Virus genome (UHGV): UHGV-0229204 | Direction: 5' to 3' (one strand) | Length of the DNA: 11,049 nt | DNA from: a virus | Shown here: positions 1 through 11,049 of the stretch, one piece after another | How positions within the stretch are numbered: the first letter of the stretch is position 1 | How the letters are laid out: every line of letters starts with the position of its first letter | Program-made: the position numbers and the translations under genes | Notes under the pieces: generated by a model | Told to the model about the DNA's origin: nothing | What the model saw: only the letters and a program-made list of their open reading frames with translations | Database searches by the model: none

Positions 1-3000
1 ACCGAGCCAGGTGTATAAACATTCGACTGTATGTACTGCCCAATCTTGGCGTTATCTATGCTGCCATCCTGAATAAACGCATCGCTGATAAATACCTGAC
101 CGTTGATTACAGCAAATGGTGAATACTGCGTGTCACCGCCACCGCTCATCAGGACGAACTGATTGGCGTTAAACCCAACGCGGGTGACTACCGGCTTACC
201 CGCTTCTGCCAGCACCGCGATCGACATCCCGGCGTTATACATCACACCGTTTATTCGAACCCCGGTTTTGAGGGTGTAAATTGCAGATGCCCCGGTCGCA
301 TCAACCACGGCGGTGAGCTTATCTTCCAGCGCGGCCGTCACATCATTGAACTGCGCCTGCACCTGCGTGGACATTTCAGCCATGGCCTTATTAACATCTG
401 CAATAGTCGTTTTGACCACCAGAATATCCGCGCGCACTTCGCCGTACTGCGCCCACTGATGCTCTACCGTTCCATGATTGGCCAGCGCATTCTGCAACGC
501 AGCTTCCAGATTGGTATCAATGTCGCTTGTAAGGCGGTCGCCGTCGGCAGACGTCAGGAAATCATCAGCAATATCGCCCAGGTAATCGTCAGCGTTTGCG
601 TTAGATACACCGCGAACCCAGCCGGTCCAGCCTGATTCATTACCCGTTCTGTCTACCAGTTGCGCACGGTACCAGAACTCCTGTCCCGCTTTTAAACCCA
701 GTTGGGTGTATTCGGCAGACGGATAAGGCACATCCGACAGCAAAAGAGGATTAGAGAAATCACTGTTCGCGGTGTACTGAATTTCCGTTTTCAGCGTGTC
801 CCCGGTATTAGCCGGGAATCCCCAGTTCAGGCGAATCCCCCAGTTGATCGGCGTTGTCGCAAAGCCGACAGGTTTCGGCGGATTTCCCACTTTACCCGTA
901 AGATTTACTTCTGATGATGTCGCCCATACTGATGAAACGTCGCTGGCGTTCACCGCCCTGACACGGACCAGATAGCGACCCGAGTAGATACCCTGCACTT
1001 CAAAGCCGAGAGAAGACGTTCGGGGCACACTAATCCAGTTGCCGCTGTCACGCCGCCATTCCGCCTCGTAAGCAACTGCACCCTGAACAGAATCCCAGGC
1101 AACGCGCATAGTGGTAATCGCAATGTTCTGGTTAACCGTAGAGTAACTGTCTACGACAATATTTCCTGGGGGAGCCTGAACCCCCGGTGGAATGACACTG
1201 ACTGGCCGCTCGTCCAGTCTTGCGCCGGTATCAACAGCGGAATAGATATCAGGGTTGTAAGTCGTCCCGGTGACCTCGAAAGTACCGTCGTTGTTGTCCC
1301 GCGTTCCCGTAACACGGAAAAGCGCTATAAACAGATCGTCAGAGTCCACACCCCAGTTACATTCAGCCTCCGGCGTTTCGCTGTAGGGTGTGGTGACAGT
1401 GACTGTGTTTCCGTTAACGGCCTGGACGGTTCTGGCCTGAGCTGTGCCTGACGGAAGATTCAAAAACAGCCTGTTACCGGCTTTCACATCAGCAGCGCGA
1501 TCGAGGGTTATGTTGCGGCCGTTAACCGCACTCACCCTGCCGCCGATAGTTCTTCCGGCCAGCTCGTTAGCAGCCACGCCGATCACCTCACCAACAGGGG
1601 GGACGTCCATGCCTGTGCTGAAGGTCACCACCTCGCCGATACCGTTGGTAAGCAGCGCCCAGCGCCCCCGCCGGTTTGCCTCTGACTGCCTGGTGCAGCC
1701 GATCGCAGTCATTTCGAGCTGACGATAATCGAAGCGCATGGCCAGATCGCTATCGTAAACAGGCTCAGGCGTATCTTTGTAGTGGTTGGCAGGGTCTGAC
1801 CAGTTCACCAGCGCGGCAGTGTTTCGGGTGGTTTCACTCGGGTCCGCAAAGGTAAATTTTCCTTCAACAACGCTGGCGTGGTTGTAGATGTGCCACACAT
1901 CCCGGGGCATATCGGCCAGGACATACATCTTATTGTCGCCCCAGTACGTCATGCCGCGAAATATACCCGCCAGATCACGAAGTACGGTCCAGGCGTCATT
2001 ACGGTCCTGGATATAAACGTTGCAACGAAAACGAGGCTCCGTCCCGCTGCCGCCCTTGCCGTCTGGTACCAGTTGATCGCAATACTGGGCGATGCGATAA
2101 AGTTCCCATTTGTCTATCTGAGTCGCATCGATTCTTTGACCCAGCCCGAAGCGCTCGTTCAGGATGATGTCGTAATATATCCAGGCTGGATTATCCGTCC
2201 ATGCCCATTTAAATACGCCCTCCCATGTACCAGAGTAAGTACGGGTTTCAGGATCATACGTGTCAGGTACACGGATGATTCGCCCTTTCGGATTGCACAC
2301 AACCTGAGGAATGCCATTGGGGAACTGCTTTGCGTCAAACTCTACATACAGCAGAGCTGTGTTAACGTAGCGAAGTTTGGCGTCAATAATTTCAGTAACG
2401 GCCACAACGCGCATGATGTCCACGACATTCACGCTCGTGGAATCCGGCGTGATTCTGCGAACCCGCAACTGCCATCCAGTCGAGGCTTTTGGAAGATTGA
2501 CGCGGTGGCTGCGCTCATAAAGCGACGTGGTTTTGTCATCAACAGCACCGTTAATCACCGTTTCATACGGCCCACCATCGACCGACAGATCGATAGCATA
2601 CTCAACGCGGGTGCCGACTTTATCGCCGTTGTTTTTCTGGAGTAAAAGAGTTGGCCATCCCAGGCGAATTCGCAGCGCAGAGAGCTGCGTGTTGGATACC
2701 GCGCGAACGTACGGCACGGCCTGTTTCAGCTCGTATGAAACCTGAATCTCGTTTTCAATGCCGGGGAAGCCCTGAATGTAGTCCTGGTCCTGAGTACCGG
2801 AACGGAACTCATATTTTACATTATTGAAGTTATAACTTCCGTTGGCGTTCTGAAGGGGCGTATATGAAGATGAGTCACCAAGAAAAATGTTTTTACCATC
2901 AAGTCCGCCAGCGAACTCACCCTCTCCAAGAGCAATCAGCACCTTTGCCCTCGCAATGGACTGAATGCTGTCCGGTGCTTCCACGGGCGTTCTGGTCTGA

Positions 3001-3044
3001 TTGCTGCCACCTTTACCGCGGCCTTTGATGATTGTCGTCGTCAT
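1..3044 (-). CDS. J: Host specificity / central tail fibre protein, lambda gpJ-like; N-terminal ~1014 codons only, the C-terminal receptor-binding part lies beyond the window start
   Basis: Uninterrupted minus-strand frame from ATG at 3044 to the window edge, absent from the ORF track presumably because it is open-ended. Translation begins MTTTIIKGRGKGGSNQTRTPVEAPDSIQSIARAKVLIALGEGEF and carries gpJ-like blocks (..YSGTWEGVFKWAWTDNPAWIYYDII.., ..ELYRIAQYCDQLVPDGKGG..TEPRFRCNVYI..) that align with lambda J (..YSGIWDGTFKPAYSNNMAWCLWDML.., ..ALYVIGQYCDQSVPDGFGGTEPRITCNAYL..) as I recall it. Position immediately downstream of I, as in lambda. Confidence 0.9.
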   Translation of the reverse strand, partial: MTTTIIKGRGKGGSNQTRTPVEAPDSIQSIARAKVLIALGEGEFAGGLDGKNIFLGDSSSYTPLQNANGSYNFNNVKYEFRSGTQDQDYIQGFPGIENEIQVSYELKQAVPYVRAVSNTQLSALRIRLGWPTLLLQKNNGDKVGTRVEYAIDLSVDGGPYETVINGAVDDKTTSLYERSHRVNLPKASTGWQLRVRRITPDSTSVNVVDIMRVVAVTEIIDAKLRYVNTALLYVEFDAKQFPNGIPQVVCNPKGRIIRVPDTYDPETRTYSGTWEGVFKWAWTDNPAWIYYDIILNERFGLGQRIDATQIDKWELYRIAQYCDQLVPDGKGGSGTEPRFRCNVYIQDRNDAWTVLRDLAGIFRGMTYWGDNKMYVLADMPRDVWHIYNHASVVEGKFTFADPSETTRNTAALVNWSDPANHYKDTPEPVYDSDLAMRFDYRQLEMTAIGCTRQSEANRRGRWALLTNGIGEVVTFSTGMDVPPVGEVIGVAANELAGRTIGGRVSAVNGRNITLDRAADVKAGNRLFLNLPSGTAQARTVQAVNGNTVTVTTPYSETPEAECNWGVDSDDLFIALFRVTGTRDNNDGTFEVTGTTYNPDIYSAVDTGARLDERPVSVIPPGVQAPPGNIVVDSYSTVNQNIAITTMRVAWDSVQGAVAYEAEWRRDSGNWISVPRTSSLGFEVQGIYSGRYLVRVRAVNASDVSSVWATSSEVNLTGKVGNPPKPVGFATTPINWGIRLNWGFPANTGDTLKTEIQYTANSDFSNPLLLSDVPYPSAEYTQLGLKAGQEFWYRAQLVDRTGNESGWTGWVRGVSNANADDYLGDIADDFLTSADGDRLTSDIDTNLEAALQNALANHGTVEHQWAQYGEVRADILVVKTTIADVNKAMAEMSTQVQAQFNDVTAALEDKLTAVVDATGASAIYTLKTGVRINGVMYNAGMSIAVLAEAGKPVVTRVGFNANQFVLMSGGGDTQYSPFAVINGQVFISDAFIQDGSIDNAKIGQYIQSNVYTPGS

Positions 3045-3053
3045 ATCGCGTCC

Positions 3054-3080
3054 ATAAAAAAAGCCACCGTCAGGTGGCTT
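3054..3080 (-). terminator. Intrinsic-terminator-like hairpin between I and J: perfect 8-bp palindromic stem AAGCCACC/GGTGGCTT, 4-nt loop, followed on the minus strand by TTTTTTAT
   Basis: Seen directly: plus strand 3061-3080 aagccacc gtca ggtggctt, preceded on the plus strand by an A-run at 3054-3060 (a U-tract on the minus strand). Lies in the 53-nt I-J intergenic gap, ending 10 nt upstream of the J ATG. Confidence 0.5.
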
Positions 3081-3097
3081 ATAGTACGTGGTTTGGT

Positions 3098-3685
3098 TTA
3101 TTGCTGATCTTCTGCATAAATCCCGGCTGAGATAATCGCACCGCCTATTTCCCTCTGTCCGTAAAGCAAAGGAACGGGGTTACCGGATGCCGTAGTATTG
3201 ACGGGTCCGCCAAACGCATAGGAAGGCTTATTATCTGGGTCCTGTCGCATCCTCAGACCAGCAACCTGAGGGGAAAGCATTTGCACTACACCACCCACAG
3301 CCATAGAACCAGCTGCGGCATATAGCGCCATTTGTGTACCTGCTGCCCATCCTATTGGGTTCCACCAGGTAAAAGCCGCAATTGCGGCGGCAGTAACAAT
3401 TTGAAAGAGGCCAGCCCTTTTACTGCCGCGTATTACAGGGATAATGCGAAGTTCATCGCCAGGTCCAAGAAGATCAAACTCTTCCTTTCCTATGTTTATT
3501 TGGTTTCGGAAGATGACAAAATCCAGCCCTTTCGCTCTGGTCTCGCGCAGGTAAGCATCAAAGCCATCAATGGTGTTAGAAAGCGCCCTGAACACTTCGC
3601 TGGCAGACGTTAGTGCGCGGCGATGCGTCCTGCCAAATCGCTGAGCCATTGAGCCGCTGAGTTTGATAACGGTTTTTCTTTCCAT
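3098..3685 (-). CDS. I: Tail assembly protein, lambda gpI-like
   Basis: 195-aa ORF with ATG at 3685 overlapping the K stop by 1 nt (ATGTAATGG). Contains ..QRFGR.. and a hydrophobic Gly/Ala-rich C-terminal half (..GLFQIVTAAAIAAF..GSMAVGGVVQMLSPQ..PVPLLYGQREIGG..) matching lambda gpI (..GGVFQIVLGAAAIAGS..VLGGVAQMLAPK..VLPVLYGEMRVGS..) from memory. Gene order K-I-J. Confidence 0.88.
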   Translation of the reverse strand: MERKTVIKLSGSMAQRFGRTHRRALTSASEVFRALSNTIDGFDAYLRETRAKGLDFVIFRNQINIGKEEFDLLGPGDELRIIPVIRGSKRAGLFQIVTAAAIAAFTWWNPIGWAAGTQMALYAAAGSMAVGGVVQMLSPQVAGLRMRQDPDNKPSYAFGGPVNTTASGNPVPLLYGQREIGGAIISAGIYAEDQQ

Positions 3686-4395
3686 TACATCAAATCCTTA
3701 TAACGCAGAATTTTGATGGTACGGTCACGGTAATAACCACCGTAGGGAATACGCTGGCTTAGCTGGCCATACATGTGATGCAGTAGCATGTTGCCATCAA
3801 GCAAAATCCCGGCATGGTTCGGGACGGTGGACTGTACCTGCATGATAACCATGTCACCGGGCTGAGCTGGACCGTCGTACTCACGGAAACCGCATTCCTG
3901 CCAGTTGTCCATATAGAGGTTTTCACCCTGCTCCCACCAGTGCCGATCTACGCTGTAGTTGGGCAGTTCAATGCCGTGTTCGATGCGGAAATAGTCCATA
4001 ATGAGAGACCAGCAGTCTGCATGCCCGAGTACAAACTGGCGCCCTGTGAGGGGACGGTCTCCGCGAGGCATGACGGTGCGAATGTCGCCCTCAGGCCACG
4101 ATGCAATAATCCAGGGCAGTTCCGTGGCATCACACATCAGCATGTCGAGTTCACTCGGCTGGGTTGTTGCCCCGTCGCCGGGGTGACTGTGGACGATCGC
4201 CACCACAGTTCCCTGCTCTTCGGCGGCCGCATAATCCTCAGGATTGAGTTCAAATTGCTCAGTCGGCGACTCAGCATTATTTTTGCAGGGGATGTATTTC
4301 TCCACCCGCCCCTTCTGAATAACCACGCCACAGCACTCCTCGGGGAAGGATGCGGCGGCATGCGCCAGAATGGCGCTAACTGTTTTGTCGCGCAT
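3685..4395 (-). CDS. K: Tail assembly protein, lambda gpK-like, with an N-terminal JAMM/MPN-like motif and a C-terminal NlpC/P60-like Cys/His region
   Basis: 236-aa ORF, ATG at 4395 preceded by GAGAGGA. Motifs seen: ..EECCGVV.., ..HSHPGDGATTQPSELD.. (JAMM-like HxH...S..D) and ..GHADCWSLI..NHAGILLDGNMLLHH.. (NlpC/P60-like). Gene order L-K-I. Confidence 0.9.
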   Translation of the reverse strand: MRDKTVSAILAHAAASFPEECCGVVIQKGRVEKYIPCKNNAESPTEQFELNPEDYAAAEEQGTVVAIVHSHPGDGATTQPSELDMLMCDATELPWIIASWPEGDIRTVMPRGDRPLTGRQFVLGHADCWSLIMDYFRIEHGIELPNYSVDRHWWEQGENLYMDNWQECGFREYDGPAQPGDMVIMQVQSTVPNHAGILLDGNMLLHHMYGQLSQRIPYGGYYRDRTIKILRYKDLM

Positions 4396-4397
4396 GA

Positions 4398-5156
4398 TTA
4401 TCCTCTCAGAAGTGAAGCGCCGGGGAACCCGCCATAATCCAGCTGTTCATTCTCTCCGAAGCGAGGTTTACAGCCCGTTGACAGCAATCCGGAGCAAACA
4501 TCCTGTGAAGGATCGTCCACCCGATTGCCGTCTTTATCGAACCAGCCGTTTTGCCCGGCGTAGGTGCAGCCGTTCCCGGTTTTGTACCAGCCACGCATGC
4601 ACCACGTGCACATTGGCTGAATTTGCCGGGTCGGAATGAGTTGCCCGCGCAGATCGGCTGGACTGGAAAGCTCAAATTCTACAGTTTCATCGTCTGATCC
4701 TGATTTACGGTCGATGTAATAAACCTGTTTGCGCTCCTCGTTGGGATTCGCAGTCTGGTTCCCATCAGGGAAGTTTCTGGCGTCCAGATAGTGTGCGAAG
4801 GTGTCATGGATGATCACCTTTGCTTTAGCCATCCCCTGAAATCTTCGGCACAGCGCGCCAATCGTGCCGCTGATGTTTGCAACGGTGAGAGACGGTCGTG
4901 AACACTGGCCGTCACTGCTGACAGATATGCCGGTCAGTTCATACGGCCACGCGCCATACTCCTGCCCCTGCCACCACACCGACTTCGGCTCAAGTTTTGA
5001 CTCGTCGCCGCCTGCGGCGATGATTTCCGCCTCGGTATGCGGGATTGTCTCGTTGTGAAAGCGAAGAATACCTGCACCGAAAGCTGAGCCGTCCACCTCG
5101 ATCAGGCGGACGCGCTTACCCGGCTCCAGTTTCTGGACATCAGATGAAATACTCAT
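4398..5156 (-). CDS. L: Minor tail (tail tip) protein, lambda gpL-like, with a C-terminal Cys cluster
   Basis: The track ORF 4398..5240 starts at an alternative codon inside M. The ATG at 5156 forms an ATGA overlap with the M stop and gives 252 aa (MSISSDVQKLEPGKRV...). The block ..WWQGQEYGAWPYELTGISVSSDGQCSRPSLTVANISG.. resembles lambda L ..TWQGRQYQPYPIQGSGFELNGKGTSTRPTLTVSNLYG... C-terminal cysteines (CTWC..GC..VCS..GCK) are present. Confidence 0.85.
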   Translation of the reverse strand: MSISSDVQKLEPGKRVRLIEVDGSAFGAGILRFHNETIPHTEAEIIAAGGDESKLEPKSVWWQGQEYGAWPYELTGISVSSDGQCSRPSLTVANISGTIGALCRRFQGMAKAKVIIHDTFAHYLDARNFPDGNQTANPNEERKQVYYIDRKSGSDDETVEFELSSPADLRGQLIPTRQIQPMCTWCMRGWYKTGNGCTYAGQNGWFDKDGNRVDDPSQDVCSGLLSTGCKPRFGENEQLDYGGFPGASLLRG

Positions 5157-5491
5157 GGGTGGTATGCCTGTGTGAATGTGCTGCTGAGGGTGTATTTTTT
5201 GTTGCCGTGTGTAGATATCTGAAAGGATTCCGCGCGCCATAAGCCTGATGGCTCAAGCGGCGACTTCCAGATAAATGATTTCCACCCGGCATGTCTGTTG
5301 AGAAAGTTTTTAATGGCCTGAATGTAAGCCTCATCGCCGGTAAAACTCACGCTCCATTGAGATGTTACCGGGTTGATACCATCCCCTGCCACCTGCGTAT
5401 AGCCATCGCCAAACTGTGCCTTTCGGGTACGAAAATTTGTATCAACCTGAGAGGCAACCTTTGGGCACCAGCTGAAGGTTTCTACTGTCAT
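5153..5491 (-). CDS. M: Minor tail protein, lambda gpM-like
   Basis: The track ORF starts at GTG 5518 inside the tape measure gene. The ATG at 5491 is preceded by AAGGGAG and lies 2 nt after the H stop, giving 112 aa (MTVETFSWCPKV...). ..QFGDGYTQ.. and ..HAGWKSFIWKSP.. resemble lambda M ..RFGDGYSQ.. and ..HGGWKSFLWTPP... Confidence 0.85.
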   Translation of the reverse strand: MTVETFSWCPKVASQVDTNFRTRKAQFGDGYTQVAGDGINPVTSQWSVSFTGDEAYIQAIKNFLNRHAGWKSFIWKSPLEPSGLWRAESFQISTHGNKKYTLSSTFTQAYHP

Positions 5492-5493
5492 GG

Positions 5494-8400
5494 TTAAACT
5501 CCCTTGATTAATCGCCACAGAGGCGAGCCCGGCATGCTGGCCTGTTCGTTAATGACGCCAGTGATGGCATCCTTAAGCTGCCTGCCTGCTGCTCCAGCAG
5601 TACCCTGACTGGCCGCCTGGGATGATCCGCCCTGAATATTGATATCGCCGAAGTTAACTGAAGGCATACCACCGGAGACCTGAGGAGTGCCAACAGCCCG
5701 AACGCCAAGCGAACCATCAGCGGCGCGCGTAAGCGGCATAATGGCTTCCGGACCAGCTTCGGCAAAAACCCCTGCACCTTTGGCAAAAGCAAACAGCTGA
5801 GGCGTCTGAAAAACGCCATTGCTGTAAGCGCTCAGGGACGGAGAGTCGTAAACATTACCCTTCGCATTAAAGGTAAAGTTCGCGCCAGCATTCTGAATAG
5901 CGGTACCGCTGCTGGCGGTAGCGGCTGACGAGGCACCAAAACTGAACAGTGAACCAATTGAGCTAACGCCATTAGCAACAGCCATATTCACCAGAACGTT
6001 CTGGATAATCTTCAGTACGCTGACGCCCCAGTCCTTCCAGCTATCAACGTTGCCATTGAGCATGTCGGTGATCGTGGTGACCGCGCCACCCATAGCCTGC
6101 TTCATGCCGTCAGCGGCCATGGAAGAATAATCAGTAGCTTCGTCCACCCAGTTCGCATAACCCTCAGACAGTCCCGTCATCCAGTCGTCACGCTGCGCAT
6201 CAGAAGCTGCGTAATATCCCTCCTGGTCGCGCAGGCGCTCATCGAGATAGCGCTTATTAAGTGCCAGTCCCTGCTGATAGAACGTCTCATCGATTTCACC
6301 AGCCTGACGCTGGCGGAGAAGATCGGTATTCTTCTGCTCGAACTCCTTACGCAGATTGAACTGCTCCTGAAGTCTTTCACGGAACCTGGTACCCTGCCCG
6401 TAACCCAGCAGTTGCCCTTCATTAGCTGCTCGGGCGCTGGCGTTACTGTCGGCGAGGTTGGCTTCGTAATTTCGCAGTTGCTCACGTAATTTAACCTGGT
6501 CAATCAGCGCAGCATTCTGCAATAACGTCTTTTTCTGGGCTTCTGTCAGAGAAGCAAGCTCGCCCTGGCTGACCTGGTATTTAACCTTCGCCAGTTCAGT
6601 ATTCTGGCCTTGCAGGGCAATCTGCTCTTTTTGCTGTTTGATCAGCTTGTCATAGGCATCAGCTGTTTTTTCCGCCTCGGATTTCCCGCCCTTATGGCGG
6701 CTTGAGTCACGAATAGCTTGCAACTGCCTGGCTGACTCAACTTCCATGCTGACATACTTCTCACGCCAACCAGCAGGGAGATTAAGGTCAGATGCATCGA
6801 ATTCCGCCTGCTTGCGGGTTTTGTCCAATCCCTTAAGACCGGACAACTCAAGCTGTCGCTGCGCCTTGTCTATAGCTTGCTGCTGCTTATTATCAAGTGC
6901 AGGAAGTACAGGCCCTGCATATTTTGGTGGGGACACTGCTGTAGACTGTCTGGAAACCTTGTTCAGACGGTCATACATCTCTGTAAGAGAACTTACGGCG
7001 CCAGCCATTTCTACTGTTTTATTTATAGCCTGATCAGTTATGTCGTTTATTAACTGTTGTGTTTGCTTTCTTTTATTGAGCATTTGCTCAAGTCGGCCTT
7101 CTTCAACCGCAAGTTCTGAAGCAAACTCTGCTGATTTCTCAACCGCATCGTTATACAGCCATGTTCCATCTGAAGCAGAATTGGCTGCTAATTTTGCGTT
7201 ATAAAGTTGATTGGATAATTCAGCAACTTTCTGCTTCTGCTGTTCAATCGCACTATTTTGAGCATCCAGTGAAATATTCGCCTGTCCAAGGTTGGCGGAT
7301 ATCTGCGTCTGAGACATTGATTTCAGATTATCTCGTACCTGCTCGATTGTGTCCGCATATTGGATTGCAGATTCCCTGGCTTGTTCTTGGCGTTGATACA
7401 TCGTGTACCACGCCCCAGCACCCAACATTAAAATTCCTGGCAAACCACCAACTAACGACAAAAGCCCCGTAGCGCCAGACTTGAATAAATTCATTACCGA
7501 TGTTGATCGGTTGAGTGCTTCTTGCGACGCTGATACTGCTTTATTTGACTGAACGAGAGTGGAATTGGCGGCTATCATTTCACGCCGTTTGGCAATAGAA
7601 TTTTGTGTAGCTGTCGCTTCTGCATTTGTGTTTTTTGCAAGTTCCAACTCGGATAGCGAGAGCTGATAAGCACGCTCGGCAGCAATCGCATCTGCTGCCG
7701 CCTTTCGTTGTGATTGGGTAGCAGATTCAGCCCTTGCAGATGCGAGCGCAATTTCGTTCTTTCTGGCATCTATTAATTGCGCCGTTTGGTTCCCAAGATC
7801 GCCAAACATCCCTCCAAGATAGCGAGCTCCACCTATTGCAGCCAAAGCTCCGGCAGCCGTAGCCACAGTGTCGATATTGTCAGAAACTGTATTCAATACA
7901 GCAACAAGAGCACTTGTCGCACCAGTAGCTTCATTAGCTCCACCTACCCATGCCATGAAAGCATTTTCGACTTTCGTCGTGGCAGCAGAAACGGTCTGCG
8001 GCATTGCCTCAAATTCACCACGCATAGTGCCAAGTTGACTTATCAGGGCCGGGACAACTTTATCTGCGGTTAGCATCCCCTGATCGGCCATTGCCTTCAG
8101 ATCTTTACGAGCTACACCCATCCCAGCGGCCAGCGCACGGATAACTCGATCACCGTTTTCGTTAACAGAGTTGAATTCCTCGCCCCGCAGAACGCCCTGA
8201 GCTAATGCCTGACTAAACTGGGTGATAACAGAACTTGCCTCTGCCGTGCTGGCGCCGGATAGCTTTAGTCCAGTAGAAATGGCCTCGGTTACATCCAGAA
8301 CTTGCTGCGAACTGTATCCGTATTCACGCATTGATGCGGCGGAACGCGCAAAAAGACTCGCATTATCAGAGAAGGCGGTTCCGGTTCGTTGGCTAATATC

Positions 8401-8760
8401 CATCAGCGCCCGCTGAGACTCCGTGAAATCATCAGACGATTGGGAAGCCTGCTTTAGCCTGGCATTAACAGAGCTCCATTCATCGGCCAGCGATATAAGA
8501 TGACCAGTCGCAAATGCTCCAGCAAATGCACCTGCCATTCCCAGCGCTGAGGCCTTCGCGGTGTTTATTTGACTAGTTACCTCAGCTAAGGCACGCTGAG
8601 TTTCACGCGAAGCTGCGGCCGCTTGGCGTCCTCCAGTCTGCATTACCCGGTAATAGTCATTCCCCATTCTTGAAGCACGAGAAATTTCAGACTGAAATGA
8701 CTGAGAGTTTGCAGATATTTTGATGATCAGTTCGCGCAACGTAGCCATATTTTCACCCAT
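5494..8760 (-). CDS. H: Tail tape measure protein, lambda gpH-like (1088 aa from ATG 8760; 1084 aa if the ATG at 8748 is used)
   Basis: Longest ORF in the window. Ala/Gln-rich, coiled-coil-like N-terminal and central regions, and a C-terminal segment (..NWVDEATDYSSMAADGMKQAMGG..VLKIIQNVLVNMAVANGVSSIGS..GTAIQNAGANFTFNAKG..) that matches the lambda gpH C-terminus (..SEWEESATDSMSQVK..VLSMMTEILLKQAMVGIVGSIGS..GTAIQAAAAKFHFATGG..) from memory. Positioned between G-T and M. A T8 run directly abuts the first ATG, so the second ATG (MATLRELI.., preceded by GGTGA) may be the real start. Confidence 0.92.
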   Translation of the reverse strand: MGENMATLRELIIKISANSQSFQSEISRASRMGNDYYRVMQTGGRQAAAASRETQRALAEVTSQINTAKASALGMAGAFAGAFATGHLISLADEWSSVNARLKQASQSSDDFTESQRALMDISQRTGTAFSDNASLFARSAASMREYGYSSQQVLDVTEAISTGLKLSGASTAEASSVITQFSQALAQGVLRGEEFNSVNENGDRVIRALAAGMGVARKDLKAMADQGMLTADKVVPALISQLGTMRGEFEAMPQTVSAATTKVENAFMAWVGGANEATGATSALVAVLNTVSDNIDTVATAAGALAAIGGARYLGGMFGDLGNQTAQLIDARKNEIALASARAESATQSQRKAAADAIAAERAYQLSLSELELAKNTNAEATATQNSIAKRREMIAANSTLVQSNKAVSASQEALNRSTSVMNLFKSGATGLLSLVGGLPGILMLGAGAWYTMYQRQEQARESAIQYADTIEQVRDNLKSMSQTQISANLGQANISLDAQNSAIEQQKQKVAELSNQLYNAKLAANSASDGTWLYNDAVEKSAEFASELAVEEGRLEQMLNKRKQTQQLINDITDQAINKTVEMAGAVSSLTEMYDRLNKVSRQSTAVSPPKYAGPVLPALDNKQQQAIDKAQRQLELSGLKGLDKTRKQAEFDASDLNLPAGWREKYVSMEVESARQLQAIRDSSRHKGGKSEAEKTADAYDKLIKQQKEQIALQGQNTELAKVKYQVSQGELASLTEAQKKTLLQNAALIDQVKLREQLRNYEANLADSNASARAANEGQLLGYGQGTRFRERLQEQFNLRKEFEQKNTDLLRQRQAGEIDETFYQQGLALNKRYLDERLRDQEGYYAASDAQRDDWMTGLSEGYANWVDEATDYSSMAADGMKQAMGGAVTTITDMLNGNVDSWKDWGVSVLKIIQNVLVNMAVANGVSSIGSLFSFGASSAATASSGTAIQNAGANFTFNAKGNVYDSPSLSAYSNGVFQTPQLFAFAKGAGVFAEAGPEAIMPLTRAADGSLGVRAVGTPQVSGGMPSVNFGDINIQGGSSQAASQGTAGAAGRQLKDAITGVINEQASMPGSPLWRLIKGV

Positions 8761-8785
8761 AAAAAAAACCCGCTTGATAGCGGGT
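8761..8785 (-). terminator. Intrinsic-terminator-like hairpin: 7-bp stem ACCCGCT/AGCGGGT, 4-nt loop, then T8 on the minus strand, immediately 3' of the moron ORF and abutting the tape measure ATG
   Basis: Seen directly: plus strand 8761-8785 aaaaaaaa cccgct tgat agcgggt; the minus strand reads ACCCGCTATCAAGCGGGTTTTTTTT followed by ATGGGTGAAAATATGGCT. Confidence 0.6.
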
Positions 8786-8791
8786 CGTGAG

Positions 8792-8980
8792 TTATAAACT
8801 GTCTTTTCTTTTGTGAGCGACTTGTATTAATAAATCTATTTGCGCATCTTGTTTTTTATTTATCTCTTTAAGGGCTTCAACTTGTTCATTTGCCCTTGTG
8901 CTAAACCGTATTAAATAAAAAATCACAATTAGATTTATCAACCAGCCGAATATTCCAAACACTACTACCAGTGGTTCCAT
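8792..8980 (-). CDS. Small single-pass membrane protein (62 aa) encoded by an AT-rich moron between T and H; candidate YebO-like / HK97 gp15-like superinfection-exclusion protein
   Basis: ATG at 8980 preceded by a strong AAGGAGG (4-nt spacer). Product MEPLVVVFGIFGWLINLIVIFYLIRFSTRANEQVEALKEINKKQDAQIDLLIQVAHKRKDSL has an N-terminal hydrophobic helix and a charged helical tail. Local GC is about 30% against about 52-55% in flanking tail genes. Followed by the hairpin + T8. The track ORF 8792..9037 begins at an upstream alternative start with no RBS. Confidence 0.65.
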   Translation of the reverse strand: MEPLVVVFGIFGWLINLIVIFYLIRFSTRANEQVEALKEINKKQDAQIDLLIQVAHKRKDSL

Positions 8981-9004
8981 AACGCCTCCTTTTCTTAAGG
9001 AAAG

Positions 9005-9033
9005 AGCGTATCGCCACATTGATGACATGTGAA
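9005..9033 (-). promoter_or_regulatory. Candidate sigma70-type promoter for the moron: TTCACA, 17-nt spacer, TACGCT on the minus strand
   Basis: Minus-strand sequence TTCACA-TGTCATCAATGTGGCGA-TACGCT lies in the 57-nt T-moron intergenic gap, about 25 nt upstream of the moron RBS. The -10 is a weak match (3/6 to TATAAT). Pattern-based only. Confidence 0.25.
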
Positions 9034-9037
9034 GCAA

Positions 9038-9708
9038 TTATTGTGTCGCAGCTGTAAGAGCAGCCTCAAGCCCTGCAAACGGGTCCTTCGGTGCTGATTG
9101 CTCATCACCACCCCAGCGCAGGATCGCATCGTCCAGCGGTACTTTTGCCCCCTGCGAGCCGTAGATGGCAGAGACGAGCTGGGCTGCCTGAATGTCACCA
9201 CGGATATCGCCAACCGGACTTTGCCTGTCGTACTCAATCCACATCAGAAGCTCGCTTGCCGTCATATTCTGCCGAAGCTCTGAGAGCGTGCGCCCCATCC
9301 GGAGCGCAAGCGACATCAGAAACTTTACGCCGGGGGTTGAGACTTTTCCCGCGCTTCGTCCGCATTGTTGATCAGGTCAAGCGCCTGTTTGAGCAGGCGT
9401 GAATGGACGGGGCCGTAGATTTCACGCACCTGCTCTTCTTCGTCTACGCTGAATACCGGCTGCTTATCGGTGTCACACAGAACGTCAATGAAGAGCACCA
9501 CGTCAGCGCAAAGATTACGGTGTGCCTTTTCCGATACCGACACATTTTCATCATCAGTACCCGCTTTCACCACCTCCTGCCAGCGCAGCCAGGCTTCACC
9601 TGACGGCTCACGCAGAACCACTTTGACGCCCTCCCACTCAGGAACGGCGACCGTCTTATGACGAAATCCCGACATCTTAGCCAGGGCGAGATTTTTAATA
9701 TTCTTCAT
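9038..9708 (-). CDS. T: Tail assembly chaperone G-T fusion, made by a programmed -1 ribosomal frameshift near the end of G; the T segment is ORF 9038..9351 in the -1 frame
   Basis: The downstream ORF (..MSLALRMGRTLSELRQNMTASELLMWIEYDRQSP..) is in the -1 frame relative to G, overlaps the G 3' end, and has no RBS before its internal ATG at 9316. The -1 frame is open from a TGA at 9379-9377 through the G stop. A GGGAAAAG slippery-like run sits at 9343-9350. This matches the conserved G/GT arrangement upstream of tape measure genes. Confidence 0.75.
9325..9708 (-). CDS. G: Tail assembly chaperone, lambda gpG-like (127 aa)
   Basis: ATG at 9708 with GAGAGG 6 nt upstream. Acidic small protein (..VDEEEQVREIYGPVHSRLLKQALDLINNADEAREKSQPPA) located between the major tail gene and the T frame, with the slippery site near its 3' end. 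Confidence 0.8.
   Translation of the reverse strand: MKNIKNLALAKMSGFRHKTVAVPEWEGVKVVLREPSGEAWLRWQEVVKAGTDDENVSVSEKAHRNLCADVVLFIDVLCDTDKQPVFSVDEEEQVREIYGPVHSRLLKQALDLINNADEAREKSQPPA
9343..9351 (-). promoter_or_regulatory. Putative -1 programmed frameshift slippery site, minus strand C GGG AAA AG (zero-frame codons CGG GAA AAG)
   Basis: Seen directly at the G 3' end. Resembles the lambda G GGA AAG site but is offset by one nucleotide and has an extra A. An A-site tRNA-Lys slip from AAG to AAA is possible. Confidence 0.5.
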
Positions 9709-9716
9709 GCGACCTC

Positions 9717-10160
9717 TCAGGAGCCAGACTCGATGTTTTCAGGCTTACCTTTCAGGCGCAGGGAGAACGTTGCCGCAACTACGCCGTTGGTACCGGAAGA
9801 CCAGGTGTGCTGGCGGATTTCAGCCAGGAACTTAAAGCCCTTGCCGGACGGGAAGATAACCTGGAAAGCGTAGGTCGTATCGTTGTCATACGCTTCACGC
9901 AAGGCGTCCTGCGCCGGGTTTTTGTAGAAGTTGCCGGACAGAGAGATTTCTGACGGAGAAGGCAGGCCGTTGATGTTCTCCTGCTCGGTAGAGCAAAGCG
10001 TGGTTACGTCGATATCCTGCTTCTGGCCACCAGTGAACTGAATTTCTTTGATGGTGCAACTCAGATCGAGGAAGGTTGCGGTATCCATCGTTTCTTTGGT
10101 GGCTGGCGCAGAGGAAATAAGGATCTTCGTCAGCTGCGATTTTTCATAAAGTGCAGACAT
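9717..10160 (-). CDS. Major tail tube protein (147 aa), homologous to the lambda gpV N-terminal tube domain, with no C-terminal Ig-like domain
   Basis: ATG at 10160 with AGGAGA 7 nt upstream. ..DNDTTYAFQVIFPSGKGFKFLAEI.. resembles lambda V ..[23 protein letters not shown]... Sits directly upstream of G, as V does in lambda. The stop TGA overlaps the G RBS. Confidence 0.8.
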   Translation of the reverse strand: MSALYEKSQLTKILISSAPATKETMDTATFLDLSCTIKEIQFTGGQKQDIDVTTLCSTEQENINGLPSPSEISLSGNFYKNPAQDALREAYDNDTTYAFQVIFPSGKGFKFLAEIRQHTWSSGTNGVVAATFSLRLKGKPENIESGS

Positions 10161-10172
10161 AGCTGTCTCCTG

Positions 10173-10201
10173 GTAAAAGAAAACCCGCCATTAAGCGGGT
10201 T
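10173..10201 (-). terminator. Intrinsic-terminator-like hairpin upstream of the major tail gene: 7-bp stem AACCCGC/GCGGGTT, 6-nt loop, then TTTTCTTTT on the minus strand
   Basis: Seen directly: plus strand 10182-10201 aacccgc cattaa gcgggtt. The minus strand continues TTTCTTTTACCAGGAGACAGCTATG. Same ACCCGC/GCGGGT stem core as the hairpin at 8761-8785. Confidence 0.5.
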
Positions 10202-10219
10202 CGTTGGGTGAATGATTTA

Positions 10220-10567
10220 TCAAGGTGTAACTTTAAAATCCAGGGTGGCACGGTATAGCCGATAATATGGCTCGTATCCGGGGATTTTTACCACCTCTGT
10301 AGGGTTTAACGACTTAAGCGAAGCAAGCGCCAAATCTCTCAGAGATCGTGATTCAGTGATCGTTGTGGCATACACATCGACCTGAACGGAAACCCTGCTC
10401 TCTGCCTGGCCACACATCACGTCAGCGGAAACATCATCGACGATGGAAAAGATAATCCAGGGTGGAGTGACCGACGGTTTCCCGTCACTACCTAATGGCG
10501 CAACATAGGGATATACCCGTCCTTCTGCCAGGGGAGAAAGCAAGGCGTAGATATTATCTTCATTCAC
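10220..10567 (-). CDS. Putative tail terminator / tail completion protein, assigned by its gpU-like position; 115 aa
   Basis: ORF with GTG start at 10567 forming a GTGA overlap with the upstream stop, so translationally coupled. Lies between the HK97 gp10-like gene and the major tail gene, where lambda has U. I cannot confirm sequence similarity to lambda U by eye; the function is inferred from synteny. Confidence 0.6.
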   Translation of the reverse strand: MNEDNIYALLSPLAEGRVYPYVAPLGSDGKPSVTPPWIIFSIVDDVSADVMCGQAESRVSVQVDVYATTITESRSLRDLALASLKSLNPTEVVKIPGYEPYYRLYRATLDFKVTP

Positions 10568-11013
10568 TTGCTCAATACCTCATCAATAGCCTGACTCATC
10601 CTGGCAATGGCGACGCTGGCGGCCTCTTCCTCGCGCGTATCGTAAGCGGGTCGCACAAACGGATGTGCAGGCATGTTCGCGGTGCCCATTTCTACGAATC
10701 GCCAGTAAAAGGCGTTTCTCGGGTTATTCGCCTTCATCGTGTTATCGCTGTTGCCGGTGCGCGGGTTAACGCCACGAATATGGACGCCGGAAGAAATTTC
10801 CCCGCGGCGACGGCTTTTTTGGGTCACCACCACCACGTTTTTTTTCAGTTTCCCGGTGCGCACCGGTGCACGGGCGATCACTTCTTCCTTAAGCACTTCG
10901 GCGCCGGCGCGCGTGGCATCACGCAGAACCTTGTTGTTTTCAGCGCGGCTAAGCGCCTCCAGGTCTTTTGCTATGTCATTTAACCCAGAAAAATCGAGGC
11001 TCGTCTCAATCAT
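10564..11013 (-). CDS. HK97 gp10-family head-tail joining / tail-component protein (149 aa from ATG 11013)
   Basis: The track ORF starts at TTG 11034. The ATG at 11013 is preceded by GGGGA and forms an ATGA overlap with the upstream gene stop. Product MIETSLDFSGLNDIAKDLEALSRAEN...TGKLKKNVVV...FYWRFVEMGTANMPAHPFVRPAYD.. fits the HK97 gp10-like family pattern as I recall it. Confidence 0.75.
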   Translation of the reverse strand: MIETSLDFSGLNDIAKDLEALSRAENNKVLRDATRAGAEVLKEEVIARAPVRTGKLKKNVVVVTQKSRRRGEISSGVHIRGVNPRTGNSDNTMKANNPRNAFYWRFVEMGTANMPAHPFVRPAYDTREEEAASVAIARMSQAIDEVLSK

Positions 11014-11049
11014 TTTTCGGTCCCCTGTTTGCAAAGAATTTCAAGCTGG
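11010..11049 (-). CDS. 3' end of an upstream minus-strand gene, probably a head-tail connector or head completion protein; only 12 codons visible
   Basis: Open frame from the window end reading ..QLEILCKQGTEK then TGA at 11012-11010, which overlaps the next ATG as ATGA. Far too short to assign a function; the call rests on the operon context. Confidence 0.4.
   Translation of the reverse strand, partial: QLEILCKQGTEK

What the first reader, a model, noticed from the sequence alone, without database searches (positions are those of the whole stretch)
3045..3097. Strong palindromic hairpin + T-run in the I-J intergenic gap, next to a weak J ribosome-binding site
Unlike the other tightly coupled junctions in this operon, I and J are separated by 53 nt containing a perfect 8-bp palindrome (AAGCCACC gtca GGTGGCTT) followed on the coding strand by TTTTTTAT. 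The J ATG follows 10 nt later with only a weak GGA as a possible Shine-Dalgarno. This arrangement could attenuate transcription or translation of the large, low-copy tip protein J relative to upstream genes, or act as a 3' stabiliser for the upstream message. It also marks where tail-fibre modules are most often exchanged between lambdoid phages.
Basis: seen in the sequence. Interest (0 to 1): 0.4.

Follow-up and report, generated by a model that had tools for sequence, protein, structure and literature searches.

The report
Conserved terminator hairpin before tail-tip gene J
The hairpin and T-run between phage tail genes I and J are real and are conserved, through compensatory base changes, in phage lambda and many distant relatives; they look like an ordinary transcription terminator sitting inside the late operon, a known kind of element whose role has not been measured.

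Summary
The genes lie on the minus strand. The 53-nt I-J gap (3045-3097) holds a perfect 8-bp hairpin (3080..3061), five further T, a weak GGA Shine-Dalgarno and the J ATG (3044).

It is not chance. Among 222 distinct J-upstream sequences from relatives, essentially all 168 with a 31-100 nt I-J gap carry a hairpin plus T-run. The stem ends 15-22 nt before the J start. There are 108 different stem-loops, with compensatory changes and G.U pairs valid only on the coding strand.

Lambda has the positional counterpart (J02459 15463-15482). Where 0.4-1.4 kb of accessory genes sit between I and J, the hairpin usually stays next to J.

T1-like virulent phages have a hairpin plus T-run followed by a conserved TATAAT at this junction.

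Best reading: an intrinsic terminator inside a late operon that is probably antiterminated. It would stop unmodified polymerase before J. Termination was not measured.

A recombination joint lies at 3091-3120, just upstream of the hairpin. The host-range breakpoint lies inside J (~900-1000).

Known kind, new member; interest is modest.

The parts
3098..3100 (-). TAA stop codon of tail assembly gene I (I = 3098..3685)
   Evidence: ORF list and translation. Pfam Lambda_tail_I, E = 9.7e-7.
3081..3097 (-). 17-nt spacer between the I stop and the stem. It is the most variable part of the gap, and its 5' end belongs to the recombination joint.
   Evidence: 59% of sites vary among 30 unique close relatives, against 2 of 16 stem sites. 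The stop-to-stem distance is 12-21 nt in nearly all relatives.
3091..3120 (-). 30-nt stretch identical in all close relatives (last codons of I, the stop, first 7 nt of the gap). The crossover between an L003-type I allele and an L004-type hairpin/J lies within it.
   Evidence: Five-way alignment A2 and sliding identity profiles.
3061..3080 (-). RNA hairpin: 8-bp stem AAGCCACC/GGTGGCTT (5 G-C pairs) with loop TGAC
   Evidence: Covariation. Covariance model R1 scores 44.2 bits on the coding strand and only 11.9 bits on the other.
3056..3060 (-). T-run (U-tract) directly after the stem; 7 consecutive T counting the two in the stem
   Evidence: All 190 relatives with a J-proximal hairpin have 4-7 T in the first 8 nt after the stem, 6 being the commonest count; at least 4 was required by the scan. 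Terminator d-score +16.7, formula recalled from memory.
3045..3055 (-). J translation-initiation region ATGGACGCGAT, with a weak GGA Shine-Dalgarno (3053..3051)
   Evidence: SD/anti-SD energy -3.0 kcal/mol. Only 1 of 11 sites varies among close relatives. The 4-codon mini-ORF ATG GAC GCG ATA TGA that overlaps the J ATG is not conserved.
1..3044 (-). 5' part (1014 codons) of the tail-tip / central fibre gene J, which runs off the window
   Evidence: Translation. Pfam FNIII-A_GpJ, Phage-tail_3 and Phage_Tail_Tip.
8767..8786 (-). Sister element: hairpin plus TTTTTT after a YebO-like moron (8795..8980) and directly before tape-measure gene H
   Evidence: R1 hit 8744-8790, 28.4 bits. Pfam YebO, E = 1e-9.
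10181..10202 (-). Sister element: weaker hairpin plus T-rich tail in the 59-nt gap before tail-tube gene V
   Evidence: R1 hit 10163-10205, 19 bits.

Best explanation
The element is a Rho-independent (intrinsic) terminator encoded on the late-gene strand, packed directly against the ribosome-binding site of J. It is the positional counterpart of a hairpin in the I-J gap of phage lambda.

Proposed mechanism (inferred):
- An ordinary RNA polymerase arriving from upstream forms the GC-rich hairpin at the U-tract and is released before J. Such a polymerase could start at a prophage-expressed accessory gene, such as the YebO-like gene in this operon or cargo inserted between I and J in relatives, or at a spurious promoter.
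- During lytic growth, the late transcription complex, modified by the phage's Q-type antiterminator, reads through.
- Because the I stop codon lies only 17 nt from the stem, a ribosome following the polymerase closely may further suppress termination.
- The hairpin would therefore work as an insulator or checkpoint, not as a strong attenuator.
- As a by-product, the I-J gap becomes a safe place to insert accessory genes.

Shown: the structure, its strand, its conservation and covariation, its fixed position next to J, and the presence of an antiterminator gene in the closest complete prophage.

Inferred: termination itself, read-through, and the biological purpose.
For: 1. Canonical anatomy on the coding strand only: an 8-bp stem with 5 G-C pairs, a 4-nt loop and a U-tract. 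On the other strand there is no T-run, and the model scores only 11.9 bits there.

2. Deep conservation of structure rather than sequence. 163 of 168 unique junctions with a 31-100 nt gap passed the scan, and the other 5 also carry the hairpin on inspection. There are 108 distinct stem-loops.

3. Covariation test: 89.1% of cells are paired against 80.6% in shuffles (0 of 500 reach it). 45 cells have changes on both sides, against 12.4 in shuffles. Slid controls pair at 29-68%. RNAalifold finds the same helix independently.

4. U.G wobble pairs occur in several stems, for example AACTCGC/GCGGGTT and AGGTCAC/GTGGCCT. These would be C.A mismatches on the opposite strand. UUCG loops are frequent.

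5. Among close relatives, the stem and T-run are kept while the spacer (59% of sites) and loop (75%) vary.

6. Lambda has the same element, with two compensatory pair changes.

7. With 0.4-1.4 kb inserts between I and J, 31 of 37 junctions keep a hairpin plus T-run in the 80 nt upstream of J, and in all but a few its stem ends within 25 nt of the J start. Forward-oriented cargo (NYN, SocA/Panacea, P63C, KilA-N, phi80 morF) lies upstream of the hairpin, in most cases ending within about 100 nt of it.

8. In T1-like virulent phages the same junction has a hairpin plus T-run followed by a conserved TATAAT or TACAAT. That suggests a terminator-promoter boundary.

9. The closest complete prophage encodes an 'antitermination protein' just upstream of the lysis and late genes.

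10. The literature recognises such intra-late-operon terminators and proposes exactly these two roles, while stating that the roles are unknown (bioRxiv 10.1101/2020.10.05.325894). Morons carry their own promoter and terminator so that they can be expressed from repressed prophages (PMC3594210).

11. The stop-to-stem distance is 12-21 nt. That lies in the range where the efficiency of terminator tR2 depended strongly on the upstream ribosome: 0.12-0.8 at 17-18 nt, and full only beyond 27 nt (PMC4824070).
Against: - No transcript 3' ends, reporter data or in vitro termination data exist for this element or its lambda counterpart, as far as I could find.
- In lambda the U-tract is interrupted (TTTTGTCATTT), so its predicted strength is lower.
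- In this window there is no gene in the I-J gap whose read-through would need blocking.
- No convincing promoter is predicted upstream inside K or I; promoter-like hits are no more frequent than in shuffles.
- The tight, conserved 15-22 nt spacing to the J start is not required for a terminator and hints at a link with J translation.
- With reverse-oriented cargo (HicAB in L106, the 210-aa ORF in L028) the hairpin cannot be the cargo's own terminator.
- Relatives in Burkholderia, Stenotrophomonas and Dhillonvirus do without it: there I and J overlap.
Confidence: 0.5

Rival explanations
1. Partial attenuator. Even for the late, antiterminated polymerase, the hairpin terminates a fixed fraction of transcripts. 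This lowers J mRNA relative to upstream genes to suit the low copy number of J. It is the first reader's main idea.
For: The terminator anatomy is the same as for the best explanation. J has a weak Shine-Dalgarno, so low expression seems to be wanted. [quoted passage not shown]
Against: The genes just upstream (M, L, K, I) are also low-copy or assembly proteins, so a step down exactly at I/J is not needed for stoichiometry. From my own knowledge, not checked here, Sampson et al. 1988 reported that translation initiation, not mRNA level, sets the relative rates of lambda late gene expression. Q-modified polymerase is known to ignore terminators.
Confidence: 0.15
2. mRNA processing and stability element. 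The hairpin protects the 3' end of the upstream (...K-I) segment from 3' exonucleases after cleavage in the U-rich stretch, or it caps the 5' end of the long J message. The result would be segments with different half-lives.
For: A stable hairpin next to a single-stranded U-rich tract is a typical RNase E context (established knowledge). Similar hairpins lie after lambda E and before V and H here. The position next to the J start is fixed.
Against: A stabiliser needs no U-tract, yet the T-run is kept: all 190 junctions with a J-proximal hairpin have 4-7 T in the first 8 nt after the stem (at least 4 was required by the scan). In T1-like phages the element is followed by a promoter-like TATAAT, which fits termination better. 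There are no processing data.
Confidence: 0.12
3. Translation-initiation context for J. The hairpin keeps the weak J ribosome-binding site free of upstream pairing, and the U-tract serves as a ribosomal protein S1 binding enhancer. Together these would compensate for the loss of I-J translational coupling.
For: The stem end is always 15-22 nt from the J start. The sequence between them (T-run, then ATGG or GGAG type Shine-Dalgarno) is the best conserved part of the gap. The hairpin stays with J when cargo is inserted. Lineages without the hairpin have overlapping I stop and J start, that is, coupling instead.
Against: The same hairpin/T-run/RBS arrangement occurs before unrelated genes (H, V, lambda stf, HK446 I, phi80 L), so it is not specific to J. 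In T1-like phages the hairpin sits next to I and about 45-60 nt from J. The compact spacing may simply reflect genome economy.
Confidence: 0.12
4. Evolutionary scar or DNA-level element. It would be the left-over terminator of a lost moron, or a palindrome that promotes recombination at a module boundary, with no present function in expression.
For: The gap is a recombination joint and an accessory-gene insertion site in about one sixth of unique junctions. Moron terminators of the same design exist in the same operon.
Against: A functionless stem would decay. Instead there are 108 different stem-loops that keep pairing, with compensatory and strand-specific G.U changes, and purifying selection is visible among close relatives. 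The crossover lies upstream of the palindrome, not in it.
Confidence: 0.08

Closest known systems
Hairpin in the I-J intergenic gap of phage lambda (J02459 15463-15482; 60-nt gap)
   Same: It occupies the same position, 18 nt after the I stop. It is an 8-bp stem AAACCGCC/GGCGGTTT with a 4-nt loop, followed by T-rich sequence, TTTATGGAG and the J ATG. It differs from the window's stem by two compensatory pair changes. Model R1 scores it at 37 bits.
   Different: The lambda U-tract is interrupted (TTTTGTCATTT) and its Shine-Dalgarno is stronger (GGAG). The I proteins are only 32% identical. I found no publication or annotation that describes the lambda hairpin.
Moron terminators of HK97/HK022-type phages (Juhala et al. 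2000; HK97 gene 15 moron)
   Same: It is a factor-independent terminator inside the tail operon, on the late strand, directly followed by the start of the next essential gene. The window has a true example after its YebO-like gene (8767-8786), with the same hairpin/TTTTTT/ATGG design.
   Different: At I-J in this window there is no moron: 53 nt with no ORF and no promoter. The hairpin persists in hundreds of 'empty' junctions and next to reverse-oriented cargo.
Intra-late-operon terminators of lambdoid phages read through by Q/gp23 antitermination (lambda tR' paradigm; phage L and P22 genome analyses)
   Same: It is a predicted intrinsic terminator within an operon thought to have a single antiterminated promoter. 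The closest prophage has an antiterminator gene in the canonical place.
   Different: tR' lies at the operon start and its read-through is demonstrated. For internal ones 'their roles are not known'. Nothing is measured here.
Terminator-promoter junction between I and J of T1-like (Drexlerviridae) virulent phages
   Same: The same gene junction carries a hairpin plus T-run on the coding strand.
   Different: There the hairpin lies 3-9 nt after the I stop. It is followed by a conserved TATAAT or TACAAT and a further ~45 nt leader before J. The window has no promoter-like sequence after its hairpin.

Membership tests
Intrinsic (Rho-independent) terminator | [quoted passage not shown] | tested here: met
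   8-bp stem with 5 G-C pairs and a 4-nt loop; hairpin dG -12.6 kcal/mol. Gap z-score -4.05.
Intrinsic (Rho-independent) terminator | U-tract immediately 3' of the stem, on the same strand only | tested here: met
   7 consecutive T (3062..3056). The opposite strand has ATAGTACG after the stem. The model hits the coding strand at 44.2 bits and the other at 11.9 bits.
Intrinsic (Rho-independent) terminator | Lies outside translated sequence, far enough from the upstream stop codon for the hairpin to fold | tested here: inconclusive
   It is 17 nt from the I stop, and 12-21 nt in relatives. For tR2 this is the range where efficiency varied from 0.12 to 0.8.
Intrinsic (Rho-independent) terminator | Releases transcripts at the U-tract in vivo or in vitro | not testable with these tools
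   No 3'-end data were found. The held part of the lambda RIL-seq tables has no I-J entry.
Moron (promoter + gene + terminator cassette) | An extra gene with its own promoter lies directly upstream of the terminator | tested here: not met
   The 53-nt gap has no ORF. The feature is met for the sister hairpin at 8767-8786 (YebO-like gene) and in relatives with filled I-J slots.
Structured RNA under selection (conserved cis-element) | Base pairs maintained by compensatory changes across relatives | tested here: met
   6 of 8 pairs show changes on both sides. 45 such cells were seen, against 12.4 in shuffles (0 of 500 reach it). Slid controls are far lower. RNAalifold gives the same helix.
Any curated Rfam family | Match to a covariance model | tested here: not met
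   No match up to E = 1 in the whole window.
Translational operator bound by a specific protein (MS2 coat or RegA type) | Conserved loop or bulge sequence that serves as the recognition site | tested here: not met
   Loops vary freely in sequence and in length, from 3 to 6 nt (TGAC, TTCG, TCCG, CATGA, TTAT and others). 75% of loop sites vary even among close relatives.
Upstream mini-ORF coupling (AUGA overlap with J) | A conserved short ORF ending at the J start | tested here: not met
   The window has ATG GAC GCG ATA TGA overlapping the J ATG. But only 29 of the 123 junction tails that contain an upstream ATG have a stop at or before the J start, and 67 of the 190 tails have no upstream ATG at all.

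The most novel reading that the evidence does not exclude
The hairpin/U-tract/RBS unit may be a deeply conserved checkpoint that is gated by both antitermination and the ribosome finishing I.
- J nucleates tail-tip assembly and is a target of anti-phage systems such as Tai.
- Under this reading, J would be made only from Q-modified, ribosome-coupled late transcripts, and never from prophage-state transcription.
- The resident terminator would be what turns the I-J gap into a safe harbour where toxin-antitoxin and other accessory cargo accumulate.
- A further variant: the terminated 3' end of the I message could give an Hfq-binding small RNA, as lambda tL2a does for PreS.
Probability: 0.15. Interest if true: 0.55.

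Novelty: new member of a known kind. Interest (0 to 1): 0.3.

Why it matters
It shows that at least one of the unexplained terminators inside lambdoid late operons is not incidental. It has been kept at the same junction, by compensatory evolution, from lambda to Pseudomonas and Pandoraea prophages.

That gives a concrete and easily mutated test case, in lambda itself, for an old open question: what do internal terminators do in an antiterminated operon?

It also explains why the I-J gap is a recurrent insertion site for prophage accessory and toxin-antitoxin genes. And it helps place J start codons correctly in annotation; phi80 J appears to be annotated too long.

Tried and rejected
- Rfam scan of the whole window: nothing up to E = 1.
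- Mini-ORF MDAI* overlapping the J ATG as a coupling device: not conserved.
- Protein-binding operator: the loops are not conserved.
- Bidirectional terminator, or terminator for antisense transcripts: there is no T-run on the plus strand.
- A promoter after the hairpin, as in T1-like phages: TATGGA is not a -10 element, and no promoter-like site was reported at this junction.
- Hfq/sRNA evidence from the lambda RIL-seq tables: no I-J entry in the part held.
- Literature searches for a described lambda I-J terminator or 3'-end data found nothing specific.
- Sampson et al. 1988 could not be read because it is not held.
- My first count of 5 junctions 'without hairpin' was an artefact of the scan's filters.
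- The d-scores of the lambda group are misleadingly low, because my stem extension swallowed the proximal U's.

Full report
**1. What is in the sequence.**

The window carries a lambda-type tail gene cluster on the minus strand. Pfam assigns:
- V (tail tube), the G and T chaperones;
- a 62-aa YebO-like gene;
- H (tape measure), M, L, K (JAB + NlpC/P60), I (Lambda_tail_I);
- the first 1014 codons of J.

I ends with TAA at 3100..3098 and J starts with ATG at 3044..3042, so the gap is the 53 nt at 3045..3097. On the coding strand the gap reads: a 17-nt spacer, AAGCCACC-TGAC-GGTGGCTT (3080..3061), TTTTT (3060..3056), ATGGACGCGAT, then ATG.

- The gap folds far better than shuffles (z = -4.05, 0 of 200).
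- The stem is the only perfect 8-bp short-loop inverted repeat in the window.
- The J Shine-Dalgarno is weak: GGA, -3.0 kcal/mol against -6 to -12 for most other genes.

**2. It is not unique within the operon.**

The coding strand has four gaps longer than 30 nt. Three of them hold a hairpin with a T-rich tail:
- before V (10202..10181);
- before H (8786..8767, directly after the YebO-like gene);
- before J.

The fourth gap lies upstream of the YebO-like gene, where a moron promoter would be expected. I built a covariance model from I-J junctions. It hits all three window sites on the coding strand (44.2, 28.4 and 19 bits). It also hits the equivalent punctuation in relatives: before H, V and the side-fibre gene in phage LAU1, before I and J in HK446, before L and J in phi80, and at I-J and after lom in lambda.

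**3. Relatives.**

The nearest DNA relatives are Hendrixvirinae phages (Enterobacter phage LAU1, Aeromonas phage AsXd-1) and five E. coli prophages. All keep the hairpin. Lambda itself has a 60-nt I-J gap with AAACCGCC-TGCG-GGCGGTTT, followed by T-rich sequence and TTTATGGAG before the J ATG. That is the same design with two compensatory pair changes.

I then collected loci around I homologues from viral contigs and from one genome per species, using four divergent I proteins as queries. I located the I stop and the J start by tblastn. This gave 383 loci and 222 distinct J-upstream sequences.

A hairpin with at least 4 T in the next 8 nt was found in:
- 163 of 168 junctions with a 31-100 nt gap; the other five also have it and only failed my filters;
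- 31 of 37 junctions with more than 100 nt between I and J;
- 2 of 13 where I and J overlap or nearly abut.

The stem ends 15-22 nt before the J start in nearly all. The I stop lies 12-21 nt before the stem. There are 108 different stem-loops. Hosts include Escherichia, Enterobacter, Pseudescherichia, Serratia, Photorhabdus, Pantoea, Rosenbergiella, Edwardsiella, Pseudomonas and Pandoraea, with I protein identity down to about 44%. In Burkholderia, Paraburkholderia, Stenotrophomonas and Comamonas relatives, and in a Dhillonvirus, the I stop and J start overlap and there is no hairpin.

**4. It is an RNA structure on the coding strand, and it is under selection.**

On a 60-sequence alignment:
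- 89.1% of cells pair, against 80.6% in shuffles (0 of 500 reach it);
- 6 of 8 pairs show changes on both sides;
- 45 cells have such double changes, against 12.4 expected;
- slid controls pair at only 29-68%.

RNAalifold predicts the same helix on its own. Several stems contain U.G pairs that would be C.A mismatches on the other strand, and UUCG loops are common. Among 77 close relatives (30 unique sequences), 59% of spacer sites and 75% of loop sites vary. Only 2 of 16 stem sites and 1 of 11 ribosome-binding-region sites vary.

Caveat: the loci come from four query families and are related to one another, so the counts overstate the number of independent events.

**5. Mosaicism.**

Sliding identity shows two I alleles, about 81% identical at the protein level, with boundaries near 3650 and 3100. 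The window carries the I allele of prophage L003 but the spacer, hairpin and J 5' region of prophage L004. The switch lies within the 30-nt stretch 3091..3120, which is identical in all relatives.

The much larger break, where identity falls from 97-100% to 50-70%, lies inside J at about window 900-1000. So the gap is a recombination joint, but it is not the host-range module boundary.

**6. The I-J gap is an insertion slot for accessory genes.**

About one sixth of unique junctions hold 0.4-1.4 kb of extra DNA between the I stop and the hairpin. Pfam identifies:
- HicA/HicB (reverse strand, Photorhabdus khanii);
- a NYN-domain protein;
- a SocA/Panacea protein with a partner;
- a P63C protein;
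- a KilA-N protein.

Phi80 has morF here. Forward-oriented cargo lies upstream of the hairpin, in most cases ending within about 100 nt of it. With reverse-oriented cargo the hairpin is still present next to J. In one prophage an IS3-family-like element sits in the hairpin loop, flanked by a 3-bp TCC duplication.

**7. T1-like virulent phages.**

In 44 unique Drexlerviridae junctions, nearly all have a hairpin plus T-run 3-9 nt after the I stop. About 7-10 nt later comes a conserved TATAAT or TACAAT, and J starts some 45 nt further on. At the same gene boundary, these phages therefore appear to have a terminator followed by a promoter.

**8. Mechanism.**

The anatomy, the strand specificity, the retained U-tract and the T1-like arrangement all point to transcription termination.

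The closest complete prophage has an antitermination protein gene just before the lysis and late genes. The late polymerase is therefore expected to read through, as with lambda Q (established knowledge).

The literature states that such internal terminators occur in lambdoid late operons and that 'their roles are not known'. It offers two possibilities: partial termination, or stopping spurious non-antiterminated transcription. Morons are said to carry their own terminators so that they can be expressed from repressed prophages.

I favour the insulator reading, at 0.5. Three points lead me there:
- the genes just upstream of J are also low-copy, so a step down at I/J is not needed;
- from my own knowledge, relative lambda late gene expression is reported to be set by translation initiation (Sampson et al. 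1988; not readable here);
- the element sits where prophage-expressed cargo accumulates.

The 12-21 nt stop-to-stem distance falls where the efficiency of terminator tR2 depended on the trailing ribosome. Termination may therefore be strongest for untranslated, uncoupled transcripts. This is inference only.

The rivals remain open because nothing was measured. They are a partial attenuator, an mRNA stabiliser or processing site, a translation context for the weak J start, and an evolutionary scar. The fixed 15-22 nt spacing to the J start is the main observation that the terminator model does not require.

**9. Comparison and novelty.**

The element is the positional counterpart of the lambda I-J hairpin. 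It belongs to the known class of intra-late-operon intrinsic terminators, which includes moron terminators. It matches no Rfam family.

It is not annotated in the lambda, HK446 or phi80 records, although other terminators are annotated in the HK446 and phi80 records. I found no paper that describes it. It is a new member of a known kind.

The breadth of conservation is a modestly useful result, because it offers a tractable test case in lambda. A specialist would not be surprised.

Noticed in passing
window 8792-8980 (-), with hairpin 8767-8786: A 62-aa YebO-like membrane protein gene lies between the T chaperone gene and tape-measure gene H. It has a strong Shine-Dalgarno (AAGGAGG) and its own terminator. 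This is the same slot and family as the HK97 gp15 superinfection-exclusion moron. Relatives carry other small genes in this slot (zinc-ribbon protein, hypothetical).
   Followed up: partly
window 8746-8760 (-): The start of H is ambiguous. The longest ORF starts at the ATG at 8760, which directly abuts the T-run. The motif TTTTTTATGGGTGAAAAT-ATG matches the hairpin/RBS design seen at I-J junctions, and this suggests the true start is the in-frame ATG at 8748.
   Followed up: partly
window 10163-10205 (-): A third, weaker hairpin with a T-rich tail lies in the 59-nt gap between the tail-completion gene and tail-tube gene V. It is followed by a good Shine-Dalgarno (AGGAG).
   Followed up: no
window ~900-1000 and ~3100/~3650: Sharp mosaic breakpoints. 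J identity to all close relatives falls from 97-100% to 50-70% at about 900-1000, which marks the receptor-binding C-terminal module. Gene I exists as two alleles about 81% identical at the protein level, exchanged as a cassette with conserved ends.
   Followed up: partly
L022:2086-3585 versus L025 (same IMG/VR source genome): An IS3-family-like element (ends TGAAGTGAACCCC ... GGGGTTCACTTCA) is inserted in the loop of the I-J hairpin, flanked by a 3-bp TCC duplication. It splits the terminator from gene I.
   Followed up: no
L161 (phi80 NC_021190) 2643-2744: The annotated phi80 J CDS starts 99 nt upstream of the position expected from homology, and it overlaps morF. A hairpin plus T-run plus AATGGGGTAAAA-ATG lies inside that extension, so the annotated start is probably too far upstream.
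   Followed up: partly
L159, L162, L406-L466 (T1-like and Webervirus I-J gaps): The terminator-like hairpin is followed within about 10 nt by a conserved TATAAT or TACAAT. This suggests a coupled terminator-promoter upstream of J in virulent Drexlerviridae.
   Followed up: partly
L103, L105, L106, L334, L340, L028 (between I and J): Diverse cargo sits in the I-J slot of prophages: HicAB toxin-antitoxin, a SocA/Panacea-domain pair, a NYN-domain protein, P63C and KilA-N proteins, and a 210-aa reverse-strand ORF with no Pfam match.
   Followed up: partly
L003, L006, L007 (E. coli prophages), tail tube gene: In several E. coli relatives the tail-tube gene V is annotated as a pseudogene 'missing C-terminus'. 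Other relatives have a longer V with an Ig-like domain. The window's V is the short 147-aa form.
   Followed up: no

What the first reader, a model, noticed from the sequence alone, without database searches (positions are those of the whole stretch)
6950..7950. Low-GC mosaic segment inside the tape measure gene
Within the single 1088-codon tape measure ORF, the central stretch (roughly TMP residues 270-600) falls to about 32-45% GC in 60-nt lines (for example 7021-7080, 7201-7260). The N-terminal and C-terminal thirds run at about 50-57%. The frame stays open and the encoded segment is coiled-coil-like and Gln/Ala/Asn/Lys-rich. This looks like a recombinational graft of the length-determining region from a lower-GC donor, which would change tail length without touching the conserved tip-interaction C-terminus. 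It also means the tape measure region targeted by HK97 gp15-type exclusion could be of foreign origin.
Basis: seen in the sequence. Interest (0 to 1): 0.5.

Follow-up and report, generated by a model that had tools for sequence, protein, structure and literature searches.

The report
Low-GC stretch in HK97-type tape measure
The GC dip in the middle of this phage tail tape measure gene is real but ordinary: the stretch is 98% identical to phage HK97's own gene, its low GC comes partly from the amino acids it encodes in all relatives, and only its downstream edge is a true recombination junction.

Summary
The 1088-codon ORF (5494-8760, minus strand) is an HK97-type tape measure gene, 91% identical to HK97 gene H over 94% of its length. 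A GC dip exists but is narrower than reported: about 6886-7500, GC about 0.43 against a window mean of 0.52. It is the overlap of two separate signals. First, second-codon-position GC is low from codon ~457 to ~850. All 13 homologues compared show this, including those only 21-37% identical in protein there, so it reflects amino-acid composition. Second, third-position GC is low (0.40) over the whole 5' 57% of the gene. It steps up to 0.56 after codon 624, at a recombination junction. The low-GC block itself (6884-7478) is 98% identical to HK97, so it is not a graft peculiar to this phage, and tail length is unchanged (1084 vs 1089 aa). No lower-GC donor lineage was found. The segment between an invariant hydrophobic island (residues 427-469) and a Pro-rich linker (603-623) is swapped repeatedly among relatives. 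This is known biology of modest interest.

The parts
5494..8760 (-). Tail length tape measure gene (HK97 gp16/H type). The ORF is 1088 codons; the probable start is codon 5, at window 8748.
   Evidence: ORF; 91% nt identity to HK97 H over nt 1-3075 in one piece. Pfam TMP_3, Phage_HK97_TLTM and Tape_meas_lam_C, all above their cut-offs; same gene order as HK97 and the EC2001 prophage.
6886..7500 (-). The GC dip as measured: about 0.43 on average, 300-nt minimum 0.40.
6884..7478 (-). Block nearly identical to HK97 (12 mismatches in 595 nt), codons 428-626. It coincides with the dip.
   Evidence: HMM segmentation, 98.3%. (mismatch map); third-position identity 95%.
6733..7524 (-). Pfam PF06120 'Phage_HK97_TLTM' domain (ORF residues ~413-676), which contains the dip.
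   Evidence: E = 2.3e-34, 119 bits against a cut-off of 24.
7354..7482 (-). Invariant Gly-rich hydrophobic island (residues 427-469, ...GLLSLVGGLPGILMLGAGAWYTMYQ.QEQAR...). It is the upstream recombination hot spot and a probable membrane-inserting segment.
   Evidence: invariant columns K15-A57 of the query; hydropathy peak 1.69 at residues 432-450; junctions at codons 428, 431, 453 and 462 in four independent pairs.
6955..7311 (-). Two predicted long helices (residues 484-528 and 534-602). This is the lowest-GC core.
   Evidence: AlphaFold2, pLDDT up to 94 over residues ~502-562; mean over the whole model only 61. GC 0.39-0.41.
6892..6954 (-). Non-helical Pro-rich linker (residues 603-623), just upstream of the downstream junction.
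   Evidence: no secondary structure, pLDDT below 50. (sequence ...SRQSTAVSPPKYAGPVLPALDNK...).
6883..6898 (-). Downstream junction. The GC3 change-point (0.40 to 0.565) and the breakpoint of identity to HK97 fall together here.
   Evidence: after codon 624, p = 0.002.; junctions at codons 624-650 in three further pairs (HK97/SW-37, HK542/mEp390, window/SW-37).
7479..7704 (-). Divergent patch (codons 353-428), shared only with the EC2001 prophage. Against HK97 it is 68% identical in nt, 76% in aa and 33% at third positions. Its GC is 0.461 against 0.518 in HK97, which widens the dip upstream.
6637..6813 (-). Block most like Salmonella phage SW-37 (96.6%), codons 650-708.
5497..6636 (-). 3' third of the gene (codons 709-1088), 96-99% like ES5, LAU1 and AsXd-1. 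Residues 1018-1088 are unlike HK97 (35% aa).
2491..5491 (-). Tail-tip genes M, L, K, I and the start of J. They are inherited with the tape measure's 3' end: 92-93% identical to LAU1, ES5 and AsXd-1; HK97 is only 64% identical over M-L-K.
8792..8980 (-). gp15 (YebO-family) moron homologue, 62 aa, 59/62 identical to HK97 gp15, GC 0.317. It abuts the AT-rich 5' part of the tape measure gene.
   Evidence: (annotation in HK97 and EC2001); terminator-like hairpin at 8786-8767.

Best explanation
The low-GC stretch is the central domain (Pfam PF06120) of an HK97-type tape measure protein. It is carried here as essentially the same allele as in phage HK97.

The dip arises where two independent compositional zones overlap.
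- Zone 1 is low second-codon-position GC from about codon 457 to 850. The protein there is poor in Ala and Gly and rich in Gln, Asn, Lys, Glu and Asp, and the model predicts long helices. This is a family-wide property of the protein.
- Zone 2 is AT-rich synonymous codon usage (GC3 about 0.40, against 0.53-0.66 in most neighbouring late genes) over the whole 5' 57% of the gene. It ends abruptly after codon 624.

That end point is a homologous-recombination junction. Downstream of it the gene is built from SW-37-like and then LAU1/AsXd-1-like sequence, which continues into the tail-tip genes.

The gene family evolves by exchanging blocks between deeply diverged alleles. Crossovers concentrate at conserved or unstructured spots: the invariant hydrophobic island at residues 427-469 and the Pro-rich linker at residues 603-650.

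Shown here: the composition, the decomposition into codon positions, the breakpoints and their recurrence. Inferred: that conserved islands act as crossover substrates, and that the hydrophobic island plus helices take part in passage across the inner membrane.
For: - Identity. HK97 H matches nt 1-3075 at 91% in one piece. The block 6884-7478 is 98.3% identical to HK97, flanked by blocks at 67% and 83%. Fisher p = 2e-33 and 3e-18 for the change in difference density.
- Decomposition. The dip is 0.519 to 0.430. Amino-acid composition explains 44% of it. The codon-choice residual is negative across the whole N-terminal part (-0.012 to -0.068) and about 0 after codon 626.
- Change-points. GC3 has one significant change-point, after codon 624 (0.40 to 0.565, p = 0.002). 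Centre against N-terminal part: GC3 p = 0.12, GC2 p = 0.002.
- Family-wide GC2. The centre has GC2 0.35-0.42 in all 13 homologues, against 0.47-0.53 in their N-terminal parts. The centre is below the gene mean in 13 of 13. GC2 profiles correlate with r = 0.63-0.98, while GC3 profiles correlate only among DNA-level relatives.
- HK97 has the same dip (0.442) and the same low GC3 over codons 5-701 (0.418).
- Alternative parents. SW-37 is 96.6% identical over codons 650-708. ES5 and LAU1 are 96-98% identical over codons 709-1044, continuing through M, L, K, I and J.
- Recurrent junctions in other pairs at codons 428-463 and 624-650.
- Domain and structure. PF06120 covers residues 413-676. The invariant island is shown. 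The long helices and the linker are shown.
Against: - The synonymous AT-richness of the 5' 57% is itself unexplained. It differs from the neighbouring genes, so an old foreign origin of that larger region is not excluded.
- The central alleles differ in GC3 (0.29-0.67). The HK97-type allele is among the AT-richest, so amino-acid composition alone explains less than half of the dip.
- The structure model is of moderate quality (mean pLDDT 61), and heptad periodicity is weak.
- Breakpoints were called with a simple two-state HMM on 13 sequences, not with a formal recombination package.
Confidence: 0.8

Rival explanations
1. One reading: the central segment was recently grafted into this phage's tape measure gene from a lower-GC donor phage. 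This would change tail length and leave the termini native.
For: The dip is the second-lowest GC region of the window. Relatives carry very different central alleles. The window-specific patch at codons 353-428 has lower GC than HK97's version (0.461 vs 0.518).
Against: - The block is 98% identical to HK97 and to six other HK97-clade phages.
- GC3 does not differ from the adjacent N-terminal part.
- GC2 is low in every allele.
- The block has no indels against HK97, and the proteins are 1084 vs 1089 aa.
- The search of one genome per bacterial species found only a Pectobacterium relative, 38% identical in protein. The large protein search found only enterobacterial relatives.
Confidence: 0.07
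2. An old foreign origin of a larger unit. On this model the whole AT3-rich tract, perhaps including the adjacent gp15 moron (about 6889-9030), descends from a gene pool with lower GC than the rest of the late operon. The codon-624 junction would mark where native-like sequence resumes.
For: - GC3 is 0.40 over codons 5-624 and about 0.29 in gp15. It is 0.53-0.66 in most neighbouring genes and 0.56 in codons 625-1088.
- Related tape measure genes with normal GC3 (0.60) over the N-terminal part exist: HK542, ENT39118, mEp390, BP-4795.
- The step coincides with a junction.
Against: - Alleles that are saturated at synonymous sites still keep the same low GC3. Third-position identity to HK97 is 33-42% in codons 141-199 and 353-428, yet GC3 is 0.49 vs 0.53 and 0.38 vs 0.41. 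LAU1, SW-37, Kp1LV and 606R7 have 0.44-0.48.
- This points to a long-standing equilibrium or a constraint, not a fading import signal.
- No low-GC donor was identified.
- gp15 is much more AT-rich than the tape measure gene and has its own terminator, so the two are probably separate events.
Confidence: 0.2
3. Selection on the nucleic acid. AT-rich synonymous sites in the 5' part and centre would be kept for a DNA- or RNA-level function, such as low mRNA structure, slow translation of a long helical protein that needs its chaperones, or H-NS silencing in the prophage.
For: Low GC3 persists across synonymously saturated alleles.
Against: - Other sub-families (HK542, BP-4795) have GC3 0.60 in the same regions and presumably work.
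- Promoter- and terminator-like sites in the scanned region (5400-9400) are near chance level.
- There are no tandem repeats.
- Nothing was tested directly.
Confidence: 0.08
4. The dip marks an embedded or antisense gene, or a regulatory element, inside the tape measure gene.
For: Plus-strand ORFs of 95-103 aa lie at 6746-7033 and 7161-7472.
Against: These ORFs have no Pfam match at E up to 0.1. Antisense ORFs are expected in AT-rich coding DNA. Promoter-like sites number 2, against 3.6 expected. The tape measure frame is under clear protein-level constraint.
Confidence: 0.02

Closest known systems
Phage HK97 tail length tape measure protein gp16 (gene H), NP_037710
   Same: Same position in the tail operon, directly after the gp15 moron. 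91% nt identity over 94% of the gene; 98.3% in the low-GC block. Same three Pfam domains, same GC dip, same low GC3 in the 5' part.
   Different: Four divergent patches: codons 140-199, 352-428, 626-760 and 873-1017. The C-terminal ~70 residues are unrelated (35% aa). In HK97 the low-GC3 zone runs to codon ~701, not 624.
Prophage of E. coli EC2001 (NZ_CP133811, tape measure WP_406682329)
   Same: Closest overall: 97% over the whole gene, 99.4% over codons 5-863, and 95% over window 610-11046. It shares the window-specific patch at codons 353-428 and the short tail-tube gene.
   Different: Divergent patches at codons 863-950 and 1001-1032 (82-83%).
Tape measure and tail-tip module of Enterobacter phage LAU1, Aeromonas phage AsXd-1 and the E. 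coli ES5 prophage
   Same: The 3' third of the gene (codons 709-1088) and M, L, K, I, J are 92-99% identical.
   Different: The N-terminal part and centre are only about 53% identical in DNA. These proteins are 1154 aa. Their central allele is 34% identical in protein, with GC 0.48.
Pervasive mosaicism of lambdoid phages, including junctions inside genes (Juhala et al. 2000, as cited in PMC3594210); phage lambda gpH
   Same: Abrupt switches between near-identity and near-saturated divergence. Modules are exchanged by recombination at short conserved stretches. The C-terminal Tape_meas_lam_C domain is shared with lambda gpH (PDB 8iyk_H matches residues 787-964).
   Different: Lambda gpH lacks the PF06120 central domain at detectable sequence level here. 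I could not read Juhala et al., so I do not know which junctions it reports in gene H.

Membership tests
HK97-type tail length tape measure protein | [quoted passage not shown] | tested here: met
   the window is collinear with HK97 and the EC2001 prophage.
HK97-type tail length tape measure protein | Pfam TMP_3, Phage_HK97_TLTM (PF06120) and Tape_meas_lam_C, each above its gathering score | tested here: met
   195.6, 119.4 and 45.4 bits against cut-offs of 41, 24 and 23.
HK97-type tail length tape measure protein | Close sequence relationship to HK97 gp16 | tested here: met
   91.1% nt identity over 94% of the gene; 98.2% aa identity in the centre.
HK97-type tail length tape measure protein | Sets tail length and takes part in PtsG/FkpA-dependent genome injection | not testable with these tools
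   Known for HK97 from Cumby et al. 2015, as summarised in PMC5099701 and bioRxiv 10.1101/2025.12.01.691526. Inferred here by homology only.
Horizontally acquired low-GC insert (moron-like graft) | A break in synonymous-site composition at both edges | tested here: not met
   a GC3 step only at the downstream edge (after codon 624). Centre against upstream part, p = 0.12-0.3.
Horizontally acquired low-GC insert (moron-like graft) | Absent from the nearest relatives | tested here: not met
   present at 98% in HK97, HK75, HK633, HK106, mEpX1, mEp234, EC2001, SZQ1, KCJ3K291 and MSB1_9D.
Horizontally acquired low-GC insert (moron-like graft) | Closer relatives in a lower-GC lineage | tested here: not met
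   the phage collection shows nothing between 37% and 95% aa identity; only Pectobacterium fontis, at 38%; only Salmonella, Enterobacter, Citrobacter and E. coli. The searches are limited: one genome per species, and only 13 partial proteins returned.
Horizontally acquired low-GC insert (moron-like graft) | Its own promoter and terminator | tested here: not met
   2 promoter-like sites against 3.6 expected. No convincing same-strand terminator inside the gene.
Intragenic mosaic made by homologous recombination between diverged alleles | Abrupt switches between near-identity and deep divergence | tested here: met
   third-position identity 93-95% against 33-43%. Fisher p = 2e-33 and 3e-18.
Intragenic mosaic made by homologous recombination between diverged alleles | Adjacent blocks have different closest relatives | tested here: met
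   HK97 for codons 428-626, SW-37 for 650-708, HK446/AsXd-1/ES5 for 709-760, ES5/LAU1 for 874-1088.
Intragenic mosaic made by homologous recombination between diverged alleles | Junctions recur at conserved sequence islands | tested here: met
   junctions at codons 428-463 in four pairs, inside the invariant island, and at codons 624-650 in four pairs.
Intragenic mosaic made by homologous recombination between diverged alleles | Breakpoints confirmed by a formal method (RDP, GARD, PHI) | not tested
   Only my own two-state HMM and Fisher tests were run.

The most novel reading that the evidence does not exclude
The segment from the invariant hydrophobic island to the Pro-rich linker (residues ~430-625: a membrane-inserting island plus a long helical hairpin) may be a self-contained specificity cassette of HK97-like tape measure proteins. 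On this reading it decides which inner-membrane protein the phage uses (PtsG for HK97) and whether gp15-type exclusion blocks it. The exchange of at least four deeply diverged alleles at two recombination hot spots would then be an escape or host-switch mechanism. The alleles' different GC3 values (0.29-0.67) would record residence in different host backgrounds.
Probability: 0.2. Interest if true: 0.5.

Novelty: already known. Interest (0 to 1): 0.17.

Why it matters
The result mostly serves as a caution. A GC dip inside a long structural gene can come from amino-acid composition overlapping with a regional codon-usage zone, so it is not by itself evidence of a graft.

The useful by-product is a map of this gene family's block structure. 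There are two recurrent crossover zones, at residues 427-469 and 603-650, which bracket an exchangeable central domain. The C-terminal ~70 residues are inherited together with the M-L-K-I-J tail-tip genes.

Tape measure segments are known to determine inner-membrane receptor use and sensitivity to defences such as gp15 and SNIPE (PMC3594210, PMC13190303). The map therefore points to sensible chimeras for locating those determinants in HK97-like phages.

Tried and rejected
- Genome scan. A scan of one genome per bacterial species with the central segment found a single distant locus, Pectobacterium fontis at 38% aa. This gave no donor and little diversity.
- Wide protein search. The search with the central domain returned only 13 proteins, all partial and all enterobacterial. 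It was enough for a thin alignment but not for a survey.
- Literature. The primary HK97 papers (Cumby 2012, PMC3430355; Cumby 2015, PMID 25532427) are not held. I could not learn which tape measure residues govern gp15 or PtsG dependence. [quoted passage not shown]
- Fold search. The central-domain model matched nothing significant in the PDB. The best E-value was 0.056, to generic long helical hairpins (SMC arms, alpha-pore-forming toxins). I draw no functional conclusion from it.
- Coiled coil. The heptad-periodicity test was weak in the centre, so I say 'long helices', not 'coiled coil'.
- Tandem repeats: none in the gene.
- Internal promoters or terminators: at chance level.
- Antisense ORFs at 6746-7033, 7161-7472 and 7777-8073: no Pfam match. 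Rejected as spurious.
- Expression level as the cause of low GC3: rejected. J, L and K are also low-copy virion proteins and have GC3 0.58-0.63.
- GC2 change-points: binary segmentation found none at p < 0.01. A single-step model suits a dip poorly, so I relied on direct Fisher tests and the comparison across homologues.
Full report
**1. The observation**

The window carries one long minus-strand ORF, 5494-8760, of 1088 codons. Relatives are annotated from codon 5 (MATLREL..., window 8748), giving 1084 aa.

A GC dip is present. 300-nt windows fall to 0.40-0.45 between about 6886 and 7500, against a window mean of 0.521 (sd 0.044). The minimum has z = -2.8. Only 1.9% of windows are as low, and those all lie over the gp15 moron.

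The reported interval is too wide on the upstream side. The stretch 7500-7950 has GC 0.46-0.52. In the complete HK97 genome the homologous stretch is unremarkable (z = -1.6; 7% of windows are as low). So the dip is real, about 600 nt long, unusual for a late operon, and not unusual for the genome type.

**2. What the gene is**

It is an HK97-type tail length tape measure gene.
- HK97 gene H matches nt 1-3075 at 91% in a single piece. Thirteen further records of the HK97 clade do the same.
- An E. coli prophage (strain EC2001) matches the whole gene at 97% and the window at 95% over 610-11046.
- Pfam finds three domains: TMP_3 (residues 83-272), Phage_HK97_TLTM PF06120 (409-672) and Tape_meas_lam_C (855-926), in 1084-residue numbering.

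The dip therefore lies inside a curated domain family named after this very region of HK97.

**3. Which codon positions carry the dip**

Sliding GC1/GC2/GC3 profiles and a model of the GC expected from the amino-acid sequence show two components.
- Amino-acid composition explains 44% of the drop from 0.519 to 0.430.
- The rest is synonymous codon choice. That residual is negative across the entire N-terminal part (-0.036, -0.012, -0.052, -0.064, then -0.068 in the centre) and close to zero after codon 626.
- Compared with the adjacent codons 343-456, the extra drop in the centre (0.047) is almost all amino-acid composition (0.042).

Permutation-tested segmentation finds one GC3 change-point in the gene, after codon 624 (window ~6888; 0.40 to 0.565; p = 0.002). 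Centre GC3 does not differ from the N-terminal part (0.349 vs 0.420, p = 0.12), but it differs from the C-terminal part (p = 2e-6). Centre GC2 is lower than in the N-terminal part (0.373 vs 0.511, p = 0.002) and not different from the C-terminal part (p = 0.17).

The dip is thus the overlap of a low-GC3 zone (codons 5-624) with a low-GC2 zone (codons ~457-850). Most neighbouring late genes have GC3 0.53-0.66; gene I and the tail-terminator-like gene are lower, at 0.45-0.47.

**4. The same profile in homologues**

- HK97 has the same central GC (0.442 vs 0.432) and low GC3 over codons 5-701.
- I compared 13 tape measure genes: the window's gene, the HK97-like alleles, and Cronobacter ENT39118, HK542, mEp390, a Klebsiella phage, BP-4795, 606R7 and a Pectobacterium fontis prophage. 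Outside HK97 (98%), the centres are only 21-37% identical to the window's in protein.
- In all 13 the centre has GC2 0.35-0.42, against 0.47-0.53 in the N-terminal part. Central GC is below the gene mean in 13 of 13.
- GC2 profiles along the gene correlate with the window's at r = 0.63-0.98 in every case. GC3 profiles correlate only among DNA-level relatives (0.57-0.79) and are near zero for HK542, the Klebsiella phage, BP-4795 and 606R7.

So the amino-acid component is ancestral, and the synonymous component is lineage-specific.

**5. Mosaic structure**

A codon alignment and a two-state HMM give sharp blocks. Against HK97 the window's gene reads as follows:

| Codons | nt identity to HK97 | Note |
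|---|---|---|
| 5-140 | 97.8% | |
| 140-199 | 77% | |
| 200-352 | 97.4% | |
| 352-428 | 67% | Patch shared only with EC2001 |
| 428-626 | 98.3% | Window 6884-7478, the dip |
| 626-760 | 83% | |
| 761-873 | 96.4% | |
| 873-1088 | 73% | |

Third-position identity is 93-95% in the near-identical blocks and 33-43% in the divergent ones, where protein identity stays at 76-92%. These are therefore exchanges between deeply diverged but functional alleles. The change in difference density at both edges of the central block is highly significant (p = 2e-33 and 3e-18).

Other blocks have other closest relatives. SW-37 is 96.6% identical over codons 650-708. HK446, AsXd-1 and ES5 are 98-99% identical over 709-760. 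ES5 and LAU1 are 97-99% identical over 874-1017, and LAU1 is 100% over 1064-1088.

The low-GC block is the part of the centre that this phage shares with HK97. It is not an import peculiar to this phage.

**6.

HK446/HK544, LAU1/AsXd-1/ES5 and SW-37 carry central alleles only 30-50% identical in DNA and 33-37% in protein. Junctions recur in independent pairs.

| Zone | Pair | Junction codon |
|---|---|---|
| Upstream | window / HK97 | 428 |
| Upstream | HK97 / HK446 | 431 |
| Upstream | HK446 / LAU1 | 453 |
| Upstream | HK542 / mEp390 | 462 |
| Downstream | window / HK97 | 626 |
| Downstream | HK97 / SW-37 | 624 |
| Downstream | HK542 / mEp390 | 644 |
| Downstream | window / SW-37 | 649 |

The upstream zone is an invariant, Gly-rich hydrophobic island (residues 427-469). 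The downstream zone begins just after a predicted non-helical, Pro-rich linker (residues 603-623). Between the two zones, AlphaFold2 predicts two long helices (484-528 and 534-602; pLDDT up to 94, mean for the model 61).

I infer that the invariant island supplies the homology for crossovers. I also infer that the domain between the two zones is a functional unit that tolerates replacement.

**7. Claims that fail**

- No lower-GC donor was found. In the phage collection the centre is either 95-99% identical in protein (HK97 clade only) or at most 37%. The species-representative genomes gave only Pectobacterium fontis at 38%. The large protein search gave only Salmonella, Enterobacter, Citrobacter and E. 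coli proteins.
- Tail length is not altered relative to HK97. There are no indels in the block, and the proteins are 1084 vs 1089 aa.
- The C-terminus is not the conserved, untouched part. Residues 1018-1088 are 35% identical to HK97. From about window 6693 down through M, L, K, I and J the DNA is 92-93% LAU1/AsXd-1/ES5-like, while HK97 is 64% identical over M-L-K. The end of the tape measure that contacts the tail tip is inherited together with the tip genes.
- The gp15 link is not established. [quoted passage not shown] That is not a mapping to the centre.

**8. What remains open**

Why the 5' 57% of HK97-type tape measure genes keeps GC3 near 0.4 is not explained. It persists in alleles that are saturated at synonymous sites. 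That argues against a recent import and for either an old separate gene pool or a constraint on the sequence.

Central alleles differ in GC3 from 0.29 to 0.67. HK542 and mEp390 share their N-terminal parts but differ in central GC (0.561 vs 0.474). Cassettes with different compositional histories therefore do circulate.

Tape measure segments are known to set inner-membrane receptor use and defence sensitivity in lambda and other siphophages (PMC13190303). A specificity role for this cassette is thus plausible, but it was not tested.

**9. Other explanations checked**

There are no tandem repeats in the gene. Promoter- and terminator-like sites are at chance level. The antisense ORFs have no family match. 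The fold search found nothing significant.

**10. Verdict**

The dip is a real but ordinary feature of a known gene. It is wrong in its specifics: there is no graft peculiar to this phage, no low-GC donor, no change in tail length, and the C-terminus is not untouched. Interest is low.

Noticed in passing
window 8792-8980 (-), with a hairpin at 8786-8767: A homologue of the HK97 gp15 superinfection-exclusion moron (YebO family): 62 aa, 59/62 identical to HK97 gp15. Its GC of 0.317 makes it the lowest-GC spot of the window. A terminator-like hairpin followed by a T-run sits just before the tape measure start.
   Followed up: partly
window 9717-10160 (-); junction at about 9687-9740: The tail tube gene encodes 147 aa, against 234 aa for HK97 gp12. 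About 343 nt of HK97 (the tube's C-terminal ~95 codons plus a terminator) are replaced by about 53 nt here. The EC2001 and MSB1_9D prophages have the same short form, which PGAP flags as 'incomplete, missing C-terminus'. It may be a natural variant without the C-terminal domain, not a pseudogene.
   Followed up: partly
window 2491-6693 (-): The window is a hybrid of two tail modules. The head-tail joining genes through tape measure codon ~1025 are HK97-like (92%). From tape measure codon ~690 through M, L, K, I and J the DNA is LAU1/AsXd-1/ES5-like (92-93%), and HK97 is 64% identical over M-L-K. The two similarities overlap across 5686-6693, a likely crossover zone.
   Followed up: yes
window 7479-7704 (-): A patch at codons 353-428 is shared only with the EC2001 prophage. 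Against HK97 it is 68% identical in nt, 76% in aa and 33% at third positions. No closer source appeared in the phage or E. coli collections.
   Followed up: partly
L014 1708-4926 (Pectobacterium fontis M022 contig): A prophage tape measure protein of 1072 aa begins with the same 29 residues as the HK97 type (MATLRELIIKISANSQSFQSEISRASRMG). It has the AT-richest central domain seen (GC 0.398, GC3 0.29).
   Followed up: partly
L005 507-674, L006 326-676, L011 181-600, compared with window 8792-8980: The slot between the tail chaperone genes and the tape measure gene holds different small genes in different relatives: gp15/YebO in the HK97 type, other hypothetical genes in LAU1, AsXd-1 and ES5 (reverse strand in ES5), and none in HK542 or mEp390. 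It looks like a recurrent moron insertion site.
   Followed up: no
window 9038-9316 and 9325-9708 (-): These are the tail assembly chaperone gene (G-like, 127 aa) and a downstream ORF (T-like, DUF4035). Their layout matches the HK97 -1 frameshift pair. I did not look for the slippery site.
   Followed up: no

Follow-up and report, generated by a model that had tools for sequence, protein, structure and literature searches.

Tape measure gene and flanking features

The minus strand of the window (the 11,049 nucleotides of UHGV-0229204 analysed here) carries an open reading frame at 5494..8760, 1088 amino acids long when counted from its first ATG. Three Pfam domains are found in it, each scoring above its gathering score (the Pfam cut-off): TMP_3 (PF20155; 195 bits, cut-off 41, E = 9e-58), Phage_HK97_TLTM (PF06120; 119 bits, cut-off 24) and Tape_meas_lam_C (PF09718; 45 bits, cut-off 23). 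PHROG 339, 'tail length tape measure protein', matches at full length (1132 bits, residues 5-1087 of the 1088-aa ORF). On the strength of these domains and the full-length match a chance ORF was rejected. The features on which the analysis rests are as follows; residues are in the numbering of the 1084-aa product, in which TMP_3 covers 83-272 (87-276 in the 1088-aa ORF).

8792..8980, minus strand: gp15-type moron, encoding a small membrane protein (62 aa, YebO family), with an AGGAGG ribosome-binding site of its own
8761..8786, minus strand: intrinsic-terminator-like hairpin and T8 between the gp15 moron and H (terminator scan and RNA fold)
8749..8760, minus strand: 12-base leader ATGGGTGAAAAT, with the upstream in-frame ATG (8760) and the GGGTGA Shine-Dalgarno (8757-8752)
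5494..8748, minus strand: gene for the tape measure protein, orthologous to HK97 H/gp16; 1084 aa when read from ATG 8748, the start preferred here
7921..8490, minus strand: N-terminal TMP_3 domain, residues 83-272 (Pfam PF20155)
7405..7479, minus strand: strongest hydrophobic segment, SGATGLLSLVGGLPGILMLGAGAWY, residues 424-448 (Kyte-Doolittle, 19-residue window mean 1.69)
5869..6414, minus strand: lambda-homologous module, residues 779-960, holding Tape_meas_lam_C and residues 907-925 (lambda alignment)
5497..5686, minus strand: C-terminal ~63 residues (1021-1084), LAU1-like and not HK97-like (alignment)
5494-5496, minus strand: stop codon of the tape measure gene

The protein is 92% identical to HK97 gp16 (1089 aa) over residues 1-1020, and the gene 91% identical to HK97 H at the nucleotide level. 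An E. coli EC2001 prophage encodes a tape measure protein with 99% amino acid identity, and the exact 1084-aa product is already recorded in GCA_052187455.1. The domain models together with the near full-length similarity to gp16 place the protein among the HK97 gp16/H-type tape measure proteins, and its position agrees: the gene lies between the G/GT chaperone pair and the tip genes M-J. The chaperone ORFs are 5' of it (Phage_TAC_1 at 9325..9708, Phage_tail_T at 9038..9316) and Phage_min_tail (M), L, K (JAB and NlpC/P60), I and J are 3' of it, so that the HK97 gene order (gp10, tail terminator, tube, G, T, gp15, H, M, L, K, I, J) is kept. Tandem or periodic DNA repeats were not found within the gene, nor any Rfam family at gathering threshold across the whole window. 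Judged by sequence, the gene is the familiar HK97 tape measure gene, present in a prophage as an ordinary and intact copy.

Two hydrophobic segments of the protein, residues 424-448 and the weaker 907-925 (mean hydropathy 1.40), could insert into a membrane as the DNA is injected. SGATGLLSLVGGLPGILMLGAGAWY is a candidate membrane-inserting segment, a role proposed by analogy with lambda gpH (PMC12617516); for both segments a part in injection is suggested by studies of lambda and HK97.

The upstream terminator named in the original prediction is borne out by the terminator scan, which returns a hairpin at 8786..8767 (8 pairs, 5 of them G-C, loop of 4) and T8 at 8768-8761; the hairpin is also present in the minimum-energy fold. 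The element follows an HK97-type gp15 moron that the prediction had missed, and is best explained as the terminator of that well-studied exclusion region. This small YebO-like gene lies between T and H, ahead of the hairpin and T8, and has a deviant GC content (33-37% vs ~52-57% in the flanks). Its product is 95% identical to HK97 gp15, the superinfection exclusion protein, and matches Pfam YebO (38.9 bits, cut-off 27) and PHROG 5031. HK97 gp15 has a superinfection exclusion function and is expressed from the prophage (PMC3594210). No sigma-70 promoter for the moron reached the scan threshold between 8500 and 10300; a weak promoter-like TTCACA-17-TACGCT was spotted by eye at ~9030-9002. The HK97 and mEp234 records annotate a terminator at the equivalent place. 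Relatives have hairpins of differing sequence and T runs at this position, and a hairpin and T run precede H also in relatives without a moron ORF. The element may thus, though less probably, be a conserved attenuator that sets a low dose of tape measure protein and not a part of the moron.

Start codon of the tape measure gene

Around the start the minus strand reads ...GACCCGCTATCAAGCGGGTTTTTTTT ATG GGT GAA AAT ATG GCT ACG... As the original prediction had it, the first ATG (8760) stands directly 3' of the T8 run and has no clear Shine-Dalgarno, and the second ATG (8748), 12 nt further downstream, is preceded by GGTGA (GGGTGA and a 4-nt spacer). The duplex with the anti-Shine-Dalgarno is calculated at -8.3 kcal/mol for the second ATG vs -5.7 kcal/mol for the first, where the pairing draws on bases of the terminator hairpin's 3' arm. 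When the start region is folded the terminator hairpin is the sole notable feature and the second ATG is not occluded; overall the fold is not unusual (z = -1.3).

The family profiles of PHROG begin their alignment at residue 5 of the 1088-aa ORF. HK97, mEp234, four PGAP-annotated E. coli genomes and GCA_052187455.1 all have the second ATG annotated as the start, and none of these annotations uses the first. The literature searched yielded neither a tail length measured for HK97 nor N-terminal sequencing of gp16.

More distant relatives were compared at 20 loci (19 genome loci and Salmonella phage SW-37). The protein begins with MA[TSK]LRELIIK in all 20, and an in-frame upstream start codon is found in none; in 13 the conserved start is preceded by an in-frame stop at a distance of 0-3 codons (0-1 codons in 12). 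Nine of the 20 share the T-run/GGTGA leader. Among these nine the upstream ATG is 11 nt away in five (L010, L022, L023, L025 and SW-37) and 13 nt away in L019, spacings that put it out of frame in all six, while the remaining three have another triplet in its place (ATA in L011, ATT in L024, TTA in L005). L011 is a Serratia locus. In the same-leader relatives the TGA within GGTGA turns into an in-frame stop. The in-frame 12-nt spacing is confined to the HK97 group, where all 8 copies examined have it.

The relatives' start, the comparison of leader frames and the HK97/NCBI annotation point to the second ATG, so translation almost certainly starts at 8748 and gives a protein of 1084 residues; on the same sequence comparison ATGGGTGAAAAT (8749..8760) is most likely an untranslated leader. 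Initiation at 8760 instead, giving 1088 residues with an MGEN extension, is highly improbable. That codon is the first in-frame ATG past the upstream stop and stays in frame throughout the HK97 group, but the 15 nt preceding it are taken up by the U8 tract together with a stable hairpin's 3' arm, its equivalent is mutated or out of frame in the same-leader relatives, and neither profiles nor annotations include it. Use of both codons, with proteins of 1088 and of 1084 residues made side by side, is very unlikely and meets the same objections. Two in-frame ATGs 12 nt apart could in principle allow leaky initiation, and their spacing is preserved across the HK97 group, although this may simply reflect close kinship (91-97% nucleotide identity). 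Four residues, each worth 0.15 nm, would in any case add up to 0.6 nm, far less than one tube ring (~4 nm), and would leave tail length unaffected. Minor initiation at the upstream ATG may occur within the HK97 group. The four-residue uncertainty raised by the original prediction is real when the single sequence is considered, but is settled in favour of 8748 by the relatives' reading frames, the Shine-Dalgarno energies and the HK97 and PGAP annotations. The same leader motif standing in a different frame across relatives offers a cheap general test for near-cognate start ambiguities.

Tail length and the short tube gene

That tape measure length sets tail length, with in-frame deletions or duplications altering the tail in proportion, is established for lambda and TP901-1 (PMC5099701; Katsura), and the ruler figure is 0.145-0.15 nm of tail per residue (PMC5099701). 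Lambda gpH has 853 residues (NC_001416 H 10542..13103; also PMC12617516), and the ~1.27-fold length first estimated for the window's protein was reproduced (1084/853 = 1.271; 1088/853 = 1.275). The extra ~231-235 residues all lie N-terminal to the lambda-homologous module. The prediction of a proportionally longer tail is sound in its reasoning and in its model, but strict proportionality to lambda is only approximate because just ~180 alignable residues are shared with gpH. Nor is the prediction new: as the protein is an orthologue of HK97 gp16/H, it reduces to a tail like that of HK97, a known phage type. Since the lengths of this protein and gp16 are no more than 5 residues apart and the tube domain has 91% identity to that of HK97 gp12, the tail should be of HK97 length, exceeding lambda's by a calculated ~35 nm, or about 8 rings. 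The 5-residue difference from gp16 sits in the swapped, presumed tip-binding C-terminal end. The HK97 tail is probably ~177-180 nm long, a background figure that carries no weight in the argument; lambda's is about 135-150 nm.

On the model of lambda and HK97, transcription of the late genes would read through the terminator at 8761-8786 for H to be expressed; the G/GT chaperones, whose genes lie upstream, would hold the tape measure protein while the 147-residue tube protein polymerises round the tape measure core, the length of which would fix the number of tube rings. The tape measure would later exit the tail and help to build a DNA channel across the envelope.

The tube protein (147 aa) is a tube domain in full, with 91% identity to residues 1-145 of HK97 gp12, and has no C-terminal I-set Ig domain; its gene closes with a clean stop codon, 8 nt ahead of G. 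PGAP flags the EC2001 tube gene as a pseudogene ('incomplete; missing C-terminus') and in GCA_052187455.1 the gene is not called. A pseudogene is unlikely, since two phages with deposited genomes, LAU1 (97% identical) and AsXd-1 (equally short at this position), carry this short gene as well. The annotation of the tube gene would suit an element that makes no tail in spite of an intact tape measure gene, and the ~127 residues of TP901-1 that make no contribution to tail length (PMC5099701) would suit a partial ruler, with a tail off the simple ratio. Such an outcome we consider unlikely: what the tube protein lacks is solely an Ig-like decoration domain, of a kind peripheral to the tail tube (PMC9022992), the two phages share the short gene, and the neighbouring structural ORFs are all open, those from terminase to tail fibre being intact in the GCA_052187455.1 contig. 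The element is therefore likely to be functional as far as its sequence can tell, and the expected virion would be a siphovirus resembling HK97, its tail smooth (Ig-less) and as long as that of HK97.

E. coli was rejected as the host, since the flanking aspS shares only ~90.6% identity with the E. coli gene and the closest prophage in E. coli matches at 97%. We hold it very probable that the element is an HK97-like (Hendrixvirinae-type) prophage of an enterobacterium other than E. coli, with a tape measure protein of 1084 residues that starts at 8748 (MATLRELIIK) and a tail of HK97 length. The correct annotation is an HK97-type tape measure protein of 1084 aa from 8748, and the gene has little significance beyond this.

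Relation to HK97, LAU1 and lambda

The closest copies are those of E. coli EC2001 (WP_406682329.1, 99% protein identity) and GCA_052187455.1 (100%), both 1084 aa from the second ATG; the latter has T7, not T8, before the first ATG and otherwise shows no substantive difference. HK97 gp16 (gene H; NP_037710; NC_002167 8435..11704) has the same three Pfam domains and the same start context (terminator, T run, ATGGGTGAAAAT, ATG), with the gp15 moron upstream and gene M 2 nt past the tape measure stop. It differs in that the window's last ~63 residues are LAU1-type, matched with LAU1-type M, L, K, I and J, and in that gp12 carries an Ig-like domain which the window's tube protein lacks. The HK97 megablast match ends at query position 3075, whereas the LAU1 match runs on through M to J. 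In lambda, gpH residues 818-849 bind gpI (PMC12617516), and the C-terminal ~63 residues of the window's protein are presumed to be its tip-binding end.

The tape measure proteins of Enterobacter phage LAU1 and Aeromonas phage AsXd-1 have 1154 aa. From residue ~686 onwards LAU1 is near-identical up to the C-terminus, and both phages share the short tube gene, the chaperones and the tip genes with the window, but the N-terminal two thirds of their tape measure proteins show only distant similarity and hold ~70 additional residues. Neither has the gp15/YebO moron; its position is occupied by an unrelated ORF of 55 aa in LAU1 and by an ORF of 116 aa in AsXd-1. gp15 and the first ~685 tape measure residues form an HK97-type block in an otherwise LAU1-like tail module, the chaperones upstream and the tape measure C-terminus and tip genes downstream being LAU1-like. 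If gp15 acts on the HK97-type part of an incoming tape measure, the exclusion gene and its target would be a linked cassette. We tentatively propose, as a conjecture with the odds against it, that the two are inherited in this way, with the C-terminal ~63 residues travelling with the tip proteins and the hairpin before H as a possible attenuator.

Lambda gpH has the same role and the same place in the tail gene order. Similarity is confined to a C-terminal module (residues 779-960 vs lambda 541-733, 32% identity, E = 7e-15), which includes the Tape_meas_lam_C region and a hydrophobic, glycine-rich stretch; the N-terminal ~780 residues of the window's protein have no detectable similarity to gpH. 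A place in a strict lambda gpH family was rejected, full-length homology being absent and the alignment significant only over residues 779-960. In lambda, T and H overlap with neither moron nor terminator between them. By these alignments the window's protein is a functional analogue of lambda gpH with a shared C-terminal module.

The tape measure gene and its mosaic tail operon

The tail length tape measure protein (TMP) is encoded on the minus strand by an open frame at 5494..8760 (3267 nt, 1088 codons counted from the first in-frame ATG). The protein is 92% identical to its orthologue gp16 of HK97 (1089 aa), 99% identical to a protein of the E. coli EC2001 prophage and 70% identical to that of Enterobacter phage LAU1 (1154 aa); the first 3075 nt of the gene are 91% identical to gene H of HK97, HK106, mEp234, HK633, mEpX1 and HK75. 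The Pfam families TMP_3, Phage_HK97_TLTM and Tape_meas_lam_C all match well over threshold, and a match to PHROG 339 spans the full length. The gene order is that of the HK97 tail operon [HK97-gp10-like, tail completion, tube, G, T, a 62-aa YebO-family ORF, H, M, L, K (JAB and NlpC/P60), I and J], the J frame being open and continuing past the window edge. As a finding, the TMP holds no surprise for a phage specialist.

Longest-ORF calling places M at 5153-5518 (-) with start GTG 5518 and L at 4398-5240 (-) with start ATG 5240. Both starts are probably wrong. The most likely start of M is ATG 5491 (112 aa; Shine-Dalgarno pairing -7.9 kcal/mol), 2 nt past the TMP stop as in HK97, and that of L is ATG 5156 (252 aa), a length that agrees with the HK97, EC2001 and parent-contig genes. 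Near the end of the chaperone gene G, GGGAAAAG lies at 9343-9350 (-), and across it the -1 frame, that of T, stays open; a G/GT programmed -1 frameshift region is expected here. The zero-frame phase, CGG GAA AAG, differs from that of the lambda site, G GGA AAG.

Comparison with HK97 and LAU1 places two joints in the TMP gene.

~5686 (-), mosaic joint in the TMP gene
~6693 (-), mosaic joint in the TMP gene

From the gp10-like gene down to T the operon resembles both phages; the gp15 moron and TMP residues 1 to ~685 are of HK97 type only, residues ~686-1020 are common to both, and residues 1021-1084 together with M, L, K, I and J are contiguous and of LAU1 type only. By these alignments, gp15 and the N-terminal two thirds of TMP form a single block of HK97 type within a tail module that otherwise resembles that of LAU1. 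Since the extreme C-terminus of lambda gpH binds the tip protein gpI (PMC12617516), a joint that leaves the final ~63 residues linked to the tip genes is functionally sensible. The patchwork is ordinary lambdoid mosaicism. Within the TMP gene, GC falls to 40-43% at 6900-7300 (residues ~480-615; most of the remaining gene is at ~50-57%), coinciding with the part of TMP most diverged from LAU1, and this central segment may have been acquired separately.

The exact 1084-aa TMP is recorded in assembly GCA_052187455.1, the parent contig of which is 99.98% identical to the window. In this contig the head-and-tail module is intact from terminase to tail fibre, and its end adjoins yecD and aspS of the host. 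This aspS shares only ~90.6% identity with that of E. coli, so the host is another enterobacterium. The contig stretch 19342-23255, downstream of J and outside the window, encodes a 363-aa tail fibre carrying a Peptidase_S74 chaperone domain, DinI and a UmuD/LexA-like S24-peptidase, and then come the host genes ynaM, a yecD-like isochorismatase and aspS, which places one prophage end there.

Translation start of the tape measure protein

The start region reads, 5' to 3' on the minus strand, GACCCGCTATCAAGCGGGTTTTTTTT-ATG-GGT-GAA-AAT-ATG-GCT-ACG. The original prediction described a first ATG (ATG-1, 8760; 1088 aa) abutting a T8 run and a second (ATG-2, 8748; 1084 aa) preceded by GGTGA, and the minus-strand sequence and a terminator scan bear this out. 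Immediately 5' of ATG-2 stand GGGTGA and a 4-nt spacer.

The region was compared with relatives from a species-level genome collection (loci with L numbers) and with phage and E. coli records. Twenty loci fall outside the HK97 group (Klebsiella, Symbiopectobacterium, Serratia, Morganella, Pantoea, Enterobacter, Kosakonia, a Pseudomonas assembly and Salmonella phage SW-37). In all 20 the protein begins MA(T/S/K)LRELIIK(I/V)SA(N/D)S, and none has an in-frame ATG, GTG or TTG between this conserved start and the preceding stop, which in 13 lies 0-3 codons before the start. The leader itself (T run, triplet, GGTGA and short A-rich spacer) is kept in nine of the 20. An upstream ATG is found 11 nt before the start in L010, L022, L023, L025 and SW-37 and 13 nt before it in L019, out of frame in all six; the TGA of GGTGA is an in-frame stop one codon 5' of the start in L022, L023, L025 and SW-37, L019 has an in-frame TAA immediately 5' of the start, and L010 carries GGTGGA without TGA. 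Elsewhere the ATG is replaced by ATA (L011), ATT (L024) or TTA (L005). The 12-nt spacing with an in-frame upstream ATG is confined to the HK97 group (HK97, mEp234, four E. coli prophages, the parent contig and the window), where the T run varies between T7 and T8, as expected of non-coding DNA.

PHROG profile alignments start at residue 5 of the 1088-aa ORF. Pairing with the 16S rRNA 3'-end is -8.3 kcal/mol for ATG-2, which ranks within roughly the upper 10% of minus-strand ATGs across the window and is comparable to neighbouring genes; ATG-1 reaches -5.7 kcal/mol, using bases from the hairpin 3' arm. ATG-2 is also the start annotated in the HK97 and mEp234 records, by PGAP in the four E. coli genomes and in the parent-assembly gene call. 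Very probably, then, TMP is 1084 aa long and bases 8749-8760, twelve in all, belong to the leader. The two candidate ATGs of the original prediction stand; the four-residue ambiguity it left is resolved for ATG-2 by the relatives' leaders, the profiles, Shine-Dalgarno pairing and the annotations. Four residues amount to 0.6 nm of tail, far below one tube ring.

The upstream hairpin and the gp15 moron

The terminator scan finds an 8-bp hairpin at 8786..8767 (-), followed by the T8 run touching ATG-1. HK97 and mEp234 records annotate a terminator at exactly this position, so the T8 belongs to a known element. The terminator is present as originally described; it had been taken as anonymous, though it adjoins a moron. 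The 62-aa ORF between T and H (8792..8980, -) is 95% identical to HK97 gp15 and has a strong AGGAGG ribosome-binding site. GC drops to 33-37% here against 52-57% in the flanks, a moron signature. HK97 gp15, the first moron product described, is an inner-membrane, prophage-expressed protein that blocks DNA entry by superinfecting HK97-type phages (PMC3594210).

The T-H junction is a hotspot for insertions, as seen in the 900 nt that precede the TMP start in loci L005-L026 and L086. In Klebsiella (L005) the cargo ORF is a homologue of gp15 and in Serratia (L010) it encodes a 65-aa membrane protein similar to gp15; Symbiopectobacterium, Pseudomonas and Kosakonia carry signal-peptide or lipoprotein-like ORFs, and some relatives have none. 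Four of these (L011, L022, L023 and L025) still have a GC-rich hairpin and T run upstream of H, with different stem sequences and pairing retained.

Tail tube and tail length

The major tail tube gene (9717-10160, -) encodes 147 aa vs 234 aa in HK97 (gp12). In the alignment the C-terminal I-set Ig-like domain (assigned in PMC9022992) is cleanly lost and the complete tube domain, 91% identical to that of gp12, is kept; the stop lies 8 nt before G. In EC2001 the PGAP annotation marks it as a pseudogene, and GCA_052187455.1 has no gene called there. Because the deposited phage LAU1 has this 444-nt gene as well (97% protein identity), and phage AsXd-1 a gene of 444 nt at this position (compared by length and position), we regard the short gene as probably functional and predict an undecorated tail.

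Lambda gpH has 853 aa, as originally stated (PMC12617516; NC_001416 H 10542..13103), giving a length ratio of 1.271 (1084 aa) or 1.275 (1088 aa). The ruler principle is established, with 0.145-0.15 nm of tail per TMP residue and deletion mutants that change length proportionally (PMC5099701). A value of 0.15 nm per residue translates into ~163 nm for 1084 aa and ~128 nm for the 853 aa of lambda, so the model predicts a tail exceeding lambda's by roughly 35 nm; multiplying the 150 nm of the lambda tail (PMC9022992) by 1.27 gives ~190 nm, for a predicted range of ~163-190 nm. Only TMP residues 779-960 align with gpH (541-733, 32% identity). Beyond this module the two have similar numbers of residues (124 vs 120), placing all ~235 extra residues in the N-terminal and central TMP. 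A measured HK97 tail length was not found in the accessible literature, and the comparison with lambda is thus model-based.

A more direct statement than the lambda ratio comes from HK97 itself. The TMP is within five residues of gp16 in length, the difference sitting in the swapped C-terminal end; with this and the closely similar tube domain, the tail should match that of HK97 in length. The original interpretation is reasonable, and what it says on tail length was already known from HK97.

What the first reader, a model, noticed from the sequence alone, without database searches (positions are those of the whole stretch)
8761..9037. AT-rich moron between T and the tape measure gene encoding a YebO / HK97 gp15-like small membrane protein (candidate superinfection exclusion)
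A 62-aa ORF with a near-perfect AAGGAGG RBS, a possible promoter of its own and a hairpin + T8 terminator is inserted between the G-T chaperone genes and the tape measure gene, where lambda has nothing. Its GC content is about 30% against about 52-55% for the neighbours, indicating separate acquisition. The product has one N-terminal transmembrane helix followed by ..RFSTRANEQVEALKEINKKQDAQIDLLIQV.., which resembles my recollection of E. coli YebO (..RASSRTNEQIELLEALLDQQKRQNALLRRL..). Phage HK97 carries a moron, gene 15, at this same T/H junction; it encodes a YebO-like inner-membrane protein that blocks DNA injection by related phages in a tape-measure-dependent manner (Cumby et al.). Together with the HK97 gp10-family gene upstream, this suggests an HK97-like prophage expressing an entry-exclusion factor from the lysogen.
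Basis: partly seen in the sequence, partly recalled or inferred. Interest (0 to 1): 0.62.

Follow-up and report, generated by a model that had tools for sequence, protein, structure and literature searches.

The report
HK97 gene 15 exclusion moron copy

Summary
On the minus strand, window 8980..8792 encodes a 62-aa protein. It has an AAGGAGG ribosome-binding site and is followed by a hairpin plus T8 terminator. The CDS is 31.7% GC, against 50-58% in its neighbours. It lies between the tail chaperone gene T and the tape measure gene, which overlap in lambda.

The protein passes the Pfam YebO gathering threshold (38.9 bits against 27). It is 59/62 identical to HK97 Gp15, which GenBank annotates as "moron product". 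The DNA across the whole junction is 96.8% identical to HK97, and the flanking genes are HK97-type. The tape measure protein is 90% identical to HK97's.

HK97 gp15 has been studied experimentally (Cumby et al.). It is expressed from the prophage and proposed to insert into the inner membrane. It blocks DNA entry by HK97 and HK75, and swapping in the HK022 tail region relieves the block.

This is therefore a known gene in a mosaic HK97-like tail module. The weak points are the promoter, which is only a poor consensus match, and the exclusion activity of this allele, which is inferred and not tested.

In passing: closely related tail modules carry unrelated AT-rich envelope-protein genes in the same slot.

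The parts
8792..8980 (-). Gene 15 orthologue: 62-aa YebO-family protein with an N-terminal transmembrane helix (about residues 4-24) and a charged helical tail
   Evidence: ORF and translation. Pfam PF13974 YebO at 38.9 bits against a cut-off of 27. PHROG 5031, E = 8e-29. 59/62 identical to HK97 Gp15. Hydropathy peak of 2.55.
8985..8991 (-). Shine-Dalgarno sequence AAGGAGG, 4 nt upstream of the ATG
   Evidence: Read directly from the sequence. Identical in HK97.
9005..9033 (-). Candidate moron promoter TTCACA-17 nt-TACGCT (weak, 8 of 12 consensus positions)
   Evidence: Not reported by the consensus scan. Both hexamers are identical in HK97 while 3 substitutions fall in the spacer. The exact pattern is present, at the same distance from the gene, in all 10 fetched loci that carry this allele or HK97's. 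The 77%-identical Klebsiella spallanzanii homologue has a scan-positive GTGACA-17-TAGGAT at the equivalent position. Expression of HK97 gene 15 from the prophage is reported in PMC3594210.
8761..8786 (-). Intrinsic terminator: 8-bp G+C-rich stem with a 4-nt loop, then T8, ending 12 nt before the tape measure start codon
   Evidence: 100% identical to the stretch annotated as 'terminator, putative' in the HK97 record.
9038..9316 (-). T part of the G-T tail assembly chaperone. It is in the -1 frame relative to G, and the overlap contains GGGAAAAG.
   Evidence: Pfam Phage_tail_T, E = 7e-20. Frame relation worked out. HK97 gp14 is annotated as the product of a -1 frameshift.
9325..9708 (-). Tail assembly chaperone G (HK97 gp13 homologue)
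   Evidence: Pfam Phage_TAC_1, E = 2.5e-59.
5494..8748 (-). Tape measure protein (HK97 gp16/H homologue), the likely target side of the exclusion. The start is taken as MATLRE at 8748, as annotated in HK97 and RefSeq; an upstream in-frame ATG lies at 8760.
   Evidence: Pfam TMP_3, Phage_HK97_TLTM and Tape_meas_lam_C. 90% identical to the HK97 TMP overall, near-identical up to residue ~1024 and unrelated over the last ~65 aa.

Best explanation
The interval is the gene 15 moron of an HK97-type (Hendrixvirinae) tail module: a self-contained, horizontally acquired, AT-rich cassette (weak promoter, strong RBS, 62-codon gene, intrinsic terminator) inserted between the G-T chaperone genes and the tape measure gene.

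By orthology with HK97 gp15, the proposed mechanism has three steps:
1. The gene is transcribed from its own promoter while the surrounding late tail operon is repressed in the lysogen.
2. The protein anchors in the inner membrane through its N-terminal helix. The arginines and lysines that follow the helix suggest the C-terminal helical tail faces the cytoplasm.
3. It prevents incoming HK97-type phages, including the prophage's own kind, from moving their DNA across the inner membrane after normal adsorption. It probably does this by interfering with the channel-forming step that depends on the incoming tail's tape measure protein (and, for HK97, PtsG).

During lytic growth the antiterminated late transcript would read through the terminator into the tape measure gene.

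Shown here: gene structure, family membership, orthology, position and composition. Taken from the literature on HK97: expression, and the exclusion phenotype. Inferred: that this allele behaves the same way, its topology, and its molecular target.
For: - **Orthology:** 59/62 aa identity to HK97 Gp15, with only M14L, L24I and Q57K differing. DNA is 96.8% identical over 600 nt spanning the T end, the moron and the TMP start, and the terminator and RBS are identical. HK97 annotates gene 15 as 'moron product', followed by a putative terminator, at the same position.
- **Family:** the Pfam YebO gathering score is passed, and PHROG 5031 matches at 8e-29.
- **Anatomy:** a single strongly hydrophobic N-terminal segment. 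The GC trough is confined to the cassette.
- **Position:** lambda T and H overlap, so the cassette is an insertion.
- **Flanks:** gp10-like, tail completion, tube, G, T and TMP genes are all HK97-type.
- **Conserved slot:** homologues of 49-77% identity in Klebsiella phages and prophages sit at the same T/TMP junction and are also AT-rich. All 8 contigs examined that carry the exact protein show the same slot.
- **Function of HK97 gp15:** expressed from the prophage, proposed to insert into the inner membrane, blocks HK97 and HK75 independently of immunity and of surface receptors, relieved by a tail-region swap with HK022 (PMC3594210; PMC10883804). A review states that it acts on the TMP-PtsG complex (PMC12939059).
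Against: - No promoter meets the consensus scan; the candidate matches 8 of 12 positions.
- Neither expression nor exclusion has been tested for this allele.
- This tape measure protein differs from HK97's in its last ~65 residues, and the distal tail genes are of another lineage. The set of phages excluded, and self-exclusion, could therefore differ.
- The molecular mechanism of gp15 is described as unknown by its discoverers.
- The two primary papers (J Bacteriol 2012; Mol Microbiol 2015) were not available to read. The functional statements rest on the authors' own commentary and on later papers that cite them.
- PADLOC and NCBIfam have no model for this protein.
Confidence: 0.9

Rival explanations
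1. The protein keeps the (unknown) cellular role of chromosomal YebO and benefits the host in a way unrelated to phage exclusion. It would be a lysogenic-conversion gene for envelope physiology, not a superinfection exclusion factor.
For: It is a member of the YebO family by the Pfam threshold. It shares the R-x-S-x-R-x-N-x-Q motif and the transmembrane segment with E. coli YebO.
Against: It is 95% identical to HK97 gp15 but only 31-38% identical to YebO, and the C-terminus diverges. The discoverers report that overexpressing or deleting E. coli yebO had no effect on HK97 propagation, whereas gp15 excludes (PMC3594210).
Confidence: 0.04
2. The cassette is a silent passenger in this particular element. 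It is intact but not expressed from the repressed prophage, because its promoter is too weak or depends on a factor absent in this host. It would then be made only as part of the late transcript and have no role in the lysogen.
For: The consensus scan finds no sigma-70 promoter. The -10 hexamer TACGCT matches only 3 of 6 positions.
Against: The same two hexamers occur in HK97, where expression from the prophage is reported. A better promoter-like site lies at the equivalent position in the Klebsiella spallanzanii homologue. The ORF, RBS and terminator are all intact, and the exact protein recurs in 585 blocks of the public collection.
Confidence: 0.05
3. The protein acts in the lytic cycle of its own phage, for example in tail assembly or in membrane events at lysis, because it lies inside the tail operon.
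For: Its position is between the chaperone genes and the tape measure gene.
Against: Closely related tail modules lack it or carry unrelated genes in the slot (LAU1, E. coli ARL09/232). Lambda has nothing there. It is therefore dispensable for tail formation. Its own terminator and foreign base composition mark it as an independent unit.
Confidence: 0.01

Closest known systems
HK97 gene 15 / Gp15 (AAF31105.1), the founding 'moron' and a superinfection exclusion protein (Juhala et al. 2000; Cumby et al. 2012)
   Same: Same length (62 aa) with 59/62 identical residues. Same slot between gp14 (T) and the tape measure gene. Same RBS, terminator and candidate promoter hexamers. Same low GC.
   Different: Three conservative substitutions (M14L, L24I, Q57K). 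The resident tape measure protein has a different C-terminal ~65 aa, and the M-L-K-I-J genes belong to the LAU1-like lineage, not HK97's. The major tail protein lacks the C-terminal domain of HK97 gp12.
E. coli YebO (b1825) and Pfam family PF13974
   Same: N-terminal transmembrane helix followed by the R-x-S-x-R-x-N-x-Q...L...Q..Q..LL motif. The Pfam gathering score is passed.
   Different: Only 31-38% identity. YebO is 95 aa with a longer acidic C-terminus and is chromosomal, next to mgrB. It is reported to have no effect on HK97.
YebO-like genes of Klebsiella prophages (e.g. phage ST147-VIM1phi7.2 QBP28426.1; K. spallanzanii SB6411 prophage)
   Same: Same T/TMP junction, AT-rich, same motif, 45-77% identity.
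   Different: More divergent, and untested experimentally. One copy has an IS21 element inserted just upstream.
Other membrane-associated injection blockers aimed at siphophage tails: Streptococcus phage TP-J34 Ltp, Lactococcus Sie2009, P22 SieA
   Same: They work in a similar way: a prophage-expressed envelope protein blocks DNA entry after adsorption. For Ltp, escape maps to the tape measure protein (PMC10883804).
   Different: No sequence relationship. Ltp is a lipoprotein, and SieA is a larger polytopic protein acting on a podovirus.

Membership tests
HK97 gp15 orthologue group (PHROG 5031) | High full-length sequence identity to HK97 Gp15 | tested here: met
   59/62 identical, E = 2e-44. 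tblastn finds 18 Escherichia phage records at 95-97%. PHROG 5031 matches at 8e-29 over residues 1-61.
HK97 gp15 orthologue group (PHROG 5031) | Located between the G-T chaperone genes and the tape measure gene of an HK97-type tail module | tested here: met
HK97 gp15 orthologue group (PHROG 5031) | Single N-terminal membrane-spanning helix | tested here: met
   Kyte-Doolittle 19-residue mean of 2.55 for residues 6-24 and no second hydrophobic segment. This is a hydropathy calculation only; no dedicated topology predictor was available.
HK97 gp15 orthologue group (PHROG 5031) | Expressed from the repressed prophage | not testable with these tools
   Only a weak promoter-like element, identical to that of HK97.
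HK97 gp15 orthologue group (PHROG 5031) | Blocks DNA entry of HK97 and HK75 after adsorption, and is relieved by swapping the tail tube/TMP region | not testable with these tools
   Known for HK97 gp15 from the literature. Inferred here from 95% identity.
YebO family (Pfam PF13974) | Score at or above the Pfam gathering threshold | tested here: met
   38.9 bits against 27; residues 14-58 align to profile positions 8-52 of 80.
YebO family (Pfam PF13974) | Direct similarity to E. coli K-12 YebO | tested here: met
   BLASTP gives 38% over 48 aa, E = 6e-7. Invariant R25, S27, R29, N31 and Q33 in the alignment.
Phage moron (sense of Juhala et al. 2000) | Inserted between two genes that are adjacent in related phages | tested here: met
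   Lambda T and H overlap by 8 nt. Here they are 277-291 nt apart.
Phage moron (sense of Juhala et al. 2000) | Base composition different from the flanking genes | tested here: met
   31.7% against 50.5-58.4% GC.
Phage moron (sense of Juhala et al. 2000) | Own terminator | tested here: met
Phage moron (sense of Juhala et al. 2000) | Own promoter | tested here: inconclusive
   No hit in the consensus scan. TTCACA-17-TACGCT is conserved with HK97. A scan-positive site lies at the equivalent position in K. spallanzanii.

The most novel reading that the evidence does not exclude
The T/tape-measure junction of this tail-module lineage may be a swappable slot for injection-blocking genes. In flanks more than 92% identical to this window, the slot holds one of three unrelated genes, all AT-rich and all predicted envelope proteins:
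- the YebO-like gp15 (this window and HK97);
- a 121-aa predicted lipoprotein (Enterobacter phage LAU1);
- a 111-aa protein with two hydrophobic helices and a zinc ribbon (E. coli ARL09/232 prophage).

If the other two are also prophage-expressed blockers of tape-measure-dependent DNA entry, the slot would be a small 'defence hotspot' sitting next to the gene for its own target. The two other proteins would be new exclusion factors. For the window itself, the only non-trivial reading is that its three substitutions and hybrid tape measure protein change which phages are excluded.
Probability: 0.25. Interest if true: 0.4.

Novelty: already known. Interest (0 to 1): 0.1.

Why it matters
It matters little as a discovery. 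This is the textbook moron, with a published exclusion phenotype, found in another mosaic HK97-like element. It does have three minor uses:
- RefSeq calls the identical protein only 'YebO family protein', and several phage records call it 'hypothetical protein'. It could be named more informatively.
- This allele is paired with a hybrid tape measure protein, so it is a natural variant for asking which part of the tape measure protein gp15 acts on.
- The alternative cassettes in the same slot are cheap candidates for new exclusion proteins.

Tried and rejected
- **Promoter scan:** the sigma-70 consensus scan of 8600-9400 found nothing. The promoter claim rests only on a weak match and its positional conservation.
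- **RNA families:** an Rfam scan of the whole window at gathering thresholds gave no RNA family, so a hidden RNA element is not the explanation for the AT-rich stretch.
- **Opposite strand:** it has only 24-25-aa ORFs in the interval. Rejected as coding.
- **Longer ORF:** the mechanical 81-aa ORF from TTG at 9037 was rejected in favour of the ATG at 8980. That start has the RBS, and the HK97 and RefSeq annotations and homologue N-termini agree with it.
- **Other libraries:** PADLOC gave no hit, and NCBIfam gave only a sub-threshold chance hit.
- **Frameshift site:** the lambda-type slippery heptamer GGGAAAG is absent from the G/T overlap. The only match is unrelated, on the + strand at 3271. 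The overlap has GGGAAAAG instead.
- **Species-representative genomes:** the scan returned a single locus, in Klebsiella spallanzanii. It was uninformative on prevalence. The exact-sequence look-up (585 blocks) and the E. coli survey (6 of 5,426 complete genomes) served better.
- **Papers not held:** Cumby et al. 2012 (J Bacteriol) and 2015 (Mol Microbiol) could not be read.
- **Deliberately not run:** structure prediction and the large protein-database searches, because 95% identity to a characterised protein already settles identity.

Full report
**What is in the sequence**

The feature lies on the minus strand. A 62-codon ORF runs from the ATG at 8980 to the TAA at 8794-8792. It encodes MEPLVVVFGIFGWLINLIVIFYLIRFSTRANEQVEALKEINKKQDAQIDLLIQVAHKRKDSL.

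- AAGGAGG lies at 8991-8985, 4 nt before the start codon.
- Five bases after the stop codon comes an 8-bp G+C-rich stem with a 4-nt loop, which runs into a T8 tract at 8768-8761. The terminator scan reports it. It folds at -13.9 kcal/mol, z = -3.2 against dinucleotide shuffles.
- The CDS is 31.7% GC (GC3 27%). The tape measure gene is 50.5%, T is 58.4% and G is 53.9%. Every 189-nt window at or below 36% GC starts between 8673 and 8856, so this is the only such trough in the 11 kb.
- A 19-residue Kyte-Doolittle window peaks at 2.55 over residues 6-24, and there is no second hydrophobic segment.
- The opposite strand has only 24-25-aa ORFs, and Rfam finds nothing in the window.

The proposed promoter at 9033..9005 (TTCACA-17-TACGCT) matches 8 of 12 consensus positions, and the sigma-70 scan does not report it.

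**Context**

The whole window is one minus-strand tail module. Reading in the direction of transcription:

| Gene | Window coordinates |
|---|---|
| HK97-gp10-like | 11034-10564 |
| Tail completion protein | 10567-10220 |
| Tail tube protein | 10160-9717 |
| Chaperone G | 9708-9325 |
| Chaperone T | 9316-9038 |
| The small gene | 8980-8792 |
| Tape measure protein (carries the Phage_HK97_TLTM domain) | 8748-5494 |
| M | 5518-5153 |
| L | 5240-4398 |
| K | 4395-3685 |
| I | 3685-3098 |
| J-type tip protein (runs off the window) | from 3044 |

T is in the -1 frame relative to G, matching the HK97 annotation of gp14 as a -1 frameshift product. In lambda, T and H overlap by 8 nt, so the 277-nt interval is an insertion relative to lambda.

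**Identity**

- The protein passes the Pfam YebO (PF13974) gathering score: 38.9 bits against 27.
- It matches PHROG 5031 end to end, E = 8e-29.
- tblastn against phage records finds 18 Escherichia phage records at 95-97% identity: HK97, HK75, HK106, HK446, HK544, HK633, mEp234 and mEpX1. Some of these annotate the gene as 'Gp15'.
- Against HK97 Gp15 (AAF31105.1, note 'moron product') it is 59/62 identical, with M14L, L24I and Q57K the only differences.
- At the DNA level, 600 nt spanning the T end, the cassette and the tape measure start are 96.8% identical to HK97. The RBS and terminator are identical.
- E. coli K-12 YebO aligns at 38% over 48 residues, E = 6e-7.
- A five-sequence alignment shows the shared core: the transmembrane helix, then R-x-S-x-R-x-N-x-Q ... 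L ... Q..Q..LL. The C-termini diverge.

**The promoter question**

Both candidate hexamers are identical in HK97, while three of the substitutions between the two sequences fall in the spacer. The exact pattern occurs at the same distance from the gene in all ten fetched loci that carry this allele or HK97's. The 77%-identical homologue in a Klebsiella spallanzanii prophage has a scan-positive GTGACA-17-TAGGAT at the equivalent position, 26-54 nt upstream of the start. That fits a real promoter at this place but does not prove one. Direct evidence comes only from the literature on HK97.

**What is known about the gene**

The authors' commentary (Cumby, Davidson and Maxwell 2012, PMC3594210) makes these statements:
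- Gene 15 of HK97 was the first element to be called a moron, and it lies between the tail assembly chaperone and tape measure genes.
[quoted passage not shown] - Its homologues are YebO proteins of Enterobacteriaceae that diverge at the C-terminus.
- Overexpressing or deleting E. coli yebO does not affect HK97.
- The precise mechanism is unknown.

Later papers add to this. [quoted passage not shown] HK97 DNA entry needs LamB, FkpA and PtsG, and the tape measure protein interacts with PtsG (bioRxiv 10.1101/2025.12.01.691526). [quoted passage not shown] I could not read the two primary papers.

**Most likely mechanism for this copy**

At 95% identity, with identical expression signals, the gene is expected to behave as HK97 gene 15 does. 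It would be made in the lysogen and anchored in the inner membrane by residues ~4-24. It would block the step, after adsorption, in which the incoming tail opens a path for DNA through the inner membrane.

- R25, R29 and the lysines after the helix, against a single glutamate before it, suggest the C-terminal helix is cytoplasmic (inference).
- The resident tape measure protein is near-identical to HK97's up to residue ~1024, so HK97-type phages, including the prophage's own kind, are the expected targets.
- Beyond that point (about window 5686-5689) similarity to HK97 ends. The remaining tail genes resemble those of Enterobacter phage LAU1.
- If the C-terminal part of the tape measure protein contributes to sensitivity, specificity could differ. 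This was not testable here.

**Distribution and origin**

- The cassette is rare in E. coli: 6 of 5,426 complete genomes, all chromosomal, annotated 'YebO family protein'.
- The best whole-window match there is a prophage of strain EC2001 next to yecD/aspS, at 95.6% over 93% of the window. The window does not come from that strain.
- The exact protein occurs in 585 blocks of the public assembly collection. All eight contigs inspected have it in the same slot, and the contigs include chromosomes of 4.7-5.0 Mb.
- One of these, GCA_030334295.1 contig JAOWEE010000053.1, is 99.92% identical to the window over the 6.3 kb available.
- Homologues of 49-77% identity in Klebsiella phages and prophages occupy the same junction and are equally AT-rich.

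**Verdict**

The feature is already known: it is an allele of the founding phage moron, whose exclusion function is published. Interest is low. What remains unshown for this copy is expression and activity.

**Side observation**

Relatives with near-identical flanks carry unrelated AT-rich envelope-protein genes in the same slot:
- a predicted lipoprotein in phage LAU1;
- a protein with two hydrophobic helices and a zinc ribbon in E. coli ARL09/232.

These two would be inexpensive candidates for new exclusion factors.

Noticed in passing
L003:2711-3075 (Enterobacter phage LAU1, MN688132; same T/TMP junction as window 8761-9037): LAU1 has no gene 15. In the same slot it carries a different AT-rich ORF that, read from the ATG at 2711, encodes a 121-aa predicted lipoprotein (MVKILILIIFLIAGC..., with a lipobox). 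The record annotates only a 56-aa ORF from an internal TTG. The protein matches PHROG 27124 (3.6e-18) and PHROG 914, both of unknown function. It has no Pfam or PADLOC hit.
   Followed up: partly
L008:2068-2403 (E. coli ARL09/232 prophage, WP_016240210.1): A third unrelated occupant of the same slot: a 111-aa 'zinc ribbon domain-containing protein' with two N-terminal hydrophobic helices and CPFC...CKHC. GC is 37-41% against 58-59% in the flanks. Together with gp15 and the LAU1 lipoprotein, this marks the junction as a hot spot for small envelope-protein cassettes.
   Followed up: partly
window 9717-10160 (-): The major tail (tube) protein is 147 aa. It is 92% identical to residues 1-145 of HK97 gp12 (234 aa) but lacks the C-terminal ~89 residues. 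In a longer 234-aa relative (L010), Pfam gives a weak Ig_3 hit. The same short form (97% identical) occurs in phage LAU1. RefSeq flags it as a pseudogene missing its C-terminus in EC2001 and ARL09/232, but it is more likely a natural short variant.
   Followed up: partly
window about 5686-5689 (-), inside the 3' end of the tape measure gene: There is a mosaic junction here. Similarity to HK97-group phages stops at this point: the protein alignment breaks down after TMP residue ~1024. The last ~65 residues and the downstream M-L-K-I-J genes follow the LAU1 / AsXd-1 lineage (about 94% identity).
   Followed up: partly
window 9343-9350 (-), G/T overlap: The G-to-T -1 frameshift region contains GGGAAAAG, read as CGG GAA AAG in the G frame. 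It is not the lambda heptamer G GGA AAG, so the slip would have to occur on A AAG or in a non-canonical register.
   Followed up: no
window 8746-8760 (-): The tape measure ORF has two in-frame ATGs: 8760 (MGENMATL...) and 8748 (MATL...). HK97 and RefSeq use the second. The first begins immediately after the terminator's T8 run (8768-8761), so the terminator directly abuts the tape measure translation start region.
   Followed up: no
L005:598-2849 (Klebsiella phage ST147-VIM1phi7.2, MK448232): An IS21-family element (transposase plus AAA ATPase) is inserted between the T-like gene and the YebO-like gene, about 130 nt upstream of the latter. This could separate the moron from the late operon or alter its expression.
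   Followed up: no
L017:2163-2693 and L011:4232-6982: Other contigs carrying the exact gp15 allele show further mosaicism. One has a KilA-N domain gene inserted between the tail completion and tube genes (L017). Another has a shortened 916-aa tape measure protein with a Peptidase_S74 domain, followed by an IS transposase (L011).
   Followed up: no
Aeromonas phage AsXd-1 (MH178096), hits H60 and H63: A record labelled as an Aeromonas salmonicida phage is 94% identical to 71% of this enterobacterial tail module, and about as similar to it as Enterobacter phage LAU1 is. The host label may be wrong, or the sequence may be a contaminant.
   Followed up: no

Follow-up and report, generated by a model that had tools for sequence, protein, structure and literature searches.

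Two stem-loops in the tail gene operon of an HK97-like prophage, one in front of the major tail gene (hairpin 1) and one in front of the tape measure gene (hairpin 2), are real, ordinary and already known, since both are annotated as putative terminators in the GenBank record of HK97. They are best explained as ordinary intrinsic terminator structures of an HK97-type late operon, lying on the coding strand and orthologous to the annotated HK97 pair; to this explanation as a whole, which is drawn from sequence comparison, we give a probability of about three in four. A preliminary description of the same DNA had reported two minus-strand hairpins followed by T-tracts, with the same stem core and different loops, and had likened them to rho-independent terminators inside a late operon. 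Both are present where it placed them, and each combines a GC stem, a short loop and a coding-strand U-run within an untranslated gap. The likeness extends to features labelled 'terminator, putative' in HK97 and its relatives, and on such indirect evidence the interpretation is borne out in part. Stated in this form the finding matters little—it rediscovers HK97 GenBank features and the textbook layout of a moron. Ahead of the major tail gene the hairpin hardly varies in position but freely in sequence, and should it control the output of the tube protein or silence it in lysogens, it would offer a simple, testable case of a long phage operon tuning one gene.

Organisation of the tail module

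The window—the whole stretch of 11,049 nucleotides that was analysed, from UHGV virus genome UHGV-0229204—is the tail module of an HK97-like (Hendrixvirinae) prophage, with its genes on the minus strand; the homologous region of HK97/mEp234 is 94% identical to it. The tail terminator gene (10220..10567, minus strand), an HK97 gp11-like gene matching phrog_347 and phrog_78 and syntenic with HK97 gene 11, lies upstream of hairpin 1. It is followed by the major tail protein gene (9717..10160, minus strand; phrog_158, E 9e-60), in front of which a GGAG can be read from the sequence at 10167-10170 on the same strand. The 147-aa product is 100% identical to that of Aeromonas phage AsXd-1 and 92% identical to the N-terminal part of the protein in HK97-type phages; HK97 gp12 has 234 aa (gene 12, 705 bp), whereas the protein of the window is without the C-terminal extension. 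The tail assembly chaperone genes (9038..9708, minus strand; phrog_344, phrog_14766 and phrog_337) correspond to HK97 genes 13/14. They comprise a G-like part (9325-9708, minus strand), with its counterpart in genes 13/14, and a T-like part (9038-9316, minus strand), which in HK97 is reached via a -1 frameshift.

Beyond the moron ORF and hairpin 2 lies the tape measure gene (5494..8748, minus strand; phrog_339, E 0), whose open frame has a first ATG at 8760 and a second at 8748 (MATLRE...). The second is likely to be the start, because the HK97 annotation uses it and relatives begin with MATLRE behind a GGAG. Hairpin 2 had been described as abutting the tape measure ATG; that ATG, at 8760, is the first of the longest open frame, and the start used in HK97 is the one at 8748. 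Among related loci the 5' ends of the tape measure genes are mosaic. Farther along the minus strand an I-like gene (3098-3685) lies upstream, and a J-like gene (ATG at 3044) downstream, of a third hairpin.

A conserved hairpin precedes the major tail gene

Hairpin 1 (10175..10202, minus strand), an intrinsic-terminator-like stem-loop followed by UCUUUU, occupies the untranslated 59-nt gap between the tail terminator and major tail genes, where it begins 17 nt past the stop codon of the gp11-like gene. As RNA it reads GAACCCGCU UAAU GGCGGGUUU, then UCUUUU; in DNA letters it runs from G10202 through AACCCGC, TTAATG and GCGGGTT to T10181, followed by TCTTTT (10180-10175). The U-tract, UUUUCUUUU, comes directly after GCGGG, its run broken by one C. 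The preferred fold is a 9-bp stem (5 GC) with a 4-nt loop at -14.3 kcal/mol (z = -5.99, with none of 200 shuffles as good). The site given in the preliminary description was right, but with its T-run the hairpin ends at 10175, not 10173; it does lie upstream of the ribosome binding site, at 11 nt rather than 13 when counted from the stem (7-bp version, ending at 10182) to the GGAG (10170-10167), and at 4 nt when counted from the T-run. The opposite strand was checked at hairpins 1 and 2 and has no T-run at either, so both hairpins, with a T-run on the coding strand only, are unidirectional along the gene strand. The counterpart of hairpin 1 in HK97 is the 'terminator putative' feature at 6692-6719. 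An Rfam scan of positions 8500-10500, with E up to 1, matched no family.

The hairpin recurs throughout related prophages. In a survey of 70 distinct regions from Enterobacterales, Burkholderia, Salinicola, Orbus and Pseudomonas, 69 have a hairpin whose T-run stops 18-25 nt short of the major tail ATG when at least three GC pairs are demanded, and 68 with stricter stems of at least four. The position is kept down to 37-40% identity of the major tail protein, with a distance from hairpin to ATG of 21.2 +/- 1.8 nt and a median of 18 nt from the stop codon to the stem. Outside the four hairpin positions, most 100-nt bins of these loci contain 0-5 background hits. A minor peak 200-300 nt upstream of the major tail gene was traced to weak hairpins within the gp11 coding sequence and represents no further element.

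The hairpins at this site comprise 54 distinct sequences; their energies average -10.9 kcal/mol, and on average 6.2 of the 8 nt that follow are T. Compensatory changes are found at all six of the six consensus pairs of the stem; pairing covers 88.7% of the cells of the alignment but 68.4% in shuffles, none of the 500 reaching the observed value, and the covariation score is 0.52, against 0.16 for shuffles and 0.05-0.21 for slid controls. Structure is kept while sequence drifts. The gap holding the hairpin has a median length of 59 nt (range 45-185 nt), and in the regions inspected the hairpin stands alone in it, with no cargo exchange detected. Judged by this comparison, hairpin 1 is a backbone element of HK97-type tail modules and is not moron-associated.

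Hairpin 2 and the moron slot

Hairpin 2 (8761..8786, minus strand) is an intrinsic-terminator-like stem-loop followed by U6 (8 U in a row). Its RNA reads GACCCGCU AUCA AGCGGGUU, then U6, and its letters run from G8786 through ACCCGCT, ATCA and AGCGGGT to T8767 and on into T6, giving 8 T in total, the last at 8761. It folds into an 8-bp stem (5 GC) with a 4-nt loop at -13.0 kcal/mol (z = -4.71; no shuffle out of 200 did as well), and the check by folding that had been proposed for the two elements thus finds both stable. Hairpin 2 begins 5 nt past the moron stop codon in an untranslated gap, and its HK97 counterpart is the 'terminator putative' feature at 8398-8422.

The moron ORF itself (8792..8980, minus strand; phrog_5031, E 8e-29) encodes a 62-aa small membrane protein of the HK97 gp15 type, equal in length and near-identical in sequence to HK97 Gp15, the 'moron product'. 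GC content dips to 0.33-0.37 over 8700-9000, against 0.53-0.60 in the flanks. A candidate moron promoter can be read at 9005..9033 on the minus strand, with TTCACA (9033-9028) and TACGCT (9010-9005) separated by 17 nt. It is weak, with 8 of 12 consensus positions, and falls below the threshold of the promoter scan, which made no call there; the stretch is nearly identical in HK97. By all appearances, this is a gp15-type moron cassette with hairpin 2 at its 3' end.

The gap between the chaperone and tape measure genes, 277 nt in the window, measures 13-34 nt in HK542, Morganella IME1369_02 and phi1026b, where the two genes are neighbours. A tblastn-based extraction yielded 83 loci with a chaperone at least 98% identical for a survey of this slot (extraction by blastn yielded 32 of 86 because of the mosaic tape measure 5' ends), and in these 83 loci about ten unrelated cargos fill the slot. 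Every forward-oriented cargo type ends with its own hairpin and T-run, of differing sequence, and the sequence past the T-run, CGCCTGGAG..., is common to at least six cargo types. This pattern marks the junction as a hot spot of cassette exchange, with its right-hand joint at the terminator T-run. The junction is free of cargo in 35 of 60 loci. Hairpin 2 may not be purely a moron property, since 16 of the 35 cargo-free junctions, those of distant relatives, also carry a hairpin and T-run; one of these, in HK542, shares with hairpin 2 the CCCGC/GCGGG core and the ATGGGTGAAA downstream.

The shared stem core is generic

The preliminary description laid weight on the stem common to the two hairpins and offered, as an alternative to termination, a repeated mobile or recombination-junction motif marking module boundaries. 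This reading is very improbable and already largely refuted. It could draw on the recurrence of the same 6-nt arm, as the window has exactly two copies of ACCCGC-N2-10-GCGGGT where 0.01 would be expected. That figure means that the hairpins are not chance; it says nothing for the sharing of a core being special. CCCGC..GCGGG is the commonest core among distinct terminator-like hairpins in related loci (32 of 196, or 16%), and AACCCGC-N3-8-GCGGGTTTT is found in at least 120 viral contigs, mostly unrelated, with 78 different loops; only six loci among them resemble the window. Hairpin 2 does lie exactly at the right-hand joint of the exchange hot spot, and several unrelated slot cargos also use the CCCGC/GCGGG stem, but hairpin 1 sits at a junction without detectable cargo exchange. 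A three-way alignment of the regions of hairpin 1, hairpin 2 and the third hairpin shows no similarity outside the hairpin, and loops and flanks differ. Nor does the motif recur at other boundaries of the window or of HK97, where it had been proposed to look for it: the window holds the two copies, the third hairpin has a different stem, and only two of ten annotated HK97 terminators have the core, these being the counterparts of hairpins 1 and 2. What survives of the proposal is the hot-spot junction with its joint at the T-run of hairpin 2. The shared core is best regarded as a coincidence within a narrow repertoire, being the commonest terminator core in these hosts.

Hairpins elsewhere in the structural operon

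The I-like and J-like genes are 53 nt apart, and this gap contains the third hairpin with a T-run (3054..3080, minus strand). Its RNA reads AAGCCACC UGAC GGUGGCUU UUUUUAU; the stem-loop (3061-3080) stands 16 nt before the J-like gene. Within a 41-nt context its folding energy is -15.7 kcal/mol (z -5.64), and its counterpart in HK97 is the 'terminator putative' feature at 15107-15129, which precedes J. With a third hairpin of the same kind present, the pair singled out in the preliminary description is a selection from three.

Eight same-strand features in the HK97 record are putative terminators inside the structural gene block (genes 1-J) or at its end, and hairpins bracket the high-copy genes of HK97, lying after the portal gene, after the capsid gene and both before and after the major tail gene. 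The hairpins after the major tail gene in HK97 and Klebsiella are without a T-run; in the window, where the gap after this gene is 8 nt, there is no hairpin. A picture that may be of use for annotation emerges from the survey: terminator-like hairpins recur in HK97-type structural operons at up to four sites, two of which flank the major tail gene, while the others follow the capsid gene and precede the tape measure gene.

Possible roles of the hairpins

The cassette between the chaperone and tape measure genes would consist of a weak promoter, the gene for the 62-aa membrane protein and a terminator, hairpin 2, inserted as a unit. In the lysogen, polymerase starting at the moron promoter would come off at the U-run of hairpin 2 after about 240 nt, and this release would keep moron transcription out of the tape measure gene. 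Hairpin 1 most likely frees polymerases without the antitermination modification ahead of the tail genes. A terminator before the most abundantly needed tail protein is counter-intuitive, and is sensible only if late transcription is antiterminated. During lytic growth Q-modified polymerase would read through both hairpins, a proposal with which the presence of a Q protein (gp69) in the HK97 record is in keeping, and in the read-through RNA the hairpins may double as decay barriers. In the literature searched there was no relevant 3'-end mapping of HK97-type late operons and no discussion of a terminator before the major tail gene. A further candidate role, as ends of Hfq-binding prophage sRNAs (Tree et al. 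2014, PMC4104026), was rejected, those sRNAs lying at the PR' moron site and not in the tail operon.

Selection might instead have acted on hairpin 1, and possibly on the others too, mainly as an RNA-level expression element and not as a terminator, which we consider unlikely. Intercistronic hairpins that act as decay barriers in polycistronic mRNAs are a comparable class of stem-loop. One possibility is a decay barrier, or a protective stem on the 5' side, marking off a stable segment of major tail mRNA. Another is a structural insulator that, together with the U-rich single strand, offers ribosomes a standby site or S1 a place to bind and raises translation of the most abundant tail protein. 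The near-universal presence of hairpin 1 at a tightly fixed distance from the major tail ATG would suit such a role, but this distance equals the tightest packing of U-run, Shine-Dalgarno sequence and spacer and may reflect genome compaction alone. The hairpin also precedes a high-output gene, where termination would be counter-productive, and the bracketing of the HK97 high-copy genes, together with the look of pure RNA stem-loops that the hairpins behind the HK97 and Klebsiella major tail genes have in lacking a T-run, points the same way; in the window, however, the bracket is incomplete. What speaks for termination is the U-run beside a GC stem, kept in 68-69 of 70 lineages, because a decay barrier or 5' stabiliser needs none.

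A more far-reaching suggestion, to which we likewise give a low probability, is that the hairpin and U-run before the major tail gene are a near-universal covarying cis-RNA element that sets high tube output or keeps the tube protein off in lysogens, where leaky tube protein would be harmful. Related to it is the idea that morons can land at the chaperone–tape measure and I–J junctions because terminators already present in the backbone make these sites permissive.

Comparison with known systems

HK97 (AF069529.1), mEp234 (JQ182732.1) and the HK and mEp phages have putative terminators at the homologous places, between genes 11 and 12 and between the moron gene 15 and the tape measure gene. 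The stem-loop of hairpin 2 is identical in HK97 and the window, its T-run counting 7-8 T in close relatives; in hairpin 1 the differences are confined to the loop and the closing pair. HK97 has a hairpin after gene 12 that the window lacks; and unlike HK97, the window has no moron between its I-like and J-like genes, yet the hairpin there remains. Morons, a category defined on HK97 gene 15 (Juhala et al. 2000, as summarised in PMC3594210 and PMC2629481), carry their own promoter and terminator (PMC3594210). HK97 gp15 is reported to be made from the prophage and to act in superinfection exclusion (PMC3594210). The cassette of the window resembles the gene 15 moron in its low-GC extra DNA, its gp15-type membrane protein and its own terminator, with no substantive difference.

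In lambdoid phages, Q antitermination turns on the late operons (PMC2629481). By analogy, such a system would explain how several internal terminators are tolerated in one operon; the window consists of tail genes only, and the explanation would extend to the Burkholderia, Proteus and Morganella relatives that keep hairpin 1 only if these use a Q-type system.

Putative terminators in gaps of the structural operon beside the genes for the most abundant virion proteins are likewise found in Bacillus phage SPP1, as stem-loops that follow the capsid gene (8775-8815) and the tail tube gene (11255-11304; PMC6316719). A terminator before the SPP1 tail tube gene is ruled out, gene 17 ending at 10470 and gene 17.1 starting at 10484 (PMC6316719), which makes a hairpin in front of the major tail gene a specific trait of the HK97-type proteobacterial modules surveyed.

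Organisation of the tail module and its hairpins

The genes on the minus strand of the window form a syntenic tail module of the HK97 type. It comprises a gp10-like gene (10564-11034), a gp11-like tail terminator gene (10220-10567), the major tail protein gene (9717-10160), tail chaperones of the G/T type (9325-9708 and 9038-9316), a 62-aa ORF (8792-8980), the tape measure gene (open frame 5494-8760), M-, L-, K- and I-like genes (I-like, 3098-3685), and a J-like gene which starts at ATG 3044 and extends past the window edge. The region 8400-10700 shares 94% identity with HK97, mEp234, HK106, HK75 and others; the nearest major tail proteins are those of Aeromonas phage AsXd-1 (100%) and Enterobacter prophages (99%). 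The major tail protein is 147 aa long, compared with 234 aa for HK97 gp12 (2041-2745 in the HK97 locus L002), and is without the C-terminal extension of the latter; short and long forms are both found among close relatives. The hairpin that follows gene 12 in HK97 is absent from the window, where 8 nt separate the major tail stop codon from the chaperone ATG.

Two minus-strand hairpin and T-tract elements had been proposed in the preliminary description, and both are present at the places claimed. Hairpin 1, in the gap between the tail terminator and major tail genes, folds as GAACCCGCU-UAAU-GGCGGGUUU (10202-10181; -14.3 kcal/mol, z = -5.99) followed by UCUUUU, its end lying at 10175 rather than 10173. 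Hairpin 2, between the 62-aa ORF and the tape measure gene, folds as GACCCGCU-AUCA-AGCGGGUU (8786-8767; -13.0 kcal/mol, z = -4.71) followed by U6. No opposite-strand T-run accompanies either hairpin. A third hairpin (element 3054-3080, stem 3080-3061) reads AAGCCACC UGAC GGUGGCUU U5 and lies 16 nt 5' of the J-like gene; its stem differs from that of hairpins 1 and 2. The T-run of hairpin 2 had been described as abutting the tape measure ATG. The start annotated in HK97 and conserved in relatives is the second ATG, at 8748 (MATLRE), so the T-run does not lie against the real start. The open frame itself opens with ATG 8760, directly 3' of the T-run and without a ribosome binding site, and longest-ORF gene callers thereby give the protein four residues too many.

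Conservation of hairpin 1

Hairpin 1 belongs to the conserved backbone. In 73 close relatives only the loop and a few stem positions vary, the latter by point changes. Seven divergent phages all have a GC hairpin and T-run in the gap of 53-61 nt ahead of the major tail gene, each with a different stem. A wider survey took one genome for every species that gave a major tail protein alignment, and yielded 78 prophage loci (37-99% identity) from Enterobacterales, Burkholderia, Salinicola, Orbus and Pseudomonas. With stems of at least 3 GC pairs, a coding-strand hairpin and T-run ends 18-25 nt before the ATG in 69 of 70 distinct upstream regions; the stricter cut-off of at least 4 GC pairs leaves 68 of 70. 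Weaker peaks follow the capsid and major tail genes and precede the tape measure gene, and outside these four hairpin positions the background is mostly 0-5 hits per 100-nt bin. The 68 pre-major-tail hairpins represent 54 distinct sequences (mean -10.9 kcal/mol, with on average 6.2 T among the 8 nt that follow); their stems start a median of 18 nt past the upstream stop codon and end 21.2 +/- 1.8 nt before the ATG. RNAalifold applied to a MAFFT alignment returns one 6-bp helix with compensatory changes at every pair. Paired cells amount to 88.7%, compared with 68.4% in shuffles (0/500 attain the observed value), and the covariation score of 0.52 exceeds those of shuffles (0.16) and of slid controls (0.05-0.21). 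Only the breadth and precision of this conservation might merit a follow-up experiment.

By eye, the stretch of about 20 nt between stop codon and hairpin (10203-10219 in the window, and in surveyed loci L212-L289) is C/A-rich and G-poor, as in CACCCAACGA, CCCACCATAACAG and ACACCATCA. Such a composition might leave hairpin and ribosome binding site unhindered by competing pairings.

Hairpin 2 and the moron unit

Hairpin 2 is part of a moron unit. From the chaperone stop codon to the tape measure gene there are 277 nt, with a GC content of 0.33-0.37 (about 0.55 on either side); the protein they encode is almost the same as HK97 Gp15, which is annotated 'moron product'. The corresponding spacing in HK542, Morganella IME1369_02 and Burkholderia phi1026b is 13-34 nt. 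[quoted passage not shown] From the sequence we infer a candidate moron promoter, TTCACA-N17-TACGCT (9033-9005), which agrees with the consensus at only 8 of 12 positions; a promoter scan did not call it.

Among 83 loci with a chaperone at least 98% identical to that of the window, the slot between chaperone and tape measure gene is never empty (0/83). Its length is 276-553 nt, and about ten unrelated cargos occur in it, for the most part small proteins of lipoprotein-like or membrane type. Each forward-oriented cargo type closes with its own hairpin and T-run just 5' of the tape measure ribosome binding site, with stems that include GACCCGCU/AGCGGGUU, AAAAAGCCC/GGGCUUUUU, AAACCGC/GCGGUUU, GAAGCUCGC/GCGAGCUUU, AACCCGCC/GGCGGGUU and AGACCCGC/GCGGGUUU. 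What follows the T-run (CGCCUGGAG...) is common to at least six cargo types, which places the right-hand exchange joint at the T-run. The slot (8761-9037 in the window; loci L126-L205 and L001-L005) is a cassette-exchange hot spot, with the chaperone stop codon as its left joint and the terminator T-run as its right. One cargo type (143 aa; locus L188 and nine others) runs in the reverse orientation, and its left end bears the hairpin GGCGG-TAAA-CCGCC.

In a broader sample of 60 prophages (from L212-L289), a hairpin and T-run precede the tape measure gene at 16 of 35 cargo-free junctions. The cargo-free junction of HK542 (L210, 3714-3749) contains GCCCGC-GGCU-GCGGGC-U6, with a CCCGC/GCGGG core, and after the U6 AUGGGUGAAA / ATGGGTGAAA is identical to the downstream sequence of the window. 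A backbone terminator at this junction may therefore predate, or outlive, the cargo; the cargo-free hairpins are either terminators older than the morons or remnants of lost morons. The junction of BP-4795 (L207, 3902-3954) is likewise cargo-free, with a hairpin and T-run present.

Significance of the shared stem

The preliminary description gave weight to the ACCCGC/GCGGGT stem common to hairpins 1 and 2, and ACCCGC-N2-10-GCGGGT does occur twice in the window against 0.01 copies expected. This core is generic, however. CCCGC..GCGGG is the commonest core among distinct terminator-like hairpins of related prophage loci (32/196, 16%; 16/54 before the major tail gene and 16/142 elsewhere), and at least 120 viral contigs contain AACCCGC-N3-8-GCGGGTTTT, the matches listed having 78 different loops and including only six loci that resemble the window. 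Given three hairpins and a narrow stem repertoire, one shared core is unremarkable. A search for further copies at module junctions had been suggested; only 2 of 10 annotated HK97 terminators have the core, and these are the counterparts of hairpins 1 and 2. The reading as a repeated mobile or recombination-junction motif is not supported: hairpin architecture is all that aligns among the window's three hairpin regions, and nothing points to a mobile or repeated element.

Termination or another role in the RNA

It is reasonable, from their sequence, to regard hairpins 1 and 2 as intrinsic terminators, which on the best reading would act on polymerase that lacks antitermination modification. 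In the lysogen, hairpin 2 would end the moron transcript and insulate the tape measure gene, while hairpin 1 would halt stray transcription ahead of the tail genes. During lytic growth, Q-modified polymerase would read through both. Q switches on lambdoid late operons (PMC2629481), and a Q protein is annotated in the HK97 record.

The main rival is a role at the RNA level, especially for hairpin 1, for instance as a barrier to decay, as a protective 5' stem, or as standby site and insulator of the ribosome binding site for the major tail gene. Such a role is suggested by the odd placement of a hairpin ahead of the most abundant tail protein, and by the bracketing of high-copy HK97 genes by hairpins; the strongest argument against it, and for termination as the selected function, is that the U-run directly after the GC stem is kept in nearly all lineages. 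A literature search found no transcript mapping for HK97-type phages.

Comparison with HK97 and its relatives

The HK97 record (GenBank AF069529.1) lists eight putative terminators in the structural gene block: one each behind the portal and capsid genes, one on either side of the major tail gene, one behind moron 15, one ahead of each of genes I and J and, on the other strand, one for reverse moron 23. Annotated hairpins at 3309-3335, 5192-5213, 6692-6719 and 7443-7462 (locus L290) flank the high-copy genes, namely protease plus capsid and major tail, on both sides; the one after the major tail gene is without a T-run. The third hairpin of the window is the counterpart of the putative terminator before J; the gap between I and J holds morons 22/23 in HK97, and the hairpin alone in the 53-nt gap of the window. 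Hairpin 1 occupies the place of the 'terminator, putative' at 6692-6719, ahead of major tail gene 12, and hairpin 2 that of the one at 8398-8422, after moron gene 15; the corresponding elements of mEp234 and HK542 are labelled 'rho-independent terminator'. Both elements are already known from the annotation of HK97 and from the moron literature.

What the first reader, a model, noticed from the sequence alone, without database searches (positions are those of the whole stretch)
9316..9379. G-T programmed frameshift with a non-canonical slippery sequence
The T frame is -1 relative to G and has no RBS or independent start, so T can only be made as a G-T fusion. The only slippery-looking run in the overlap is GCG CGG GAA AAG (minus strand 9352-9343). 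This is not the canonical X XXY YYZ heptamer of lambda (G GGA AAG). The zero-frame P/A codons would be GAA-AAG shifting to GGA-AAA, or the shift is a single-tRNA A-AAG Lys slip. The -1 frame is open for only 63 nt upstream of the T ATG (TGA at 9379-9377), so the shift must occur in this short window.
Basis: partly seen in the sequence, partly recalled or inferred. Interest (0 to 1): 0.45.

Follow-up and report, generated by a model that had tools for sequence, protein, structure and literature searches.

The report
Known HK97-type tail chaperone frameshift site
This is the ordinary, already annotated -1 ribosomal frameshift that joins the two tail-assembly chaperone reading frames of phage HK97 (gp13/gp14), present base for base in a prophage-like HK97-type tail module whose closest G-gene matches are in Enterobacter; its slightly off-consensus slippery sequence (G GAA AAG) is one of several variants the family uses at the same spot.

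Summary
On the minus strand, a G-like chaperone gene (9708-9325) overlaps a T-like frame that is -1 to it. The T frame is closed upstream by TGA (9379-9377) and has no ribosome-binding site before ATG 9316. The zero-frame sequence CGG GAA AAG (9351-9343) gives G_GAA_AAG, not a strict X_XXY_YYZ heptamer.

It is not new. The junction (131 nt, 9420-9290) is identical to phage HK97 gp13/gp14, annotated in GenBank as "translated due to a -1 frameshift". The fusion peptide predicted for a slip at GAA-AAG (...EAREK|VSTPGVKFLM...) is exactly the deposited HK97 gp14 protein.

In 69 distinct junctions of this Pfam family (Phage_TAC_1 + Phage_tail_T), a zero-frame A_AAN Lys or Asn codon (66 AAG, 1 AAA, 2 AAC) always sits at the homologous position. 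The P-site codon varies: GGA as in lambda, AAA, GAA, GCA or GTA. In some relatives the -1 overlap is only 7 nt, which forces the slip onto A_AAG.

I found no conserved downstream structure or upstream SD-like stimulator. Two relatives with canonical heptamers gave 6-7% frameshifting in a published reporter assay.

Verdict: a -1 programmed frameshift at G_GAA_AAG. The Lys-tRNA slip AAG to AAA is the essential step; near-cognate Glu re-pairing (GAA to GGA) probably helps. Already known, low interest.

The parts
9325..9708 (-). G-like tail assembly chaperone gene (zero frame), 127 aa, stop TAA at 9327-9325. Homolog of HK97 gp13.
   Evidence: ORF list. Pfam Phage_TAC_1 E = 2.5e-59. PDB 2OB9 'Tail assembly chaperone' E = 3.8e-73. 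SD GAGAGG upstream, -6.5 kcal/mol.
9343..9349 (-). Slippery site G_GAA_AAG. Zero-frame codons are GAA (9348-9346) and AAG (9345-9343); after the -1 slip they read GGA and AAA.
   Evidence: Sequence. Identical in HK97 and mEp234. All 7 positions invariant in 32 distinct HK97-clade sequences. A zero-frame A_AAN is present at the homologous position in 69 of 69 distinct junctions. The junction peptide equals the deposited HK97 gp14.
9038..9343 (-). The -1 frame (T) part of the fusion, read from GTC (9343-9341) to stop TAA (9040-9038). It contains the Phage_tail_T domain.
   Evidence: Translation. Pfam Phage_tail_T E = 7e-20 and E = 4e-19 within the modelled 223-aa fusion. The peptide K-V-x-x-P-G-x-x-F-L-M is conserved in the -1 frame across the family.
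9377..9379 (-). TGA that closes the -1 (T) frame upstream. It sets the 5' limit of the window in which the shift can occur.
9314..9316 (-). First ATG of the T frame. It encodes an internal Met of the conserved F-L-M motif and is not a start site.
   Evidence: No SD-like sequence upstream, best -1.7 kcal/mol. The Met is replaced in Rahnella L051 (FLF) and in KS9 (LEL).
9331..9337 (-). A_CCC_CCG, a second slippery-looking run in the overlap. Considered as an alternative shift site and rejected.
   Evidence: Listed. Broken to CCC CTG in L113 and L133 and changed to CCC CCA in L110. Absent from most of the family. The fusion modelled for this site is not in the protein collection.
9289..9308 (-). 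Local hairpin UGCGCUCC-GGAU-GGGGCGCA inside the T coding region, starting 34 nt after AAG. Not supported as a frameshift stimulator.
   Evidence: Folds have z-scores of -0.3 to -1.0. RNAalifold finds no consensus structure. No pair changes on both sides, and 76% of cells are paired against 75.9% in shuffles.
9717..10160 (-). Major tail (tube) protein gene upstream of G. This is context that defines the G/T position.
   Evidence: Pfam Phage_TTP_11 and Phage_tail_3. 92% identical to HK97 gp12 residues 1-145.
5494..8760 (-). Tape measure protein gene downstream of T. This is context.
   Evidence: Pfam TMP_3, Phage_HK97_TLTM and Tape_meas_lam_C.

Best explanation
This is the HK97-type G/GT tail assembly chaperone recoding site.

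Most ribosomes translate the G-like gene (9708-9325) to its TAA stop and make a 127-aa chaperone. A minority slip back one nucleotide on G_GAA_AAG (9349-9343) and continue in the -1 frame. They make a 223-aa G-T fusion with the junction ...EAREK|VSTPGVKFLM..., whose C-terminal part is the Phage_tail_T domain.

The essential event is that the single E. coli-type Lys-tRNA (anticodon mnm5s2UUU) moves from AAG to the fully cognate AAA. The P-site Glu-tRNA moves from GAA to GGA, keeping positions 1 and 3 paired with a G.U at position 2, and this probably adds to the slip. Whether two tRNAs or only the Lys-tRNA slips cannot be told from sequence, because both give the same peptide.

By analogy with lambda gpG/gpGT, the fixed low G:GT ratio lets many G copies and a few GT copies coat the tape measure protein, with the T domain recruiting the major tail protein.

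Shown here: gene identities, frame relation, absence of an RBS, identity to the annotated HK97 site, and family-wide conservation of the A_AAN position. Inferred: the actual frameshifting and its efficiency in this element, and the role of P-site re-pairing.
For: - The genes are Phage_TAC_1 and Phage_tail_T, and they lie between the tail tube gene and the tape measure gene.
- T is in the -1 frame, closed by TGA 63 nt upstream of its first ATG, and has no SD.
- The 131-nt junction is identical to HK97 and mEp234. HK97 gp14 is annotated as 'translated due to a -1 frameshift'.
- The HK97 fusion modelled with the slip at GAA-AAG is exactly AAF31104.1/NP_037707.1. The two alternative junctions are not in the collection.
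- All 69 distinct family junctions carry a zero-frame A_AAN (66 AAG, 1 AAA, 2 AAC) at the homologous position, followed in the -1 frame by the conserved K-(A)-V-x-x-P-x-x-F-L-M-x-L-A-L-R.
- In L003, L005, L021, L022, L033 and L051 the -1 frame opens only 7 nt before the G stop, so the slip can only be on the final x_AAG.
- G_GAA_AAG and lambda's G_GGA_AAG occur in an otherwise matching context: GTG GAA AAG CCG TAA against GCG GGA AAG CCG TAA.
- The heptamer is invariant in 32 distinct HK97-clade sequences, while 18 of 19 upstream codons vary at their third position.
- Two family members gave 6% and 7% -1 frameshifting in a GST-MBP reporter: A_AAA_AAG TAG (the same sequence as L004) and G_GGA_AAG CCG TAA (L007/L042 type) (PMC3711429, Table S2).
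- A_AAG is the most shift-prone Z_ZZN tetramer in E. coli (PMC4066793).
- GAA to GGA re-pairing through G.U has been noted for other tail-chaperone frameshift motifs (PMC10885494).
Against: - No experiment on this exact motif was available to me. The two reporter-tested relatives have canonical heptamers.
- In one E. coli reporter, tetramers without a stimulator were barely above background: 0.147% against 0.112% (PMC4066793). I found no stimulator here: no significant or covarying downstream structure, no Rfam frameshift element, and no SD-like sequence 8-15 nt upstream, where the best duplex is -3.2 kcal/mol. The efficiency of this site is therefore unknown and could be low.
- Substitutions in the dual-coded stretch after AAG are split about evenly between those silent in frame 0 and those silent in frame -1 (my tally). 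That test does not discriminate.
Confidence: 0.9

Rival explanations
1. The -1 shift occurs further downstream on the C-run, A_CCC_CCG (9337-9331), just before the G stop. This would give the junction ...EKSQPP|GVKFLM...
For: It is a zero-frame Z_ZZN run inside the permitted window, and it is present in most HK97-clade sequences.
Against: - C_CCG was only 1.8- to 3.6-fold above background even with a strong pseudoknot (PMC4066793).
- The run is broken to CCC CTG in L113 and L133 and changed to CCC CCA in L110, while G_GAA_AAG stays invariant.
- It is absent from most other lineages of the family.
- The corresponding HK97 fusion is not in the protein collection, whereas the GAA-AAG fusion is the deposited gp14.
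Confidence: 0.03
2. T is made as a free 92-aa protein. It would start by independent initiation, or by termination-reinitiation coupling, at ATG 9316, which lies 9 nt after the G stop. No frameshift would be needed.
For: The ATG is close to the G stop codon, a geometry that can allow reinitiation without an SD (established knowledge, not tested here). Many automatic annotations call T as a separate 92-aa protein (cluster members).
Against: - There is no SD; the best duplex is -1.7 kcal/mol.
- The -1 frame is open from the Lys codon through the ATG in every family member. The stretch upstream of the ATG encodes a conserved peptide (K-V-x-x-P-G-x-x-F-L-M), even where it lies beyond the G stop.
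- The Met is replaced by Phe in Rahnella L051 and by Leu in KS9, leaving no start codon there.
- HK97, Bcep176 and KS9 are annotated as joined frameshift products.
Confidence: 0.04
3. The frame change is made at the RNA level, by transcriptional slippage of RNA polymerase on the A-run, rather than by the ribosome.
For: Relatives with A8-A9 runs (for example L003, GTT AAA AAA AAG) could in principle also use this route. Runs longer than 7 A are implicated in transcriptional realignment (PMC3711429).
Against: This window has only four consecutive A, far below the lengths cited for transcriptional slippage. The lambda-type G_GGA_AAG (three A) and x_GCA_AAG (three A) members work at the same position.
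Confidence: 0.01

Closest known systems
Phage HK97 gp13/gp14 (-1 frameshift; GenBank AF069529, NC_002167)
   Same: The junction is identical over 131 nt, including G_GAA_AAG, the TGA, the TAA and the ATG. The G-T protein is 92% identical. The gene order is the same, including the gp15 moron and the tape measure gene. The deposited gp14 has the junction predicted here. The gp13 structure is PDB 2OB9.
   Different: The host context differs: the closest G-gene matches among genome contigs (99-100% protein identity) are in Enterobacter assemblies. The neighbouring major tail protein lacks the C-terminal Ig-like domain of HK97 gp12. Nothing differs at the frameshift site itself.
Phage lambda gpG/gpGT frameshift (G_GGA_AAG)
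   Same: The position between the V and H genes, the -1 direction and the Lys AAG A-site codon are the same. The T domain belongs to the same Pfam family, Phage_tail_T. Some members of this same Phage_TAC_1 family carry exactly G_GGA_AAG at the homologous position (L007, L042-L045, L048). The role of a fixed G:GT ratio of about 30:1 in tail assembly is described in PMC5009743.
   Different: The P-site codon is GAA, not GGA, so P-site re-pairing is near-cognate (G.U at the middle position) rather than cognate. The G domain is Phage_TAC_1, the only Pfam family hit for this G protein; from memory, not tested here, lambda gpG belongs to a different Pfam family.
Z_ZZN tetramer -1 frameshift motifs (A_AAG; for example IS3 and other IS elements)
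   Same: A zero-frame A_AAG where only the A-site (or P-site) Lys-tRNA needs to re-pair. This is a recognised motif class, and A_AAG is its most efficient member in E. coli (PMC4066793).
   Different: IS3-type tetramers rely on a strong downstream pseudoknot. No conserved structure was found here.
E. coli dnaX frameshift (A_AAA_AAG with an upstream SD and a downstream hairpin)
   Same: The same shift-prone Lys AAG codon and the same -1 direction. Many relatives in this family use A_AAA_AAG.
   Different: There is no SD-like stimulator and no supported hairpin. The product here is an extension that adds a domain, whereas in dnaX the shift leads to early termination (the dnaX outcome is from memory).

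Membership tests
G/GT-type tail assembly chaperone -1 programmed frameshift (lambda/HK97 class) | Two overlapping ORFs located between the major tail (tube) gene and the tape measure gene | tested here: met
   The gene order is V-like 9717-10160, G 9325-9708, T 9038-9316, then tape measure 5494-8760, all on the minus strand.
G/GT-type tail assembly chaperone -1 programmed frameshift (lambda/HK97 class) | The downstream ORF is in the -1 frame and lacks its own translation start signals | tested here: met
   The frame relation was verified. The best anti-SD duplex is -1.7 kcal/mol, against -6.5 and -7.4 for the neighbouring genes. The Met is not conserved in L051 or KS9.
G/GT-type tail assembly chaperone -1 programmed frameshift (lambda/HK97 class) | A slippery sequence in the overlap, conserved among homologs | tested here: met
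   A zero-frame A_AAN is present at the homologous position in 69 of 69 distinct junctions. The heptamer is invariant in 32 distinct HK97-clade sequences.
G/GT-type tail assembly chaperone -1 programmed frameshift (lambda/HK97 class) | A fusion protein is actually produced at a low, fixed ratio | not testable with these tools
   The only indirect evidence is the HK97 gp14 annotation and deposited fusion, and the 6-7% frameshifting measured for two relatives with canonical motifs (PMC3711429).
HK97 gp13/gp14 protein family (Pfam Phage_TAC_1 + Phage_tail_T) | Sequence membership of both domains | tested here: met
   Phage_TAC_1 scores 199 bits against a cut-off of 25. Phage_tail_T scores 71.6 bits against a cut-off of 25.9. 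PDB 2OB9 matches at E = 3.8e-73. The tblastn match to HK97 is 92% identical.
Canonical X_XXY_YYZ slippery heptamer | Positions 1-3 are identical and positions 4-6 are identical in the zero-frame register | tested here: not met
   The heptamer is G_GAA_AAG. Positions 1-3 are G, G, A. The site works like a heptamer with near-cognate P-site re-pairing, but it is not a member of the strict class.
Z_ZZN tetramer motif class (Sharma et al. 2014) | Three identical bases spanning the codon boundary (Z_ZZN), so the tRNA decoding ZZN re-pairs on ZZZ | tested here: met
   A_AAG lies at 9346-9343 in the zero-frame register. The class is defined in PMC4066793.
Stimulator-dependent -1 PRF signals (dnaX, IS911 and IS3 types) | A downstream stem-loop or pseudoknot 5-9 nt after the motif, and/or an SD-like sequence about 10 nt upstream | tested here: not met
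   Folds have z-scores of -0.3 to -1.0. The only stable hairpin starts 34 nt downstream and shows no covariation. There is no Rfam hit. The best upstream anti-SD duplex is -3.2 kcal/mol.

The most novel reading that the evidence does not exclude
Within this one chaperone family the slippery site may exist in two mechanistic forms.

- Tandem-slip heptamers, in which the P-site tRNA can re-pair cognately or through a mid-codon G.U: G_GGA_AAG, A_AAA_AAG and the HK97-type G_GAA_AAG. The G_GGA_AAG and G_GAA_AAG members are always followed by a sense codon; the A_AAA_AAG members occur with either a sense or a stop codon next.
- Single-tRNA A_AAG slips, in which the P-site codon cannot re-pair: x_GCA, G_GTA and A_GAA. 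In all 12 distinct cases these sit immediately before the zero-frame stop codon.

If this pattern is real, G_GAA_AAG would be a near-cognate heptamer that reaches lambda-like efficiency without any RNA stimulator. The family would then be a natural series for measuring how P-site pairing and a neighbouring stop codon set the G:GT ratio.
Probability: 0.35. Interest if true: 0.3.

Novelty: already known. Interest (0 to 1): 0.1.

Why it matters
It matters mainly for annotation. The T frame (9038-9316) should be annotated as the C-terminal part of a 223-aa G-T fusion joined at 9343, not as a separate 92-aa gene, which is how most automatic annotations of this family treat it. For recoding biology the site adds nothing beyond HK97. 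The modest added value is the family-wide table, which shows the same position occupied by canonical and non-canonical heptamers. That table could guide a small reporter series on the contribution of P-site re-pairing and of an adjacent stop codon.

Tried and rejected
- **Downstream stimulatory structure.** I folded 58, 88 and 201 nt (z-scores -0.97, -0.33 and +0.54). RNAalifold on 24 diverse relatives predicted 0 pairs. An explicit test of the 9308-9289 hairpin found no compensatory changes, and pairing equalled the shuffled control. Rejected.
- **Known RNA family.** An Rfam scan of 9000-9750 at E <= 10 gave only two chance-level hits.
- **Upstream SD-like stimulator.** None was found.
- **C-run A_CCC_CCG as the shift site.** Rejected on conservation and on the deposited gp14 sequence.
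- **Independent start of T.** Rejected: no SD, a conserved peptide upstream of the ATG, and the Met missing in two relatives.
- **Synonymous versus non-synonymous tally in the dual-coded stretch after AAG.** Uninformative: about equal numbers of changes are silent in each frame.
- **Literature.**
  - Xu, Hendrix and Duda 2004 (Mol Cell) is not held.
  - A full-text search for the motif string returned only irrelevant papers.
  - A search for HK97 gp13/gp14 frameshift details found nothing specific.
  - I could not confirm from a paper whether the HK97 site itself was tested experimentally, or its efficiency. From memory only, Xu et al. 2004 included HK97.
- **Tool calls that gave nothing.**
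  - The first exact look-up used the window's own fusion and a truncated HK97 fragment; neither was found.
  - The search for related loci with the 9-sequence alignment failed for lack of a conserved stretch. It worked with the 6 enterobacterial sequences.

Full report
**What is in the sequence**

- The minus strand of the window carries a lambda/HK97-like siphovirus tail module.
  - The gene order is: HK97-gp10-like, tail completion protein, major tail protein (9717-10160), a G-like gene (9325-9708), a T-like frame (9038-9316), a small AT-rich ORF (8792-8980), the tape measure gene (5494-8760), then homologs of lambda M, L, K and I.
- G is Pfam Phage_TAC_1 (E = 2.5e-59). T is Pfam Phage_tail_T (E = 7e-20).
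- The zero frame reads GCG CGG GAA AAG TCT CAA CCC CCG GCG TAA.
- The T frame is -1 to it and reads TGA(9379-9377) ... GCG GGA AAA GTC TCA ACC CCC GGC GTA AAG TTT CTG ATG(9316).
- No Shine-Dalgarno sequence precedes ATG 9316. The best anti-SD duplex is -1.7 kcal/mol, against -6.5 for G and -7.4 for the major tail gene.

1. The 12-mer lies at 9354-9343, and the heptamer G_GAA_AAG at 9349-9343.
2. The usable window ends at the G stop, so it is 49 nt (9376-9328).
3. A second slippery-looking run, A_CCC_CCG (9337-9331), also lies in the window.

**It is the HK97 site**

- The 1.5 kb around the finding matches HK97, HK75, HK633, mEp234 and related phages at 93-94% identity.
- The junction itself (9420-9290) is identical base for base to HK97 and mEp234.
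- GenBank AF069529 annotates HK97 gp14 as a two-piece CDS "translated due to a -1 frameshift", overlapping gp13, the "tail assembly chaperone".
- I modelled three possible HK97 fusions and looked them up by exact sequence.
  - The slip at GAA-AAG (...EAREK|VSTPG...) is exactly AAF31104.1/NP_037707.1.
  - The slips at CGG and at CCC-CCG are not in the collection.
- The structure of the G part is solved as PDB 2OB9.
- The closest G-gene matches among genome contigs (99-100% protein identity) are in Enterobacter assemblies.

**Comparative evidence for where the shift occurs**

I collected 134 loci: 10 annotated phages, 44 bacterial genome contigs and 80 viral contigs. After removing two disrupted genes and duplicates, 69 distinct junctions remained.

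- Every junction has a zero-frame A_AAN at the homologous end of G: 66 AAG, 1 AAA and 2 AAC.
- Every junction continues in the -1 frame with a conserved peptide, K-(A)-V-x-x-P-x-x-F-L-M-x-L-A-L-R.
- The codon before the Lys codon varies:

| Heptamer | Distinct junctions | Examples |
|---|---|---|
| G_GAA_AAG | 30 | HK97 clade; a second lineage in Cronobacter, Leclercia and Pseudescherichia |
| A_AAA_AAG | 18 | many enterobacterial and Burkholderia loci |
| x_GCA_AAG | 10 | Klebsiella, Pantoea, Erwinia |
| G_GGA_AAG (lambda's own) | 6 | L007, L042-L045, L048 |
| G_GGA_AAC | 2 | Pseudomonas L053, L054 |
| A_AAA_AAA | 1 | KS9 |
| G_GTA_AAG | 1 | L049 |
| A_GAA_AAG | 1 | L020 |

- In six lineages the -1 frame opens only 7 nt before the G stop, so the slip can only be on the final x_AAG. 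An example is Klebsiella phage ST13-OXA48phi12.4 (GCT AAA GCA AAG TAA).
- G_GAA_AAG and G_GGA_AAG occur in an otherwise matching context: GTG GAA AAG CCG TAA against GCG GGA AAG CCG TAA.
- Within the HK97 clade all seven heptamer positions are invariant in 32 distinct sequences. In the same sequences 18 of 19 upstream codons vary at their third position.
- The C-run is broken in L113 and L133 (CCC CTG) and altered in L110.
- The Met of the F-L-M motif is absent in Rahnella L051 and in Burkholderia phage KS9, so T cannot start there.

**Mechanism**

- The common denominator is the Lys-tRNA slip from AAG to AAA.
- Z_ZZN tetramers are a recognised class of -1 motif, and A_AAG is the most efficient of them in E. 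coli. It reached up to 5.6% with the IS3 pseudoknot but was near background without a stimulator in that reporter (PMC4066793).
- In G_GAA_AAG the P-site Glu-tRNA would re-pair on GGA with a G.U at the middle position. The same GAA to GGA re-pairing has been pointed out for other tail-chaperone frameshift motifs (PMC10885494).
- I found no stimulator: no significant fold, no consensus structure, no covariation in the one stable hairpin (which starts 34 nt downstream), no Rfam family and no upstream SD-like sequence.
- Two relatives with canonical heptamers gave 7% and 6% frameshifting in short GST-MBP cassettes. These cassettes end before the 3' arm of that hairpin (PMC3711429, Table S2).
- The HK97-type motif itself was not among the tested cassettes. 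I could not access Xu et al. 2004.
- The biological role rests on lambda, not on anything tested here: a fixed G:GT ratio, with G binding the tape measure protein and T recruiting the tail tube protein (PMC5009743).

**Rivals**

- A shift on the C-run, independent or coupled initiation of T, and transcriptional slippage are each contradicted by the comparative data. Together I give them less than 0.1.
- Whether one or two tRNAs slip is unresolved, and sequence cannot resolve it, because both routes give the same peptide.

**Verdict**

- The finding is a correct reading of a known feature.
- It is non-canonical only against the strict X_XXY_YYZ rule. The site is the annotated HK97 gp13/gp14 frameshift, and 42 of 69 distinct junctions in this family have non-canonical heptamers.
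- Novelty: already known. Interest: low.
- The one mildly interesting by-product is a family pattern: P-site codons that cannot re-pair are always followed directly by the stop codon (12 of 12), while G_GAA_AAG never is (0 of 30). This is not corrected for phylogeny.

Noticed in passing
window 9717-10160 (-): The major tail protein is only 147 aa. It is 92% identical to residues 1-145 of HK97 gp12 (234 aa) but lacks gp12's C-terminal Ig-like domain (Pfam Ig_3/Ig_2 at gp12 residues 154-218). This is a natural variant without the Ig decoration, and Aeromonas phage AsXd-1, Escherichia phage SaltyDalty and Enterobacter phage LAU1 appear to share it: each matches this stretch in a single piece without HK97's extra ~290 bp.
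   Followed up: partly
window 8792-8980 (-), with a terminator-like hairpin and T-run at 8761-8784: A 62-aa ORF sits between T and the tape measure gene. It has a strong SD (AAGGAGG) and one hydrophobic segment. It matches Pfam YebO-like (E = 1e-9). GC falls to 0.31 there, against about 0.57 in the flanks. It is followed by CCCGC-TATCAA-GCGGG-T8. It corresponds to the HK97 gp15 'moron product'. AsXd-1, SaltyDalty and LAU1 stop matching at about 9042, so they do not match this segment and appear to lack this insert.
   Followed up: partly
related loci L005, L020, L027-L031, L033, L034, L039, L041, L049 compared with the G_GAA_AAG loci: Across 69 distinct junctions, all 12 motifs whose P-site codon cannot re-pair (x_GCA_AAG, G_GTA_AAG, A_GAA_AAG) have the zero-frame stop TAA immediately after AAG. 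All 30 G_GAA_AAG junctions have a sense codon there. This suggests two mechanistic solutions: a slip at a stop codon, or a tandem near-cognate slip. The pattern is not corrected for phylogeny.
   Followed up: partly
L017 (Leclercia adecarboxylata NCTC13032) and L038 (Candidatus Symbiopectobacterium endolongispinus): The G-like genes in these two prophage regions are disrupted, with a premature stop or frame break upstream of the slippery site. They are probably decaying prophages.
   Followed up: no
L010 (Burkholderia phage KS9) and L051 (Rahnella sp. PCH160): The conserved Met of the F-L-M motif at the start of the T domain is replaced (L-E-L in KS9, F-L-F in Rahnella). No start codon is available there, so expression must go through the fusion.
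   Followed up: partly
window 9289-9308 (-): A stable local hairpin, UGCGCUCC-GGAU-GGGGCGCA, lies within the codons for the conserved L-A-L-R-M-G-R-T peptide. It is conserved only as far as the coding sequence is, with no compensatory changes.
   Followed up: yes
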